Assembly (NCBI GenBank): GCA_965207225.1
Contig: CBDBLV010000005.1
Coordinates: 544,001-608,000 of the forward strand
DNA length: 64,000 nucleotides
Direction: 5' to 3'
Origin: Dehalococcoidia bacterium
GTDB lineage: Bacteria; Chloroflexota; Dehalococcoidia; Plut-88900
Positions 1 through 64,000 of the stretch are shown here, piece after piece. A program made the translations under genes and the position numbers. A model generated the notes under the pieces. The model worked only from the letters and a program-made list of their open reading frames with translations. It searched no databases and had not been told where the DNA came from. Numbering within the stretch: the first letter of the stretch is position 1; every line of letters begins with the position of its first letter.

Positions 1-126
1 ATCGTCTGGATCATCATCTTCACCCTCGTCTACCTCCTCGGCGCCAACGACGCCCCAGCCGGTACTGAAGCCTCTGATGGCCACGCCATGTTCTCCCAAC
101 TGGTCTCCCATGTCCCCTTCGTATAG
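1..126 (+). CDS. Cytochrome c oxidase subunit III, 3' end (partial)
   Basis: Frame 1 reads IVWIIIFTLVYLLGA...PFV* (TAG 124-126), matching the COX3 C-terminal helix; subunit IV and CtaG genes follow. Confidence 0.8.
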   Translation: MVWIIIFTLVYLLGANDAPAGTEASDGHAMFSQLVSHVPFV

Positions 127-161
127 GAACGCTGAGTACGCCATAACGTAGAGCCAAGCGA

Positions 162-497
162 ATGCAGGACGACGCCCTCAAAACCGCCGACGCCCCCGCC
201 CACTCCCCCGAGGAGGAAGGCCATCACCCTACCATTCGGGGTTACATTACGATCGCCATCATCCTTGGCATCATCACCCTCATCGAGTTTGGCGTCTTTT
301 ACCTCGAATTCAACAGGCTCCTCTTCATACTCGTCTTCATTGTCCTTTCCGGCGTGAAGTTCGCCATCGTCATCATGTACTACATGCACTTGAAGTTTGA
401 TGACATCCTGTTCTCCCGCCTCTTTTTGGGAGGCTTGGCCCTTGCCGCCGCGGCTCTCTTCGCGCTCCTCGCCCTCTTCCAACTTCTGGGCACTTAG
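162..497 (+). CDS. Cytochrome c oxidase subunit IV family protein
   Basis: Three TM helices with KF.IVIMYYMHLKFD motif; operon context. Confidence 0.85.
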   Translation: MQDDALKTADAPAHSPEEEGHHPTIRGYITIAIILGIITLIEFGVFYLEFNRLLFILVFIVLSGVKFAIVIMYYMHLKFDDILFSRLFLGGLALAAAALFALLALFQLLGT

Positions 498-552
498 GCT
501 ACGCTTTGTAGTGTGCCCTTTGGCCTCCCGCTCTTGACTCCCGAGGTGATTC

Positions 553-1398
553 TTGCCGGTTGAAGTCGATTTCACCCCCGAGTTTTCATGGCTCGACTGG
601 GGCGGCGATATCAGCGTCGTCGCCGCCGTTTTCTTCCTCGAAGTCGTCTACCTCCTCTCCGTCGGCCCCCTCCGACACCGCTTTCCCGGCTCCTCCGATG
701 TCCCCACCCGACGAATAGTCCTCTTCACCGTCGGCCTCTGGTCCATCTTCTTCGCTCTCTACTCCCCCCTCGACCCCCTCTCCGATTACTACCTCTTCAG
801 CGCCCACATGATTCAGCACCTCTTCTTGGTGCTGGTGGGGCCCCCATTGATGCTCCTCGGCACGCCCGGATGGATGCTGAGACCCATCCTTCAGCTTCCC
901 GGAGTCTACCCGGTCGTGAAAGTCCTCACCTTCCCCGTCCTCGCCGCCCTCCTCTTCAACGTCGTCTTTGCCATCTGGCACGTCCCCGCCGTCTACGAAG
1001 CCGGCCTCAACAGCATCACCGTCCACATCATCCAGCACCTCACCTTCATCGCCACCGGAGTCATCATGTGGTGGCCCGTCCTCAGCCCCATGAAAGAGCT
1101 CCCCCGACTCCCCTACGGTGCCCAGGTCCTCTATATGTTCATCCTCTCCATACCCCCGGCTATCGTTGGCGCCCTCATCACCTTCGCCGATGGCACCCTC
1201 TACGAGACCTACGCCAACGCCCCCGAGATCTGGGGTATCTCCACTGCAGCAGACCAGCAGATCGGCGGAGTCATCATGAAGCTCCCGGGCTTCCTTATCT
1301 TCGTTACTGCCGCCGGCATCATCTTCTTCAACTGGGCTGCCAAGGAGGAGGAGAAAGACAGGATCGAAGCCGCCCGGCGCATGAAGGAAATGGGCTAG
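553..1398 (+). CDS. ctaG: Cytochrome c oxidase assembly factor, caa3-type CtaG
   Basis: SPLD...LFSAHMIQH, WHVP.VYE, H..QH, WWP, DQQIGG.IM motifs. Confidence 0.88.
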   Translation: MPVEVDFTPEFSWLDWGGDISVVAAVFFLEVVYLLSVGPLRHRFPGSSDVPTRRIVLFTVGLWSIFFALYSPLDPLSDYYLFSAHMIQHLFLVLVGPPLMLLGTPGWMLRPILQLPGVYPVVKVLTFPVLAALLFNVVFAIWHVPAVYEAGLNSITVHIIQHLTFIATGVIMWWPVLSPMKELPRLPYGAQVLYMFILSIPPAIVGALITFADGTLYETYANAPEIWGISTAADQQIGGVIMKLPGFLIFVTAAGIIFFNWAAKEEEKDRIEAARRMKEMG

Positions 1399-1408
1399 AC
1401 TACCCCGC

Positions 1409-2236
1409 ATGACTCAGGTCACGGACATAGTCTCCGCTTCGGGGACTAGGCCCGTGTTCATGTGCGACTTCTCCCCGCCCCGCAACCCCTCCCCCAACTG
1501 GCCCATCGAGACCTCCGCCCTCGCACCCGACATCTTCAGCGTCCCCTACCTCGCACCCCACCCCACCCGCCCCGACCCCGTTACCGCCTCCCACCTCATC
1601 CATGACCGCACCGGTACCGAGGTCGCCTTCAACCTCGCCACCAGGGACACCAGCAAATCGAAGCTCCTCGAAAAACTCGCCCGCTCGCGAGACCTCGGCC
1701 TCGAAAACCTGGTCGTCCTGCAAGGAGACGCCGACCGCGGGGTCGCTGACTCTGCCGACACCGAACGCTTTACACCCACCGAACTTATCCGAGAGTTGAA
1801 GAGGCCGTGCTGGGATTTCTGTGTAGGCGCCGTCGCCGACCTCTCCAAAGGCGTTGAAAAAGAAACTGAACTCGCCCGACTCAAGATTGACTCCGGTGCC
1901 GACTTCCTCCTCATTCAACCCACCTTCGATTTTGGGGCGGCTGAAGACATCCTATCTCACCTCGGCCCTTCCGTCCCCTTATTCTTTGGCATCCAGGTCC
2001 TCGTTAAGGGCGGCATCTCCTTCACCCCCACCCCCGACTCCCTGAGCCATCGCATTGACTACGAAGGCGCAGGCGTAGAGATAGCCGTCGAGACCATACG
2101 AAAATTCCTCGGACTGGGCATCCGCTGCGTCTACCTAATACCACCCATCTACCCCGGCGGTGCCCGTGACTACCGTATGGCCCGCCAGGTAATGGACTCC
2201 TTCACCCCCCGGCCCACCCCCGACTCCGCTGTATAA
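1409..2236 (+). CDS. Methylenetetrahydrofolate reductase family protein (MetF-like)
   Basis: DFSPPR, NLATRD, NLVVLQGD, KIDSGADFLLIQPTFD motifs. Confidence 0.75.
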   Translation: MTQVTDIVSASGTRPVFMCDFSPPRNPSPNWPIETSALAPDIFSVPYLAPHPTRPDPVTASHLIHDRTGTEVAFNLATRDTSKSKLLEKLARSRDLGLENLVVLQGDADRGVADSADTERFTPTELIRELKRPCWDFCVGAVADLSKGVEKETELARLKIDSGADFLLIQPTFDFGAAEDILSHLGPSVPLFFGIQVLVKGGISFTPTPDSLSHRIDYEGAGVEIAVETIRKFLGLGIRCVYLIPPIYPGGARDYRMARQVMDSFTPRPTPDSAV

Positions 2237-2272
2237 TGCTTACACAGCCGAAACCGCTCAAGGAGGACCATC

Positions 2273-2653
2273 ATGCCCATCGAGAGAGTTAACCCGGACA
2301 ATGTCTACCACCTGAAGGGCCTCAGCGCCACGGTCAAGATTGGCAATACCGTCCACATCTCAGGCCAGATTGCCCTGGATAACGACATGAACACCGTCGG
2401 CGATGATGCTGCCACCCAGCTTAAGCAGATCTACAAGAACCTCGACGACCTTTGCCGTGCCCACGGCGGCAGCCTCGCCAACATGGTCAAGACAATCACC
2501 TACATCACTGACCTTGACCAGTACGCCGCCGTCAGCGCCGCCCGGGAAGAAACCTACGGTGACAACCCTCCCGCCAACTCCACCATCGTTGTCTCCGCCC
2601 TCGCCAGGCCCGAGTGGCTCGTCGAGATCGAAGGCATCGCCTACATCGAATAG
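2273..2653 (+). CDS. RidA/YjgF family protein
   Basis: ISGQIA, V.ALARPEWLVEIEGIA; AAGGAGG RBS. Confidence 0.9.
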   Translation: MPIERVNPDNVYHLKGLSATVKIGNTVHISGQIALDNDMNTVGDDAATQLKQIYKNLDDLCRAHGGSLANMVKTITYITDLDQYAAVSAAREETYGDNPPANSTIVVSALARPEWLVEIEGIAYIE

Positions 2654-2661
2654 GGATCCTC

Positions 2662-3081
2662 ATGCTCTCCGACAACGTCAGGCAGTTCCTGGCCAATAAC
2701 CATAACGCCGTCATCACCACCTACCGCATGAATGGCGCATCTCAAATGAGCATCGTCACCTGCGGCCTCTACGGTGACGGCGTGGCATTCACCGTTTCGG
2801 GGGTCCCGGCCAAACTCGCCAACCTCCGCCGGGACCCGAGGTGTTCAATCCTCGTCTCCCAGCCCGACTGGTGGGGCTACGTCGTTCTCCAGGGCACGGC
2901 CCGGCTCTACTCCCCCGGCCGCACCGCCCCCGAGGAGCTCAGGCAAGTCCTTCGCGACGTCTATGTCGCCGCCGCGGGCCAACAACACCCCGACTGGGAT
3001 GACTACGACCGCGCCGTTGCCGCCGACTCCCGCAGTGCCATCGTCGTAGTCCCTGAGACCGAGTTCATGCAAATCCTCTAG
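2662..3081 (+). CDS. PPOX-class F420-dependent oxidoreductase
   Basis: T.R.NG.SQMS.V and AKLANLRRDPRCSIL split-barrel signature; start trimmed to ATG 2662. Confidence 0.85.
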   Translation: MLSDNVRQFLANNHNAVITTYRMNGASQMSIVTCGLYGDGVAFTVSGVPAKLANLRRDPRCSILVSQPDWWGYVVLQGTARLYSPGRTAPEELRQVLRDVYVAAAGQQHPDWDDYDRAVAADSRSAIVVVPETEFMQIL

Positions 3082-3107
3082 CTTCCTCCAAAGTCCCCTG
3101 TAAATTC

Positions 3108-3137
3108 ACCAGCCCCGAGAACTCTCTCGGGGCTGGT
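3108..3137. terminator. Hairpin between convergent genes (probable bidirectional terminator)
   Basis: ACCAGCCCCGAGA-ACTC-TCTCGGGGCTGGT, perfect 13-bp stem. Confidence 0.7.
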
Positions 3138-3175
3138 TGTATGGACATATTCAGTTGTGATTTTGGGACGACGGA

Positions 3176-3847
3176 CTAGGCCTGCGCCATCTCCGCTTCC
3201 TGCTTCTGGTTCACCAGCGAAATGATGATGTGGATCGCTTCCCGAAGGCTGATCTTCCGGGTGTTGATCACCAGGTCATAGTGCTCCATGTCCTCGAAGT
3301 CGGCCTTAAAATACTTCTTGATGTAGGCCTTGTGGGCCTTGTCCATCTCCTCCACCTTCGCTTCTGCATCCTCACGGGAGATGTGGAAGTAGTCCATGAC
3401 CCTCGGGATGCGCACCTCCAGCGGCGCGTGCAGGAAGATGTGCAGCGAACCCGGGTGGTCCTTCAGCACTAGCTGCGCCCCCCGACTCACCAGCACGACA
3501 CTCTCGCCTTCCGCCAGGTCGTGTATCACCGACTCCAGCGCGTTTGCGTACTTTTCCTCCGTGAGCACGTCGCCCGTCGGCACGTAGTGAGGCCCGAGAT
3601 CGAACGGCGCCACCGGCCCGGCAGAGATCTGCTCGAATGCCCTGCCCAGCTCCTTCGCTATCCGTCCTCTCAGTCCCCACGGCACGTGGTCTATGTCCGC
3701 CACCTCTTCCACGGAGGTGTCCAGGTGACGCGCCACTTCGCTTAGAATCTGTCGGTCCACGTAGCGCACGTTCATCACGCGCGCCACTTCAGGCGCGATT
3801 ATGTACGCGCCGCTTCCAATTAGTCCTCGGATCGTTATAGCCGGCAT
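3176..3847 (-). CDS. Cytidylate kinase-like family protein
   Basis: ITI.G..GSG, V.V.RGAQ.VL, LHIFL.AP...R, YDLVINT motifs. Confidence 0.85.
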   Translation of the reverse strand: MPAITIRGLIGSGAYIIAPEVARVMNVRYVDRQILSEVARHLDTSVEEVADIDHVPWGLRGRIAKELGRAFEQISAGPVAPFDLGPHYVPTGDVLTEEKYANALESVIHDLAEGESVVLVSRGAQLVLKDHPGSLHIFLHAPLEVRIPRVMDYFHISREDAEAKVEEMDKAHKAYIKKYFKADFEDMEHYDLVINTRKISLREAIHIIISLVNQKQEAEMAQA

Positions 3848-3979
3848 CTTACCCTCCTACCCCTGATTTCCTCCAAAGAGTCCCTTTTCTTGGGCTGTGG
3901 GGCCCTCCGCCACCTACACAGGTAGTGTTTCGGCTGGGGGTTATAATTCTATCATACTTCGCGTGGGGAGGTATCCCTT

Positions 3980-4732
3980 CTGGGCTTCCTGGACTTCGTC
4001 CTAAATAGGTTCCGTCGCCCCCCTCCCCCCCCGCCCGAGACCCCCGTACTCAACCGCAACGTCGTAGTCCTTCTAATCTATCCCGACGACCTTGACCGTG
4101 AACCTGTAGGTAGTCCCATTCCCGTTGGGGCGGATACCTACTACATGACTTGGCCCATCAGGATTCCCGACGAACGGCTATTGACCTCAATTTACACCGC
4201 GAGGGCGTGGCTCAACGATGTTCTTGGTATCGAATTACCCTGGTACGCCTTGGAACGCCTCGATTCCCGTTTTTCAATCTCTGAATGGCGTGAGCAGGGT
4301 ATCGAAGCACTGAAACGCGAACTCCTGGAGAGGCACAAGCCCCTAAACAGGGAATACGTCTATCTGGGCCTCGTGAGGGGAATGGGGGGCTACGCGGGCG
4401 GCCTTTCCTACACTGAGTCGACCCCCGGCTACGCCATGCTCGGCGACATCTGCATCGAGGCCCTCTGCTCCTACCCCGCCCCTAACGCCGCCTCCGCCCT
4501 CCTCGGCGACTCCTGGCCCGACAACGCCCGCTCCCGCACCGGCCAGACCGCTGCCCTCCTCCACGAAGTCCTCCACGCCCTCGGCCTCCCCCACCCCGAC
4601 TCTTGGCCTCCCGCCCAGCGCCCCAACTGGTCCGACACCATCATGGGCTACTGGTGGAACATGCCCCGTTTCGCCCGCACCAAGGGCCTCACCGGCAGAG
4701 AAATCGAACGCGTCCTCAAGTGGCTCCACTGA
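3980..4732 (+). CDS. Putative zinc metalloprotease (metzincin-like); probable CTG start at 3980, first ATG at 4145
   Basis: HEVLHALGLPH plus downstream Met-turn TIMGY; frame open upstream to a CTG 7 nt after GGGGAGGT. Confidence 0.65.
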   Translation: MGFLDFVLNRFRRPPPPPPETPVLNRNVVVLLIYPDDLDREPVGSPIPVGADTYYMTWPIRIPDERLLTSIYTARAWLNDVLGIELPWYALERLDSRFSISEWREQGIEALKRELLERHKPLNREYVYLGLVRGMGGYAGGLSYTESTPGYAMLGDICIEALCSYPAPNAASALLGDSWPDNARSRTGQTAALLHEVLHALGLPHPDSWPPAQRPNWSDTIMGYWWNMPRFARTKGLTGREIERVLKWLH

Positions 4733-4770
4733 GAAAATCTAGTGCCTAACCCCCCGACTCCCCTTTTCCC

Positions 4771-5153
4771 ATTCCGAAGCCCCGCGAGGAATCGCAGGCA
4801 CCCTTTCCCTCAACCCATACCGTCATTCCCGACTCCGATCGGGAATCCACCCCCGGGGCTGGGCCGAGGGAAGAAGTACTACCCCCTCTCCCGTCGAGGG
4901 AGAGGGTTGGGGTGAGGGTGAGGGTGAGGGTGATCCCCTCCTCCAGCGCTGGGCTGCAACCACCAGCCAACGCCCATTACACTGTCATTCCGATGCCCCG
5001 CGAGGAATCTGGGGTGGTGTCCTATGTCCTCTCCCTAGTACTGAACTAGAGGGCCACGTGGGTGCGTAGCACCCACGTGGCCCTCTGTTCTTCTCTCCCC
5101 CTCTCCCTTATTGGCCCTAAGGGAGAGGGGGATGAAGGGGGTGAGGGTTCCCC
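4771..5153 (+). repeat. Composite palindromic repeat cluster A
   Basis: ATTCCGA(T/A)GCCCCGCGAGGAATC (4771, 4982); CGTCATTCCC-N10-GGGAATCCA (4821); CCCTCTCCC-N5-GGGAGAGGG...GGGGTGAGGG (4884); two-hairpin element 5037-5153. Confidence 0.85.
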
Positions 5154-5275
5154 CTTCCCCCACCTTAAATGAACTAACGACTCTCCCGACTGCCAAGCCC
5201 GCGCATCGTATGGCGCGCCCCCCACCCCCGACCGTATAATGACCCCGACCCACCAATCCACCCTGGAGGCTTCAC

Positions 5276-5953
5276 TTGATACTCTCTTTCATCGGCGGGA
5301 CCGGCCCCGAGGGTCTCGGCCTCGCTTTCCGTTTCCTCCTCGCTGGCCACGATATCGTCATTGGCTCCCGCTCCGCCGAAAGAGCCTCGGGCGCCGCCGA
5401 TAAACTCACCGAAATGCTGGCCGCCGTCCCCGCTGACAAGATTGGCCCCAACGTCGGCAAGGCCTCCGGCCTGGAAAACGAGCCCGCCGTCGCCGCTGGC
5501 GACGTGGTCATCATCACCGTTCCTTTTTCCGGCCAGGCCGACATCCTCGCCGCCCTCCGCGAAGCCATCGGCGGCAAGCTCGTAGTCGACACCGTCGTTC
5601 CCGTCCTTTTCGCCAAGGGCAAGATCACCGCAATCCCCGTCGACGAGGGTTCAGCAGCCGAGCAGGCCCAGGCCGTCCTGCCCGACGCCACCGTCGTCTC
5701 TGCCTTCCAGAACCTCAGCGCCGAGACCCTCATGGACCACAACGAGACCATCGACTGCTCCGTCGTAGTCTGCGGCGGCAACAAGGAAGCCCGGGCCTCC
5801 GTTATGCAGCTCGCTGAGGACATAGAGGGCATCCACGCCGTCAACGGCGGAGGTCTCGCCAACTCCCGATACGTCGAAGACTTCACCACCCTTATCCTCA
5901 ACATCAACCGCATCTACAAGTCCCACGCATCCGTGAAGATAATCGGCCTCTAG
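5276..5953 (+). CDS. npdG: NADPH-dependent F420 reductase
   Basis: IGGTGPEGLGLA.R, IGSRS.ERA, VVSAFQN.SA, NGG.LANSRYVE; TATAAT 5235-5240 and GGAGG RBS upstream. Confidence 0.9.
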   Translation: MILSFIGGTGPEGLGLAFRFLLAGHDIVIGSRSAERASGAADKLTEMLAAVPADKIGPNVGKASGLENEPAVAAGDVVIITVPFSGQADILAALREAIGGKLVVDTVVPVLFAKGKITAIPVDEGSAAEQAQAVLPDATVVSAFQNLSAETLMDHNETIDCSVVVCGGNKEARASVMQLAEDIEGIHAVNGGGLANSRYVEDFTTLILNINRIYKSHASVKIIGL

Positions 5954-5974
5954 GGCCCTCCCCGGTCGACGAGC

Positions 5975-6730
5975 ATGGTTAGCATGGTTGAGGTCCTCGG
6001 CCTCCCAGGCATCCCCGAGGTCAAGGAAGGTGACGATGTTGCTCGCATTATCTTGAATGCTGCAAAGACCGCAGGCGTCTCCCTTGACCCTGGCGACGTG
6101 GTGGTCGTCAAGCAGAAGATCGTCTCCAAGGCCGAGGGCCGCGTCGTCCCCCTCAACACCATCACCCCCTCCCCCCTCGCCCTTGAAATAGCCCGACGCT
6201 TCGATAAAGACCCCCGCCACGTCGAGGCCGTACTCGGCGAAAGCAGCCGCATCGTCAAGATGGACCAGGGCCTCATTATCTCCGAGACCCGCCACGGCCT
6301 CATCTGTGCCAACGCCGGCGTCGACGCCTCCAACGTCGGTTTGGAAGAGGCCGTAGTCCTACTCCCCCAAGACCCCGACACCTCCGCCCACGCAATACGC
6401 ACCACTCTGGAATCTGAGACCGGAAGCCAACTGGCCGTCATCATCTCCGACAGCATCGGCAGACCGTGGCGTAGAGGCATAATTGACCTTGCTATCGGCA
6501 TCTCGGGCCTCGTTCCCCTCCGGGATTACGTCGGCCAAACGGATGACGACGGCCGTGAGCTAAAGGTCACCGTCGTCGCCGAGGCCGATGAGCTCGCCTC
6601 CGCTGCAGAGCTGGTCACAGGTAAGCTCGAAAGGTGCCCTGTGGCGATCATCAAGGGAAGCGGCGTTCCCCTGGGCGAGGGCCGCGCCGCCGACCTCGTC
6701 ATGGACCCAATTAAAGACCTCTTCCGGTAA
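5975..6730 (+). CDS. cofE: Coenzyme F420-0:L-glutamate ligase
   Basis: KIVSKAEGR, CANAGVDASN, DS.GRPWR.G, ADELASAA, DLFR C-terminus. Confidence 0.95.
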   Translation: MVSMVEVLGLPGIPEVKEGDDVARIILNAAKTAGVSLDPGDVVVVKQKIVSKAEGRVVPLNTITPSPLALEIARRFDKDPRHVEAVLGESSRIVKMDQGLIISETRHGLICANAGVDASNVGLEEAVVLLPQDPDTSAHAIRTTLESETGSQLAVIISDSIGRPWRRGIIDLAIGISGLVPLRDYVGQTDDDGRELKVTVVAEADELASAAELVTGKLERCPVAIIKGSGVPLGEGRAADLVMDPIKDLFR

Positions 6731-6761
6731 CTGATACTTAGTCCGACGAAAGGCAAGTGCA

Positions 6762-7217
6762 ATGGCCCTTCCAACAATGAGCGAACAGGCAATCCGGGAG
6801 TTCCTGGATGGAAAACACGTCGGCGTTCTCGGCGTCAACCGACGCCAGGGCGGCCCTCAGCTCTCACCCGTCTGGTACGCCTACGAAGACGGCTTCATCT
6901 GGATCCCGACAGAGCTAAAGGTTGCGAAGGTTGCCAACATCGCTCGGGACCCAGAGGTCTCCTTCTGCGTCGACGACAAACAACCGCCCCACAAGGGCCT
7001 CGTCATGTACTGCACCGCCGAAATCATCACCGAAGACATCTTCGATAGGCGTCAGGGAATCTTGTCCCGGTATCTCGGTGATGAGGACGGCGCAAAGATC
7101 GCCGCCGAACCCCGACCCTTGGGCATCGCCCTCCTCCGCCTCCAACCCCACCGCACCTACTCCTACGACTACTCCGCCACCGATCAGGGCTATTCGGACC
7201 TGGAGGACTACCGCTAG
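6762..7217 (+). CDS. Pyridoxamine 5'-phosphate oxidase family / PPOX-class F420-dependent protein
   Basis: G.PQLSPVWY, KVANIARDPEVSFCVD. Confidence 0.85.
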   Translation: MALPTMSEQAIREFLDGKHVGVLGVNRRQGGPQLSPVWYAYEDGFIWIPTELKVAKVANIARDPEVSFCVDDKQPPHKGLVMYCTAEIITEDIFDRRQGILSRYLGDEDGAKIAAEPRPLGIALLRLQPHRTYSYDYSATDQGYSDLEDYR

Positions 7218-7226
7218 CCGGTTATC

Positions 7227-7595
7227 CTACTCCCCGATCCGGTCCTTCACGTCGAATCCCAGCTGCCCCAGCCCCGGCACCACGAAGCCCAGCGCTATCC
7301 TGTGCTGCCCCGGCTCCAGTTTGGCGCCCTTTACGTTGATGGTTATCGTCTTGTTCAGCGCTATCGTGAACCGCTTCTCGTCCGACACCTCCGAGAACGC
7401 CGTCTCATCACCCTCCAGGCTGAAGAACGTCTCTTCCATCGGGTACTCCACCCCGTCCAGCGTCACTGGTATCATCCCCTTCGCGTACCCCGACCCCAGG
7501 CTGTTCTTCAACTGGAAGCTCACCCCCGACTCCGTGTTCTGCAGGCTCCCTTTGATATAAAGCCTGCGCAAGAGGAAACCGGGTATCGTTACCAT
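7227..7595 (-). CDS. Hypothetical protein (predicted beta-rich)
   Basis: 122-aa ORF at end of the minus-strand run, host-like codon usage, AAAAGGA RBS-like motif. Confidence 0.7.
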   Translation of the reverse strand: MVTIPGFLLRRLYIKGSLQNTESGVSFQLKNSLGSGYAKGMIPVTLDGVEYPMEETFFSLEGDETAFSEVSDEKRFTIALNKTITINVKGAKLEPGQHRIALGFVVPGLGQLGFDVKDRIGE

Positions 7596-7628
7596 GCCTT
7601 GTCCTTTTCGGAACGGCTTGTAGTCACT

Positions 7629-8288
7629 CTACTCCGCCGTCCCCTGTCTCATCCTGAACATGCTCTTTTCCACCTCCACGATCTCATCCGGCAGCGTCTC
7701 CACCTCCCCAAACCCCCGGGCCAGTATGAATATCTGCGACGCCCTCTCCACCAGTTCACACGCCCTCAGTGCATCCACCATGTCCCGACCCGCCGCCACC
7801 ACCCCGTGGTGGCGAATGAACGCCGCATTCCGCTCTCCCATTGCCTCCACCACCTTCTCGCCCAGGTCCTCCGTGCTCGGAAACCCGTACTCCGCTACCT
7901 CAACCGTTCCGCCCAGGTACGCCACTAGCTCGTCCAGGACCGGAGGCAGCGCCACCCCCGCCACCGCCAGCACGCTCGCGTAGATGGAATGCGTATGAAT
8001 CACCGCCTGGATATCCTGTCGCGCCCTGTACACCGCCACGTGCGTCAACGACTCCGACGATGGCACCGTCTCACCCTCCACCACGTCCACGTCGTAGTCC
8101 ACCACCACTATGTCCTCGGCGGTCATTTTCTCATAGTCCATGCTGGTCGGCGTGATGGCGATCAGCCCCTCCTCCCCTCCCCCCTCCAGCCTCATGCTCA
8201 CGTTCCCGCTAGTCGCCGCGACCAGCCCCAGCCGCAGCAGGTGCTGCGCAGCCTCGACTACAGTCTTCCTCTCCGACTCCCATTTCAT
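7629..8288 (-). CDS. Class II aldolase/adducin family (L-fuculose-1-phosphate aldolase-like)
   Basis: TSGNVS.R, ITPTS, PSSE...H..VY, HTHS, HHG Zn ligands; start trimmed to MKWES. Confidence 0.9.
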   Translation of the reverse strand: MKWESERKTVVEAAQHLLRLGLVAATSGNVSMRLEGGGEEGLIAITPTSMDYEKMTAEDIVVVDYDVDVVEGETVPSSESLTHVAVYRARQDIQAVIHTHSIYASVLAVAGVALPPVLDELVAYLGGTVEVAEYGFPSTEDLGEKVVEAMGERNAAFIRHHGVVAAGRDMVDALRACELVERASQIFILARGFGEVETLPDEIVEVEKSMFRMRQGTAE

Positions 8289-9790
8289 CACATGCTTCCC
8301 GATATCTCGTCTAGTTTTTCGTAAAGCTCCAGCCACCTCTCGTACTCCTCCCCAAGCCCCTCCCCCCGAGCCCCGTCCGGCTGGATCCGCTCCATCTCGC
8401 CCCCCATCCCCTCCGCCGCTTCCGGCAGACTATTGTACGCCCCGACGCCAACCGCCGCGCACATCGCCGCCCCCAGAAGCGTCGCATCCCTCTCCCTCGC
8501 GACCAAGATCTCCCGACCCAGCACGTCCGCCACCAGCTGCCCGAACCCCTTCACCCTCGTCACCCCTCCCCCCAGCCCCACCCGGGAAGCCTCCATTGCG
8601 GACACATCCTCCAATTGCTCGAAGTTCCCCTTGATTGCGAATGCCAGTCCCTTGAGAGTGCCGTTCACCAGCTCCTCCCGCGAAATCGCCGTATGCCCAA
8701 CAGGCGTCGGGAACATCACCCCCCCCATCTGCATCCCCATCTTTTTGGCGTCCATGATTCTCGGCCCCAGGAACGCAAACGACTCGTAATTGCCTCCCAC
8801 GTTGCTGCCCCCCGGTTCAAATGCCACCTGTTCCCTCTCCATCCCCAGCGTTTGCGCCATCCACTCCAACCCCCGACCCGCCTCGGTCGTCGTGCTCTCC
8901 ACCACCCACCTCCCTTCCACCACGTGCCTCCCCACCCACGTTCGCCGCTCCGCATCGACGCACGGCCCCCGGGTCACCATCTGCAGCGGCCCGCTCCACC
9001 CGACAAGTATTCCCATCTCACCCGGCTCCGTTACCCCCATCCCTAACAGCCCCAACTGCGTATCTGGCCCCCCAACAATCACCGGAGTCCCTTCCACCAG
9101 CCCCGTGGCCCTCGCCGCCTCCGGTGTCACCTCGCCCCTCTCATCGCCCGCCCGGCACAACCCCGGCATCAAGCTCGAATCAACGTCTACAAGATTTAGC
9201 AACGACTCAGGCTCCTCGGCATCCGATAAAGGCAAAAGCCCCACTTCCGTCAACGCCGACCCCTCCCCCCTCACCTCCCCCGACAGCCGGTACCCGAGCC
9301 AGTCCCCCAAAGGCAGTACATGGGCAGCCCTTTCAGCAACTTCCGGGGTGTTGGTTCGCAACCACTCCAGCCTTGCCGGTGCAAACAGGAACGACGGAGT
9401 GTGCCCCGTCAGCCTGTACACCTCTTCCCCTACCCGACCGTCTATCTCCATCCCTTCGAAGAACGCCCGCACGTCCCTGTTCGGCCCCGAGTACACCTCC
9501 CCACCCTCCCTATCCAGCAGCACGAATCCTCCCCTCTGGCTGGTCGTGCACACCCCCACCACATCCCCACTCCCCAATCCAGCCTTCTCAAGGCACTCCC
9601 GCACCAGCTCGCAGGCCAGACCCCAGGTCTCCTCCGGGTCAAACTCCACCGCTATATCGGAGAGCTCCCGAGGCGTGAAATACCTCATCGGCCCCCGGGC
9701 CTCCGCCCTCAACTGCCCCTCCAGCGAATACACCCCGCACTTCAGGCTGCTTGTCCCCAGATCCAGCGCCAGGACCGACCCCTCACCCAT
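8288..9790 (-). CDS. FGGY family carbohydrate kinase
   Basis: LALDLGTSS.K, TSQR, GGPDTQ, GGG..R, GAAMCAAVGVG. Confidence 0.9.
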   Translation of the reverse strand: MGEGSVLALDLGTSSLKCGVYSLEGQLRAEARGPMRYFTPRELSDIAVEFDPEETWGLACELVRECLEKAGLGSGDVVGVCTTSQRGGFVLLDREGGEVYSGPNRDVRAFFEGMEIDGRVGEEVYRLTGHTPSFLFAPARLEWLRTNTPEVAERAAHVLPLGDWLGYRLSGEVRGEGSALTEVGLLPLSDAEEPESLLNLVDVDSSLMPGLCRAGDERGEVTPEAARATGLVEGTPVIVGGPDTQLGLLGMGVTEPGEMGILVGWSGPLQMVTRGPCVDAERRTWVGRHVVEGRWVVESTTTEAGRGLEWMAQTLGMEREQVAFEPGGSNVGGNYESFAFLGPRIMDAKKMGMQMGGVMFPTPVGHTAISREELVNGTLKGLAFAIKGNFEQLEDVSAMEASRVGLGGGVTRVKGFGQLVADVLGREILVARERDATLLGAAMCAAVGVGAYNSLPEAAEGMGGEMERIQPDGARGEGLGEEYERWLELYEKLDEISGSM

Positions 9791-10778
9791 CGCCCTTCCA
9801 CACCTCTGGATTGACGATGTTGCGCGGTCGCCTACCTTGCTGAAAGCTCTCCAGTGCCTCCATCATCATCTCCGAATGCCGTGCAATCGTCCCATCCGTG
9901 GCCCCTCCCACGTGCGGGGTTAGAATCACGTTTTCGTGGGCCAGCAGCGGGTGGTCCGCCGGTATCGGTGGGCTCTCGTGGACATCCAGCGCTGCCCCCC
10001 CCACCCCCCCACCCCCGAGGGCCTCCAGTAGCGCGGCTTGGTCCACCGCCTGCGGCGTAGACGTATTTATCAAGTACGCAGTCGATTTCATCAACCCCAG
10101 CGCCCGACCATCTATAACCGTCGGCACCTCCGCGCCCGCTGGCAAGTGCAGGCTCACGAAATCCGACACCCTCAACAGATCGTCCAACTCGACCAGTCTG
10201 GCCCCCGACTCCCCAGCCTGCTCCGCCGTGATGTACGGGTCCGACGCCACCACCCCCATCCCCAGCGCACCCGCCATCCTCGCAACCTCTCCCCCGATCT
10301 TCCCCAACCCCACCAGCCCCAGCGTCTTGCCCGACAACTCCACCCCCCTCAGGTCCAGGTACGGTGATACCGGGTCTTCCCACCGACCCCCCGCCACGTA
10401 CCCATGCGCCCCGACTATCCCCCTGCCCAGCGTGAACATCAACCCAATCACCATCTCCGCCACCGCCCTCGTGTTGCGGCCCGGAGCGCTCACTACCACC
10501 ACCCCCGCCTCCGTTGCCGCGTCCACGTCAATCTGCGTCGTAGCGTTCCGGCATATCCCGACAAATTTCAGCCCCGGCGCCTCCTCGAACGTCTCCTCCA
10601 GCACGAAGTCCGCCTCCACCACCACCGCTTCTATCCTCGATTCATTGATAAGCTCCGCCAGGTCCTCCGGGTCGTACAGCGAGCGGGACTCGGTCCACGG
10701 TTTGTAGGTTACCTTCATGCTGGAGCGCAGCCGCTCCAGGCAATTCTCCTCGAATGGGGCAAGTATCAGTACGTGCAT
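9783..10778 (-). CDS. D-isomer-specific 2-hydroxyacid dehydrogenase (SerA-like catalytic domain)
   Basis: GLVGLGKIG, DFVSLH.P, LINTS, AALDV...P, LTPHVGGAT. Confidence 0.9.
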   Translation of the reverse strand: MHVLILAPFEENCLERLRSSMKVTYKPWTESRSLYDPEDLAELINESRIEAVVVEADFVLEETFEEAPGLKFVGICRNATTQIDVDAATEAGVVVVSAPGRNTRAVAEMVIGLMFTLGRGIVGAHGYVAGGRWEDPVSPYLDLRGVELSGKTLGLVGLGKIGGEVARMAGALGMGVVASDPYITAEQAGESGARLVELDDLLRVSDFVSLHLPAGAEVPTVIDGRALGLMKSTAYLINTSTPQAVDQAALLEALGGGGVGGAALDVHESPPIPADHPLLAHENVILTPHVGGATDGTIARHSEMMMEALESFQQGRRPRNIVNPEVWKGDG

Positions 10779-10792
10779 GTTTAGTCGTCGCT

Positions 10793-11428
10793 TTAGTCGA
10801 AGAAGTCGATGATCGCATCTACCGAGTAGGCGGAAGAGTAGGCCAAGAGCGATGTCCTTATCAACCTTCCGGCGAAAGTTGCCGCCAGGAATTTCGCCAC
10901 CCCCATCCTCACCGCCCCCGCCGCTATCCCCGCTATGTCAAACAGCGGGTTCGGCAACGCGGCCAGTACGAATATCCCCAACACCCCCCACCGCCCCACC
11001 AGCCTCTTGCTCCAATTTGACCACCGGGACCACCGCGATTTCTCATCCTCTCCTTTGCCCCTTGATATCGTAGACCCCGCCCTCCCCACCAGGTAGCCGC
11101 TCAGCTCCCCTATCGTCATCCCCAGAGCCCCGACCAGCGCCACCAGCAACGGGTTCAGCACTGCCCCGGCCACGACAACAGCCACAAATCCGGGTGTTGG
11201 CAAAATGATCGACGCATTCGCCATCAACGTCACCAGGAAAAGCCCCGGATACCCGACCCGCTCGAAATACTCCCGGTCGAACGTCGGCTCCGGGATCAGC
11301 AGCAGCCCGACCACGCTGGCCGCAACCACCGCCACGACCGCTGCTTCCCACCGGAAAACCAGCCGTCGGGTGCGTTCCCCCACCCCGCCCCCGCCCTCCA
11401 CTAAACTGTCGTTGTCATTCTCGGCCAC
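10793..11428 (-). CDS. VTT/DedA (SNARE-associated) membrane protein
   Basis: ILPTPG, GELSGYLVGR.G, PNPLFDIAGIAAG. Confidence 0.85.
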   Translation of the reverse strand: MAENDNDSLVEGGGGVGERTRRLVFRWEAAVVAVVAASVVGLLLIPEPTFDREYFERVGYPGLFLVTLMANASIILPTPGFVAVVVAGAVLNPLLVALVGALGMTIGELSGYLVGRAGSTISRGKGEDEKSRWSRWSNWSKRLVGRWGVLGIFVLAALPNPLFDIAGIAAGAVRMGVAKFLAATFAGRLIRTSLLAYSSAYSVDAIIDFFD

Positions 11429-11551
11429 GAGACCTTTCCATAGCCGTCATTCCCATACCCCGCGAGGAAGCTGGAACGGGGGCCTTTGTGCTTGACTGAA
11501 GCACTCCCGGATACCGAAATGTCTTGGAATCAAAAATAGCAAACAGGTACT
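11429..11551 (+). mobile_element. Degenerate MITE/REPIN-like copy 1
   Basis: Starts GAGACCTTT-N7-CGTCATTCCCATACCCCGCGAGGAA and ends in a decayed ...AAACAGGTACT; same length (~123 bp) as copy 2. Confidence 0.55.
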
Positions 11552-11695
11552 ATATTAAATTCTACCTATAGACTAGGATTAGGAACTTTCCAACGTGTTT
11601 TCGGCAAAGAAAGTAAGCCATTGTGGTAACAGGACTTGATAGTATAGCCGAGGAGGATTTACACTATGGGGGAACACGGCTAAGGAGCACCAATC

Positions 11696-11878
11696 ATGGC
11701 CACCGTAGATATTCCCCTCGCCCAGACCATAGGCCAGCTTGTGGAAGGGCAGAGACAGCTTGAGGGGCGTATCGACAAATTGGAATCCAAGCTGGACAAG
11801 CTGCTCTGGGCCAACTTCGGCCTTATAGGGGCAGTATTGGCTGGGATTGCCTCTATCCTGATTACCACCTTGTCATGA
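11696..11878 (+). CDS. Small coiled-coil protein with C-terminal TM helix
   Basis: 60 aa; heptad-like LEGRIDKLESKLDKLL then hydrophobic tail; TAAGGAG RBS. Confidence 0.75.
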   Translation: MATVDIPLAQTIGQLVEGQRQLEGRIDKLESKLDKLLWANFGLIGAVLAGIASILITTLS

Positions 11879-11879
11879 T

Positions 11880-12001
11880 GAGACCTTTGTAAAACTGTCA
11901 TTCCGATGCCCCGCGAGGAATCTGGGGCGGGGCTTTTCGCCTTAAATGAAACGACCCCCAAGACCGGGGGCTCCCGGAATCGAGAGTTGTGAAAAGGTCT
12001 C
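11880..12001 (+). mobile_element. MITE/REPIN-like copy 2 with terminal inverted repeats
   Basis: Left end GAGACCTTTGTAAAACT vs reverse complement of right end GAGACCTTTTCACAACT (14/17); contains TGTCATTCCGATGCCCCGCGAGGAATCT. Confidence 0.7.
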
Positions 12002-12013
12002 CCCACCGTGTAG

Positions 12014-12706
12014 TCAAGGACTTCCGCCAGCCCTCGCCCGCGGCTCCTTGGGCCCCGCCAACCTCTCCCCAAGCCCCACCCACTCCGCATACCCCCTCGT
12101 CCTCCCCAGCCCCGGCCACCTCAGCACCTCCGCCAGGTCCTCCGGCGTATCCACGTCCACCCTGAACGATGCCAGATCGATGATTCTCGTTGCCACACCC
12201 TTGGCTTCCGCCTCCTGCAAGTGCAGCGAAAGGCTGTCAGGCCCGAACCTCGACGATATCACCGTCGGCGGCCTCCTCAGCATCCCGTTCGTCCCTCCGT
12301 CATGCGCCGGCGCCATCACCACCGACGGCGTCCCCGGATCTACAGCTAGAACCTTCTCCAGGTCTTCCCCCGAGACCTGCGGCATGTCCGAGGGAATAAC
12401 CAGCAGCCGCTCAATCCCCCTCCCCTCCAAAATCCCCGCCCCATAGTCCACCGCTGGCCCCTCCCCCCTTATCCCTTCCGGCTCCCGGATCACCTCGATT
12501 CCATACTTCTCCGCAATCTTCCCCACCCGAGAATCCCTCGTCACTATAACCAGCGGCCCTATCTCCCTGACTCCCTTCACCACCTCTATCACGTCCTCCA
12601 ACATCGCCAGAGATAATCCAATCTTCTCTTCTTGGGTCAGGATATCCCCCAGCCGGGACATCGACGTCGAAAGCTCCTTGACCGGGATTAGGCAGGCCGT
12701 CTTCAC
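12014..12706 (-). CDS. cofC: 2-phospho-L-lactate/PEP guanylyltransferase
   Basis: IPVK.....SRL, AMLEDV, PSDMP, DGGTN, FGPDS...H, DVDTPEDL. Confidence 0.92.
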   Translation of the reverse strand: MKTACLIPVKELSTSMSRLGDILTQEEKIGLSLAMLEDVIEVVKGVREIGPLVIVTRDSRVGKIAEKYGIEVIREPEGIRGEGPAVDYGAGILEGRGIERLLVIPSDMPQVSGEDLEKVLAVDPGTPSVVMAPAHDGGTNGMLRRPPTVISSRFGPDSLSLHLQEAEAKGVATRIIDLASFRVDVDTPEDLAEVLRWPGLGRTRGYAEWVGLGERLAGPKEPRARAGGSP

Positions 12707-13635
12707 CTGTCCAGCCCCAGGGCCCGGAGCGCACTGCGCGCTAGCGCCATCTTCCGCTCCAGCGACGCCATTATCGTGTCCGTTACAACCGCCCTGGTCC
12801 CCAGCCCCTTCACCCGCTCCATGTCCTCCGCGTCCGCATAGTCCATGATGAAAGAGCTTGTGAACGGCCGGTATATCTCCGCCACCCCGTATGCGCTCAC
12901 CTCGTGCCCCAGGGCGTCCATCATGTCCGCCGCCGGCCCCTTGATCGCCTTCCCCCCGACTATCGGGCTTATCGCCGTCACCCGCTCCCTTGCCGCCGTT
13001 AAAGCCTCCCTGACCCCCGACACCGCCAGTATCGGCCCGATGCTGATTATCGGGTTGCTCGGCGCTATCACCACCCCCTCCGCCCCCGAGATCGCTTCCA
13101 GCACCCCCTCCGACGCCCTCGCCCCCTCCACCCCCTCGAACCGTATCGCCTTAACCCTGTCCGCCGCCTGGTCCTTCACCAGGTACTCCTGGAACCCCGA
13201 GTCCCCCTTCTCCGTGACCACTATCGTTGCAACCCTCTCGTTGCTCATTGGCAGCAGCCTGCACCCCACCCCCAGCCTCCCCCGTACCTCTTCAGTGATC
13301 TCCGATAGCGACGCGCCTTCCCGCAAACGCTCAGTTCGGTGAATGTGCAAGGCCATGTCCTGGTCTCCCAGGTTGAACCACGTCTCCCTCCCCAGCCTCT
13401 TCAGCCCCGACAGGCACTCCCACGTCTCGTGCTTCAGCCCCCACCCCCGGGCCTCGTCCGCCAGCCCCGCCAGCGTGTACGTAACAGTGTCAATGTCCGG
13501 CGAAACGTGAAGCCCGTGCATTATCACGTCGTCGCCCGTGTTGATGATGACCGTGACTTCGCCCGGGTCTACGACCTTGACCAGACCCTGCAGGAACCTG
13601 GCTGCCCCCACCCCTCCCGCGAGGACTGTGATCAT
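12703..13635 (-). CDS. cofD: 2-phospho-L-lactate transferase
   Basis: LAGGVGAARFL.GL, NTGDD, SPDIDT..YTL, WFNLGD.D, FQEY, PSNP.ISIGPIL, KGPA. Confidence 0.95.
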   Translation of the reverse strand: MITVLAGGVGAARFLQGLVKVVDPGEVTVIINTGDDVIMHGLHVSPDIDTVTYTLAGLADEARGWGLKHETWECLSGLKRLGRETWFNLGDQDMALHIHRTERLREGASLSEITEEVRGRLGVGCRLLPMSNERVATIVVTEKGDSGFQEYLVKDQAADRVKAIRFEGVEGARASEGVLEAISGAEGVVIAPSNPIISIGPILAVSGVREALTAARERVTAISPIVGGKAIKGPAADMMDALGHEVSAYGVAEIYRPFTSSFIMDYADAEDMERVKGLGTRAVVTDTIMASLERKMALARSALRALGLDR

Positions 13636-13640
13636 CCCCG

Positions 13641-14996
13641 CTATCCGAGCACGTCCACGGCCAGCGCTATCAGCATCTTCGTCCCCAGTATCAGGCTCCG
13701 CACGTCCACCGACTCATTGGTCCCGTGCACGTTCGCCAGGTTCCCCGGGTCCTCCGGGTGCGACACCTGGAACCCGTACGTCAGCGTTCCCAGCGGCCTC
13801 ATGAACCGGGAGTCCGTGAATCCCGTGGTGAACGTCGGAATCCACACCGCCTCAGAGCCGTCCAGCGACCGCTCCGTCGCACTCCTCACCTTGGCCGCAA
13901 ACTCGGTGTTGTAGGGCGCCATGCTCGGGATCGCCATGTAGTCGATGTCGTACTCGACGTCCGGGATCCCCGCCAGTATCTTGTCCAGCTCTCCCCTCAG
14001 GTACGCCTCGTCCTGGTGGTACAGCGTCCGCACGTCGCACGTGATCATGCACTTGGAAGGGATCGAGTTCGACTTTATCCCCCCTTCGATCATCGTCGCC
14101 GATATCGTCATCCGCGACAGCCCCTTGATCCTAGAGGCCATCTGCGGGTCCCTCTCCGCCAGCTCCGATGCCAGCCTGTCTATGTTCCCGGGCGTCGGCT
14201 CCTCCTCCAGGTCCAGGCTCCTCAAATGCCCGAACACCTCCGACGACGTGTCTATCTCCGGCTCGTACTCCGCCAGCCTGCTCAGCACCAGCGCCGACCT
14301 TGTCAGCGCGTTCTCTCCGTTCCACGGCGTCGACGCGTGGCACGGCACCCCGTTCACCGTGATGTGTACCTCCAGCCTCCCCTTCTCCCCTATCCCGAAC
14401 AGGTACGCCGGCGCCCCGCTCTTCCTCAGCACCACGTCCCCGCCCCCCTCGTTTATACAGTAGTCCGCCCTCAACCTGTCCGGGTGGTTTTCCGCCAGCC
14501 ACCCCACCCCGAACCTCCCCCCGGCCTCTTCATCGGCGCAGGCCGCCAGCGTCAGGTCGCCCCGCAGCTCCACCCCCGCCCGCTTCATTATGATCATCGC
14601 CATCGTCTGGCACGTCAGCAGCGCCTTGCAGTCCGAAGACCCCCGACCGTACAGCCTCGTCCCTATAATCTCGGCGCTGAACGGCGGGCATATCCACTCC
14701 GACTCCGTCTCCACCGGCACCACGTCAGTATGGGCCATGTAGATCATCGACTGCCCCCCGCCCGACCCCTTTACCGTCGCAAAATAGTTCCCCCGCCCTG
14801 GCGCCGACTCTATCGTCTCCCCCTCTATCCCCTCCTTCGCCAGCAGGTCGCTCAGGAACTCGCACGCCTTCGTCTCATCTCCCGTCGGCATGAAGCCCGT
14901 GTTCACCGTCGGGATCCGTACCAGGTCCTGCTGAAGCCCGACTATCTCGTCGTATGCCCTGTCAACCTGCTCGAACAGTTCGGAAAGACTCGGCAT
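13641..14996 (-). CDS. M20/M25/M40 family metallopeptidase
   Basis: HTDVVP, GRG..DCK, DEEAGG, NEGG, GEKG, HAS.P, TDSRF, HG.NE. Confidence 0.9.
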   Translation of the reverse strand: MPSLSELFEQVDRAYDEIVGLQQDLVRIPTVNTGFMPTGDETKACEFLSDLLAKEGIEGETIESAPGRGNYFATVKGSGGGQSMIYMAHTDVVPVETESEWICPPFSAEIIGTRLYGRGSSDCKALLTCQTMAMIIMKRAGVELRGDLTLAACADEEAGGRFGVGWLAENHPDRLRADYCINEGGGDVVLRKSGAPAYLFGIGEKGRLEVHITVNGVPCHASTPWNGENALTRSALVLSRLAEYEPEIDTSSEVFGHLRSLDLEEEPTPGNIDRLASELAERDPQMASRIKGLSRMTISATMIEGGIKSNSIPSKCMITCDVRTLYHQDEAYLRGELDKILAGIPDVEYDIDYMAIPSMAPYNTEFAAKVRSATERSLDGSEAVWIPTFTTGFTDSRFMRPLGTLTYGFQVSHPEDPGNLANVHGTNESVDVRSLILGTKMLIALAVDVLG

Positions 14997-15005
14997 TTCG
15001 CCTCC

Positions 15006-15689
15006 TTATTGGGCGGGTAGGTCTATTGGGGCTGGGGGCTGCAGCTCCATCAGCGCCCTCTGCGCATGGAGACCCTTCAGCCTCGCGAACGTCTCCTTGT
15101 ACTCCGCCGACAGAATAGACTCCGTCGTCATTATGTACGCGTCCTCGTTGTTGTCCAGGTAGTACCGCTTCCGCACCCCCGCCCTCTTGAATCCGTACTT
15201 GTCATAGAGCGACTGTGCCCCGCGGTTCGACACCCGCACCTCCAGTGTCACGTACCTTGATCCCCACCCCATCGCCGTCTCTATCGCCCGGATCAAAAGC
15301 GCCTCCCCCACCCCGTGTCGCCTGAACGGCGTCCTCACCCCTATCGATACCACGTGTGCATCGTCCACAACTTGCCACAGGCCGATGTATCCCAGCAGGT
15401 AGTCACCGTTGCTCGCCTCCGGCCCGACCGGCAAGAGTCTCCGCAAAACAGCCGAAAGGCGAGCGAGAAAGCCGGGTGCCGCAGGCTCTACGGGTTCGAC
15501 TTCCTCCAGCTCCGAAACATCCTCCAGCGCCACCGCTGTCAGGTATATGGCAAGCTTGTTGTTCAGCTCCCGCTTGAAGGATGTCGGGGGCCAGAGCGTC
15601 GGAAATGCATCTCTTTCCACTTCCACCAGCTGACGGGAGTCCAGGCTGGCCATGGGTCTGATATGAAACCGGATCGGAATGGGCGACAT
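15006..15689 (-). CDS. rimI: Ribosomal-protein-alanine N-acetyltransferase
   Basis: LEVRVSN.GAQSLY.KYGF...GVRKRYY.DN.EDAYIM. Confidence 0.88.
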   Translation of the reverse strand: MSPIPIRFHIRPMASLDSRQLVEVERDAFPTLWPPTSFKRELNNKLAIYLTAVALEDVSELEEVEPVEPAAPGFLARLSAVLRRLLPVGPEASNGDYLLGYIGLWQVVDDAHVVSIGVRTPFRRHGVGEALLIRAIETAMGWGSRYVTLEVRVSNRGAQSLYDKYGFKRAGVRKRYYLDNNEDAYIMTTESILSAEYKETFARLKGLHAQRALMELQPPAPIDLPAQ

Positions 15690-15834
15690 TTCCTTGCCCG
15701 ATGCTCAACGTGAAGGTAGTACATTCTATCACAAGGCTACGCACTCCTACCCTTTCACCCCTCTCTTCGTTATATTTGACGTAGGGTTCCTATTATCCGT
15801 TTCCCCGAAAAGCCCCACTCCCGAGGGAAACCCG

Positions 15835-16380
15835 ATGCAGTCCGAGCAACAGCTTATCGAAAGTGCCCAGGCCGGCAGCGAGACGGCCTTCGAGCAGATC
15901 TACGAAGACTACTTCGACAGGATCTACGCTTACATCGCCGCCCGCATCGGAAACCGCGTTGACGCCGAGGACCTCACCGAGGACGTGTTCGTTCGCGCCC
16001 TCCAGTCCATCGGCTCCTTCAAGTGGCAGGGCATCTCCATCGGCGCCTGGCTTTTCCGCATAGCCCACAACGTGACCGTAGACCACCTCAGGAAGAACTC
16101 CAGGAGACAGACCGTCCCCATAGAGGACACCGTCCGCACAAAAGGCCCTTCCCCCGAGGAACGGGCCGCCACTAACATCGCCTTCGAGAAGGTCAGGGAG
16201 GTGTTCGACCGCCTCACCCAGGCCCAGCAGCAGGTTCTTACCCTCAGGCTGGCCTCTGGCATCTCGGTGGCGGAAACGGCAAAGATCATGGGCAAGTCGG
16301 AGGGTGCCGTTAAAGCCTCACAGCACAGCGCCTTGGCCGCGATCAGGAGGATGTTTGCCGCCGAGTATGGAGAATACTAG
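15835..16380 (+). CDS. ECF RNA polymerase sigma factor
   Basis: DAEDLTEDVF, AWLFRIAHN...DHLR, ETAKIMGKSEGAVK; start trimmed to ATG 15835. Confidence 0.92.
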   Translation: MQSEQQLIESAQAGSETAFEQIYEDYFDRIYAYIAARIGNRVDAEDLTEDVFVRALQSIGSFKWQGISIGAWLFRIAHNVTVDHLRKNSRRQTVPIEDTVRTKGPSPEERAATNIAFEKVREVFDRLTQAQQQVLTLRLASGISVAETAKIMGKSEGAVKASQHSALAAIRRMFAAEYGEY

Positions 16381-17443
16381 AGACTTCGAGTCCGCCCTCG
16401 ACCGGTGCCTCGACGCACTGATTCGCGGGGATTCCATCGAGCTCTGCCTCGCGCGCTTTCCCGAGCACGCCTCCGAGCTCGAGCCCCTTCTCCTTGCCGC
16501 GCGCCGGATCATCGACCTCCCCCACCCCGTCCCCAGCCCCGAGCTAAAGGCCCAGACCCTCAGGGCCCTCGACCTGGCGCCCCTCTCCCTCGAAGAAGTC
16601 CGCTTCCGGGACGCCCTCAACCACTGCCTCGACCTCCTTGCAGAGGGCAAGAGCATCGACCACTGCATCGAGCTCTACCCCGAAATGTCCTCCCTCCTCA
16701 CCCCGCTCCTCTCCACCGCTTCAACCCTCCGCGACTCCATCCTCGTAACCCCCACCCCCGAGTTCAAGGCCGCAGCCCGCCGCCGGGTCCTCTCCCGGGT
16801 GGAACAGCGCAAGGCAATCAGGTGGCTCCCCATCCCCTCCTGGCGCCGCTGGGCGTACAGGGGCGCTCTTGTTGCCGCTACTTTCCTCATCATGATTTCC
16901 GCAGGCCAGCTCACCCTGCGCGCCTCATCTGGCAGCTCTCCGGGCGACGCCCTCTATCCCGTCAAGGAGTTCTCCGAAACCGTCCGCATGAGACTCGCCA
17001 CCTCTCAGGAGGACGAGGCCAAGCTCCACGTCGAGCTGGCCGGTCGACGCGCCCAGGAAATGGCCGACGTCGCCGCCGATGGAGACCGAGAGATGGTCCA
17101 GGAGCTTCTCGTGAAGCTGGAAGCCCACCTCGAAGAAGCCCCGAGACTCATGAACGAAAAACAATTCCACAAGGCCCTGGACATGGTCCTCGAAGGCGGG
17201 GGTCAGCTGGACCATTCCCATGTCCGCGACCTCCTCGCCGTCCTCAACCAGGACATAAGGACCAACGAGGCCCGCCTCAAGGACGCCATGTACGAAGTCC
17301 CGCCCGACATGCTCCCCGAGTTGGAGGACGCCATCGCCCGCGTCCGCAACCACTACTCCGTCTCCATCGCCACCCTCGAGGCCCGGCGCTCCACCGATGA
17401 CCTCGACTCCCTCAACGGCGTCAGGCTCACCTTCCGTAAATAG
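16367..17443 (+). CDS. Putative membrane anti-sigma factor (DUF5667-like)
   Basis: Overlaps the ECF gene; one TM helix; S.PGD.LYPVK...E...RR.QEM motif; duplicated N-terminal CLD...C...YP/FPE..L.PLL module. Confidence 0.75.
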   Translation: MENTRDFESALDRCLDALIRGDSIELCLARFPEHASELEPLLLAARRIIDLPHPVPSPELKAQTLRALDLAPLSLEEVRFRDALNHCLDLLAEGKSIDHCIELYPEMSSLLTPLLSTASTLRDSILVTPTPEFKAAARRRVLSRVEQRKAIRWLPIPSWRRWAYRGALVAATFLIMISAGQLTLRASSGSSPGDALYPVKEFSETVRMRLATSQEDEAKLHVELAGRRAQEMADVAADGDREMVQELLVKLEAHLEEAPRLMNEKQFHKALDMVLEGGGQLDHSHVRDLLAVLNQDIRTNEARLKDAMYEVPPDMLPELEDAIARVRNHYSVSIATLEARRSTDDLDSLNGVRLTFRK

Positions 17444-17626
17444 GGTGGTGCGGCAGTTTGATCGCCTGCCAGCCGGTAGGCTTTAGTACGCGCTTCACTT
17501 TGATGATCTGATGGAAATGGTGGGGGCGCAACGTCGCGTCAATGTCGAGCTTCTAGCGGCAATTGACGCATTGAAGAAACAGCTGGGTAACTTATGGAAG
17601 ACCGGATAAAGGCGCCGGTGGGGGTG

Positions 17627-17914
17627 TTAGAAGTCGGGCGGCAGAATATCAAATGAGCTCGGATACTGCTCTAATACTTCGTTTAGAGCCTCCATTACAG
17701 CTGCGCTGAACCATCCCGCCATACGACGAGTCAGTTTTGGGCTCCACACTGCAATATCCTCCAGAACATGGGACAGAAGAATTGTGTTCTGAAAGGGTCG
17801 GTGGCCGAGAATTAAATTGTGCTGTCTATTCCGAAAGCTCTTTGGATCTCCGGGGATCGGAGTCCATCCGTGAGCACGATACGCTGTCGTCAACTGATTT
17901 AGCGTAATGTACAT
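17627..17914 (-). CDS. Small protein, possible divergent HicA-like toxin
   Basis: 95 aa, start overlaps the upstream stop (TAATG), low GC. Confidence 0.5.
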   Translation of the reverse strand: MYITLNQLTTAYRAHGWTPIPGDPKSFRNRQHNLILGHRPFQNTILLSHVLEDIAVWSPKLTRRMAGWFSAAVMEALNEVLEQYPSSFDILPPDF

Positions 17915-18285
17915 TACTCAACTGTGACTAGCTGGGAGGAGACGATTTCTCTCATGAGATTACGCCAATCACTCTCTGGCCTTTCCCTCTCCTCATCCTC
18001 TATTGTCGGCTCTCGAAGTATGGTGAATCCCGTTGGTTCCTTGGAGTCAGCCCGCTCAATAGACCAGTCTACCTTGGAGTGATTAAGTTGAGCCTCCAGA
18101 GTTCCATACTTGATGGCATGTCTGAGGAAGGCGCTGAGTAGATCGTACAATTCGGTGCGTGCATCCCTGTCAGTCTTGCCATAGGCGGTCAGCCCTAGTT
18201 CCCGGAATCGAGCCACACAAAGCCCTGCCTCCTCGCTGTGACCTATAGACAGCATGGGGGATAAGGTGATTTTATTTCTGCCCAT
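17914..18285 (-). CDS. HicB-like antitoxin
   Basis: EAGLCVARFRELGLTAYGKTDRDA resembles the HicB RNase-H-like N-terminus; GGGAGG RBS before ATG 18285. Confidence 0.6.
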   Translation of the reverse strand: MGRNKITLSPMLSIGHSEEAGLCVARFRELGLTAYGKTDRDARTELYDLLSAFLRHAIKYGTLEAQLNHSKVDWSIERADSKEPTGFTILREPTIEDEERERPESDWRNLMREIVSSQLVTVE

Positions 18286-18325
18286 TCTCTTCCTCCCTGT
18301 CAGGTGTGCAATTGTTGACATTCTT

Positions 18326-18354
18326 ATGTTAGAGAAATTCGTCTGTGTGGTCAA
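18326..18354 (-). promoter_or_regulatory. Sigma70-type promoter of the hicB/hicA-like pair
   Basis: Minus strand TTGACC-N17-TAACAT. Confidence 0.55.
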
Positions 18355-18530
18355 CTTGGCCCAAAGGCCTTGTTTATGGCCTTTCCACTTCTGTCTTGAA
18401 TCCTGGTACCCCGTCAAGATCTCAAGTTCGGTGTCGAGACACCAGTTTAGTCCGAATTGAAAGAGTACCCAAAACAACCCCCGACTTGATAGCCCATCCC
18501 CTTAGCTGGTACGCTTGAACCTTACCGGCT

Positions 18531-20303
18531 ATGAGACCCCTCCTCCGCCTCTCGGCCTTCCTCGGGCCCTATAAGAAACACCTCACCCTGGCCTACTTCG
18601 CCCTCGTCGTCTCCACCCTCCTCTCCCTCGCCGTCCCCCGACTCCTCGGCGACTCCATAGACAAGGTCCTCGAAAAGGACACCTTCGGCTTCCTTCTGCT
18701 TCTCGGTGGTGGCGTCATGGCCTTCGCCGTCGCCCGCGGCATCTTTGCCTATCTCCAGACCTACGTCGCCGAGTTCATCTCCCAGAAGGTCGCCTACGAC
18801 CTCCGAAGCGCCATCTATGATCATCTCCAGCGACTCAGCTTCGCCTACCATGACACCCAGCAGACCGGCCATCTCATGTCCCGCGCCACCGCCGACGTCG
18901 AAGGCGTCCGCTGGTTCATCAGCCTCGGCCTGGTCCGTTCCGTCCACCTCCTCGTCCTTTTCGGCGGCATTAGCGGCCTCCTTTTCGTCACCAACTGGAA
19001 GCTCGGGCTTATTTCCCTGGGCGTCTTGCCCCTCGTCGGCGCCCGGGCAACCTTCGTATCCCGCAGGCTCCGGGTCGTATGGCGCAACATCCAGGACATG
19101 CGCGGCCGCATGGGTGCCAACCTCCAGGAAAACCTCGCCGGCGCCCGGGTCGTCAAGGCCTTCTCCCGAGAGGACTTCGAAAGCCGCAAGTTCGATAAGG
19201 GCGCCGTCGAGCTCGCAGAAGAAAACGTCCTCGCCTCCCGGATCCAGGCCACCAACGCCCCGTTGATGAACTTCATCTTCGCAGTCATCACCATCGCCGT
19301 CCTCTGGGTCGGGGCCCGAGAAGTCGTTGCAGGCGCCATTACCCCCGGCGAGCTCACCCAGTTCATCTTCTACCTCATGCTCCTCGCCTTCCCCGTCAGG
19401 ATCGTTGGCTGGGTCATAACCATGTTCTCCAGGGCCGCCTCCTGCGGCGAGCGGATCTTCGAAATCCTGGACGCCGACTCTCCCGTCCGGCAAGCCCCCG
19501 ACGCCAGAGAACTAAGCAGCGTCCGCGGCAGAGTCGAGTTCCGAAACGTATCCTTCCGCTACGAAGGCGCAGCCCCCACCCTCCGCGGCATCGACCTCCA
19601 GGTGGAGCCCGGGCAGGTCGTCGCCCTTCTGGGCGCTGCGGGCAGCGGCAAGACCACCGTCGTCCACCTCCTCCCCCGCTTCTACGACGTTACTGAAGGC
19701 TCCATCCATATCGACGGCATCGACGTCCGGGACCTCACCCTCGACTCCCTCCGGCGTGAGGTCGGAATCGTCCAGCAGGAGGTCTTCCTGTTCGGCGACA
19801 CCGTTAGGAACAACATCGCCTACGCCACCCCCGACGCTCCCCTCGAAGACGTAAAGCGCGCCGCCGAGGCCGCCCGCATCAGCGATTTCATCGAGTCCCT
19901 CCCCAAGGGCTACGACTCCTGGGTCGGCGAGCGGGGCATCACCCTCTCCGGCGGCCAGAAGCAGCGCATCTCCATCGCCCGGACCCTCCTCATGGATCCC
20001 AGGATCCTCGTCCTCGACGACTCCACCGCCAGCGTCGACACCGAGACCGAAATGCTCATCCAGGAAGCCCTTAAAGTCCTAATCAAGGGCCGCACCACCT
20101 TCGTCATTGCCCAACGACTCAGCACCGTCCGCAACGCAGACCTCATCCTCGTCCTCGACGAGGGCCGCATCGCCGAGCGCGGTACCCACTCCGAACTCCT
20201 CGCCGCAGGCGGCATCTACAAGGAAATCCACGACCTCCAACTCACCCCCCATCCCCCCGCCCCCAGGCCCGCAGCTTCAGCATCCATCGCCGGAGGAGCC
20301 TAG
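18531..20303 (+). CDS. ABC exporter, fused TMD-NBD (heterodimer subunit A)
   Basis: GAAGSGKTT, LSGGQKQR, degenerate Walker B LDDS. Confidence 0.93.
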   Translation: MRPLLRLSAFLGPYKKHLTLAYFALVVSTLLSLAVPRLLGDSIDKVLEKDTFGFLLLLGGGVMAFAVARGIFAYLQTYVAEFISQKVAYDLRSAIYDHLQRLSFAYHDTQQTGHLMSRATADVEGVRWFISLGLVRSVHLLVLFGGISGLLFVTNWKLGLISLGVLPLVGARATFVSRRLRVVWRNIQDMRGRMGANLQENLAGARVVKAFSREDFESRKFDKGAVELAEENVLASRIQATNAPLMNFIFAVITIAVLWVGAREVVAGAITPGELTQFIFYLMLLAFPVRIVGWVITMFSRAASCGERIFEILDADSPVRQAPDARELSSVRGRVEFRNVSFRYEGAAPTLRGIDLQVEPGQVVALLGAAGSGKTTVVHLLPRFYDVTEGSIHIDGIDVRDLTLDSLRREVGIVQQEVFLFGDTVRNNIAYATPDAPLEDVKRAAEAARISDFIESLPKGYDSWVGERGITLSGGQKQRISIARTLLMDPRILVLDDSTASVDTETEMLIQEALKVLIKGRTTFVIAQRLSTVRNADLILVLDEGRIAERGTHSELLAAGGIYKEIHDLQLTPHPPAPRPAASASIAGGA

Positions 20304-20316
20304 CTATCCCTTCCAC

Positions 20317-20785
20317 GAGACCTTTGCCTACTGTCATTCCGATGCCCCGCGAGGAATCTGGGGTGGCCAGGGGTGGCCTCCGCCTCCCCCGTAGGGGCGA
20401 CCGGCCGGTCGCCGTCCCCGGGGCGGGGCCGCTCACCCTGAGCGGAAAAGTTTACCCTGAGCGAAGTCGAAGGGAAGGGTCGAGCGGGGGGTGGCCCACG
20501 CACCGTCAACCAACCGCAACCTTACCGTCTACTCCCAGCCCTTTATTCTCGACTCCAGCCTGCCCCCTTCCATCATCCCCTCCCCTCAGTATTGAACTAG
20601 AGGCAGAGGTTGGCGCTTTTGCGCCAACCTCTGCTTCTGTTCTTCTCTCCCCTTCTCCCTTAAAGGCCCCAAGGGAGAGGGGGATCAAGGGGGTGAGGGT
20701 TCCCCGCCCCAGGGCAGAATCCGCTCATCCCGAGGCAACTCGAAGAGCCTGCCCCGAGTCCCTCGAGGGGGTCAAGCGAATTCTG
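20317..20785 (+). repeat. Composite palindromic repeat cluster B
   Basis: GAGACCTTTG plus TGTCATTCCGATGCCCCGCGAGGAATCT (20317-20364); GTAG-tagged palindrome (20391); nested ACCCTGAGC...GTCGAAGG (20430-20475); two-hairpin element 20587-20705. Confidence 0.85.
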
Positions 20786-20848
20786 GGAGGGGGCTCCTTC
20801 GCCCCCAGATCACGCATAAGCCCCGAGAAAGGCTAACCCCAGCCCACC

Positions 20849-22642
20849 ATGCCCATGTACTACAGCGGCCGCTCCGGCAACATCGACGAGACCGACATCC
20901 GCGGCAGCCTCTACAACCACCAGGTCATGATGAGGCTCCTCCCCTACCTCGGCCCCTACAAGAAGACCGTCGCCGTCGCCACCGCGGCCATGCTCGTCTA
21001 CACCGGCAGCCTCGTCGTCTTCCCCTGGCTCATCGCCCTCGCCTTCGCCGCCGTCGTCGACGGCGAGCTTGGACGCCTGACCTGGATTCTGTTGGCTATG
21101 GGCATCAACGCCCTCGCCGGATGGGCTTTCAACTACGTCCAGCTTGTGCTCATGGCCCGGGTCGGCCAGAACGTTCTGTACGACCTACGCATGGACCTCT
21201 TCCGACACCTCCAGAGGCTCTCCCTCAGCTTCTATGACCGCAACGAAGTAGGCCGCATCATGTCCCGGATGCAGAACGACATCATCCAGCTTCAGGAGTT
21301 CCTCACCACCGGCATCCTGATCTTCGGCGACATGCTGGTCCTCGGCGGAATAGTAGGCGCCATGCTTCTCATGGACGTGCAGCTTGCCCTCGTGACCCTT
21401 GCCGTCCTGCCCTTCCTCTTCCTCCTCCTCTACTACTGGCAGCAGTTCGCCCGACGCGCCTACCTCCGAGTCCGCAGGGCCATCGCCGCCGTCAACGCCT
21501 CCCTACAGGAGAACATCGCCGGCATCCGGGTAGTCCAGAGCATGGGCAGGGAGGACATCAACCTCAAGAAGTTCAACCGGCTCAACGGCCGAAACCTCGA
21601 CACCAGCCTCGACGCCAGCCGTCTCTCCTCCGGCGTCCTCCCCGTCGTCGAGATTATCGACGCCCTTGCCCTCTCTCTCGTCATCGTCTACGGCGGCAGC
21701 CTCGCCCTCGGCGGCGACATCCCCACCGAGGTCCTCGTCGCCTTCGCCATGTACATCCAGCGCTTCTTCGAACCCGTCCGCAACCTCACCATGCAGTACA
21801 CCGCGGTCCAGCGCGCCATGGCCTCCGGCGTCGGCGTTTTCGAGCTCATGGACGTTCCCCCCGCCGTCAAGGACGCCCCCCGCGCCGCCCCCCTCCCCAC
21901 CATCAACGGCCGACTCCACTTTGACCACGTCAGCTTCTCCTACAATGAGGGCGTCGAGGTCCTAACCGACATCGACCTCCTCATCGAACCCGGCGAGACC
22001 ATCGCCGTCGTAGGCCCGACCGGCGGCGGCAAGAGCACTCTGGTCTCCCTCGTCGCCCGCCTCTACGACGTTTCCGAAGGCCGCATCACCATCGATGGCG
22101 TCGACATCCGGGACGTCACCCGCGAGTCCCTCACCCGTCAGGTCACCACCGTCCTCCAGGACCCCTTCCTCTTCACCGGCACCGTCGCCGAGAACATCCG
22201 CTACGGACGCCTCGACGCCACCGACCGGGAAATTCGTGATGCCGCAACCCTCGTCGGCGCCGACCCCTTCATCTCCCGCCTCCCCGACGGCTACAACACC
22301 CAGCTTCACGAGATGGGAAGCAACCTCAGCTCCGGCCAGCGTCAGCTTGTAAGCTTCGCCCGGGCCGTCATCGCCGACCCCCGTATCCTCATCCTCGACG
22401 AAGCCACCGCCAATATCGACACCCAGACCGAGAACCTAATCCAGAGCGCCCTCGTCCGCCTCCTCGAAGGCCGCACCTCCCTAATCATCGCCCACCGACT
22501 CTCCACCGTGCGCAACGCCTCCCGCATCGTCGTCATAGACAACGGCCGCATCGCCGAAATCGGCAGCCACGAAGAGCTTGTGAACAATAACGGCGTCTAC
22601 GCCCGACTCCACCACATGACCATGCAGGCCATGCAATCCTAG
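20849..22642 (+). CDS. ABC exporter, fused TMD-NBD (heterodimer subunit B)
   Basis: GPTGGGKST, LSSGQRQ, LDEATA, IAHRLST. Confidence 0.93.
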   Translation: MPMYYSGRSGNIDETDIRGSLYNHQVMMRLLPYLGPYKKTVAVATAAMLVYTGSLVVFPWLIALAFAAVVDGELGRLTWILLAMGINALAGWAFNYVQLVLMARVGQNVLYDLRMDLFRHLQRLSLSFYDRNEVGRIMSRMQNDIIQLQEFLTTGILIFGDMLVLGGIVGAMLLMDVQLALVTLAVLPFLFLLLYYWQQFARRAYLRVRRAIAAVNASLQENIAGIRVVQSMGREDINLKKFNRLNGRNLDTSLDASRLSSGVLPVVEIIDALALSLVIVYGGSLALGGDIPTEVLVAFAMYIQRFFEPVRNLTMQYTAVQRAMASGVGVFELMDVPPAVKDAPRAAPLPTINGRLHFDHVSFSYNEGVEVLTDIDLLIEPGETIAVVGPTGGGKSTLVSLVARLYDVSEGRITIDGVDIRDVTRESLTRQVTTVLQDPFLFTGTVAENIRYGRLDATDREIRDAATLVGADPFISRLPDGYNTQLHEMGSNLSSGQRQLVSFARAVIADPRILILDEATANIDTQTENLIQSALVRLLEGRTSLIIAHRLSTVRNASRIVVIDNGRIAEIGSHEELVNNNGVYARLHHMTMQAMQS

Positions 22643-22656
22643 CCCCCTCCGCTCTC

Positions 22657-22856
22657 CGTCATTCCCGTGGAGACGGGAATCCATCCCTCCGAAACAATCA
22701 CCTGCAACCCCGCAACTCACCCCGACCCCCTTCCCATCAGTACCAAAACTAGAGGCAGGCGCATGTGCTGTGCACATGCGCCTGCCTCTGTTTTCTTTTC
22801 CCCCTCTCCCTTAACGGCCCTAAGGGAGAGGGGGACCAAGGGGGAGAGGGTTCCCC
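22657..22856 (+). repeat. Composite palindromic repeat cluster C
   Basis: CGTC-ATTCCC-GTGGAGAC-GGGAAT-CCA (22657-22683); two-hairpin element 22738-22856. Confidence 0.85.
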
Positions 22857-22951
22857 CGTGGGGCCGGGGGGACATCCCACCGATAGCCAGGCCCCCTCAC
22901 CGCGCGTCAAGAGCGATATTCTCCCAGGTAGCCGCCTCGTCTAAGGAGGCG

Positions 22952-23980
22952 CTACAACAAACTCCCCTGCTCCGCCGACACCCCCGCCGTGTAGGCGATC
23001 CCTAGGTGCTCGTAGGCCCCCTTCGTCGCCACCCGACCCCGGGGCGTCCGGTCCAGGAAGCCCAGCTGTAGCAGGTAAGGCTCGTAAACGTCCTGGATCG
23101 TGTCCGGCTCCTCGCTTATCGACGCCGCCACCGTGTCCAGCCCGACAGGCCCCCCGTTGTAGTTCTGGATAATCGTCCGAAGCACCCGGTGGTCTATCTC
23201 GTCCAGCCCCAGCGAGTCCACTTCGAGCCGCGCCAGCGCCTCCGACGCCGCCTCCTGAGATATCACCCCGTCACCCATCACCTCCGCGTAGTCCCTCACC
23301 CGCTTCAGCAGCCGGTTCGCCACCCGAGGCGTCCCCCTCGCCCGACGCGCTATCTCCTCCAGCCCCTCCTCCTCCGCCTTTACCCCCAGGATCCCCGCCG
23401 CCCGACCCACTATCTCCTTGATCGCCGCCGTGTCGTAGAAGTCCAGCCGGTATATCGCCCCGAACCTGTTCCTCAATGGCGCACTCACCATCGCATACCG
23501 AGTCGTCGCCCCGACAAACGTGAACCGAGGCAGCTTCAACCTCAGGCTCCTCGCCCCAGCCCCCTTCCCGATCATGATGTCCAGCGCGAAGTCCTCCATC
23601 GCCGGGTACAGCACCTCCTCCACCGCCCGGCTCAGCCTGTGTACCTCGTCGATGAATAGAATATCGTCCTTCTTCAGGTTGGTGATGATCGCCGCCAGGT
23701 CCCCCGCCCTCTCCACCGCCGGCCCCGACGTCGTCTTGATGTTCACCCCCATCTCTGCCGCCACAATGTTCGCCAGCGTCGTCTTTCCCAGCCCCGGGGG
23801 GCCGTACAGCAGGACGTGGTCCAGCGCCTCGCCCCGCTTCTTGGAAGCAGCTATCGCTATCGAAAGGTTCCCCTTCACCTTGTCCTGACCGATGTACTCG
23901 GAAAGATGCTTGGGCCTCAGGCTCAGGTCCAGCGACCCGTCCTGCGTGTGCGGCTTCGCCGACACTATCCGCTCAGCCAT
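22952..23980 (-). CDS. ruvB: Holliday junction branch migration helicase RuvB
   Basis: LRP....[48 protein letters not shown]. Confidence 0.98.
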
Positions 23981-24010
23981 CCGTCCTCCCCTCCCTCATC
24001 CCGCCCCCCA

Positions 24011-24365
24011 TGTCATTCCGAACGGCAGTGAGGAATCTGGGGTGGTGCGGTGCAGGTCTCCCAAACCACCTCAACACCCCCTCCCCTCTCCCCCAGTACT
24101 GAACTAGAGGCAGACGCATGTGCAGCGCACATGCGTCTGCCTCTGTTCTTCTCTCCCCCTCTCCCTTATAGGCCCTAAGGGAGAGGGGGACCAAGGGGGT
24201 GAGGGTTCCCCTGTGGGGACGGGGAGCATCCCCTCCCCTGTAGTGGCGTCCCTCGTGGGCGCCCTCCCCGGACGCGGGGTGGTGTTGGGTCTCCGTAGGG
24301 GCGACCGGCGGGTCGCCCTCCCCGACGAGACACCGCTCACCCTGAGCAAAGTCGAAGTGCGAGCG
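24011..24365 (+). repeat. Composite palindromic repeat cluster D
   Basis: TGTCATTCCGAACGGCAGTGAGGAATCT (24011); two-hairpin element 24094-24211; two GTAG-tagged palindromes (24240, 24295); CGCTCACCCTGAGCAAAGTCGAAG (24334). Confidence 0.85.
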
Positions 24366-24401
24366 TGGGCCTGCCCACGCCCCTGCCATCCGTCCCACCC
24401 C

Positions 24402-25175
24402 CTACCGACCCCTGAACGTCGGCGCCCGCTTCTGCTGGAACGACTCGATCCCCTCGGCGTAGTCCTCCGTGTGCATCAGCATCCGGTTCGTGTGGAACTC
24501 CATCCCCAGCATCGTCTGCAGCGGCGACTCCTGCGCCGCGTATGTCACCCGGCGTATCGCCGAAACCGTCAACGGCGGGTTCGCCGCTATCTGTGCCGCC
24601 AGCGCATCCGCCGTAGACAAAAGCTCCTCCGCTGGCACCACCTCACTCACCAGCCCCATCCCCAGCGCCGTCTGTGCATCTATGATCTCCCCCGTGTACA
24701 TCATCCTGAACGCATTAGAAAGCCCGACTATCCTCGGCAGCACGTAGCTCAGCCCACAGTCCACCCCCAGCGCCCGACGCACGAATATCGCCGTAAACCT
24801 CGCCTGCTCCGATGCTATCCGGATGTCGCAGGCCATAGCCAGCGAAAACCCCAGCCCCGCCGACACCCCGTTTATCGCCCCGATTATCGGACGACGCAGA
24901 GACCTCATTTGCAGGAAGATTCCGTCCCAGAGCCCCGTCCACGCATTCAGAGACTGCTTCTGTTCCGTTCCCGAAACGTCCGCCCCCGAGCAGAACCCCT
25001 TCCCCGCCCCCGTGATAATCAGCACCCTGCTATCGTGGTCCTCGTTGATCTGCTGCAGTATCTCCCGGAACTCCAGGCCCATATCGTGCGTCACCGCATT
25101 GAGCTTCTCCGGCCGGTTGAAAGTAAGCACTATCCGACCGTCCGTGTTGTTCATTTGGAAATACTTCAATCCCAT
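24402..25175 (-). CDS. Enoyl-CoA hydratase/isomerase family protein
   Basis: NRPEKLNA, TGAGKGFCSGAD, AINGVSAGLG, ACDIRIA, EGI.SF.QKR.P.F.G. Confidence 0.92.
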   Translation of the reverse strand: MGLKYFQMNNTDGRIVLTFNRPEKLNAVTHDMGLEFREILQQINEDHDSRVLIITGAGKGFCSGADVSGTEQKQSLNAWTGLWDGIFLQMRSLRRPIIGAINGVSAGLGFSLAMACDIRIASEQARFTAIFVRRALGVDCGLSYVLPRIVGLSNAFRMMYTGEIIDAQTALGMGLVSEVVPAEELLSTADALAAQIAANPPLTVSAIRRVTYAAQESPLQTMLGMEFHTNRMLMHTEDYAEGIESFQQKRAPTFRGR

Positions 25176-25278
25176 GCCAATCTCCCGGGTAATCGGGCCC
25201 CTTATCGCAGGCCCTCATCCTCTCGGCATAATACCCACCCCCCCATTCCAGCGTCAACAAACCCCCTCCCTTTCCCAT

Positions 25279-25530
25279 CCCGATGCCCCGCGAAGGATCT
25301 CTCACGCCAGCCCCCCCTCCGTCATCCCCGCCCTCCCCCACCGTCACCCCGACCCCCCAACTATCCGTCATTCCCGACCCCGATCGGGAATCCATCCCGC
25401 GGGGGTGGGGCCGGGCGTCCTTCCCCCTTCCGATTCCGATGCCCCGCGAGGAATCTCAAGCGCCAGCCCACCCATCAACCCCGGCCCTGGAAAACCACAT
25501 CCCTCAGCAGGGGGATGAGAGTTCCCCCTT
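25279..25530 (+). repeat. Composite palindromic repeat cluster E
   Basis: CCGATGCCCCGCGA(A/G)GA.TCT (25279, 25432); three stuttered CGTCA(T/C)... starts ending in CGTCATTCCCGACCCCGATCGGGAATCCA (25366). Confidence 0.8.
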
Positions 25531-25610
25531 TCCCATCCCTTAAACAATCAAAACCATGCCTGAAACCGCAAAACGATCAAACAACACCACCCCTCCCACC
25601 ACCCCCTTCC

Positions 25611-25639
25611 TTGACACCTCTACCCCGAAAAAATATACT
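25611..25639 (+). promoter_or_regulatory. Near-consensus sigma70 promoter of the yceD-rpmF-fab operon
   Basis: TTGACA-N17-TATACT. Confidence 0.8.
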
Positions 25640-25668
25640 TGTTCTTCGATTTATCTAGGCTGCTAGGC

Positions 25669-26190
25669 ATGCATTTCAACGTAGCGCAGCTCCTTTCGGG
25701 GCCCGTGGGCGCCGTCAGGCAGCGTACAATATCCGGTGGCCTGGTTGCGGCGGACGGTCTCCCAGGGACCGTGATCTCCGGGTCAGTCGAAATCATGCGC
25801 ACCGACCGCGGCGTACTGGTCCGGGGCACGCTCTCCGCAGCCCTCGCCCTGGAATGCGTCCGGTGCCTGGAACAGTTCGAGGAGACCGTGCCCGTCTCCT
25901 TGGAGGAGGAATACATATCGGCTCATCAGGTCTCCGGGAGAGCGGAGCGGCTCGCCCTGCAGGCCGACAACCTGCTCGTCGACTCCAATAACCTCCTCGA
26001 CCTCGAGCCTGCCCTTAAGGAATACGCTTCACTTAACAGCCCGCTGAAGCCCGTCTGCAGCCCCGACTGCCCGGGTCTCTGCCCTAGTTGCGGGGCCGAC
26101 CTCTCCCGTGCCGCCTGCCTCTGCACTGCCACTGAAGCATCAAGCGACACTGGCCTCTCGGCCCTTCTGGAAAAATACCGCACGGCCTGA
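25669..26190 (+). CDS. DUF177/YceD family protein
   Basis: ECVRCLE and P.KPVC.PDC.GLCP.CG.DL motifs; directly upstream of rpmF. Confidence 0.9.
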   Translation: MHFNVAQLLSGPVGAVRQRTISGGLVAADGLPGTVISGSVEIMRTDRGVLVRGTLSAALALECVRCLEQFEETVPVSLEEEYISAHQVSGRAERLALQADNLLVDSNNLLDLEPALKEYASLNSPLKPVCSPDCPGLCPSCGADLSRAACLCTATEASSDTGLSALLEKYRTA

Positions 26191-26218
26191 CCACAGGCCC
26201 GGAGTTTCGAGTTTACCC

Positions 26219-26395
26219 ATGGGTGCATTACCTAAGAGAAAGACAAGCAAGTCCAGGAGAAACAAGCGACGAGGCCATGACAAGGTCATTGGCCCCACCT
26301 TGGTTGAATGTTCCCGGTGCCGCAGCCCCAGGGTCCCCCACCGCGTCTGTCCCGCTTGCGGCACCTATAATGGCCGGGAGGTGTTCGCCGAATAG
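26219..26395 (+). CDS. rpmF: 50S ribosomal protein L32
   Basis: MGALPKRKTSKSRRNKRR.H...C.RC....PHRVC.ACGTYNGREV. Confidence 0.97.
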   Translation: MGALPKRKTSKSRRNKRRGHDKVIGPTLVECSRCRSPRVPHRVCPACGTYNGREVFAE

Positions 26396-26414
26396 CCCCT
26401 TGGAGGGTCGATTT

Positions 26415-27344
26415 ATGGTTGCACAGCTGGAAGAAAAAAAGACCGCTTTCATATTTCCGGGACAGGGGTCCCAGGTCGTCGGTATGGGTAAGGAGCTCTA
26501 CGACTCCTCTCCCACCGCCAAGTCCATCTTCGATGAGGCCGACGAAATCCTCGGCTTCTCCCTCACCAAACTCTGCTTCGAAGGACCCCAGGAGGAGCTG
26601 ACCCAGACCAACAACGCTCAGCCCGCCATCTTCACCACCAGCCTCGCCGCCCTCTCCGATATGAAGGAAAAGACTGGCCTGCAGGACGTTAAGCCCGCCT
26701 TCGTCGCTGGCCACAGCCTCGGCGAATACGTCGCCCTCGTCGCCGCCGACACCCTCTCCTTCTCCGAAGCCCTCCCCCTGGTCCGGGAGCGCGGCGAACT
26801 CATGCAGAGTGCCAACACCATCCAGCCCGGCGGCATGGCCGCCATCATCGGCCTGGACGAGTCCGCCACCGAGGAGATCTGTCAGCAGACCGGCATGCAG
26901 ATATCCAACATCAACTCCCGTGAGCAGATCGTCATCAGCGGCCCGAAGGCCAACGTCGCCAACGCCCTCGACCTCGCCCGCGCCCGAGGCGCCAAGAAGG
27001 TCGTCCCCCTCCCCGTCGGCTCGGCCTTCCACTCCAACCTCATGGAGCCCACCGTCGACCGCATGACCATCGCCATCGACCAGGTCAGCCTCAGCGATGC
27101 CCTCGTCCCCATCATAGCCAACAGCAGCGCCCAGCCCGTGGTCGCCGCCGGAGACATACGGGAAGAGCTTGTCTATCAGCTCTGTCACTGCGTCCACTGG
27201 CTCAGGAGCGTCGAGTACATGATCGGCGCCGGCGTCGACACCTTCGTCGAAATCGGCCCTGGCAAGATTCTCAGCAGCCTCGTCCGCCGCATCGACCCCT
27301 CCGTCACAGCCCTTCCCATCAACGACTTCCTGGCCGGCAAATAG
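26415..27344 (+). CDS. fabD: Malonyl-CoA:ACP transacylase
   Basis: FPGQGSQ, AQPAI, GHSLGEY, AFHS, EIGPGK; GGAGG RBS. Confidence 0.97.
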   Translation: MVAQLEEKKTAFIFPGQGSQVVGMGKELYDSSPTAKSIFDEADEILGFSLTKLCFEGPQEELTQTNNAQPAIFTTSLAALSDMKEKTGLQDVKPAFVAGHSLGEYVALVAADTLSFSEALPLVRERGELMQSANTIQPGGMAAIIGLDESATEEICQQTGMQISNINSREQIVISGPKANVANALDLARARGAKKVVPLPVGSAFHSNLMEPTVDRMTIAIDQVSLSDALVPIIANSSAQPVVAAGDIREELVYQLCHCVHWLRSVEYMIGAGVDTFVEIGPGKILSSLVRRIDPSVTALPINDFLAGK

Positions 27345-27367
27345 GAACCCAGCCCCCGAGCTATCAC

Positions 27368-28120
27368 GTGGATCAGAGCCTTGCGGGAAAGGTGGCCGTC
27401 GTAACCGGCGGCTCCCGGGGAATCGGACAGGCTATAGTCGTCAGGCTCGCCTCGGCAGGCGCCCGGGTTTCCGTCGGCGGCCTCAGTGACATCCCCGACA
27501 CCCGCTCCCTCCTCGAATCCGCCAACGTCTCTCCCGACAACCTCCTCTTCACCCGCGCCGACGTCACCTCCCCGGAAGACATCGACCGCCTCATCAAGAC
27601 CACCGTCGACGCCTTCGGCAAGATCGACGTCCTGGTCAACAACGCTGGCATCAACCGTGACGGCCTCCTTCTCCGCATGAAGGTCGAAGACTGGGACGCC
27701 GTCCTGACTACCAACCTGCGCGGCGCTTTCCTCTGCACGCAGAAGGTTCTCAGCGGCATGATGAAGAACCGCTCTGGACGCATCATCAACATTTCCAGCG
27801 TTGTCGGCGTGGCCGGAAACCCGGGCCAGGCCAACTATGCCGCCGCGAAGGCAGGCATCATCGGCCTGACCAAGACCACCGCCCGGGAAGTCGCCTCCCG
27901 CGGCATCACCGTGAACGCCGTCGCCCCAGGCTTCATAGAGACCGACATGACCGCCAAGCTCAACGACCAGGTCCGTGAGAGGCTTCGTGCCCAGATCCCC
28001 CAGGCCCGCTTCGGTACACCCGACCAGGTCGCCGACCTCGTTGAGTTCCTCGCCTCCGACCGTTCGTCTTACATCACCGGCCAGGTGATTAACGTCGACG
28101 GCGGGATGTTCATGACGTAG
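27368..28120 (+). CDS. fabG: 3-oxoacyl-ACP reductase
   Basis: TGGSRGIG, NNAGI.RD.LL.RM, GQANYAAAK, PGFIETDMT. Confidence 0.96.
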   Translation: MDQSLAGKVAVVTGGSRGIGQAIVVRLASAGARVSVGGLSDIPDTRSLLESANVSPDNLLFTRADVTSPEDIDRLIKTTVDAFGKIDVLVNNAGINRDGLLLRMKVEDWDAVLTTNLRGAFLCTQKVLSGMMKNRSGRIINISSVVGVAGNPGQANYAAAKAGIIGLTKTTAREVASRGITVNAVAPGFIETDMTAKLNDQVRERLRAQIPQARFGTPDQVADLVEFLASDRSSYITGQVINVDGGMFMT

Positions 28121-28133
28121 CCCCCTTCTGGTT

Positions 28134-28544
28134 ATGCCCGGCCCCCGGCGAAAAGGCAGGATTCTAGCCCTGCAGACTCTTTACGAGGTTGACACCGCCC
28201 GCCACGATGTCAACGCCATCCTCAAACGCTCCGGCAAAAGCAAGGACATCCCTCAGGATTCCTGGTCTTTCGGCGCCGAGCTTGCCAGGGGCGTAGTGGC
28301 CCGGGTCGCAAGCATCGACCGCATCATCGAGTCCTTCGCCCCCAACTGGCCCGTCGCCCAACTCTCCTCCATCGATCGCAACATCCTTCGCATAGCCGTC
28401 TACGAGATTACCCTCCCCACCGATACCCCTCCCAAGGCCGTCGCCAACGAGGCCGTGGAGCTCGCCAAGGCCTTCGGCAGCGACAGTTCGCACCGTTTCG
28501 TGAACGGTGTACTGGGCAGCCTGCTCGCCGAACGCCACGCTTGA
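28134..28544 (+). CDS. nusB: Transcription antitermination factor NusB
   Basis: R..ALQ.LYE, DRNILR, NEAVELAK.FG...S..FVNGVL. Confidence 0.96.
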   Translation: MPGPRRKGRILALQTLYEVDTARHDVNAILKRSGKSKDIPQDSWSFGAELARGVVARVASIDRIIESFAPNWPVAQLSSIDRNILRIAVYEITLPTDTPPKAVANEAVELAKAFGSDSSHRFVNGVLGSLLAERHA

Positions 28545-28604
28545 CACGGCGCCCTTCGACCCTTTACATATACGCAATTTGCAGTTGCCCATAGGAGAAT
28601 CTAC

Positions 28605-28865
28605 ATGTCCGAAATCAACGACAGAGTTACGAAAATCATCGTCGAGCAACTCGGCGTTGAAGAGTCCGAAGTTACACCCTCCGCTTCCTTCATCGATGAC
28701 CTCAACGCCGACTCCCTTGACCTCGTGGAGCTCATCATGGCCCTTGAGGACGAGTTCAGCGAAGGCGACCAGAAGCTTGAGATCGCCGACGAAGACGCCG
28801 AGAAGATCCTGACGGTCCAGGACGCCATCGACTTCATCTCCGAAAACGTGGACACGGGCTCGTAA
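28605..28865 (+). CDS. acpP: Acyl carrier protein
   Basis: [18 protein letters not shown] phosphopantetheine site. Confidence 0.97.
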
Positions 28866-29100
28866 GCCCCGGCTCAAAGTACCCCCTCTCTTCAGTCACC
28901 CCCTTTCCCCAACGCGTCGGGGTGGTGTTGCGGCCCGTTTCCCCCCGATGCTATACTCCTGGAGCAATATTCGGTTTTGTAATGTTTTATAAGCTCGATG
29001 AAAGCGAGCATGCTGGTTCCCCGCCCCGATACGGCCCTTAGCTTCCGGAAGTTCTATCCTCCCTCGGCCTTGACCAGCCGGGCGAAAGGGAAAGCCACCC

Positions 29101-29697
29101 TTGCAGTTTGAACTTCTGCATGAGCAGATTAAGCAGTGCACAGCCTGTGGCCTTTGCCAAGGTCGTACTAACGTCGTCCCTGGCGAGGGCCCCGAACGCC
29201 CGAGAATCATGTTCATAGGTGAAGGCCCCGGCTTCCACGAAGATAAGCAGGGCAGACCCTTTGTCGGCCCTGCCGGCAAATTCCTCGAAGAGCTGCTCGC
29301 CACCATCGACCTGACTAGAGAAGAGGTCTACATAACCAACATAATCAAGTGCCGTCCCCCTGGGAACCGGGACCCCCTCCCCGACGAGGTGAACGCCTGC
29401 AATTCCTGGCTTGAACAGCAGATAGATCTCCTCGCGCCGGAGCTAATTGTCACTTTGGGAAGGCATTCGATGGCCCGCTTCTTCCCTGGCCAAACTATAG
29501 GGAAAATGCATGGGAAGCTCGGTAGTGTGGATGGACAGAAAGTGTTCGCCATGTACCACCCCGCCGCCGCCCTCCACCAACAGCGACTTAGAGACACCTT
29601 GATCGAGGATATGAAGAAGATTCCGGAGGCACTGGCTCAGGAGGACCAGCAGCAGCCCCCGGAAGAGGAACAGCCCGAGCAATTATCCATGTTTTAG
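29101..29697 (+). CDS. Uracil-DNA glycosylase family 4 (Fe-S)
   Basis: C..C.L, GEGPG..ED.QG.PFVG.AG, KCRPP.NR, YHPAA.L. Confidence 0.93.
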   Translation: MQFELLHEQIKQCTACGLCQGRTNVVPGEGPERPRIMFIGEGPGFHEDKQGRPFVGPAGKFLEELLATIDLTREEVYITNIIKCRPPGNRDPLPDEVNACNSWLEQQIDLLAPELIVTLGRHSMARFFPGQTIGKMHGKLGSVDGQKVFAMYHPAAALHQQRLRDTLIEDMKKIPEALAQEDQQQPPEEEQPEQLSMF

Positions 29698-29707
29698 ATT
29701 TTCCCCC

Positions 29708-31363
29708 ATGCACAAGTCTCCACTAAAAGTAACTCCACTAGGTGGTCTAGGTGAAATAGGAAAGAACATGCTGGCATTGGAATATGACGACGATATCGTC
29801 GTCATAGATGCCGGCGTGATGTTTCCCGGCGAAGACCTCCCGGGAATCGACCTCGTAATCCCGGACATCTCCTACCTCCTGCTGAATCCTTCCAGCGTTC
29901 GGGGTATCGTTATCACCCACGGCCATGAGGACCATACCGGCGCGCTTCCCTTCATCCTTGACCAGTTGAACGTTCCGGTCTATGCCCCGCGCCTTGCCGA
30001 GGGACTGATCTCCGCCAAGCTCAAGAGTCGCAGCCGGATAAAGGACGCCGATCTCAATGTCGCTACTCCCGGTGTGCCCTTCACCCTAGGCCCGTTCACA
30101 ATCGAGAGCTTCCGAGTCTGCCACAGCATCCCCGACTCCACCGGCTTGATCGTCAGATATCCTGGCGGCACGGTCGTCCACACCGGAGACTTCAAGTTTG
30201 ACCACACCCCCGTCGATGGCCGACCTGCTGATCTCGCCCGACTCGCCCAGCTCGGCAACGAGGGCGTCCAGCTCCTCCTCTCCGATTCCACCTATGCCGA
30301 GGTCCCCGGCTACACCCCCTCCGAGCAAACCGTGAGCGGTGCCCTGCGCCAGATTATGGGCGAGGCCCAGGGGCGGGTCATCATTGCCACCTTTGCCTCC
30401 CTCGTCTCCCGCGTTCAGCAGGTCATAGATTCCGCCGTTGCCAATGGACGGAAGGTCTGCATTGAGGGCCGCAGCATGGTTGAGAACGTCCAGCTCTCCA
30501 ATAATCTCGGCTATCTCGATGTCCCCGAGGGCGTTCTGGTCAGCCTCCCCGAGGCCCAAAAGCTCCCTCCCCAACAGGTCGCCATCGTGCTCACCGGTAC
30601 CCAGGGAGAGCCCTCCTCCGCCCTCACCAGGATCGCCAATGGTGAGCACAAACACATCGAAATCGAGACCGGTGACACCGTAGTCATGTCGGCTACACCT
30701 ATCCCCGGCAACCAGGCCCTTATTGGCAAGACCATCGATAAGCTGTTCCGGCTAGGTGCAGACGTTCTCTACGGCCGCATCAAGGAAGTCCACGTGCGCG
30801 GCCATGCCAGCCAGGAAGAGCTAAAGCTCATGCTTGGCCTCACCCGACCCCAATTCTTCGTCCCGGTCCACGGCGAACGGCGGCACCTCGTTGCCCACTC
30901 CAGGCTGGCCCAGTCCATGGGCGTTGCCGAGGAGAACACCTTCGTGCTGGACAACGGCGACGTCCTGGAGATCTCAGGAGAGTCCGCCCATGTCTCGGAT
31001 CGGGTACAGGCAGGTCCCGTATACCTTGATGGCAGTGGCCGCTGGTCCCTCGAAAGCGAGGTCCTCAAGGACCGCAGGAAGTTGGCCAGGTACGGCTTTG
31101 TTATAATTTCATTGAGTTTTGATAGCGAGACCGGCACAGTTTACGGAGACCCGGAAATCGTGACCCAGGGCTTTGCTGACACCTCCGAGACACCTGCCCT
31201 CATCGAAGGCACCCGCAGAGTAGTTATAGAAACCCTTGACCGGCTCAACGGCACCCTCACGGAAGCTAATTTGAAGTCCAGCGTTAAGTCCGCTTTGAAG
31301 AAATACTATCAACAAGAGACCAAGCGTCGCCCCATAATCCTTCCGATTGTTGTGGAGGGATAG
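29708..31363 (+). CDS. rnj: Ribonuclease J
   Basis: GGLGEIGKN, THGHEDHTG, HSIPD, HTGDFKFD, GTQGEP, HV.GHA, PVHGE. Confidence 0.96.
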   Translation: MHKSPLKVTPLGGLGEIGKNMLALEYDDDIVVIDAGVMFPGEDLPGIDLVIPDISYLLLNPSSVRGIVITHGHEDHTGALPFILDQLNVPVYAPRLAEGLISAKLKSRSRIKDADLNVATPGVPFTLGPFTIESFRVCHSIPDSTGLIVRYPGGTVVHTGDFKFDHTPVDGRPADLARLAQLGNEGVQLLLSDSTYAEVPGYTPSEQTVSGALRQIMGEAQGRVIIATFASLVSRVQQVIDSAVANGRKVCIEGRSMVENVQLSNNLGYLDVPEGVLVSLPEAQKLPPQQVAIVLTGTQGEPSSALTRIANGEHKHIEIETGDTVVMSATPIPGNQALIGKTIDKLFRLGADVLYGRIKEVHVRGHASQEELKLMLGLTRPQFFVPVHGERRHLVAHSRLAQSMGVAEENTFVLDNGDVLEISGESAHVSDRVQAGPVYLDGSGRWSLESEVLKDRRKLARYGFVIISLSFDSETGTVYGDPEIVTQGFADTSETPALIEGTRRVVIETLDRLNGTLTEANLKSSVKSALKKYYQQETKRRPIILPIVVEG

Positions 31364-31408
31364 GATTTTCACTATGAGCATTAAGTTACAAGGAAAGGAG
31401 GACCGGCT

Positions 31409-34006
31409 ATGGCTAGGTCAAAAGCCCTTCATGGTTCGCAAGACGGCTTACATTCTAGGGGTCCCACAGGATGGGACCTGAAGATGGGATTATCAGGAGG
31501 AGTCGACTCGAAGTCGCACTGGCTGTTTGTAGCAATAGTTCTCTTAATTCTTCTAACACCGCCAGCCGTAATCTTCCGGGAGACCCTCATCAGGATGTTC
31601 GGCGTTGCTTCGGGCCCGGTCGTTCTCATGATCGCCGTGTCTGCCGTGGTCGCCGTTAGACACCCGAGAAGTCTGCTGTTCAAGTTCAACTGGTGGCTGG
31701 CTGTCTTGACGGCTGGCGCCATTGTCTTCGGGATTATGGCGTTCTTCGAATTCGAATATGCCAATCTCAGGGACCTGACAATGGGTGGCGCCGTCGGAGA
31801 TGCGATTATTGGTGAAGCAGACAGGTGGGGCATAGCCCGACTTAGCGCTTTGGCGCTCTTGGCCTTCGTTTTGGTTGCACCCATGGTTTCCTATCAGGCC
31901 GCCCTAATGGCTGCCTTCTCCGTCATGTGGGTCTTAGTGTTCCTGTTCCGTCTTGCAGGCGTACTCGTTGAAAAGTTCCGGGACTGGCGCGATTCCCGAC
32001 AGGTCCGCGGCATGGTCTCCTCCCTTAACAGGATTAGCCCGCCCCGCATGTCCCCTTCGGAAATGTGGCCCAGGCTCGCTACGGTTCCTCCCCGTCCCCA
32101 AATCCGCGAGGAACTGGACGACCCCATCCATCCCCAGGGCTCTGAGGAGACGGAAGAGTTTAACTATGAGGCCGCAATAGTAGGTTCTCTCGTCGACTCG
32201 CCTCCGGGCTCCAGCCCCGCTGGTACGGCTGTAGCAGACCTCGAACTCCCCGAAGAAGTCGATGATGACGAGGAAGATCTCTTCGAAGAAGATGAGCAGA
32301 AAGATCCCGAGCCCCCTGTCGTGGTGCAAGCGCCCAAGCCTACACAAAGCTCCTTGTTCGCTGAGTCCGACCTCGAGACGCCCGCAGCGACCAACGGAGT
32401 CTCTGCAGACCACACTGAAGACATCGGTCCCGGTGTGCCTCCCCTGGATTTGCTGGACGCCACGGAAGAGGAAGACGAGGCACCTACGGATCACGAGGAA
32501 CGGGCAGAGCAGATCGAAAGCGCCCTTGCCAGTCATGGAATCGACGCCAAGGTAACCCAGATTAACTCCGGCCCGACCGTCACCCAGTTTGGCGTAGAAC
32601 CCGGCTGGTTCCGCAAGTACAAGGAGACCAGGGAGCGGGACGCCGAGGGCAAGCTAATGGTCGACGAGCAAGGCAGGCCTGTCACCCGCCGAGACGAGGT
32701 CTCCAGGAAGCGCGTACGGGTTGACCAGATCGCCGCCCTTGACAAGGACCTCGCTCTCGCCATGGCGGCCCCGACCATCCGGATCGAGGCCCCTATCCCG
32801 GGCAAGGCCCTCGTTGGGATAGAAGTCCCCAACGTCATCATGGGCAAGGTGGGCCTGAGGGAGGCCCTAGCCAGCTCCGAGTTCCAGAAGACCCTCGGCA
32901 AGTCCAAGCTCGCCGTTGCCCTCGGAAAGGGCAGCTCAGGCCAGATGGTCATGGGCGATCTCGCCTCCATGCCCCACCTGCTCATAGCCGGTTCTACGGG
33001 CAGCGGCAAGAGTGTCTGCATAACCTCCCTGATCGCCAGCCTGCTCATGAACAACGGGCCCCGAGATGTCAAGTTCGTCATGGTGGACCCCAAGCGCGTC
33101 GAGCTCGTACCGTTCAGCACCCTGCCCCACCTTGCGACACCCGTGATCATGGACATGGAAAAGGTAGTCGGTGCCCTCAAGTGGGTCACTGAGGAGATGG
33201 ACCGCCGGTACAAGGTAATGGCCGGTGCCGGCGCCCGTAACATCAGCGGCTACAACTCCAAGGTATCCGCTGAGGAGCGCATGTCCTTTCTCGTCGTTGT
33301 GGTGGACGAATTGGCCGACCTCATGGTTGTCGCCCCCTTTGACGTTGAGCAGTCCCTCACCCGACTCGCACAGATGGGCCGGGCCACGGGCATTCACCTC
33401 ATCGTCGCTACCCAGCGCCCCTCTGTCGACGTCATTACCGGGCTCATCAAGGCTAATTTCCCCACCAGGATAAGCTTCGCCGTAACCTCCATGACCGACT
33501 CCCGAGTAATCCTCGACTCCCCCGGCGCCGAGAAGCTCCTGGGACGCGGCGACATGCTCTACCTCCCCTCCGATGCCTCCAAGCCCAAGCGTCTCCAGGG
33601 CGTCTACCTTTCCGACATAGAAGTCGAAAGAATCGTCCTCTTCTGGTCGGACAAGTCCGGCGGGGTTCCCGAGCCTCCTTCAATAGAGGAACTCCTTGGG
33701 GATGCCTCGTCAGAGGGTATGACTGAGCCCGAGGACCTGGCCTCCGTCTCTCCACTCTGGTCCGGCCCCTCGGATGTCCTGGAGGAAATCCGGGAAAATG
33801 AAGATCCCCTGTTTGCCAAGGCCCGCAATTTGGCTGGTCGGCACAAGAGCGTTTCCGCCTCCTTGTTGCAGAGACGCCTCGGAATCGGCTACCCAAAGGC
33901 CGCCAGCCTTCTTGACCAATTGGAGGAAAATGGGATAGTGTCCGCAGGAGAACCAGGTAAGTCCCGCACCGTGTTGACCCTCGGGGAGGAAGACGACGAC
34001 TACTAG
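31409..34006 (+). CDS. ftsK: DNA translocase FtsK
   Basis: N-terminal TM helices, PHLLIAGSTGSGKS, DELADLM, ATQRPSVDV, GAEKLLGRGDML, gamma-domain SASLLQRRLGIGY. Confidence 0.96.
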   Translation: MARSKALHGSQDGLHSRGPTGWDLKMGLSGGVDSKSHWLFVAIVLLILLTPPAVIFRETLIRMFGVASGPVVLMIAVSAVVAVRHPRSLLFKFNWWLAVLTAGAIVFGIMAFFEFEYANLRDLTMGGAVGDAIIGEADRWGIARLSALALLAFVLVAPMVSYQAALMAAFSVMWVLVFLFRLAGVLVEKFRDWRDSRQVRGMVSSLNRISPPRMSPSEMWPRLATVPPRPQIREELDDPIHPQGSEETEEFNYEAAIVGSLVDSPPGSSPAGTAVADLELPEEVDDDEEDLFEEDEQKDPEPPVVVQAPKPTQSSLFAESDLETPAATNGVSADHTEDIGPGVPPLDLLDATEEEDEAPTDHEERAEQIESALASHGIDAKVTQINSGPTVTQFGVEPGWFRKYKETRERDAEGKLMVDEQGRPVTRRDEVSRKRVRVDQIAALDKDLALAMAAPTIRIEAPIPGKALVGIEVPNVIMGKVGLREALASSEFQKTLGKSKLAVALGKGSSGQMVMGDLASMPHLLIAGSTGSGKSVCITSLIASLLMNNGPRDVKFVMVDPKRVELVPFSTLPHLATPVIMDMEKVVGALKWVTEEMDRRYKVMAGAGARNISGYNSKVSAEERMSFLVVVVDELADLMVVAPFDVEQSLTRLAQMGRATGIHLIVATQRPSVDVITGLIKANFPTRISFAVTSMTDSRVILDSPGAEKLLGRGDMLYLPSDASKPKRLQGVYLSDIEVERIVLFWSDKSGGVPEPPSIEELLGDASSEGMTEPEDLASVSPLWSGPSDVLEEIRENEDPLFAKARNLAGRHKSVSASLLQRRLGIGYPKAASLLDQLEENGIVSAGEPGKSRTVLTLGEEDDDY

Positions 34007-34031
34007 GAAGAGGACACGGAAGCTCGTCACC

Positions 34032-35855
34032 TTGTTGAGTTCCCTCATCAAGGGTGAACATCAGCAGGAAACCCCCGAGGATGCCGACCCCGGCATCTGC
34101 CTCTCCTGTGACGCCTTCCTGACAGGCTCCCGCGCCTACGAAAAGTTCAGGACATGCAGCTACTGCGGTTTCCACTTCAACATCTCGGCGCGGGAGCGCA
34201 TCAAGCTCCTCGCCGACCCCGGGTCTTTCAAAGAGCTGAACAGGTCTCTCATCTCCATGGACCCTCTCTCTTTCTCGGGAGGTGTGTCCTACCGCAAGAA
34301 GATCCGGGAGGCCCAGAAGACCACCGGCCTCACCGAGGCCGCAGTCACCGGCACCTGCGAAATCCGCGGATGCCCCACCGTAATCGTCGCCCTTGACTTC
34401 GGCTTTCTGGGCGGAAGCATGGGATGTGTCGTCGGCGAAAAGGTCGCCCTTGCCTTCGAGACCGCAGTCAAGAAGAAACTGCCCATAGTTGCCGTGGTCA
34501 CCAGCGGCGGGGCACGGATTCAGGAAGGCGTCCTTTCGCTCATGCAAATGGCCAAGACCGTATCTGCGGCAAAGCGCCTCCGCAGACCCGGCCTCCCTTT
34601 CATAACCGTCCTGGCCAACCCTACAACGGGGCAGGTCTACTCCAGCTTCGCCAACATGGCCGACATCATCCTCGCGGAGCCCGACGCCCTCGTTGGCTTC
34701 GCTCCTCTCAGGACCGTCAAGGAAAGCAGCGGCGATCCCCTCCCCACCGATGCCCACACTGCCGAGTCCCACCTCAAGCACGGCATGATCGATCAAGTCG
34801 TGGCCCGGGAACGCCTCCCCGACACCCTCTCGGTCCTTCTTGACATGCTCTATTCCCGCTACAAAGTCTCGGTGAAAGGCAAGAAACCCAAGCTTGCCTA
34901 CTCCACCGGCTACTACACTACCGCCTGGGAGCAGGTTCGCCTTGCCCGTCACCAAGACCGACCCACCGCCCTCGACTACATTGGCCGCATGACTTCCAGT
35001 TTCATCGAGCTCAAGGGCGACCGTGTCAGTGGCAACGACGAAGCGGTTATCGCTGGTCTCGGGTACCTGGCCGGCCAGGCTGTCGTTATCCTTGGCCAGG
35101 AGAAGGGCCACGGCCCCGACTCCCAGCGTCACAACAACGGCCGTACCGGCCCCGAGGGCTTCCGCAAGGCCCAGCGGATGATGCGGATGGCATCCCGCTT
35201 CCACCTTCCTCTGGTCACCTTCATTGATACGCCCGGTCCCATGCCCAGCCTCACCGCCGAGGAGCATGGCCTCGGAAACGCCATAGCCACAACCATGGCC
35301 CTCCTCTCCGACCTTCCCACACCCGTGGTTTCCGTCATTATCGGGGAGGGGGGCAGCGAAGGCGCCCTTGCCTTTGGTGTCGCCGACTCCCTCCTCATGT
35401 TGGAAAATGCCATATACACTCCCATCTCCCCGGAGGGTGCCGCCACTCTCCTCTATCGAGACGCTGCCAAGGCCGAGACCATAGCCCCTGCCCTCAAGCT
35501 CACCGCCCGGGACTGCAAGCGCCTCAACATCGTCGACGTCATTGTCCCGGAACCCGAGGCCGGCGCCCACCAGTACCCCAACGAGGCCGCCCAGCAGCTT
35601 CAAAGGCTTCTCGTCCGGGAACTGCTACGCGTTCAGGCCATTCCCATAAGGAAACTGGTCAAGACCCGCTACAAGAAATACCGCGATATGGGCGAATACA
35701 GTTCCCACTACCGCGAAGCCCTGGTTGAAGAGATCGAATATCTTCAGAGCAAGGTGGTCAACCGGGTCCGGCAGTGGAGAAGCAGGCTCCGCGGCTCTCA
35801 ATCCTCCCAACCCTCCCCCGAGGCCGGAGAAAACAGCCTGCGCACCTCCCCCTGA
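34032..35855 (+). CDS. Acetyl-CoA carboxylase carboxyltransferase, fused beta/alpha (AccD-AccA)
   Basis: Zn-ribbon CxxC...CxxC and GGSMG/SGGARIQEG.LSLMQM (AccD), followed by AR...RP, G..KA.R.M, GEGGSEGA, ISPEG (AccA). Start uncertain. Confidence 0.93.
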   Translation: MLSSLIKGEHQQETPEDADPGICLSCDAFLTGSRAYEKFRTCSYCGFHFNISARERIKLLADPGSFKELNRSLISMDPLSFSGGVSYRKKIREAQKTTGLTEAAVTGTCEIRGCPTVIVALDFGFLGGSMGCVVGEKVALAFETAVKKKLPIVAVVTSGGARIQEGVLSLMQMAKTVSAAKRLRRPGLPFITVLANPTTGQVYSSFANMADIILAEPDALVGFAPLRTVKESSGDPLPTDAHTAESHLKHGMIDQVVARERLPDTLSVLLDMLYSRYKVSVKGKKPKLAYSTGYYTTAWEQVRLARHQDRPTALDYIGRMTSSFIELKGDRVSGNDEAVIAGLGYLAGQAVVILGQEKGHGPDSQRHNNGRTGPEGFRKAQRMMRMASRFHLPLVTFIDTPGPMPSLTAEEHGLGNAIATTMALLSDLPTPVVSVIIGEGGSEGALAFGVADSLLMLENAIYTPISPEGAATLLYRDAAKAETIAPALKLTARDCKRLNIVDVIVPEPEAGAHQYPNEAAQQLQRLLVRELLRVQAIPIRKLVKTRYKKYRDMGEYSSHYREALVEEIEYLQSKVVNRVRQWRSRLRGSQSSQPSPEAGENSLRTSP

Positions 35856-35900
35856 CTGCCTACAGACCCCTTGCCAACGGGCACATTCAGACACCGCATC

Positions 35901-36728
35901 ATGCCCTTACCTGAATTCGACCTGACCGGAAAGGTGGCAATCGTCACCGGCGGAGGCCGCGGAATCGGCAAGGGGATTGCACTTGCCCTTGCAGAAGCCG
36001 GCGCCCGGGTAGCCATAGCCGGACGCACCGATTCCAAGCTTCTGGAGACCGAGTCGGCAATCCAGTCTGCTGGAGGCAATGCCCTTTCGGTAGTCACCAA
36101 TGTCACCCGTGACGATGACATAGCCTTCCTGGTCGACCGCACCGTTGAGACCTTCGGCAGCATCGACATCCTCGTGAATAATGCCGGGGTAGCCGTCGTG
36201 AAGCCCCTTGTACCTATTCCCGGCTTCGCCCCCAGGGCCGAGGGCCTCCCCCCCGAGTTCTTCCGGCCTACCAGCAACGAAGAGTGGAGCTACGTCCTCG
36301 ACTCCAACCTCACCAGTGCCTTCCGGTGTATCAGGGCTACGGCCCCCCACATGCTGGACAAGAGGTGGGGTCGCATCATCAACATCTCATCAGTTGAGGG
36401 GATGAGGGGGGTGCAGATGCACAGCCTCTACTCCGCGTCCAAGGCTGCCATGTCGGGGCTGACCAGGAGCCTGGCCCTAGAGTGGGCCCGCAGCGGCATC
36501 ACCGTGAACACCATCGCGCCCGGAGCTTTCCATACCGAGATGATGGCTCCCGAGTTCGAAAATGAGGAGCTGCGCAAGAGACTCCTGCGCAGCATTCCCA
36601 TGAGAAGAGGCGGGGTACTTAGAGAGGTGGGCCTGCTAGCCGTCTACCTGGCTTCCGAGGCCGCAGCCTACGTGACCGGCCAGACCATCGCCATAGATGG
36701 CGGCCTGACTAGCTCGATGGGACGCTAG
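35901..36728 (+). CDS. SDR family oxidoreductase
   Basis: TGGGRGIG, NNAG, YSASK; start trimmed to MPLPEF. Confidence 0.9.
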   Translation: MPLPEFDLTGKVAIVTGGGRGIGKGIALALAEAGARVAIAGRTDSKLLETESAIQSAGGNALSVVTNVTRDDDIAFLVDRTVETFGSIDILVNNAGVAVVKPLVPIPGFAPRAEGLPPEFFRPTSNEEWSYVLDSNLTSAFRCIRATAPHMLDKRWGRIINISSVEGMRGVQMHSLYSASKAAMSGLTRSLALEWARSGITVNTIAPGAFHTEMMAPEFENEELRKRLLRSIPMRRGGVLREVGLLAVYLASEAAAYVTGQTIAIDGGLTSSMGR

Positions 36729-37569
36729 CCCCGCTTTCCGCCGGGCTGAGCTCCGAAAGCGCTCCGTCCAGCACCTCGCCGAACTGCTTTCTGATACCCT
36801 CATCGCGCAGCACTACCGGTGCCGACATATCGCTGAACGCCCGGTGAAGCTCAAACCTGCCCAGGAACTTGATACCGAGCCTGTCGGAGATCGCCTCCCC
36901 GGCCCCTTGCCCGAAAATCTCACCCGACATGTTCTCCACGACGCCCAGGATGTTCACGTTCATCTTGCGGATCATGTTGATTGACCGCACCGCATCCACA
37001 AAGGATAGGTCCTGCGGGGTCGTCACCACCACGAAACCGTCCAGCTTCAGCACCTGCATGATGGTCAGAGGAGCGTCGGAGGTGCCGGGAGGAAGATCCA
37101 CTACGAGGAAGTCCAGGTCTCCCCAGGATGTGAGCTCGAGGAACTGGTTGATGGCGTTGTGGATCATCGGACCCCGCCAGATGATCGCTTCCAGCTCGTT
37201 CTTCTGGAAGAACCCCATGGACATGACCTTAACCCCGTGCTTCTCCGCAGGAATTATCTTCCCGTCATCGTCGGAAGAAGGCCCCGAGTGCATGTGCAGC
37301 ATACGGATTACATTCGGGCAATCGATATCCGCGTCTAGCAGACCTACCGAGTGTCCTCTCTGGGCAAGAAGCACTGCCAGGTTGACGGCTATAGTGGTCT
37401 TCCCCACCCCACCCTTGCCGCTGTAGACGGCGATCTTGTTCTTGATCTTGCCGAGGTTCTCGCCGACCTTGCGCCTCTGCTCCCAGTTGCGCTTCATAGC
37501 GGCAATCCGAGCCTTGTCCTGCTCGGTCATGTTCTTCTTGCCGACGATCGGCTTGATCGGCTCAGCCAT
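36709..37569 (-). CDS. Mrp/NBP35 (ApbC) family ATPase
   Basis: SGKGGVGKTT, WRGPM, DLPPGTSD, VTTPQ, GVVENMS. Confidence 0.92.
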   Translation of the reverse strand: MAEPIKPIVGKKNMTEQDKARIAAMKRNWEQRRKVGENLGKIKNKIAVYSGKGGVGKTTIAVNLAVLLAQRGHSVGLLDADIDCPNVIRMLHMHSGPSSDDDGKIIPAEKHGVKVMSMGFFQKNELEAIIWRGPMIHNAINQFLELTSWGDLDFLVVDLPPGTSDAPLTIMQVLKLDGFVVVTTPQDLSFVDAVRSINMIRKMNVNILGVVENMSGEIFGQGAGEAISDRLGIKFLGRFELHRAFSDMSAPVVLRDEGIRKQFGEVLDGALSELSPAESGASVPSS

Positions 37570-37585
37570 CAGACCCTGCTTTCGA

Positions 37586-37894
37586 CTATTCCCAGCCCAG
37601 GGCCCGCTTGCCCTCTTCTGTGATCAGATCGGGCGTCCAGGGCGGGTCCCACACGATGTCGACGTAGGCGTTCTCCACGCCCGGGATAGCCTCAACCGCC
37701 TCCGTGCACACACCACCGATGCTTCCCGCCATGGGGCAGCCCTGGGCCGTGAGGGACATCGTGACCATGACCTCACTGTCCTTGATGTCTACGTCATAGA
37801 TCAGGCCCAGGTCCACGATGTTTATCATCGGGATTTCAGGGTCGTAGATGTCGCTGAGAGCTTCCAGTACGTCATGCTCGGTTACAGTAGCCAT
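37586..37894 (-). CDS. Metal-sulfur cluster assembly factor (DUF59/SufT-like)
   Basis: DPEI..NIVDLGLIY, T..GCP, VWDPPW. Confidence 0.92.
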   Translation of the reverse strand: MATVTEHDVLEALSDIYDPEIPMINIVDLGLIYDVDIKDSEVMVTMSLTAQGCPMAGSIGGVCTEAVEAIPGVENAYVDIVWDPPWTPDLITEEGKRALGWE

Positions 37895-37939
37895 ATCTCC
37901 TCCATTTGGGGGACGTTGAGTTCATTATATCTGAATGGA

Positions 37940-38746
37940 CTATCCGTTCAAAGGTGGCCCGACCTTCCACGCCACGAACCGCAGTCGCCGGTAGTCCACA
38001 GTCCACCTGACTCCATCATACATCCGAGGCCTCAGTTTCTCCTCCACCAGCGTGAGCACTCTGTCTTCAACCTCGGCGTCCAGCCCCGACAAGAAGTCCG
38101 AGCAGAACATCCGGACCCAGTCCCTGAGTCCTGCCTCACCCTCCCGCTGCGGTGTGGGGCGGCTGAAGTGACTCGCAAAGGACACCTCAAATCCTCTATC
38201 TTCCAACAGCCGCGAGTATTCACCTATTGTCGGGAAATACCACGGGTCCACCTCATCCCTCGGATGCCCGAGGGTGCTGCTCAAGGCCCGTCGCAACGCC
38301 GACACAACGCTCTCTATATTCCCCTTGCCCCCCATTTCCGCCACTATTCTTCCCCCGGGCCTCAGGCACTTTGTGATCGAGTCAAGGACTTCGTCGGCCT
38401 CTTTGATCCAGTGGAGGACGGCATTGGAGAAAACGGCGTCGAACGGCTCATCAAATGACAGGGAACGGGCGTCGGCTTGAATAAAGGTGATGTCTGGGAA
38501 ATTAGCGCTGGCAGTGCGTACCATGTCCCCCGAGCTGTCGACCCCTACCACCCCCGCCCCCGACTTGGCAATTTCCGCCGTCAGGTGTCCCGTGCCACAT
38601 CCGAGGTCGAGAATCCTCTCTCCCGGCTGAGCGTCCAGCAGCCCTAGGAGATCAGTGCCATACTGCCAGATGTAGGAATGGCTCTGCTGGTATTCAGGTG
38701 CGTCCCAGACTTTGGCCTCGGGGCTAATTTCGCCGGATGAAGTCAT
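37940..38746 (-). CDS. Class I SAM-dependent methyltransferase
   Basis: ILDLGCGTG, FDAVFSNAVLHW, LRPGGR, DY.RLR. Confidence 0.9.
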   Translation of the reverse strand: MTSSGEISPEAKVWDAPEYQQSHSYIWQYGTDLLGLLDAQPGERILDLGCGTGHLTAEIAKSGAGVVGVDSSGDMVRTASANFPDITFIQADARSLSFDEPFDAVFSNAVLHWIKEADEVLDSITKCLRPGGRIVAEMGGKGNIESVVSALRRALSSTLGHPRDEVDPWYFPTIGEYSRLLEDRGFEVSFASHFSRPTPQREGEAGLRDWVRMFCSDFLSGLDAEVEDRVLTLVEEKLRPRMYDGVRWTVDYRRLRFVAWKVGPPLNG

Positions 38747-38770
38747 CGGTTGGAACCCGGCCGTCGGGCC

Positions 38771-39838
38771 CTACCTGACATCCTCGAAGACCATCTCGTC
38801 GTAGGGCGAGCCATCTTCCATCAGAACGGTCTGAGTAGCCCGAATCCGCCGACTCATCATCCGGCTGAGCATGTGCGTGAACCCGAACATCGCTTGCACC
38901 ACTTCACGTGAGGATGACTGCCCTTCGAACAGCCGTCGCCGTGTGATGCGAAGTACATGCCTGCCCGGCTCCGGGGACGTAAGCTCCGACTCATCCCCTG
39001 CCATGTCCGAAAGGTGCTTGGTGAATAGCGCGAGGCTGCCCGCGTCCCGACCATCGATCCCCAGGTCCGCCAGCAACTCTTTTCCGTATTGTAACGCGAT
39101 GCCCTCGTAGGCCCGCTTGACCAGGTGCGCCGTTACAGGGGTTCCCACCACCTGCTGCAGACCCAGCACAGCCTCCTCGATGTACCCTCTCCCGAAGTTA
39201 CGCAGCGCCTTGGAGCGACGGTCATCCGGCCAGACCTCCGCATCCAGCTTGGGTGCTCGCTCAGCGTCGTACTCAGGCATCGTTGCGTTGGGGTCGTACT
39301 GGAACCTCTCCTCGTCGGCGAGGTCGTGGTCGTATTCGTAGAAATAGCCTTCCGCGTAGGGCTCGCCGTCGTTGAATGCCTTGGACAGCACGAACCCGAG
39401 CCTCGGGTTGTTCAGCCTGACGCCGTTGTAAGGGTGCCAGCCCATAAAGATCGAACGACCCATCCTCGGGGGGATGGCCAGCCATGCCGTCCCAGTCGGC
39501 CCGAAAGGCGGGTTGTATCGGATCCAGGCCTTCTTGGGCGACTCCTCATACATCTCCATGTCAATGCCGCCCAACGCATTGGAGAAGTAGTGGTATTTTG
39601 CGGCTACCACGGCATGGGGCTCTTTCTCGGGGTCTACGCCCAGCTTCTCCAGCCCCTGCAGGAAGTACTCCTTCTGGTGGTTGTGAAGTACGGCTTCCCG
39701 CCATTGAACGATGGTGTCTTCGCCCTGCTGGGCGTAGGTGATGGTTGTGATGGCGCCTCCCCAAAGCCCGTAGACCTTGGCGATGAACTCACATTGCTCC
39801 TGCAGGGACCATGTGGAAGGGTCGGTGGTGGGACTCAT
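38771..39838 (-). CDS. Hypothetical protein
   Basis: 355-aa ORF with AGGAGG RBS immediately downstream of uvrB; no motif recognised. Confidence 0.75.
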   Translation of the reverse strand: MSPTTDPSTWSLQEQCEFIAKVYGLWGGAITTITYAQQGEDTIVQWREAVLHNHQKEYFLQGLEKLGVDPEKEPHAVVAAKYHYFSNALGGIDMEMYEESPKKAWIRYNPPFGPTGTAWLAIPPRMGRSIFMGWHPYNGVRLNNPRLGFVLSKAFNDGEPYAEGYFYEYDHDLADEERFQYDPNATMPEYDAERAPKLDAEVWPDDRRSKALRNFGRGYIEEAVLGLQQVVGTPVTAHLVKRAYEGIALQYGKELLADLGIDGRDAGSLALFTKHLSDMAGDESELTSPEPGRHVLRITRRRLFEGQSSSREVVQAMFGFTHMLSRMMSRRIRATQTVLMEDGSPYDEMVFEDVR

Positions 39839-39868
39839 GCAGGCTTCCTCCTTAAGGACACCTAATCG

Positions 39869-41938
39869 TCATTTCCAGGGCCGTTTGGCCCGCCTGGCCT
39901 TCGTGGACCGGGTACGTATGCCCTCTTCCGCCTTAGCATCCTCGTCCAGCACCAGGGCTTTCCTCAGGTCGAGGACCTGGTCCCGGAGGGCCGCCGCCTT
40001 TTCGAACTCCAGGTTCCGCGCCGCTTCCTTCATCTGGGTCTCCAGGTCTTTCACCAGCCGCAGCAGTTCACCCCTGGGGACTTCCTTGTTGATGGTGTAG
40101 GTCGCCCGCTCCTCGGCAATGGCCTTCACGCGGTCCGTGATGTCCTTGACTTCTTTCTTTATCCCCTGGGGTTCGATGTTGTTGTCGTGATTGAATTCCG
40201 TCTGAAGCTCCCTGCGCCTGTAAGTCTCGTCGATGGCCCTTTGCATGGAGTCCGTTACGGAGTCGGCATACATGATGGCGTGGCCCTCTATGTGCCTCGC
40301 CGCCCGACCCATCGTCTGTATCAATGCCCCCGAGGACCGCAAGTAGCCTTCCTTGTCCGCGTCCAGGATTGCCACCAGGCTTACCTCCGGTAGGTCCAGG
40401 CCCTCCCTCAGCAGGTTTATACCGACCACCACGTCGTACACACCCAATCGTAAGTCTCGCAGGATCTCGCTCCTCTGCAGCGTATCCACCTCCGAGTGAA
40501 GATAGTGGGTCTTCACACCCATCTCCCGCAGGTAGTCGGCCAGCTCCTCTGCCATCCGCTTGGTCAACGTAGTGACCAGCACCCTCTCTTCCTTCTCCAC
40601 GCGGGTCTTAATCTGGTGAAGAAGGTCGTCTATCTGGCCTTCAGTAGGCTTCACCTCTATCGTTGGGTCCACGAGGCCTGTGGGCCTGATAACCTGCTCC
40701 ACTATCTGGGTGCTGTGTTCATATTCGTAGGGCCCGGGAGTTGCCGATACGCAGACCATCTGGTTGATGTGCCTCTCGAACTCCGCAAAGTTGAGCGGCC
40801 TGTTGTCCAGGGCCGAGGGCAGCCGGAATCCGTAGTCGACCAGGGTCTGCTTCCGTGCGATGTCTCCGTGGTACATGCCCCGGACCTGCGGCAGAGTCAT
40901 GTGCGACTCATCTATGAGCATAAGAAAATCGTCGGGGAAGTAGTCCAGCAGCGTCCACGGGGTGCTTCCCGGAGACCGACGGGCCAGGGGCCGGGAGTAG
41001 TTTTCGATCCCCGAGCAATAACCGGCCTCCCTGAGCATTTCCAGGTCGTAGTGGGTACGCTGCTCTAGTCGGGCTGCCTCCAGGGGTCGGTCCTGGGAGC
41101 GGAACCACTCCACCTGGGCTTGAAGCTCCTCCTCGATGTCGACTAACGCGGCGTTCAGCTTTTCTGTTGACGTAACAAAGTGCTTCGCGGGGTAGATGTC
41201 CACCCACTCCCTCGCTCCCAGGATCTCACCCGTCAGCGGATCAACTTCCACTATCCGCTCGATTTCATCACCCCAGAACTCCACACGGATGGCAATTTCC
41301 TCATAGGCAGGCTGGATTTCCAGGGTGTCGCCGCGAATGCGGAACCTGCCCCGGGTGAAGTCCATGTCGTTCCGTTCGTACTGCATGTCCACCAGGTGGC
41401 GCACCAGCTTGTTCCGGTTCCGCCGCTCCCCCTTCTGGATATTGACCACGAAGGAGTGGTACTCCGCCGGGTCACCGAGACCGTAGATGCACGACACGGA
41501 AGCCACTATCAGTACGTCCCGCCTGCTTAGTAGGGCGCGGGTTGCGGAGTGCCGCAGCTTGTCGATCTCCTCATTGATGTCGGCATCCTTCTCGATGTAC
41601 AGGTCCGTGCGGGGGATATAGGCCTCGGGCTGGTAGTAGTCGTAGTAGCTGACGAAGTACTCGACAGGGTTGTCGGCGAAGTACTCCTTGAACTCAGTGG
41701 CAAGCTGTGCCGCAAGGGTCTTGTTGGGAGCGATGACCAGCGTGGGTCTCTGCACACGCTCCACAATGTTCGCCATCGTGAACGTCTTTCCGCTCCCCGT
41801 GACCCCGAGAAGCGTCTGCGTCTTCATCCCCGACTCCAGCCCGGCCACAAGCTGGTCCACCGCCCGGGGCTGGTCTCCCATCATGCGGAAGTCGGAGGTG
41901 ATTCTGAATTTGTTTTCTATGGCTGTGGTGGTAGTCAA
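39869..41938 (-). CDS. uvrB: Excinuclease ABC subunit B
   Basis: [49 protein letters not shown]. Confidence 0.98.
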
Positions 41939-41993
41939 GGCGCGTTCATTCTAGGATGTTGCATGGGCGATTGCAAAGCCGAAAATTCGGCTG

Positions 41994-43307
41994 CTAGGCG
42001 AAGAGGCCCGGTAAGCCCTCCGGGGGTCGGGTCCCGATAGCGCCCTCGGCCTCCAACTGGTCGGCATAGCTTGTTTCCACACCCGCCAGCTCTTCAAGCA
42101 CATACCTGTTGTGCTCACCCATCAAGGGCGCGGCCATCATCAATGTGCCTGGAGTCTTGGAAAGCAAAGCCGGCGTCCCCGAAAAGGGCATCGTCCCCGC
42201 AGCCGTATGTGGAGTGTCCCAGAAATACCCTCGCTCCTTCAGGTGCCCGTCCTCTACCACGTCCTGGTTGGTGTAAACCGCCGCTGCGGTAACTCCCGCT
42301 GCCTGGAGCCGGTGCATCAAGTCCTTGTAGTCCTCCCCTGCTGTCCACTCGGAAATTTGCTCGTCGATTTCATCCTGGTATTGCCACCGGCTCAGCTGGT
42401 CCTGGTATTTGGGGTCGGAGGCCCAGTCGGGGTTCCCGGCCACTTCACATAGAGCTTCCCATTCCTGGTCGTTCGTGACGGCTATGGTGACCCAGTTGTC
42501 CTCTCCCTTGCACCTGTAGGCGTTATGCGGGGCGTAGTAAGCGTGGTGATTGCCCATCCGCGCCGGATGCTCACCGGTCAACTGGTACCCGAGCACTGAC
42601 TCCCCAATCAAACCGGCCGCAGCCTCGTTTTGCGACAGGTCTATGAACTGCCCTTTGCCTGACCGGCGTCGGTAGTACAGCGCCGCCAGGATGGCGCCCA
42701 CCGCGTTCACACCGGCGTTGGGGTCGGGATACGCTTCCCCCGACTTGTAGGGTTTCGGGCCCGGGTAGCCGATCAGGTTCGATAGCCCCGCGGAAGGTTC
42801 GATATTCGTCCCGTAGCTGACGTGGTTACGATGAGGCCCAGTCATCCCGTATCCCGGCATTGAAATGAAGACGATGGCCGGGTTCAAGGGTTTCACCGAA
42901 GGGTAGTCCAGCCCGAAGTTACGCATCACCCTGGCGCTGTAGTTCTCCATTATCACGTCGGATATTGGCACTAGCCTCCTTGCCAGCTCCCGACAATCGT
43001 CTCGGGAGAGGTCCAGCGTCAGGCTCAGCTTATTCCGGTGGTATTCGTTGAAAATGCCGTATCGATTGTAGGGCTGGTCTCCCGGGTCATTGTCCGGGTA
43101 AACGGAGTGGGCAACCTTTGCATAATGCTTGGGGTCTTCCGGCGTCGGAACCTCCCGCGCCCCCCGACCATACAGTGACTCGATCTTGATGACCTCTGCT
43201 CCGAGGTCGGCCAGAAACCGCGCCCCAATCGGCCCCGACCAGCCCGTTGTGAAGTCCAGCACCCGGACCCCTTCCAACGCACGACTCTTGTCCGCAGGAT
43301 AGTTCAT
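41994..43307 (-). CDS. CaiB/BaiF family III CoA-transferase
   Basis: LEGVRVLDF, LADLGAEVIKIE, RNKLSLTLDL, GYG.TGP, YPD, GKGQ.IDLS, AP..GEH. Confidence 0.92.
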   Translation of the reverse strand: MNYPADKSRALEGVRVLDFTTGWSGPIGARFLADLGAEVIKIESLYGRGAREVPTPEDPKHYAKVAHSVYPDNDPGDQPYNRYGIFNEYHRNKLSLTLDLSRDDCRELARRLVPISDVIMENYSARVMRNFGLDYPSVKPLNPAIVFISMPGYGMTGPHRNHVSYGTNIEPSAGLSNLIGYPGPKPYKSGEAYPDPNAGVNAVGAILAALYYRRRSGKGQFIDLSQNEAAAGLIGESVLGYQLTGEHPARMGNHHAYYAPHNAYRCKGEDNWVTIAVTNDQEWEALCEVAGNPDWASDPKYQDQLSRWQYQDEIDEQISEWTAGEDYKDLMHRLQAAGVTAAAVYTNQDVVEDGHLKERGYFWDTPHTAAGTMPFSGTPALLSKTPGTLMMAAPLMGEHNRYVLEELAGVETSYADQLEAEGAIGTRPPEGLPGLFA

Positions 43308-43313
43308 AAGCCC

Positions 43314-44516
43314 TCAGATGATGTTGCGCTCACGGAGTCTCACCAACTCCTCTTTGCTCAGTCCCATGTCTCCGCAGTAGACATCCTCGTTGTGTTCTCC
43401 CAGCAACGGCGCCCGGGTCACATGCCACGGAGTCTCGCCCATCTTGAAGGGTGCGCCGGCGTAGAGCTGTCGTCCCGCCAACGGGTGCTCCAGTGCCACC
43501 CAGTAGTCCCGTGAACTCAACTGGGTGTCCTTGAAGAGCCTGTCGAACGTGGGGACGTACGTGACGGGGATGCGAAGACTCTGCCCTACCTCAATTACTT
43601 CATCCATCGTCCGCTGTATAAGCCACTCTTTCAGAGGTTCGTCGTATTCCTCTTTGTGGTCCCAACGCCCCTCCGCCGTGGCGAAGCGAGGATCGTCGAT
43701 GAGGTCGGGCCTGTCCATCATCAGGAACAGGTTTTCGCTGTGATGGGGCATCACGCTGCTTATGGACACCCATCCGTCCTTGCATTCGTACATGGTCAGC
43801 GGGTGCCCCCCGACCGGATAGTCGTTCCCGGTGCGAATGTTCTTCGCCTGCAGGTGGGTCCAGGTCGTGATCGCGAACTCGTGGTAGTAAGCCATCGCCT
43901 CTATCACTGACACATCGACGTGCTGGCCCTTCCCGCTGGAGTCCCGCCAATAGAGCGCCGCCATGGCCGCATCGAATGCGTGAATGCCCGCCGTGTACTC
44001 TGGCTGAAACCCCGCCCCGACCAAGGGCGCCTTGTCCGCCTCCCCGGTCATGTGCATCTGCCCGGTCAGTGCAAACCCGACCATCGAGTTGCCCTTGTAG
44101 CCCCTGTGCGGCCCCGTCTGCCCGAAATACGTGATGGAAGCCAGCACTACCCCCGGATTGATCTCATCCAGCACCTCGTACCCCATTCCCCGCTCCTCCA
44201 TCGTCCCCGGCATATATGTCTCCACCACCACATCCGCCGACGGAATCAGCGTCTTTAAAGTCTCCACCCCAGAGGTAGTCGAGAGATTCAGCGTGATGCT
44301 CTTCTTGTTCGTGTTCAGGTAAAGATAGGTGGCGCTGGTTTCGGGGTCGGGCAGGTAGTCAAGGAAGGGTCCCATTCTTCGGGAGATATCGCCTCCTGCC
44401 GGGTCCTCGACCTTGATTACCTCCGCACCCAGACACCCGAACAGCTTTGTGCAATATCCCCCCGCTACACCCTCGCTCAGGTCCAGCACCCGAAGACCTT
44501 CCAGGGCTCTATCCAT
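43314..44516 (-). CDS. CaiB/BaiF family III CoA-transferase (partner subunit)
   Basis: LEGLRVLDL, LGAEVIKVE, NTNKKSITLNL, FGQTGP, GKGQHVDVS, APLLGEHN. Confidence 0.92.
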   Translation of the reverse strand: MDRALEGLRVLDLSEGVAGGYCTKLFGCLGAEVIKVEDPAGGDISRRMGPFLDYLPDPETSATYLYLNTNKKSITLNLSTTSGVETLKTLIPSADVVVETYMPGTMEERGMGYEVLDEINPGVVLASITYFGQTGPHRGYKGNSMVGFALTGQMHMTGEADKAPLVGAGFQPEYTAGIHAFDAAMAALYWRDSSGKGQHVDVSVIEAMAYYHEFAITTWTHLQAKNIRTGNDYPVGGHPLTMYECKDGWVSISSVMPHHSENLFLMMDRPDLIDDPRFATAEGRWDHKEEYDEPLKEWLIQRTMDEVIEVGQSLRIPVTYVPTFDRLFKDTQLSSRDYWVALEHPLAGRQLYAGAPFKMGETPWHVTRAPLLGEHNEDVYCGDMGLSKEELVRLRERNII

Positions 44517-44986
44517 CAGTCGACGTCCCCCGACTCCGCGGCGATACTCGCCTTCCCCACGATCACCTTCTCGCCGAGCTGGTTCTCCATCCAGGTGTCA
44601 AAATAGATCCGGCCCCCCGACTCCCCCTCTTTAGGCTCCCTGACCACCGCCCGGGTCACGAGAGTATCGTTACCGCAGACCATATTCGTGAAAGTTACCG
44701 ACAGCAACCCGCCCCTGTCCCAGCTTTCGCCCAGGTTTTCGTGGAAGAGGTCCCAGATGTACGGCATCGTCTGAATCCCCCCCGCCACCACCCCCCGGAT
44801 CCCATACGACTTTGCCGTTTCCTCATCGTTGTGGATATTTTTCTTGCCCGCAGACCTCCCCCCGAATTCCGCTCCCCGGTTTGTATACGCCAGCACTTCC
44901 TCTTTCGTGAGTACGCGGGTCACGGATGGCAATTCCTTGCCCGGCGTGAGTTCTTTCAAGCTATGCTCCTGTTTGACGCCAGCCAT
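44516..44986 (-). CDS. MaoC/hot-dog fold dehydratase subunit
   Basis: NIHND...A...G..G.VA.G hydratase motif. Confidence 0.8.
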   Translation of the reverse strand: MAGVKQEHSLKELTPGKELPSVTRVLTKEEVLAYTNRGAEFGGRSAGKKNIHNDEETAKSYGIRGVVAGGIQTMPYIWDLFHENLGESWDRGGLLSVTFTNMVCGNDTLVTRAVVREPKEGESGGRIYFDTWMENQLGEKVIVGKASIAAESGDVD

Positions 44987-44993
44987 TTCCCAC

Positions 44994-45389
44994 CTACAGA
45001 TCTATGAGCAAAACGTTCTTGCTCTCTACCAGCTTCACGCCGTCTTCGTCCGTCGTTTCAGATTCCAGCACCAGGAAGTCCCGACCCCTGCGGTTGTACT
45101 TGTCCAGGACGCGACCGGTCACGTCCAGCCGCTTCCCAACTATCGGAGGGTTCAGGTAGTGATGTTCTGCCTTGGCGTGGACCGCCTCCTTGGTAGTGAA
45201 GTCCGACATCCACAGGTCCACGTAATCGTTATCGGTAACGCAGGCGGGGGCTATTTCTCTCCCGGACTCGTCCTTTTCAAGATAGTCTTTGCCCAGATTG
45301 CGCGCTGCGAACAGGGCAATTTCTCGGGTGAGGATGTAGGAATGGGGCCTAAGTGCTTCGCTGGGCTGGGCTTCTTCAAGGGGTCTCAT
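44994..45389 (-). CDS. MaoC-like hot-dog fold partner subunit
   Basis: VHA..EHHY..P..VG..L.V.G.V.DKY.RRGR.F.V.E..T.DEDG; start trimmed to MRPLEE. Confidence 0.7.
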   Translation of the reverse strand: MRPLEEAQPSEALRPHSYILTREIALFAARNLGKDYLEKDESGREIAPACVTDNDYVDLWMSDFTTKEAVHAKAEHHYLNPPIVGKRLDVTGRVLDKYNRRGRDFLVLESETTDEDGVKLVESKNVLLIDL

Positions 45390-45500
45390 ATAGGAAAGGC
45401 AACGCTCTCTGACGGGATGTGTGGAGGCCGGGCCAAATGCTAGCACCGCCTCCCGTGAGCGTCAATCAATGCTTCCGCTCCCGACCCCACCCCCGTAAGG

Positions 45501-47192
45501 TTATAATTTCCTTCGGTCGGGCCCCCAGCCCGACTCCTCGTTGCCGAGTGGTGTAGTGGTAGCACACGGGACTTTGGATCCCTTGGCCCAGGTTCGAGTC
45601 CTGGCTCGGCAGCCAACATGTACTGTAGACAGAACTGTACCCCCAAGGCTGAAGTATTCGGAATCGCTGGACCCGATGGGGCTGTCTTGGGGCATGGGAA
45701 TCGTGTAGCGAATCGTCGCCTCACTGCTGCCCACCACAATCTCCTTTATGAATGACCGGACAAAGGCTTTGGTTTCCGTAAGCTCGCTTTCCTGGAGAAA
45801 CACACCCATTTCTCGTGCATAGCGTGTAATCGTCTCGACACCATCCAATATGGATGGGTGTTTTGACAGAGCAGCCTGGGCTTCTTCCGCAGCGATTTCC
45901 AGTTGCTCCTGACGTTCCTGGTGTTCTCGGATGCGCGGGACGATGTCGTTGATTTCCATGTCGGTGGTTTCGACAACATGCCAGAGTCGATCCGTGCGTC
46001 GGCGCAATTCGACCAACTCTTCATCAACAGCCTCTATCCTTTCTCTTTGAGCCTTAACTGCTCCGTCAAGTTCCTCGTTAACTAACTTCACCAAGCTCCT
46101 AATGTTGCTCTCAGTCAATATGTTCGATCTCAGTTGGTCAACAATTATTCGTTCAAAACGCTTTGCACTGAGCCTGGGGGTCTGGCACGATTCTCGGCCT
46201 TGTTTAACCAGAGAATTGCAAACGTAGTAGGCATATTGTCCACTTTTGGCCTCTTGTCCAGTTAATGCCTTTTCGCATTGGGCGCATTTCACAAGTCCGC
46301 TGAGAAGATATCGACTGGCAGCTCTTTGAGGGTGGACTTTAGAAGGTGCGTTGGCTCGCATAAGCTTACCAACCCTCCGATAAATGTCGGTAGAGACTAT
46401 GGCCGGGAAAGCGTTCTCTACACGCACCGGGGGAACTTGGTCCTTAGCATTAACTCCCCACAGATTCGTACCGGTGTAAACCTCATTGGTAAGAATTCGG
46501 TGAATGCTCGTTTTTGCCCATCTCTTGCCCCAAGGGCTGGCTATTCCTTCCTTGTTGAGAACCTTCGCGATATCCAGAGTACTCTTCCCGCGATCAGCCA
46601 ACTCGAAAATCCTACGAACTATAGAATCAGCTGGTGAGTTCAAATCCAGTTTCGGACGCTTCTTAGGGCCGTCGGGAACGAAAACCCGCTTGTAACCATA
46701 GGGTGCGCAAGGGGCAACCCAGAAACCCCGAGAAGCCGCCTCCCGCGTTCCGCGCATCACTTCTTGGGCTAGGTTTTCGCTGTAGAACTCATCTACGCTC
46801 TCGATGATGGCCTCCATGAGCTTACCTGTGGGTGAGTCGTCGGCATACTCGGTGATGGAAACCACCCTTATGCCCCGCCTTCTCAGCATGGACTTGAAGG
46901 CGACGGCATGCTCTCGCTTACGGGTGAACCGGGAGAACTTCCAGACCAGAATTTCCTTGAAAGCAGCATTGGTACTTCTAGCCTCGTCCAGCATTCGTCT
47001 GAACTGGGGTCTGTCGGCTATGCGGCCGCTCTCCGCCTCGTCCACGAACTCGCGAACTACGATGTAGCCGTTCTTTTCAGCGTAGTCGCGGAGCGCCCGA
47101 AGCTGGGCGGCCACTGAAAGGTCCACATCCTGCCGGTCACTGGAAACGCGGGCGTAGAGAGCCGCTGGTATCATTTCATCCTGTATATTCAT
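45501..47192 (-). CDS. Large serine recombinase (integrase)
   Basis: ALYARVSSDRQ catalytic Ser, SGR...RP.F, SRF.R, PYGY, LLSGLVKC..C...YYVC Zn ribbon, coiled coil; last 37 aa read antisense over tRNA-Gln and its upstream region. Confidence 0.95.
   Translation of the reverse strand: MNIQDEMIPAALYARVSSDRQDVDLSVAAQLRALRDYAEKNGYIVVREFVDEAESGRIADRPQFRRMLDEARSTNAAFKEILVWKFSRFTRKREHAVAFKSMLRRRGIRVVSITEYADDSPTGKLMEAIIESVDEFYSENLAQEVMRGTREAASRGFWVAPCAPYGYKRVFVPDGPKKRPKLDLNSPADSIVRRIFELADRGKSTLDIAKVLNKEGIASPWGKRWAKTSIHRILTNEVYTGTNLWGVNAKDQVPPVRVENAFPAIVSTDIYRRVGKLMRANAPSKVHPQRAASRYLLSGLVKCAQCEKALTGQEAKSGQYAYYVCNSLVKQGRESCQTPRLSAKRFERIIVDQLRSNILTESNIRSLVKLVNEELDGAVKAQRERIEAVDEELVELRRRTDRLWHVVETTDMEINDIVPRIREHQERQEQLEIAAEEAQAALSKHPSILDGVETITRYAREMGVFLQESELTETKAFVRSFIKEIVVGSSEATIRYTIPMPQDSPIGSSDSEYFSLGGTVLSTVHVGCRARTRTWAKGSKVPCATTTPLGNEESGWGPDRRKL
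45542..45615 (+). tRNA. tRNA-Gln(TTG)
   Basis: Acceptor TGCCGAG/CTCGGCA, anticodon loop CT-TTG-GA, GTTCGAG T-loop, encoded CCA; TATAAT at 45502-45507. Confidence 0.95.
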
Positions 47193-47276
47193 TGGTTCAC
47201 TCCTTCATTCCTTCATCACCGTTCATCACTATATCCGTGTTCACTTATCCTTCCTTCCGACACCCATATTCAACTA

Positions 47277-48188
47277 TCAGGGTACCGGTGCCAACTCCCG
47301 CCTGCGGCACCCCGTATCGAAAGCAAGCAACTGGGGGCTGATAGCGGCGCGGTCCTGGCAGTGCACGGCAACGACCAACACCTTGGCCACCCTCCCCTTC
47401 CAGGAGTGGGGCCGGGCTATGATGGCCAGGCCGCCGCAATCGGTGTACTGGGATCTTTCGTGCCGTACGATCCTATCGACCAGGGAGCCGGGTGCAGGCA
47501 ACATGCCCTTGCGCTTAAACAGACCCTGTTCCACCCAGCAGGGGAAGGAGTCCGGCATCCCAAAACCCCGGGTGCGCCGCACCACCGTCGCCTGGAGCAG
47601 AGGTGGCTTCGTCCGGTTCGGAGGGTCACCGTATTCCTTGCGCTCGTACTGCACTGCCATCAACGGCGGGTCCTGCAGAACCTCGGCCAGCCTGGGGATC
47701 ACCGATGCGCAGGAGCATCGGAACGCCTTCTGCAGGGCAAGCACATCCAGCCCCATAATGGAGGTCATGGGGCCGAAGACCCCCGGCTGCATCAGGATTG
47801 CCGCAGCAAGGCGGTCCGCCTCCCTGCACACCGTATGCTCCGGCGCAGAGTCGGTCAGCATGTCCCACAGGGTCTCGTAGATGATCTCGCATGCCTCGTG
47901 GAGCACCGTGTAGTTAGTGCTCCCCTCCCAGAGGCCGTGACGGTAGTAGGTGTCGTAGTGACCCCTGGGCCGCCCGATGTGGGTTACCTTCAGCCCGTCC
48001 ATCTGCCTCTCGTACGCCTCCCTGAACCAGGCACGCCTGAGCGCGGCGCGAAGCTCCTCCAGCTTGGGATTGCCCGAGATCCCAAAGCAGCCCATGAACC
48101 GGGCGGCCAGGTATTCCGGCTCCAGGATATTGTGAGGGGCCTCGGCGCCCAGCAGTTTTCGGCAGAAGTCCTCTCTAGTAACGGTCAT
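47277..48188 (-). CDS. ImmA/IrrE (DUF955)-like metallopeptidase
   Basis: TVLHEACE...EADRLAAAILM, then HTH-like L...F..S..S...RL; coupled to the XRE gene. Confidence 0.75.
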   Translation of the reverse strand: MTVTREDFCRKLLGAEAPHNILEPEYLAARFMGCFGISGNPKLEELRAALRRAWFREAYERQMDGLKVTHIGRPRGHYDTYYRHGLWEGSTNYTVLHEACEIIYETLWDMLTDSAPEHTVCREADRLAAAILMQPGVFGPMTSIMGLDVLALQKAFRCSCASVIPRLAEVLQDPPLMAVQYERKEYGDPPNRTKPPLLQATVVRRTRGFGMPDSFPCWVEQGLFKRKGMLPAPGSLVDRIVRHERSQYTDCGGLAIIARPHSWKGRVAKVLVVAVHCQDRAAISPQLLAFDTGCRRRELAPVP

Positions 48189-48616
48189 TCCAGCAACCTT
48201 TTGTTGGTGAATCGCTCGTACATCTCAACTATGAACCGCTTGGCGCTCAGGGAAAGGGGTCCGTTGGGCCGTGTCCCCACCCGGAATACCGGGTCGTCCA
48301 GCACGTAGCGGTAAGCCCGCTCTACCTCCAGCGTCTCCTTGCCGTAGGGGTCGGGCCTACCGGTGCGTCCCGCCCTCTTCATCAGTTCCCTCCGGTCCAC
48401 GTTGTAGATCTCGGCCAGCTTGCCGATGATGTTGGAACCGGGCCTCCGGCCCCCCCTTTCGATCTGGGACAGGTAGGAAGCCGAGATACCAGTGCGTTGC
48501 ATCACATCTCTCAGGCTCAGCTCCCCCCTCAGCCGCCGGAGCAGGGGCCCGATCTCCTCGTTGCCCCCTATCTCTCCGACGACTTCAGGTTCCCGCTTTT
48601 CTCCAGGTTCGTCCAT
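48185..48616 (-). CDS. XRE-family repressor (ImmR-like)
   Basis: LSLRDV..RTGISASYLSQIERG.R.P....KLAEIY; AGAGGAG RBS. Confidence 0.9.
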   Translation of the reverse strand: MDEPGEKREPEVVGEIGGNEEIGPLLRRLRGELSLRDVMQRTGISASYLSQIERGGRRPGSNIIGKLAEIYNVDRRELMKRAGRTGRPDPYGKETLEVERAYRYVLDDPVFRVGTRPNGPLSLSAKRFIVEMYERFTNKRLLE

Positions 48617-48692
48617 GCTGATTCTCCTCTGAGCCGCCCCATGAGCGGACGGTAATAGGTAAGGTACTCCTACTACCTTTCTGCGATATAAT

Positions 48693-48720
48693 TGTTACAT
48701 AGTTGTAACACTAATGTCAA
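48693..48720. promoter_or_regulatory. Palindromic operator overlapping a leftward promoter
   Basis: TGTTACA-TAGT-TGTAACA (48693-48710) lies next to a minus-strand TTGACA (48715-48720) in the AT-rich divergent region. Confidence 0.6.
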
Positions 48721-48895
48721 CACTTTTGAAACCGCAACCCTTTATAGCTTTTATTCCCTTGCTTGCATGCATTTGTTATTGTTACACTTGTGCTTATAGT
48801 GCATGTATTCTAATCCCTTCTACACAGCATGCGACAGGCATGGGCCCTTGAGCCTCCGAAGCGGCGGCCCTTGACCATCGAGAAAGACGAATTCA

Positions 48896-49069
48896 ATGAG
48901 CGGCAAGCGGAAGCAAGAACTCACAGCTCAGCAGGAGCGTAAACGTATCGATGGCCTGCGAGTCCTGGCTCGCATAATCGCACGCCACTATATCTCCAAC
49001 CCTCACAACTACCATAACGGGACAGACGCGGATGGGCTGGAGACGCCCCCCCAGGAGGACAAAGTATGA
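48896..49069 (+). CDS. 57-aa small protein (absent from the ORF track)
   Basis: MSGKRKQELTAQQERKRIDGLRVLARIIARHY...EDKV*; its stop overlaps the next ATG (ATGA). Confidence 0.65.
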   Translation: MSGKRKQELTAQQERKRIDGLRVLARIIARHYISNPHNYHNGTDADGLETPPQEDKV

Positions 49070-49305
49070 AGCGCAGGCGACCCTCATCTCGTGTAAGGCT
49101 CAATACACGCAGGGTCTGGGAGCTGCTCAACCGGCAGAACATGTCCCAGAGCGAGTTGGCGACCCAGGCCGGCACGTCGTCGAGTTACCTGTCCCAGCTC
49201 ATCTCAGGTACCCGACGGCCCTCCCCGTCTCTTCGCAGGCGGCTCATGGAGGCTCTCGACGTCTCCCGGTTCGACGATCTGTTCATCCTTGAGGTCACCG
49301 AGTGA
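49066..49305 (+). CDS. XRE/Cro-like HTH protein
   Basis: MSQSELA.QAGTSSSYLSQLISG.R.PS....RRL..AL....FDDLF; AGGAGG RBS. Confidence 0.88.
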   Translation: MKRRRPSSRVRLNTRRVWELLNRQNMSQSELATQAGTSSSYLSQLISGTRRPSPSLRRRLMEALDVSRFDDLFILEVTE

Positions 49306-49625
49306 GAAGTGGCTTTCTCCCTACCCACCTGATCATCGATGACGGCCTCATACCAGAGGACTTCACCGGGCGCACTGACATACTCAAGGAGGCCACCGTT
49401 CTCTCTTGGGAAGTACTGGTTGCCTGCCTGGGCGTCGAGCCACGCCATCTCCAGCGCTGGCGCAAGAGCACCAAGTCCTGTGGGGAAGGCCTTAGCGCTC
49501 TGATCCTGCTCGCCGTACGCATTCCGGGAGAGTCTATATCCTCATGGGCGTGGACGTATTGCCACCCACGGCGACGTACCGGCATCAGGACCATTAAGAG
49601 AGTTAGTGCAATGTGCGCTTCTTGA
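49302..49625 (+). CDS. HTH-like protein, possibly degenerate
   Basis: F..R...LKEAT.LSW..L..CLGVEPRHL.RWRK HTH-like segment; GTGA overlap with the previous gene. Confidence 0.5.
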   Translation: MRSGFLPTHLIIDDGLIPEDFTGRTDILKEATVLSWEVLVACLGVEPRHLQRWRKSTKSCGEGLSALILLAVRIPGESISSWAWTYCHPRRRTGIRTIKRVSAMCAS

Positions 49626-49789
49626 TCTGCCGTGCGCCATCCCGTAAGGACCGACTCCCCCTTCTTTGTCGTCCCTTACTTCCAAGCCACCTCGGTGCCG
49701 AATTCTAACACCCCCTGTTATTCCCATTCTGAGGCCGAGGGATGTGCATAACCCCCACTCTGCCAACTTCCAAAGGGTAAGCCCCTCGC

Positions 49790-49929
49790 CTCGCAAAATC
49801 CTGAATTCGGCTTCACTAATGGCTGTCAGAAATAAGTTCTGCTCTGGTTGCTCGGCAACTCATTGGAAAACCCTCAACTGGTGTGGAGTTCATGATTTCT
49901 GATACTTCGTTAGTATCTAAAATGATCAT
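49790..49929 (-). pseudogene. FitB/VapC PIN toxin pseudogene
   Basis: MIILDTNEVSEIM start at 49929, then a frameshift and in-frame TGA before VAEQPEQNLFLTAISEAEFR; similarity is lost afterwards. Confidence 0.75.
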
Positions 49930-49939
49930 CGTCTTGGCA

Positions 49940-50191
49940 TCAGTCGAATATCGGGGGTTCTGGCATGGGGTCCCTGGGAGGTATTCTCAATTCCACCCCT
50001 TCAAGCGGTGCAAAACGATTCCTAATGGCCTCGGCCAAGTTCCCTACCTTTGGTCTGTCTGAATAGAGGTTTATACGAAGAATGTCCCTTGCTGCTTGCT
50101 CCATTGAAGTGCCCTTTTCCGCCGCCCTGATTCTGAGTCTCTGCTTTAGGTCTTCATCTAAATTGCGTATCGTTATGCTTGCCATGCCCAA
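49940..50191 (-). CDS. FitA-like ribbon-helix-helix antitoxin
   Basis: MASITIRNLDEDLK.RLRIRAA..G.SME..AR.IL...NLA.AI..RFAPL; AAGGAGG RBS. Confidence 0.9.
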   Translation of the reverse strand: MGMASITIRNLDEDLKQRLRIRAAEKGTSMEQAARDILRINLYSDRPKVGNLAEAIRNRFAPLEGVELRIPPRDPMPEPPIFD

Positions 50192-50215
50192 GCCTCCTTG
50201 TGTCTAGTGTGCACA

Positions 50216-50252
50216 AATGTCGGCGTGATTGCATTGCAATCACGCCGACATT
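50216..50252. promoter_or_regulatory. Perfect 37-bp palindrome (FitA operator and/or terminator)
   Basis: AATGTCGGCGTGATTGCA-T-TGCAATCACGCCGACATT. Confidence 0.6.
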
Positions 50253-50288
50253 AAGCGGACCTTACTTCGAGGCTACGGTCACTAAAGG

Positions 50289-51449
50289 CTAGTTAAACCT
50301 GTACACCCTACCCGCGTTTTCACACACAATCTTCTTCCTTACATCTTCTGGCAGGTGTCCCAGCCCCTCTTCAATCGCCTTCCGACTGTCCGGGAAGACC
50401 CCATCCTGATGAGGATAGTCGGAACCCCACATGATGTTGTCCACCCCTATTCGCTCCACCTGGTCCAACGATACGTACTCCTGTTGGAACGTCGAATATC
50501 CCTGCCGTTGCCAGTACTCCGAGGGAGCATGTGGAAGGCCGATGTGGAATAGACGGTCCTTGTATTCGTTGTCAGTGCGTTCCAGCACGTATGGCAGCCA
50601 CCCGATACCACACTCCCCAAGAACGAAATTGAACCTCGGATTCTTCTCGCACGCACCCGAAAGCAGGATGCTCACCAGGAACTCTGCTCCGGAGAGCTGG
50701 AACAGGATGTATACGAGCCCCGTATCCACCCACTCGTAACGCTCGGCTTCTTCCGGGTCGACCTTTGCATGCTTTAACCCCAGGGTGTGAAAGGAGATCG
50801 GCATTTCACATTCTGCTGCGGTGCCCCAGAGCACGTCCCAGTCTTCGTGATAGATGGGCTTTCTCATCTGCGAAACGTTGAGTTCGGCCCCCCTGAGCCC
50901 TAGCTCTGCCGCTGTCCTCAGCTGTCTCGCCGAGACCTCGGGTTCGTGGCACGTAATGCATGCCAGGGCCGCCATCCTTTCCTCGTACCCCCTTGTTAGC
51001 CCCGCTACGTACTCGTTGTAGATATCGTAGGTTGCGGTGAGGGTGTCGGCCTCCGTGCCCGGCGTTACGTGCATTCCTCCCGCAATGCCGAGAATCCCGT
51101 AAATCACCTCCGCGTCAATGCCGTCTATATCCTGGTCCTTTATGCGCAGATCGGGGTCGACGGGATGGTATATGCCCTCAGATACACCATCGAAGAACCC
51201 GACCTCTGCCATGCGGTCCAGGTGAAGGGATTCACCTGGCGCGTATCCCTGTCCCGTTTTGACGCCTGCACTGTCGGAACCGACTGCACAGAATTCTTCC
51301 CCCTGCACAAACCAGTACTTGCCTCGATCAAGCGCCTCCACCTTTGGCATGCGGGACTTCAGGGCATCGGGCGCATTGGAGGTGAAAAGGTCGTGGGGAA
51401 GCCAGCGCAGGTCCAGATGAGTGTCCGCCGAGATGATTTCGTAGCCCAT
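50289..51449 (-). CDS. Amidohydrolase 2 family protein
   Basis: ISADTH, D.D.DGIDAEVIY, PISFH, ECGIGW.P, MWGSDYPH.D, NA.RVY. Confidence 0.9.
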   Translation of the reverse strand: MGYEIISADTHLDLRWLPHDLFTSNAPDALKSRMPKVEALDRGKYWFVQGEEFCAVGSDSAGVKTGQGYAPGESLHLDRMAEVGFFDGVSEGIYHPVDPDLRIKDQDIDGIDAEVIYGILGIAGGMHVTPGTEADTLTATYDIYNEYVAGLTRGYEERMAALACITCHEPEVSARQLRTAAELGLRGAELNVSQMRKPIYHEDWDVLWGTAAECEMPISFHTLGLKHAKVDPEEAERYEWVDTGLVYILFQLSGAEFLVSILLSGACEKNPRFNFVLGECGIGWLPYVLERTDNEYKDRLFHIGLPHAPSEYWQRQGYSTFQQEYVSLDQVERIGVDNIMWGSDYPHQDGVFPDSRKAIEEGLGHLPEDVRKKIVCENAGRVYRFN

Positions 51450-51527
51450 TGTCTCTCCCTCCGTGCAACTTCTGACCTGAGGTTGTCATTTCACGCGAAA
51501 TTCCGGATGGCGAAATATGTCAGGGCC

Positions 51528-52304
51528 TTAATGGAACTTGGGGTCTCTTTTTTCTCGAAACGCTGCTATAGCTTCGCTGTGCTCCGCCGTTCCCATGGCG
51601 CTCCTGAAAACCCCCGACTCTTGTAGATCTATTGCCTCGAAGTCCTCAGCTACGGAGTTGTCCCGCAGCATCCGCTTGGTCTCGGCTAGTTGCCAGATCG
51701 GCGCCTCAGCAATGCTTTGTGCCAGTTCGACCGCCCGCTCCACAACTTCCTCCTTGGGGTAGACCTCTAGGACCATCCCCATATCCTTGGCCTCTTGTCC
51801 CGTGAAGAAGCGCCCGGTGAACATCACCTCGTTAGCCCGCTCTAGTCCTATGAGCCTGGGAAGGGTGTGGGTACTCCCGAGCTCTGGTGTGAGCCCGAGC
51901 CTTACAAACCTGAACGAAAGCTTGGCATCTACCGCAGCAAGCCTGATATCGCAAAGCAGCGTGCATGTTATTCCCAGCCCGACCGCCACCCCATTTACAG
52001 CGGCTATGGTCGGCTTGGGCATCGAGCGAAGCGTCAGATACCATTGGTCTCGCTCATCACGAGAGTTGCTGTCAGGCGAGGAGAGCTGGTTCTCAAAGTT
52101 CGAGATGTCCGCACCCGAGCAGAACGCTCTGCCCGCCCCGGTGAGCACAACGGATCCCACGGAATCATCATCCTTCCACGCCTCCAACTGCTGCCGGACT
52201 TCCGCGCCCATCTCGGGGATCATGGCATTCAGCCGGTCAGGCCGGTTGAAGGTTATTATCCCCACCCGGCCTCGCTGCTCGGCGATGATGTACTCGTAGC
52301 TCAT
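51528..52304 (-). CDS. Enoyl-CoA hydratase/isomerase family protein
   Basis: NRPDRLNA, TGAGRAFCSGAD, AVNG.AVGLG, GLTPELG, AF.EKRDPKF. Confidence 0.92.
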   Translation of the reverse strand: MSYEYIIAEQRGRVGIITFNRPDRLNAMIPEMGAEVRQQLEAWKDDDSVGSVVLTGAGRAFCSGADISNFENQLSSPDSNSRDERDQWYLTLRSMPKPTIAAVNGVAVGLGITCTLLCDIRLAAVDAKLSFRFVRLGLTPELGSTHTLPRLIGLERANEVMFTGRFFTGQEAKDMGMVLEVYPKEEVVERAVELAQSIAEAPIWQLAETKRMLRDNSVAEDFEAIDLQESGVFRSAMGTAEHSEAIAAFREKRDPKFH

Positions 52305-52435
52305 TCAGTCGTCTCCCGGCATAAATTCTCCCGGATACCGGTGATCCAGGCTAGGACATTGATAGTTCTCGGTAGTATAAGGCAGGCGCGTACATTACGG
52401 GATATGATCTCTCTCGGTGCTCTCGGAATTCCCGA

Positions 52436-53671
52436 CTATCCTTCCGCACGGGCTAAACGCAACCGATGCAGAGGACTGTCATTGATCGGCAGATGCACAA
52501 CCGCAGCAAAAACTCCGAACCCGATTCCCGCCCACCACATAGCGTCATAAGAACCCGTTCGGTCATAGAGCACCCCGCCCATCCATACCCCAATAAAGCT
52601 CCCGACCTGGTGGCTCAGGAAGACGATCCCGAACAGAGTCGCCATGAACTTGAGCCCGAATATCTGCGCCACAATCCCCGTAGTCAGTGGCACGGTAGAC
52701 AACCAGAGCAATCCCATCGATGCGGCGAATAGATAAATGGTTAGTTCACTGGCTGGGGCCATAAGAAGGCCAAGAATGATTAGTGCCCGAGTAAAGTAGA
52801 TGGCGGATAGGCCTATCTTCTTCGAATATCGTTGCCCAAAAGCCCCCGACATGAGAGAACCCAGGATGTTAAACAGCCCGACTATCGAAAGAGCGTATGC
52901 TCCCGCCCGAGCCGGAAGCCCGAGGTCCGTCACATACGTCGGAAAATGTACCGTGATGAACGCAACGTGAAACCCGCAGACGAAGAAGCCCGCCGTAAGC
53001 AGCAGGTAACTCCGGTGGCTCGTCGCCTCACCCAGGGCATTGCCGAGACCCTGGTTGGATGCCGGCTCCCCCCTCGAGCCCGAACCTCCTCTGAGGCTGA
53101 ACGCCAGCGGAATCAACACCAACGAGACAAACGACATTATTATCAGGGAGTCGTACCAACCGTAGCTGTCAATGAGGGCCTGGTTGATGGGAGAAAACAC
53201 GACTTGCCCCAGCGACCCCGCCGCCGTCCCGAGCCCCAACGCCAGTGACCTCCGCTCAGGCCCGATTATGCGGGCCATCGCTGCCAGGACCAGCGAGAAT
53301 GAGCAGAAAGCTACCCCCACCCCCACCAGGACCCCTCCGGTCAGGTGCAAAGCCACCCCGCTCCCCGACATCGCCATCCCCGCCACCCCGACTGCGTAAA
53401 TCACAGCCCCCAGCGCTATCACCTTCGCTGTCCCGAACCGGTCCGCAATTGCCCCCGCCACCGGGACCCCGACACCCCACAAAAGGTTCTGGATCGCCAT
53501 CGCCAGCGAAAACGTCTCCCGGCTCCACCCATTCGCCACCGTCATGGGCTCCAGGTACAACCCGAAGCTCGCCCGGATCCCGAATCCTATCAGCGAAATC
53601 AGACACGCCGACGCTATGACCGCCGTTAAGGTAATCCGTCCGGGATGAATATCTACTCGCGGTTGGTCCAT
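52436..53671 (-). CDS. MFS transporter
   Basis: ~12 TM helices; G.IADRFG, GFFVCGFH, HQVGSF.G.W.GG.LYD.TGSY. Confidence 0.92.
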   Translation of the reverse strand: MDQPRVDIHPGRITLTAVIASACLISLIGFGIRASFGLYLEPMTVANGWSRETFSLAMAIQNLLWGVGVPVAGAIADRFGTAKVIALGAVIYAVGVAGMAMSGSGVALHLTGGVLVGVGVAFCSFSLVLAAMARIIGPERRSLALGLGTAAGSLGQVVFSPINQALIDSYGWYDSLIIMSFVSLVLIPLAFSLRGGSGSRGEPASNQGLGNALGEATSHRSYLLLTAGFFVCGFHVAFITVHFPTYVTDLGLPARAGAYALSIVGLFNILGSLMSGAFGQRYSKKIGLSAIYFTRALIILGLLMAPASELTIYLFAASMGLLWLSTVPLTTGIVAQIFGLKFMATLFGIVFLSHQVGSFIGVWMGGVLYDRTGSYDAMWWAGIGFGVFAAVVHLPINDSPLHRLRLARAEG

Positions 53672-53693
53672 TGTGGTTGTATAATCTACCCGA

Positions 53694-53768
53694 TCCCCGA
53701 TAGCTCAATGGTAGAGCGGGCGGCTGTTAACCGCTAGGCTGCAGGTTCGAGTCCTGCTCGGGGAGCCA
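53694..53768 (+). tRNA. tRNA-Asn(GTT)
   Basis: Acceptor TCCCCGA/TCGGGGA, anticodon loop CT-GTT-AA, GGTTCGAGTCC, encoded CCA; TATAAT at 53680-53685. Confidence 0.96.
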
Positions 53769-53781
53769 TCCACCCGACACA

Positions 53782-53819
53782 GAATCGCCCGCCGGGCCAA
53801 GGGGCCCGGCGGGCGATTC
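53782..53819. terminator. Hairpin between tRNA-Asn and the convergent adhesin gene
   Basis: GAATCGCCCGCCGGGCC-AAGG-GGCCCGGCGGGCGATTC, perfect 17-bp stem. Confidence 0.8.
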
Positions 53820-53842
53820 CTTACTTCCTATCTTCCGCTTTC

Positions 53843-56800
53843 CTAGCTGTCGAAGAACTCCTGGATGATCGTCACCACGTCCGTCAGGCTTAACTCGTCT
53901 GCGAAGTAGTCCTTCACGGCCTCCAGGGCCTCAGACCTCTCTATCGATCCGTTGCCATTCGCGTCGTACCTGCCGATCAGCGCCTGCGCCGCCACTGTGG
54001 AGGTGGTCACTCCCTCGGCGCTCTTCCCGGACCCGACCGCATCCGTGTAGGACGCCGTCGCCCGGAGGTAGCTGCCCAGGTCGCCCTGTCGGGGCACGTA
54101 CGTCGCCGAAGTGGCGTTGGCTATCGCCGTCCACCCCGACGTCCGGCTCGTGGACTTCTCCCACTGCCAGGTCACGTTTCTCACGCCGCCGTCCGGATCG
54201 CTCAGGCTTGCCGTCACGCTGCTCCCGACCCTCGGCGCCGACGTTGACAGGCTCACAACTCCGTCATCGTCCTGCGCCACGGCCGCGGCCGTGATTCCCT
54301 CGGCGCTCTTGCCCGACCCACCGGCGTCCGTGTAGCTCGCCGTCGCCCGGATGAAGCTCCCCTGGTTCGCCGCCGTAGCCGTGTAGCTGTTCGACGTGGC
54401 ACCCAGGATGATCACCCAGTTCGACGTACCGTTCGTCGACGTGGCCCACTGCCACGTCACGCCCGTCACGCCGCCGTCGGGGTCGGTCACCGTTGCCGTT
54501 ACCGTCTCCCCGACCTCCGGCCTTGTATTCGACAGGCTCACCGTGCCCGCACTGTCCGTCGCCGTGATCGTTACCGAGATCGTCGCCCTGTCCCCGGGCG
54601 TGTCCGTTGCCACGACCGTGACGCTGTACGACCCCTCTTGCAGGGTCACACCCGCCAGCGTTAGCAGCTGCCCGGTGGAGCTGTTGATCCCGAACGATGC
54701 GGCGTCCGTGCCTTCCAGGGTGTACGTCAGTGTGTCACTGGTATCCGCGTCTGTAGCGCCGAGGGGTTGGCCGATTGTCGTGCCCGCCCCGGCGTTTCTG
54801 GCCACGCTTCGGACCGCGCTCGTGCCCTCGGTGAACACGGGCAGGTTGTTGGGCGGTGCTGCTGTGGCCTCAATCGAGACCTGAATCCTGGCGATGTCCG
54901 TACCGTCGTCGGCTGCCACCGTCACCGTGTACGTTTCATCGACGGTTAGCGTGATCCCTGACTTCGTGACCAGTTGACCCGTGGTTGGGCGAATCTCGAA
55001 GAACGGAGCGTCTCGCCCTTCTAGGCGGTAGGTTATCGTATCGCCCGAATCGGCGTCCCTCGCGGTGATTGGAGCCCCTACGGGCGTACCCGGCTGCGCA
55101 CTCGCCCTCACGCTCCGCGTGGCGCTTGCACCCTCGCTGAACACCGGCAGGTTGTTCGCACCGGGCGCATTCGTCGACCCGTTGCCCGGATTCGACCAGT
55201 TGCTGGTGCCCTCGGCGTTCGTCGCCCTCACCTCCACGTCGTAGAACGTGTTCGGCGTCAGGCCAGTAATCGTCACTGTCCTTCCCGAAATGGTAGTGTT
55301 GGTGACCTCGGTCCAGGATGCCGAACCAGTCCGGTGCCGGTAGTCGTAGTCGGTGATGGGCGGGCCCGTGTTCCCCGGCTCTTCCCACGTCACCTGGACG
55401 CTTGTGCTCGATACCGCCGTCACCCTTGGCGCCGATGGCGTGTCCGGTGGTTCGGCGATGTCCGTCACGTTGATCGTAACGCTGACAGTGGCAGTCCCGC
55501 CCCTGGTGTCCGTCGCCTTGACAGTCACCGAGTGTCTCGACTTGTCCTCGTGGTTCAGGTCTGCGCTGGCCCGTATCTGCCCGCTGCCGGGATCGATGTC
55601 GAATGAAGCAGCGTCTGCGCCTTCAAGTGTATGCGTCACCGGGTCCAGGTCGGGGTCTACGGCAGTGACCGGGCTGCCAATCGGGTCTCCGGCTCGCTCG
55701 TTCTCGGCTATATCGAACGAGCGTGTACCACCGGAAAATATCGGTTTCTGGTTGGCCACGTCGGGGTTCGGTGATCCTGTCCCCGACCGCGACCAGTCGC
55801 CGGTGAGTTCGCCGTTGTTTGCCCGTACCTCAACTGCGTAGCGCGTACCCGGCGTCAGACCGGTGATGATCGCGCTCCTGTCCGCGCCATCGTGGGATAC
55901 ATTACCGGGGCAGTCCAGGCACCGCACGTCATAGTCTGTGATGGGAGGCCCACCGTTTGCAGGTTCGTCCCATGTAACTCGCACGCTGTCAGTGGAGCCG
56001 GCTATTCCCGTCACCCGAGGTGGAGCCGGCGCAGATGGACGTTCGTCCACGTCATCGACAATGATGGTCACCGACTTGGCGGCGACGCTGTTGTCTCTCC
56101 TCTGCCCGTCGTTAACCTTCACCGTCAACGAATAGCTGCTTCTCTCCTCGTAGTTGAGGGGGGCTCGCGTCCGTATCTGGCCCGAGGAGGAGACGATGGT
56201 GAACGAGGCGGCTCCTGGCCCCTCCAGACTGTAGGTCAGCCTGTTGCGGTCCGGGTCCGTTGCCTCCACCGCCCCACCTATGTTCTGCCCCGACCGCGTG
56301 TTTTCGTCCACCCTCAGCGTCACCAGGGACTCCGTGTTAGCGAAGACAGGCCGCTTATTGCTCTGACCGGTCGTGCCCCGGCCCACGGGCGACCAATTCC
56401 CGGCGTCGGCGGGGGAGGGGTCTGTTCCGTCGCCCTCTCCGTTCTTCGCCCGCACCTCAACTTCGTACTGGGTGCCTGGATCAAGGTTTGCAGCGGTAGC
56501 GGCATCACCCGGGTCAGACCGTATAGTAGTTATCTTGGCGCTTCTGTCCGTGTTGTTGGCTGCGGGGTTGGTGGTGGTGCCGTGGGGCCAATCTTGCCAT
56601 ACGATGTCTCCGACTTTGCGATACCGGATGTCGTAATCTGTGATGTCCGGCCCGGTGTTGCGCGGCTCACTCCAGGTCACTTCAAGACTCCAGCCAGAGT
56701 CCTTCGTGGCCGTGACCGTTGGCCGAGCCGGGGCGGATGGAGGTTCCAGAACATCCAGGATAGTGATCGGCACGTCTGGGGATAAGACACTGCCTCCGTC

Positions 56801-59332
56801 GTTGTCTCTGACCTTAACCCTCACGGTATAGCTGCTTTTCTCCTCAAAGTTTAGGGGCGATTTCGTTTTGATCTGCCCGGCCGAGTCAATGGTGAATAGG
56901 CCCGCGTCGGAACCTTCGAGACTATAAATGACTCTTCCGTCCCCATCCGAATTAGTTGCCGCCACATGGGAACTGTTCGGGGTGCCAGCAGAGAGTATTG
57001 CTCTTCCCGCCGGAGTATTCTCATCAACCTGCAGATCGCTTGGCGACGAATCTATCGTAGGAATCGCATTGTCGGCCTTGCTGGTCGACTGCCTGATTGA
57101 TGCCGACCACGTCCCCGGGCCCTCAGGATTCACCGCGCGCACCCGGACTTGGTAGGAACTGCCCGGGGTGAGGTCCGCTATTGTATAAGACTGCGCAGTG
57201 GCAGTGAGATCCGTAATGTCAGTCTCAGTGGGCTGGGGGCATGGGTTAGCAGTTGTAATTCCGGCGCCGCTGCATTCCACTTCGTAACTGCTGAGGGGAG
57301 GTGCCGTGCTCAAGTTATCGGGCGCACTCCAAGTCACCGTTAACGTCGCATTGGTTGCCCCCTCCGCAACGAAAGGCGACGTCACCGTCACCGTCGGCGC
57401 TGACGGTGGTTCAGGACGGTCGTTGACTGTGATGAGGACCTTGATGATGTCGTCGACTGCGGGAGTGTCCTCCATGTTTCCGTGATTGTCTAGGCCGTCC
57501 CAGACCTCCACCTGCACCTTATAGGTACACACGGTTGGAGTAACGAGGGGATCGTATTCACACGCTGTGGTGTCTTCGTGATTCAGGGATTCCTTAGTCA
57601 GTATCTGCCCGGTAGACTCATTAATGTCGAACTTATTCACGTCATCTGTATCAACCGTGTCCGCGATTAATCTGTAAGTCAGTTTATCACGGTCGTTGGC
57701 CGAGACCGGGGCCCCGACATGCTGTCCGATCCGGGTATTCTCATTCACGGACCGATTCACAGTCCGGTCATCGGTGGTCGGATCGTCCAACTCAGGCCTC
57801 CGTTCTTCTTGGTCCGGTCTGTCATTGAACTTGGGCTGGCGATTTCCCGCACTCGTCCGCCCAGTGGCTCGCGCCGAGAAAGCGCTGTTGAGCTCGGCAG
57901 TCTTGGCGCTTACGTATACCTCGTAGGATGCGCCGGGCGTTAGGCGTTCATCAACGTCTGCCGTGTCGGCATCATCCGAGGGATCGATTGTGACTTTGGT
58001 TTCCGTGGCTTCGATGGTTCTGAAGGTGCCGCTGTTGCCCTGCCGGTACCGTACGTCATAGCCGGTGATTGGAGGCCCCATGTTCTGCGGTTCCGTCCAA
58101 CTCACGTCCAGGCTCCTGCTGTCCCCCTCCGTCGCCCGGACCGTAACCCGAGTCGGCACTCCCGGTGCCTCCGGCACGTCGTCGATTTCGATCTTCACCG
58201 CTTGCGCATCGCTTCCCCCCTTTCCGTCGAAAGCCGTCACTGTCACGTAGTAGGCGCATTCGGTTGTAGTTGCCGTATCTACATAGCCACATGCCGGGTC
58301 CTCGTGGTTGTAGGTCACGCCCCTCTTCGTCCGTATCTGGGACAACGATGGGTTGAAGTCGAACAGGCCGGCGTCGGGACCTTCGAGCCGGTAGGTCAGC
58401 GGGAGCACACCGTCGTCCGTCGCTGTAATCGGTCGACCTACGTCCTCTCCCGCCTCTTCGTTTTCATCTACGTCCCTGGTAACTACACGGTCGGTGCCTC
58501 TATCGATGAATGTCGGCGGCTTGTTATTCAATTTGTTAGTTGATCCGGTCCCCACGAGGGACCAGTTTTCAGTGGCGTCTGCTTCTCCGTTCGTCGCCCG
58601 TACGCGTACCCGGTAAGAGGTGTCGGTTTCCAGACCTGTAATTTCGGCGTATGCAATCGTGCCGGAGTGTGTTGAATCGGAAAAGCTCGCTTCAGTGGTC
58701 TTCTTGTACTGCACTTCATACCCAGTGATTGCGGGCCCTGTGTTGTCGGGTGCGTGCCAGACCACCTTCAGACTAGTGGACGATTCGTCCGTGTTTGCGG
58801 TATTCGGATTGTCATAAGATGCCACCGTCGGCGCGACGGGCGCTGCGGGAGGTTCATCCACACCCGTGACCGTGATTGTCACGTCTCGCGTAATTGGGTT
58901 AACGCGAACTTCACCATCATCCACCTTAACTGTCACCGTGTAGGAAGTCTTGTCGCCGTCAGCGTCCAGCGGAGCCTTGGTGATCAACTGCCCCGTTGAA
59001 GAGTCGATGTGAAACGCGGCTGCGTCGGCGCGGGCCACGTCGGTTTCAGCATTGGGTTGGAGACTGTAAGTCAGCGTGTTGCCAAACTCCAGAGCAGCGT
59101 CACCTGTCTCGTCGAGGTCAGTGGCTGTGACGGGGTCTCCGATATTGACGCCTGGTGGCGTGTTCTCAACCACCGATCTGCCGGCACTGTCGTCGAATGT
59201 AGGATCCGCCGCAAACACCACATTGTTCAATCCCCCCACCCCCCCCAACCCCAACAAAACCACCCCCAACACCACCCCAACAAGGATCACACCCCACACC
59301 ACCCGACCCTTGATTATTGATAAGTCCATCAT
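53843..59332 (-). CDS. Giant surface protein with alternating cadherin-like and fibronectin type III domains and a C-terminal EF-hand/dockerin-like module (~1829 aa)
   Basis: Signal peptide MMDLSIIKGR...VVFA; repeated V.EN..G..IG.PV.A.D.D...L.Y.L.G.DA..F.I..GQ (cadherin) and L.V.W..P.N.GP.IT.Y...Y...L.P.T.Y.V.VRA.N (FN3); tail YDANGNGSIERSE. Confidence 0.92.
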   Translation of the reverse strand: MMDLSIIKGRVVWGVILVGVVLGVVLLGLGGVGGLNNVVFAADPTFDDSAGRSVVENTPPGVNIGDPVTATDLDETGDAALEFGNTLTYSLQPNAETDVARADAAAFHIDSSTGQLITKAPLDADGDKTSYTVTVKVDDGEVRVNPITRDVTITVTGVDEPPAAPVAPTVASYDNPNTANTDESSTSLKVVWHAPDNTGPAITGYEVQYKKTTEASFSDSTHSGTIAYAEITGLETDTSYRVRVRATNGEADATENWSLVGTGSTNKLNNKPPTFIDRGTDRVVTRDVDENEEAGEDVGRPITATDDGVLPLTYRLEGPDAGLFDFNPSLSQIRTKRGVTYNHEDPACGYVDTATTTECAYYVTVTAFDGKGGSDAQAVKIEIDDVPEAPGVPTRVTVRATEGDSRSLDVSWTEPQNMGPPITGYDVRYRQGNSGTFRTIEATETKVTIDPSDDADTADVDERLTPGASYEVYVSAKTAELNSAFSARATGRTSAGNRQPKFNDRPDQEERRPELDDPTTDDRTVNRSVNENTRIGQHVGAPVSANDRDKLTYRLIADTVDTDDVNKFDINESTGQILTKESLNHEDTTACEYDPLVTPTVCTYKVQVEVWDGLDNHGNMEDTPAVDDIIKVLITVNDRPEPPSAPTVTVTSPFVAEGATNATLTVTWSAPDNLSTAPPLSSYEVECSGAGITTANPCPQPTETDITDLTATAQSYTIADLTPGSSYQVRVRAVNPEGPGTWSASIRQSTSKADNAIPTIDSSPSDLQVDENTPAGRAILSAGTPNSSHVAATNSDGDGRVIYSLEGSDAGLFTIDSAGQIKTKSPLNFEEKSSYTVRVKVRDNDGGSVLSPDVPITILDVLEPPSAPARPTVTATKDSGWSLEVTWSEPRNTGPDITDYDIRYRKVGDIVWQDWPHGTTTNPAANNTDRSAKITTIRSDPGDAATAANLDPGTQYEVEVRAKNGEGDGTDPSPADAGNWSPVGRGTTGQSNKRPVFANTESLVTLRVDENTRSGQNIGGAVEATDPDRNRLTYSLEGPGAASFTIVSSSGQIRTRAPLNYEERSSYSLTVKVNDGQRRDNSVAAKSVTIIVDDVDERPSAPAPPRVTGIAGSTDSVRVTWDEPANGGPPITDYDVRCLDCPGNVSHDGADRSAIITGLTPGTRYAVEVRANNGELTGDWSRSGTGSPNPDVANQKPIFSGGTRSFDIAENERAGDPIGSPVTAVDPDLDPVTHTLEGADAASFDIDPGSGQIRASADLNHEDKSRHSVTVKATDTRGGTATVSVTINVTDIAEPPDTPSAPRVTAVSSTSVQVTWEEPGNTGPPITDYDYRHRTGSASWTEVTNTTISGRTVTITGLTPNTFYDVEVRATNAEGTSNWSNPGNGSTNAPGANNLPVFSEGASATRSVRASAQPGTPVGAPITARDADSGDTITYRLEGRDAPFFEIRPTTGQLVTKSGITLTVDETYTVTVAADDGTDIARIQVSIEATAAPPNNLPVFTEGTSAVRSVARNAGAGTTIGQPLGATDADTSDTLTYTLEGTDAASFGINSSTGQLLTLAGVTLQEGSYSVTVVATDTPGDRATISVTITATDSAGTVSLSNTRPEVGETVTATVTDPDGGVTGVTWQWATSTNGTSNWVIILGATSNSYTATAANQGSFIRATASYTDAGGSGKSAEGITAAAVAQDDDGVVSLSTSAPRVGSSVTASLSDPDGGVRNVTWQWEKSTSRTSGWTAIANATSATYVPRQGDLGSYLRATASYTDAVGSGKSAEGVTTSTVAAQALIGRYDANGNGSIERSEALEAVKDYFADELSLTDVVTIIQEFFDS

Positions 59333-59521
59333 TTCGACACCCTGCTTACTAAAAATGGCTGCCGGGCCCTTCCCGTTCCAACGCCTCATCCACTAGTCCC
59401 CCACCTCAAGAATCACAGCCCCCCACACCGCCCCACCCCTGAAAATTGACAATTCCATTATATCGACACCCTGCTTACTAAAAACGATTGCTGGCCCCGA
59501 CTCGTTCCAGCCGCCTCATCC
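59331..59521 (-). repeat. ~130-bp tandem duplication of the adhesin 5' leader and first codons
   Basis: TCGACACCCTGCTTACTAAAAA...GCCTCATCC at 59334-59391 and 59463-59521; upstream copy encodes MELSIFRGGAVWGAVILEVGD* (59458-59393). Confidence 0.8.
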
Positions 59522-59974
59522 TCGATCTCCATCCCTCCGCCCGACCCATATATAGATAGGAATACACCCCGCCCCCCGACACCCCTCTCTCCTTACTCAT
59601 ATTCCACCTGCCTTCCCTCTTCCCCAGGGGCCCGACACCCGCAGGGGAGCACTATACAAGAAAAATTCCATTCCTTACTATACAGTCTTAGTCCAATTCT
59701 TGAAAGAGTCTGATTTTACCACCCCCTCACCCCTTGCCCCCACCCCTTTCCTCTGCTATCCTCTTCCCCGATACACACGACCCTGCTCTATCGGTTCGGC
59801 CCCGACCCCAGGTCCATAACCTTGCCGGAAGGAGCTATCGACCCCTGACTACACTTCCTCCTTTCCCTCACTCCCCCCTCCGCCCCTCCGCCATCCACCC
59901 GGAGCCGGCGACCCATCCCTCCCAGGCAAACCCCCGCGACCCTGCAATTCCCCCATTTCTCCCTTCAGGTGTCA

Positions 59975-60039
59975 TTCAATCAAACCAGCTACCAGTTCAA
60001 TCAACCTTCAATCAAAGTTCAATCAACCTTCAATCAAAC
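59975..60039 (+). repeat. Phased direct repeats TTCAATCAA x5
   Basis: Copies start at 59975, 59996, 60007, 60018 and 60029 (11-bp period). Confidence 0.85.
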
Positions 60040-60121
60040 CCCCACCCCCCGCCGAGAAACTTCCCCCCACAGCCCCCTCCCATTCCCCACCATTATCCTT
60101 TACAATTACTCGGAATCTCTA

Positions 60122-60151
60122 TTGACACCCTTCACAAACCGGTGCTAACAT
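60122..60151 (+). promoter_or_regulatory. Sigma70-type promoter of the second giant adhesin
   Basis: TTGACA-N18-TAACAT with extended -10 TG. Confidence 0.6.
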
Positions 60152-60227
60152 CCCTCGCAACTGTGCGACACACATTGGAAACGGAATGGTTGTCCCTATC
60201 CCAAAACCCCGCAAAGTGAGGCATCTC

Positions 60228-63200
60228 ATGCTTAAGAGACCCTTCAAATCGGTGATTGCCCGAATAGCCATCGTCGCTCTCGCGCTCTCGCTGGTGTTTC
60301 CCTTTATCCCAGCGGCACTCGCCGATAGTCACTCGACGTCGGTGAGCTACGCTGAGAACGGCGTAGGTCCGGTTGCGACGTTCAGTGCGACGGACCAGGA
60401 CGGAGACGCTATCGAGTGGTCTCTGAGCGGACAGGACGCTGAAGACTTCACCATCACGGGTGGGGTATTGGCGTTCAAGAAGTCTCCGAACTACGAGGCG
60501 CCGCACTCTGATTCGACGGGGACACAGGCTGAGAAGAACGTCTACAAGGTAACGGTAGAAGCCACGGGCGGTTCACACGACGTGGTGGTGACTGTAACGA
60601 ACGTAGACGAGGACGGGGTAGCGAGTCTGGACCAGTACCAGCCGCAGGTGGGCAGGAGCCTGGTTGCGAGCGTAATGGACCCGGACAGTGATGAGACTAA
60701 CCAGGAGTGGCAGTGGGCCCGGGGCGAGAGCGCCGAAGGTCCCTTCACTGACATAGAAGATGCGACTGACCCGTCCCGTGCGCCTACGGCGGATGACTCC
60801 GGGATGTACCTGAGAGCGAGCGTGACGTACACGGACAGCTTTGGTGCTGGCAAGACGGCATCGGTGGTGTCCGACCGGGCGGTTGAGAGTACTACTGTGG
60901 CCAACGCTGCGCCATCGTTCGAGGGACAGGACCAGACGGGTTCCACGGAGGACGACGATGATGGCACCACTGGGATCCAGGACCACATCATAATCTCCCG
61001 GTCGGTAGACGAGGGGACGGATGTGGGGACAGCCATAGGCGACCCCATAAGGGCGACTGACTCTGACGAGGACGTACTGATTTACACGCTGGACTGGAGC
61101 CCCGACCTGAGGACGGGGAGCGGCACTGCCGCCAGCCCCAGTGGCGATGCGCGATTCAGCATAGACAGGGCCACGGGCCAACTCAAAGTTGCGAAGAAGC
61201 TTAATTACGAAGCGGCCGATGGTGACGTCGACAGGGCCGAAACCGGCGCCTTGACAGCTGACGAAGTTGGCGGGGCAATTGCTGTGACTGATGTTACCGA
61301 GGACGATGCGGAGTACGTATTGCGGGTGAGGGCAACCGACCCGTCGGGTGCCTACTCGAACGTGAACGTGACCGTAACGCTCAATGACGCCAACGAAGCG
61401 CCGACCTTTGCGGAGGCGACTGCTACCCCGAGGACAGCCGTTACGGTTGTTGAGGGCACGGTTGCTCTGCTTGAACCCGGTGCGACTGCGGATGCCGATC
61501 CGGTGGCTTTGGAAGCGAACACCTTCTTGGCTACGGATCAAGATACCAGGGTAGAGAGGCCTACTGACGATACCGATACCACAGCGGATGCCATTGTCAG
61601 CTACGCAGTTGAGGGTGCTGACGCCAAGTACTTCAACATCGGCACCGATGCGACGGACACCACAACCTTTGGTGTGCTGACCATCGACCCGACCGTGGAT
61701 GGCACGACCACTGGATACATGCCGAACTACGAAGAGCAGAGTTCCTACTCGATAACCATCGTGGCCACCAGCGGGGTAGACGCCCGCAGGCTGGCTGGAA
61801 GGCTGGACGTGACGATCAAGGTCACGAACGCCGAGGACCGCGGCAGCGTGGAGTTGTCGCAGATAGAGCCTCGAGAGGGCCGGATAGTGACGGCCACGCT
61901 CACGGATGAAGACGGCAACGTCAACATCAGCACGTGGCAGTGGCAGTACGTTGAGCTCCAGTCGGGTGAGGTCTGCAACCCCGGCGAGGGTGACACCGCT
62001 CCTACCGGTACGTGGGCTGATATACCGAAGGCAACGTCGGCCTCCTACACGCCGAAGGACTTCGTGGTTGCGGGCGCAACGACCGATATAGCTAACAAGT
62101 GTCTGCGGGCGACGGCGACCTACACGGACGGCATCGACCATGCGGATGACACTGTCACACCTGCTCACACCGAGCCCGACACCGCCACGCAGGCGACGGA
62201 TGCGGTCGTGCAGGTAGCTGGTGCCACCAACAGCGCACCGAGCTTCCCCGACCAGGATCTGACAATGGTAGGCGACCAGTCGGACGAGACGAGCCGGTCG
62301 GTAGCTGAGAACACGCCTGCGAAGATGGGCATAGGGTCAGCGGTGGATGCTGACGATGACGACGGTGACCTGCGTCTGTACTCGCTGAGTGGGCCTGACG
62401 CCGACTCCTTCGGGATAAACCGGAAGACCGGCCAGATCATGACGAAGGCGAAGCTGGACTTCGAGACGAAGGACACCTACATAGTGATAGTGACGGCGAC
62501 CGACCCGTCGGGTGCCAATGACTCCATCACGGTGACCATCAACGTCACCGATGAGAATGATGACGCTGAGATTACCGGAAGTAGTTCCATAGACTACGCT
62601 GAGAACGGCGTAGGTCCGGTTGCGACGTTCAGTGCGACGGACCAGGACGGAGACGCTATCGAGTGGTCTCTGAGCGGACAGGACGCTGAAGACTTCACCA
62701 TCACGGGTGGGGTATTGGCGTTCAAGAAGTCTCCGAACTACGAGGCGCCGCACTCTGATTCGACGGGGACACAGGCTGAGAAGAACGTCTACAAGGTAAC
62801 GGTAGAAGCCACGGGCGGTTCACACGACGTGGTGGTGACTGTAACGAACGTAGACGAGGACGGGGTAGCGAGTCTGGACCAGTACCAGCCGCAGGTGGGC
62901 AGGAGCCTGGTTGCGAGCGTAATGGACCCGGACAGTGATGAGACTAACCAGGAGTGGCAGTGGGCCCGGGGCGAGAGCGCCGAAGGTCCCTTCACTGACA
63001 TAGAAGATGCGACTGACCCGTCCCGTGCGCCTACGGCGGATGACTCCGGGATGTACCTGAGAGCGAGCGTGACGTACACGGACAGCTTTGGTGCTGGCAA
63101 GACGGCATCGGTGGTGTCCGACCGGGCGGTTGAGAGTACTACTGTGGCCAACGCTGCGCCATCGTTCGAGGGACAGGACCAGACGGGTTCCACGGAGGAC

Positions 63201-64000
63201 GACGATGATGGCACCACTGGGATCCAGGACCACATCATAATCTCCCGGTCGGTAGACGAGGGGACGGATGTGGGGACAGCCATAGGCGACCCCATAAGGG
63301 CGACTGACTCTGACGGGGACGTACTGATTTACACGCTGGACTGGAGCCCCGACCTGAGGACGGGGAGCGGCACTGCCGCCAGCCCCAGTGGCGATGCGCG
63401 ATTCAGCATAGACAGGGCCACGGGCCAACTCAAAGTTGCGAAGAAGCTTAATTACGAAGCGGCCGATGGTGACGTCGACAGGGCCGAAACCGGCGCCTTG
63501 ACAGCTGACGAAGTTGGCGGGGCAATTGCTGTGACTGATGTTACCGAGGACGATGCGGAGTACGTATTGCGGGTGAGGGCAACCGACCCGTCGGGTGCCT
63601 ACTCGAACGTGAACGTGACCGTAACGCTCAATGACGCCAACGAAGCGCCGACCTTTGCGGAGGCGACTGCTACCCCGAGGACAGCCGTTACGGTTGTTGA
63701 GGGCACGGTTGCTCTGCTTGAACCCGGTGCGACTGCGGATGCCGATCCGGTGGCTTTGGAAGCGAACACCTTCTTGGCTACGGATCAAGATACCAGGGTA
63801 GAGAGGCCTACTGACGATACCGATACCACAGCGGATGCCATTGTCAGCTACGCAGTTGAGGGTGCTGACGCCAAGTACTTCAACATCGGCACCGATGCGA
63901 CGGACACCACAACCTTTGGTGTGCTGACCATCGACCCGACCGTGGATGGCACGACCACTGGATACATGCCGAACTACGAAGAGCAGAGTTCCTACTCGAT
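60228..64000 (+). CDS. Second giant cadherin/Ig-like repeat surface protein (runs off the window; absent from the ORF track)
   Basis: ATG 60228 MLKRPFKSVIARIAIVALALSLVFPFIPAALA signal peptide, then YAENG.GPVATFSATD.DG..I.WSL.G.DA.DF.I..G.L.F...PNYE.P cadherin units and WQW...YLRA..TYTD Ig units; no stop seen. Confidence 0.9.
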   Translation, partial: MLKRPFKSVIARIAIVALALSLVFPFIPAALADSHSTSVSYAENGVGPVATFSATDQDGDAIEWSLSGQDAEDFTITGGVLAFKKSPNYEAPHSDSTGTQAEKNVYKVTVEATGGSHDVVVTVTNVDEDGVASLDQYQPQVGRSLVASVMDPDSDETNQEWQWARGESAEGPFTDIEDATDPSRAPTADDSGMYLRASVTYTDSFGAGKTASVVSDRAVESTTVANAAPSFEGQDQTGSTEDDDDGTTGIQDHIIISRSVDEGTDVGTAIGDPIRATDSDEDVLIYTLDWSPDLRTGSGTAASPSGDARFSIDRATGQLKVAKKLNYEAADGDVDRAETGALTADEVGGAIAVTDVTEDDAEYVLRVRATDPSGAYSNVNVTVTLNDANEAPTFAEATATPRTAVTVVEGTVALLEPGATADADPVALEANTFLATDQDTRVERPTDDTDTTADAIVSYAVEGADAKYFNIGTDATDTTTFGVLTIDPTVDGTTTGYMPNYEEQSSYSITIVATSGVDARRLAGRLDVTIKVTNAEDRGSVELSQIEPREGRIVTATLTDEDGNVNISTWQWQYVELQSGEVCNPGEGDTAPTGTWADIPKATSASYTPKDFVVAGATTDIANKCLRATATYTDGIDHADDTVTPAHTEPDTATQATDAVVQVAGATNSAPSFPDQDLTMVGDQSDETSRSVAENTPAKMGIGSAVDADDDDGDLRLYSLSGPDADSFGINRKTGQIMTKAKLDFETKDTYIVIVTATDPSGANDSITVTINVTDENDDAEITGSSSIDYAENGVGPVATFSATDQDGDAIEWSLSGQDAEDFTITGGVLAFKKSPNYEAPHSDSTGTQAEKNVYKVTVEATGGSHDVVVTVTNVDEDGVASLDQYQPQVGRSLVASVMDPDSDETNQEWQWARGESAEGPFTDIEDATDPSRAPTADDSGMYLRASVTYTDSFGAGKTASVVSDRAVESTTVANAAPSFEGQDQTGSTEDDDDGTTGIQDHIIISRSVDEGTDVGTAIGDPIRATDSDGDVLIYTLDWSPDLRTGSGTAASPSGDARFSIDRATGQLKVAKKLNYEAADGDVDRAETGALTADEVGGAIAVTDVTEDDAEYVLRVRATDPSGAYSNVNVTVTLNDANEAPTFAEATATPRTAVTVVEGTVALLEPGATADADPVALEANTFLATDQDTRVERPTDDTDTTADAIVSYAVEGADAKYFNIGTDATDTTTFGVLTIDPTVDGTTTGYMPNYEEQSSYS
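60347..64000 (+). repeat. Near-identical 2247-bp (749-codon) in-frame tandem duplication
   Basis: 60347-61753 recurs at 62594-64000; the one difference I noticed is A61069 vs G63316; shadow ORFs 60542..61048 and 62789..63295 translate identically. Confidence 0.92.

Follow-up and report, generated by a model that had tools for sequence, protein, structure and literature searches.

Canonical large serine integrases carry attP outside the integrase ORF, and their attB sites lie mostly in protein-coding genes. An attP placed inside a gene is known from the integration-dependent immunity of mycobacteriophages, in which the gene is that of the repressor, a tyrosine integrase catalyses insertion and a degradation tag has an established role. 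In SSV, which is archaeal, the integrase gene itself is split, far from its end. IntP/IntX of myxophage Mx8 and SSV-type tyrosine integrases are described in the Islander paper (PMC4383910) as ones that 'extend across attP'. Closest to the locus presented here is DsiB, a CcrB-like serine recombinase of ~540 aa encoded by the ssrA-specific islands at the tmRNA gene of Dehalococcoides mccartyi (McMurdie et al., 2011; PMC3146451); that paper suggests that full function of DsiB may be confined to the circular form. Serine-recombinase elements are also stated to insert within genes in a 2017 review of mobilizable elements, and large serine recombinases are mentioned in passing in a 2020 preprint on ocean elements. 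In a literature search that covered few subscription journals, we found no description of serine integrases that target ordinary tRNA genes with a gene spanning attP.

We analysed a 64,000-nt stretch of a Dehalococcoidia genome (contig CBDBLV010000005.1, positions 544,001 to 608,000; hereafter the window), in which a large serine recombinase ORF covers a whole tRNA-Gln gene in antisense and is convergent with it (Table 1). The C-terminus of this integrase reads ...VLSTVHV, followed by GCRARTRTWAKGSKVPCATTTPLGNEESGWGPDRRKL and the stop codon, so that 37 residues come after STVHV. The ORF, the tRNA, the junction at the CCA and the overlap of TAA with TATAAT had all been reported in a first-pass annotation, and all are present in the sequence. 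Domain searches identified Resolvase, Recombinase and Zn_ribbon_recom domains: residues 10-156 match PF00239 (E 6.8e-34), showing that the N-terminal resolvase catalytic domain is present, and matches to PF07508 and PF13408 mark a Recombinase domain followed by a zinc ribbon with a coiled-coil insert. Only serine-recombinase domains were returned by this search, and a tyrosine recombinase catalytic domain was not found in the integrase. In the predicted structure, long helices are modelled at residues 361-409 and 414-444, and residues 523-563 have a pLDDT below 50 and are without structure. In the PDB, query residues 53-489 match the sequence of SPbeta YokA/SprA, and a further match was to the catalytic domain of TP901-1. 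The best NCBIfam match was CcrB, at a score far below the CcrB cut-off.

Table 1. Positions of the integrase gene, its attachment site and neighbouring features in the window.
Feature	Position	Strand	Remarks
Large serine recombinase (integrase) ORF, 563 aa	45501..47192	minus	From the ORF list; residues 1-526 element-encoded, remainder antisense of the tRNA gene and its leader
Stop codon TAA (45501-45503, complement of TTA) overlapping TATAAT (45502-45507) upstream of the tRNA	45501..45507	minus (stop codon)
tRNA-Gln(UUG) gene (ttg), encoded CCA at 45613-45615	45542..45615	plus	ARAGORN; B arm of attL
Predicted crossover dinucleotide CA, just 5' of the discriminator	45610..45611		Inferred from the symmetry of related two-arm sites
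P' arm GTTCTGTCTACAGTAC, within codons 520-525 (VLSTVH)	45620..45635	minus	Sole match in the window at up to 3 mismatches
Insert relative to G005 and G001: 4.2-kb integrative-element stump, without right arm or attR	45617..49803		Genome comparison
303-aa ORF without known family, located upstream of the integrase gene	47277..48188	minus	A single paralog in the genome is 38% identical
XRE-type HTH regulator, 143 aa	48185..48616	minus	88%-identical copy adjoins the integrase at G000 C5:379129-380709
Cro/C1-type HTH gene, 79 aa, divergent from the XRE-type regulator	49066..49305	plus
5' remnant of host PIN-domain vapC, ~42 codons, frameshifted	49804..49929	minus	Intact in G005
FitA-like RHH antitoxin gene, partner of the truncated vapC	49940..50191	minus

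Upstream of tRNA-Gln, GGTTATAAT is kept in 9/9 genomes of the genus while the surrounding bases have diverged. The conserved TATAAT within this region is a plausible -10 element; a sigma-70 scan found no matching -35 for it and called no full promoter there. That the TAA lies inside TATAAT needs no special explanation, since the surrounding stretch has a G+C content of 58-60% and an AT-rich hexamer is a likely site for the first stop to occur. In all likelihood, the 37-residue tail of the window integrase is filler and serves no purpose of its own.

To locate the junction with host DNA, the left flank and the tRNA were searched against 41 genomes, and eight genomes of the same genus matched the flank. 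Homology ends at 45615-45617 in 7/7 informative genomes, the eighth being cut by a contig end, and longer stretches taken from seven same-genus genomes gave an identical end of homology. On the right side, homology resumes at 50291 in two genomes (G008 and G007), in which 53 bp separate the tRNA from an amidohydrolase gene, and at 49804 in two others (G005 and G001), in which an intact PIN-domain vapC occupies the interval from the tRNA to that position. The empty-site form is seen in a contig of an unrelated metagenome study, where 45616 and 50291 are joined across 53 letters, and identity with the empty site of G008 extends to 45616. Relative to G005 and G001, the window has 4.2 kb of foreign DNA added (45617-49803) and 345 bp of host DNA missing, the latter comprising the 3' part of vapC and a spacer (as measured in G005).

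The inserted DNA is what is left of an element. Pfam and NCBIfam searches of its 303-aa ORF gave no match, and the stretch at 48169-49576 is 77% identical to DNA beside the integrase at C5:379129-380709, with the similarity stopping before the vapC break. Neither a second arm for 45620-45635 (in the window, at up to 3 mismatches) nor a repeat of the tRNA end or core (in 45640-53800) was found, and searches for the attR and the circular form of the window element likewise came back empty. Most simply, the element would have inserted at tRNA-Gln and later lost DNA in a deletion that reached from its interior into vapC; judged from the sequence, the right part of the element, its attR and its native tail appear to have been deleted along with the 345 bp of host vapC. 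The exact arm-to-tRNA spacing speaks for an original attL and against a deletion endpoint there.

A protein search with the integrase returned 4934 relatives, and among the matches listed (120) identity was 66-75% and lengths ranged from 529 to 657 aa. The listed relatives agree up to ...PVLSTVxxG(G) and then diverge, and many of their tails contain xRTRTx or IRTx, the reverse reading of the T-arm. Beyond ...STVxxG, conservation gives way to variable tails antisense to tRNA, the pattern that the first-pass annotation had proposed to look for. At the DNA level, the locus set consisted of the best 80 of at least 427 confirmed matches in Dehalococcoidia/Chloroflexota genomes. At 53 of these 80 loci, the 3' end of a tRNA on the opposite strand lies 0 nt (48 loci), 1 nt (two loci) or 2 nt (three loci) past the equivalent of codon 526. 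The tRNAs concerned (Ile 11, Ala 11, Arg 8, Met 5, Gln 5, Lys 4, Glu 4, Leu 4, Val 1) represent 16 isoacceptors and nine amino acids, and three loci other than the window's sit at tRNA-Gln(ttg) with a junction identical to it. The remaining 27 loci have no called tRNA and comprise eight T-arm-like fragments, 17 other contexts and two at a contig end; a tmRNA gene was found at the junction in none of the 80.

Homologs do not stop before the tRNA: at all 78 readable loci, the 40 codons ahead of the junction are free of stops. Tails in the tRNA-class loci range from 3 to 429 aa (median 20), and the reading frame of most relatives closes within the tRNA, ~18-20 codons in. Integrases with identical last 22 residues carry different tails, which were matched by eye to Val, Lys, Met and Ile loci, others being a two-arm-site tail or a convergent integrase. 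Nearly identical enzymes seem, from these sequences, to use several tRNA species. A classification of 166 proteins, made with regular expressions, is rough and is biased by a second protein search that was aimed at the tail. Taken together, these observations indicate that an integrase gene spanning its attachment site is a trait of an element family common in Dehalococcoidia and not an accident.

The 4.0-Mb assembly contains 40 matches to the window integrase, with seven copies abutting tRNAs and seven forming convergent pairs. For the latter (seven pairs ~30 kb apart), we considered a single element bounded by two outward-facing integrases and rejected it, as integrase-free arm-core-arm junctions split each interval (examples are at C3:67958 and C5:145345 in G000). 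The convergent pairs are joints between stacked elements of two subfamilies. Duplication of the tRNA in the style of tyrosine integrases was also discarded: across 60 loci, the 10 kb upstream of the integrase yielded no tRNA repeat of ~13 nt or more in a search that would miss a 9-nt core, and no repeat of the tRNA end turned up in 45640-53800 of the window. Repeats of 40 nt of tRNA-Gln in G002 and G006 flank integrase-free islands and may stem from other elements.

Related loci carry an element-side motif, GTTCTGTCTACAGTA, GTTCGCAGTACAGTA or GTTATGAGTACGGTA, at a fixed distance from the tRNA end. In the GTT codon that opens the P' arm motif, the third base carries 1.61 bits of information, compared to 0.52 and 0.69 in two conserved upstream Val codons, which points to a DNA-level constraint on the predicted binding site. 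At some related loci, and at many places in the window's genome, two-arm sites are present that consist of a 15-nt arm, a 20-nt spacer and an inverted 15-nt arm. The spacer holds TGGTGGGCC, the complement of a tRNA 3' end, and the centre of the site falls on the two bases beside the discriminator (TGGT-GG-GCC, or GGC-CC-ACCA on the tRNA strand). By analogy with these sites, the crossover in the window is predicted to lie ~4-5 nt inside tRNA-Gln, at CA 45610-45611, and the identity with the G008 empty site up to 45616 is compatible with this position. With the crossover ~4-5 nt inside the tRNA, about 35-37 residues of the tail would be host-encoded; the first-pass annotation had counted 37 host residues, a number that holds for what follows STVHV and that the symmetry-based crossover refines. 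In relatives, two-arm sites share an 8-9-nt core with the tRNA ends, and no longer repeats were found. In the stack at C5:130505-165921 of the same genome, GCCCACCA is all that the tRNA-Val end and the far end have in common, and the site is empty in relatives.

Comparison of the two kinds of tail also bears on how the bacterial half-site may be recognised. The RT read from CGAAC, which belongs to the T-arm and occurs in tRNA-read tails, lies two codons nearer the centre than the RT read from AGAAC, which belongs to the arm and occurs in two-arm tails. In serine integrases, the zinc-ribbon motif is offset by 5-6 bp between attB and attP. Because the two-codon shift of RT matches this offset, we infer that the universal T-arm (TCGAACC) could be the zinc-ribbon motif, and thereby the outer recognition motif, of the bacterial half-site.

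Translation of the two-arm sites in the frame of the integrase gives GGP-x-[LW]-T-[IV]-[DG]-RT-[IV]-F-E-[LM]-[WR]-[LM]-G-x-L-stop. When the C-terminal 60 residues of one such protein of the same genome were used for a search, 54 proteins came back, the query among them, and ~20 of the 53 others have the native tail, with lengths of mostly 544-547 aa. The natural full-length form is represented by the 545-aa ORF at C5:379129-380709 in G000, the frame of which ends ...GGPILTVDRTVFELRLGSL. Eleven metagenome contigs with the same arm and very different downstream DNA yielded eight distinct RTF-x-h-x-F-[SA]-L-x-x-stop variants, and in seven of these eight the stop is at the same codon, as TGA, TAG or TAA. 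In a second integrase subfamily, whose genes point outwards from the far end of their elements, the native tail GPPDL[IT]KSRTF-x-L-x-h-x-L-x-h-stop is present in 10/10 distinct copies.

Pairwise pN/pS over eight tail codons was lowest in the integrase frame (0.28 versus 0.39-5.1 in four other frames, a fifth having zero synonymous differences in this first set), and the metagenome set gave 0.61 in the integrase frame versus 0.80-2.3; drawn from 8-10 short, related sequences, these statistics are supportive and not decisive. The native tail of ~19 residues looks to be under protein-level selection. Our reading is that the true last ~19 codons and the stop of the gene lie beyond the crossover, and that integration would carry this native tail to attR. 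The placement of attP inside the 3' end of the integrase gene, made in the first-pass annotation from the window sequence, is thus borne out by the two-arm sites of relatives and the native tail beyond their crossover. Its call for attR and for a translated attP version had a mixed outcome, in that the attR of the window element was not found and an attP-type tail (~19 residues) was read in relatives. To call the tail of an integrated copy filler may understate the tail-swapped form: a difference in activity is possible, since the full-length protein is of importance, as conservation of the native tail shows.

We propose, with a good deal of confidence in the explanation as a whole, that the integrase gene of this element family spans its own attachment site, that its tail is swapped on integration and that the window copy is a stump. 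The proposal builds on the observed junction, its recurrence in the family, the two-arm (attP-type) form and the conserved tail. The P' arm would lie in codons 520-525, with the crossover a few bases on and the native ~19 codons and stop on the P-arm side. The target of the element would be the final bases of a tRNA gene, which in the window is tRNA-Gln(UUG), and CA 45610-45611 is the predicted crossover. After insertion, 526 codons would remain at attL, and the native tail would end up at the opposite end of the element, in attR. The attL frame would then continue into the tRNA antisense until the first chance stop, which in this case comes 37 codons on, in the AT-rich TATAAT.

Alternatively, the arrangement could be a local accident, with the integrase having lost its stop by a point mutation or a deletion having fused a truncated integrase to the tRNA. 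At least one deletion did strike the element, on its right side, but the arm-to-tRNA spacing (offset 0) is shared with 48 of the 53 family loci at which a tRNA was called, the three other tRNA-Gln(ttg) loci have the same junction, and stops are lacking in the 40 codons ahead of it at 78/78 loci. The family survey thus contradicts an accident, which we consider extremely improbable. Interference between the two genes, either by head-on transcription into the tRNA or by pairing of the mRNA with the tRNA or its precursor, might silence the integrase or the tRNA in the integrated state. The geometry would suit this, the ORF and the tRNA being convergent, with complementarity over the entire tRNA and its leader, and the upstream TATAAT is conserved. 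A look-up of RNA sequencing runs found none that contains this stretch. Full read-through is, however, not a feature of the family, in which most frames end inside the tRNA, and we hold interference to be quite unlikely.

A further possibility, which we entertain only tentatively, is that the tail swap works as an integration-state switch, with the full-length protein, which ends in a conserved strand-like peptide of ~19 residues, made only from the circle and the integrated copy altered in activity, directionality or stability. Recombination direction could then be controllable without a separate directionality factor. The length of the native tail, the position of its stop and its alternating hydrophobic pattern are conserved in the two subfamilies and in distant metagenome variants, which argues for selection on the full-length form, and McMurdie et al. 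(2011) raise the same idea for DsiB. Integrated tails, on the other hand, run from 3 to 429 aa and have nothing in common beyond what the tRNA dictates, and the predicted full-length structure is of low confidence (mean pLDDT 57, tail below 50, though a hairpin is drawn). Even if such a switch is real, the window element can change state no more, as its attR and native tail are lost, and the switch that the first-pass annotation had suggested for this locus cannot operate there. It is similarly doubtful, if conceivable, that a switch for directionality or commitment is built into the gene architecture and is combined with nearly identical enzymes acting on many tRNA genes via the universal T-arm.

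As a dead stump, the window locus adds little beyond one more example, and the interest lies in the family. By its use of tRNA genes, the family contradicts the textbook view, stated in the Islander paper (PMC4383910), that only tyrosine integrases target tRNA genes. Serine integrases are valued tools for genome engineering, and their choice of direction is a central question. As integration state rewrites the integrase C-terminus, the family offers a simple test of whether a C-terminal peptide sets activity or direction without a separate factor. The apparent use of many tRNA species by nearly identical enzymes bears on the recognition of attB. For annotation, the arrangement accounts for odd, variable integrase gene ends and for antisense overlap with tRNAs in Chloroflexota.

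With SPbeta SprA, TP901-1, A118/LI, PhiC31 and Bxb1, the family shares the order of Resolvase, Recombinase and zinc ribbon with a long coiled coil, and its predicted attachment site, as read in relatives, likewise has two inverted arms. With mycobacteriophage immunity it has in common that an att site inside a gene makes the product depend on integration state; there, however, the gene is a repressor, and the degradation tag has its established role in that system. As in Mx8 and SSV, attP lies inside the integrase gene and integration changes or splits the product, whereas those systems use tyrosine-recombinase chemistry and have part of the tRNA gene copied in their attP. The likeness to DsiB, on the published account (McMurdie et al., 2011; PMC3146451), is the most extensive: both are large serine recombinases from the same bacterial class with divergent C-termini and tandem island arrays, both target the 3' part of a tRNA-shaped RNA gene, and in both the recombinase gene overlaps attL and has no stop inside the island. 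On the same account, DsiB differs in targeting the T-loop of tmRNA with a 20-bp direct repeat, in place of the ordinary tRNAs (16 isoacceptors), acceptor-end junction and 8-9-nt core seen here. The DsiB module (the small recombinase DsiA, RecF-like, ParB and Mom) is likewise absent from the window, where the neighbours are the 303-aa ORF and two HTH genes and the rest has been deleted. These distinctions from DsiB follow its published description. The first-pass annotation had been aware of no characterised precedent for a tRNA-targeting large serine recombinase of this kind, a statement that the description of the DsiB layout corrects; the DsiB-type layout is known, and its being aimed at ordinary tRNA genes is the new part.

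A search of the whole 4.0-Mb genome to which the window belongs (G000, where it occupies C5:544001-608000) with the window's 563-aa large serine recombinase returned 40 matches, among which are seven convergent integrase pairs arranged tail to tail. Each pair combines two integrase subfamilies, which share about 63% and 51% identity with the window protein. The pairs are spaced about 30 kb apart and mark where stacked elements meet within long arrays. The same genome contains arm-core-arm junctions (two 15-nt inverted arms around a 20-nt spacer) that lack an integrase. At these sites GGCCCACCA is flanked by arms of both subfamilies, and the detached 19-codon tails, the native C-terminal ends of the integrases beyond the predicted crossover, are retained from both. 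The integrase-free junctions are boundaries between stacked elements.

Features located in the window's genome (G000) and in the window
Feature	Location	Strand	Remarks
Convergent integrase pairs (examples)	G000 C3:23303-26403, C3:57433-60557, C3:85308-88432
Arm-core-arm junctions without integrase	G000 C3:67958, C5:145345, C4:708989 and other sites
Perfect 18-nt inverted repeat, 1-nt loop	window 50216-50252		between FitA-like antitoxin and amidohydrolase genes
1848-aa protein	window 53843-59389	(-)	six fibronectin type III and six cadherin stretches

In the same-genus genome G008 (L137), an inverted arm, GTTCTTGATTTTGTCAAGTC, lies downstream of the end of tRNA-Val(tac). In G000 arms of this type are those of the second subfamily, so there is no rigid link between the type of an arm and where it lies with respect to the tRNA. 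Among the related proteins P0017-P0063 and P0122-P0163, integrases whose last 22 residues are identical have tails that come from different tRNA species, at least four or five in all; the two-arm-site tail occurs among them too. Many tRNA genes thus seem to be open as targets to what is almost one and the same enzyme.

Summed contig depth rises approximately 100-fold at window 46704-47237 in sequencing run X1 and is also elevated in runs X5-X7. This segment codes for the portion of the integrase catalytic domain that is conserved best, and many paralogs and relatives therefore stack up there. Elsewhere in the window, the 18-nt inverted repeat may represent an operator or a terminator, and tRNA-Asn adjoins the gene of the fibronectin type III/cadherin protein.

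In two further genomes (G002, L020 3222-3261; G006, L019), 40 nt of the tRNA-Gln 3' end recur as a direct repeat 1.3-2 kb downstream of the tRNA, and the amidohydrolase gene is present a second time, enclosed by the repeat together with a vapBC pair. The arrangement is probably the island scar of another event at the same tRNA, possibly one of the tyrosine type.
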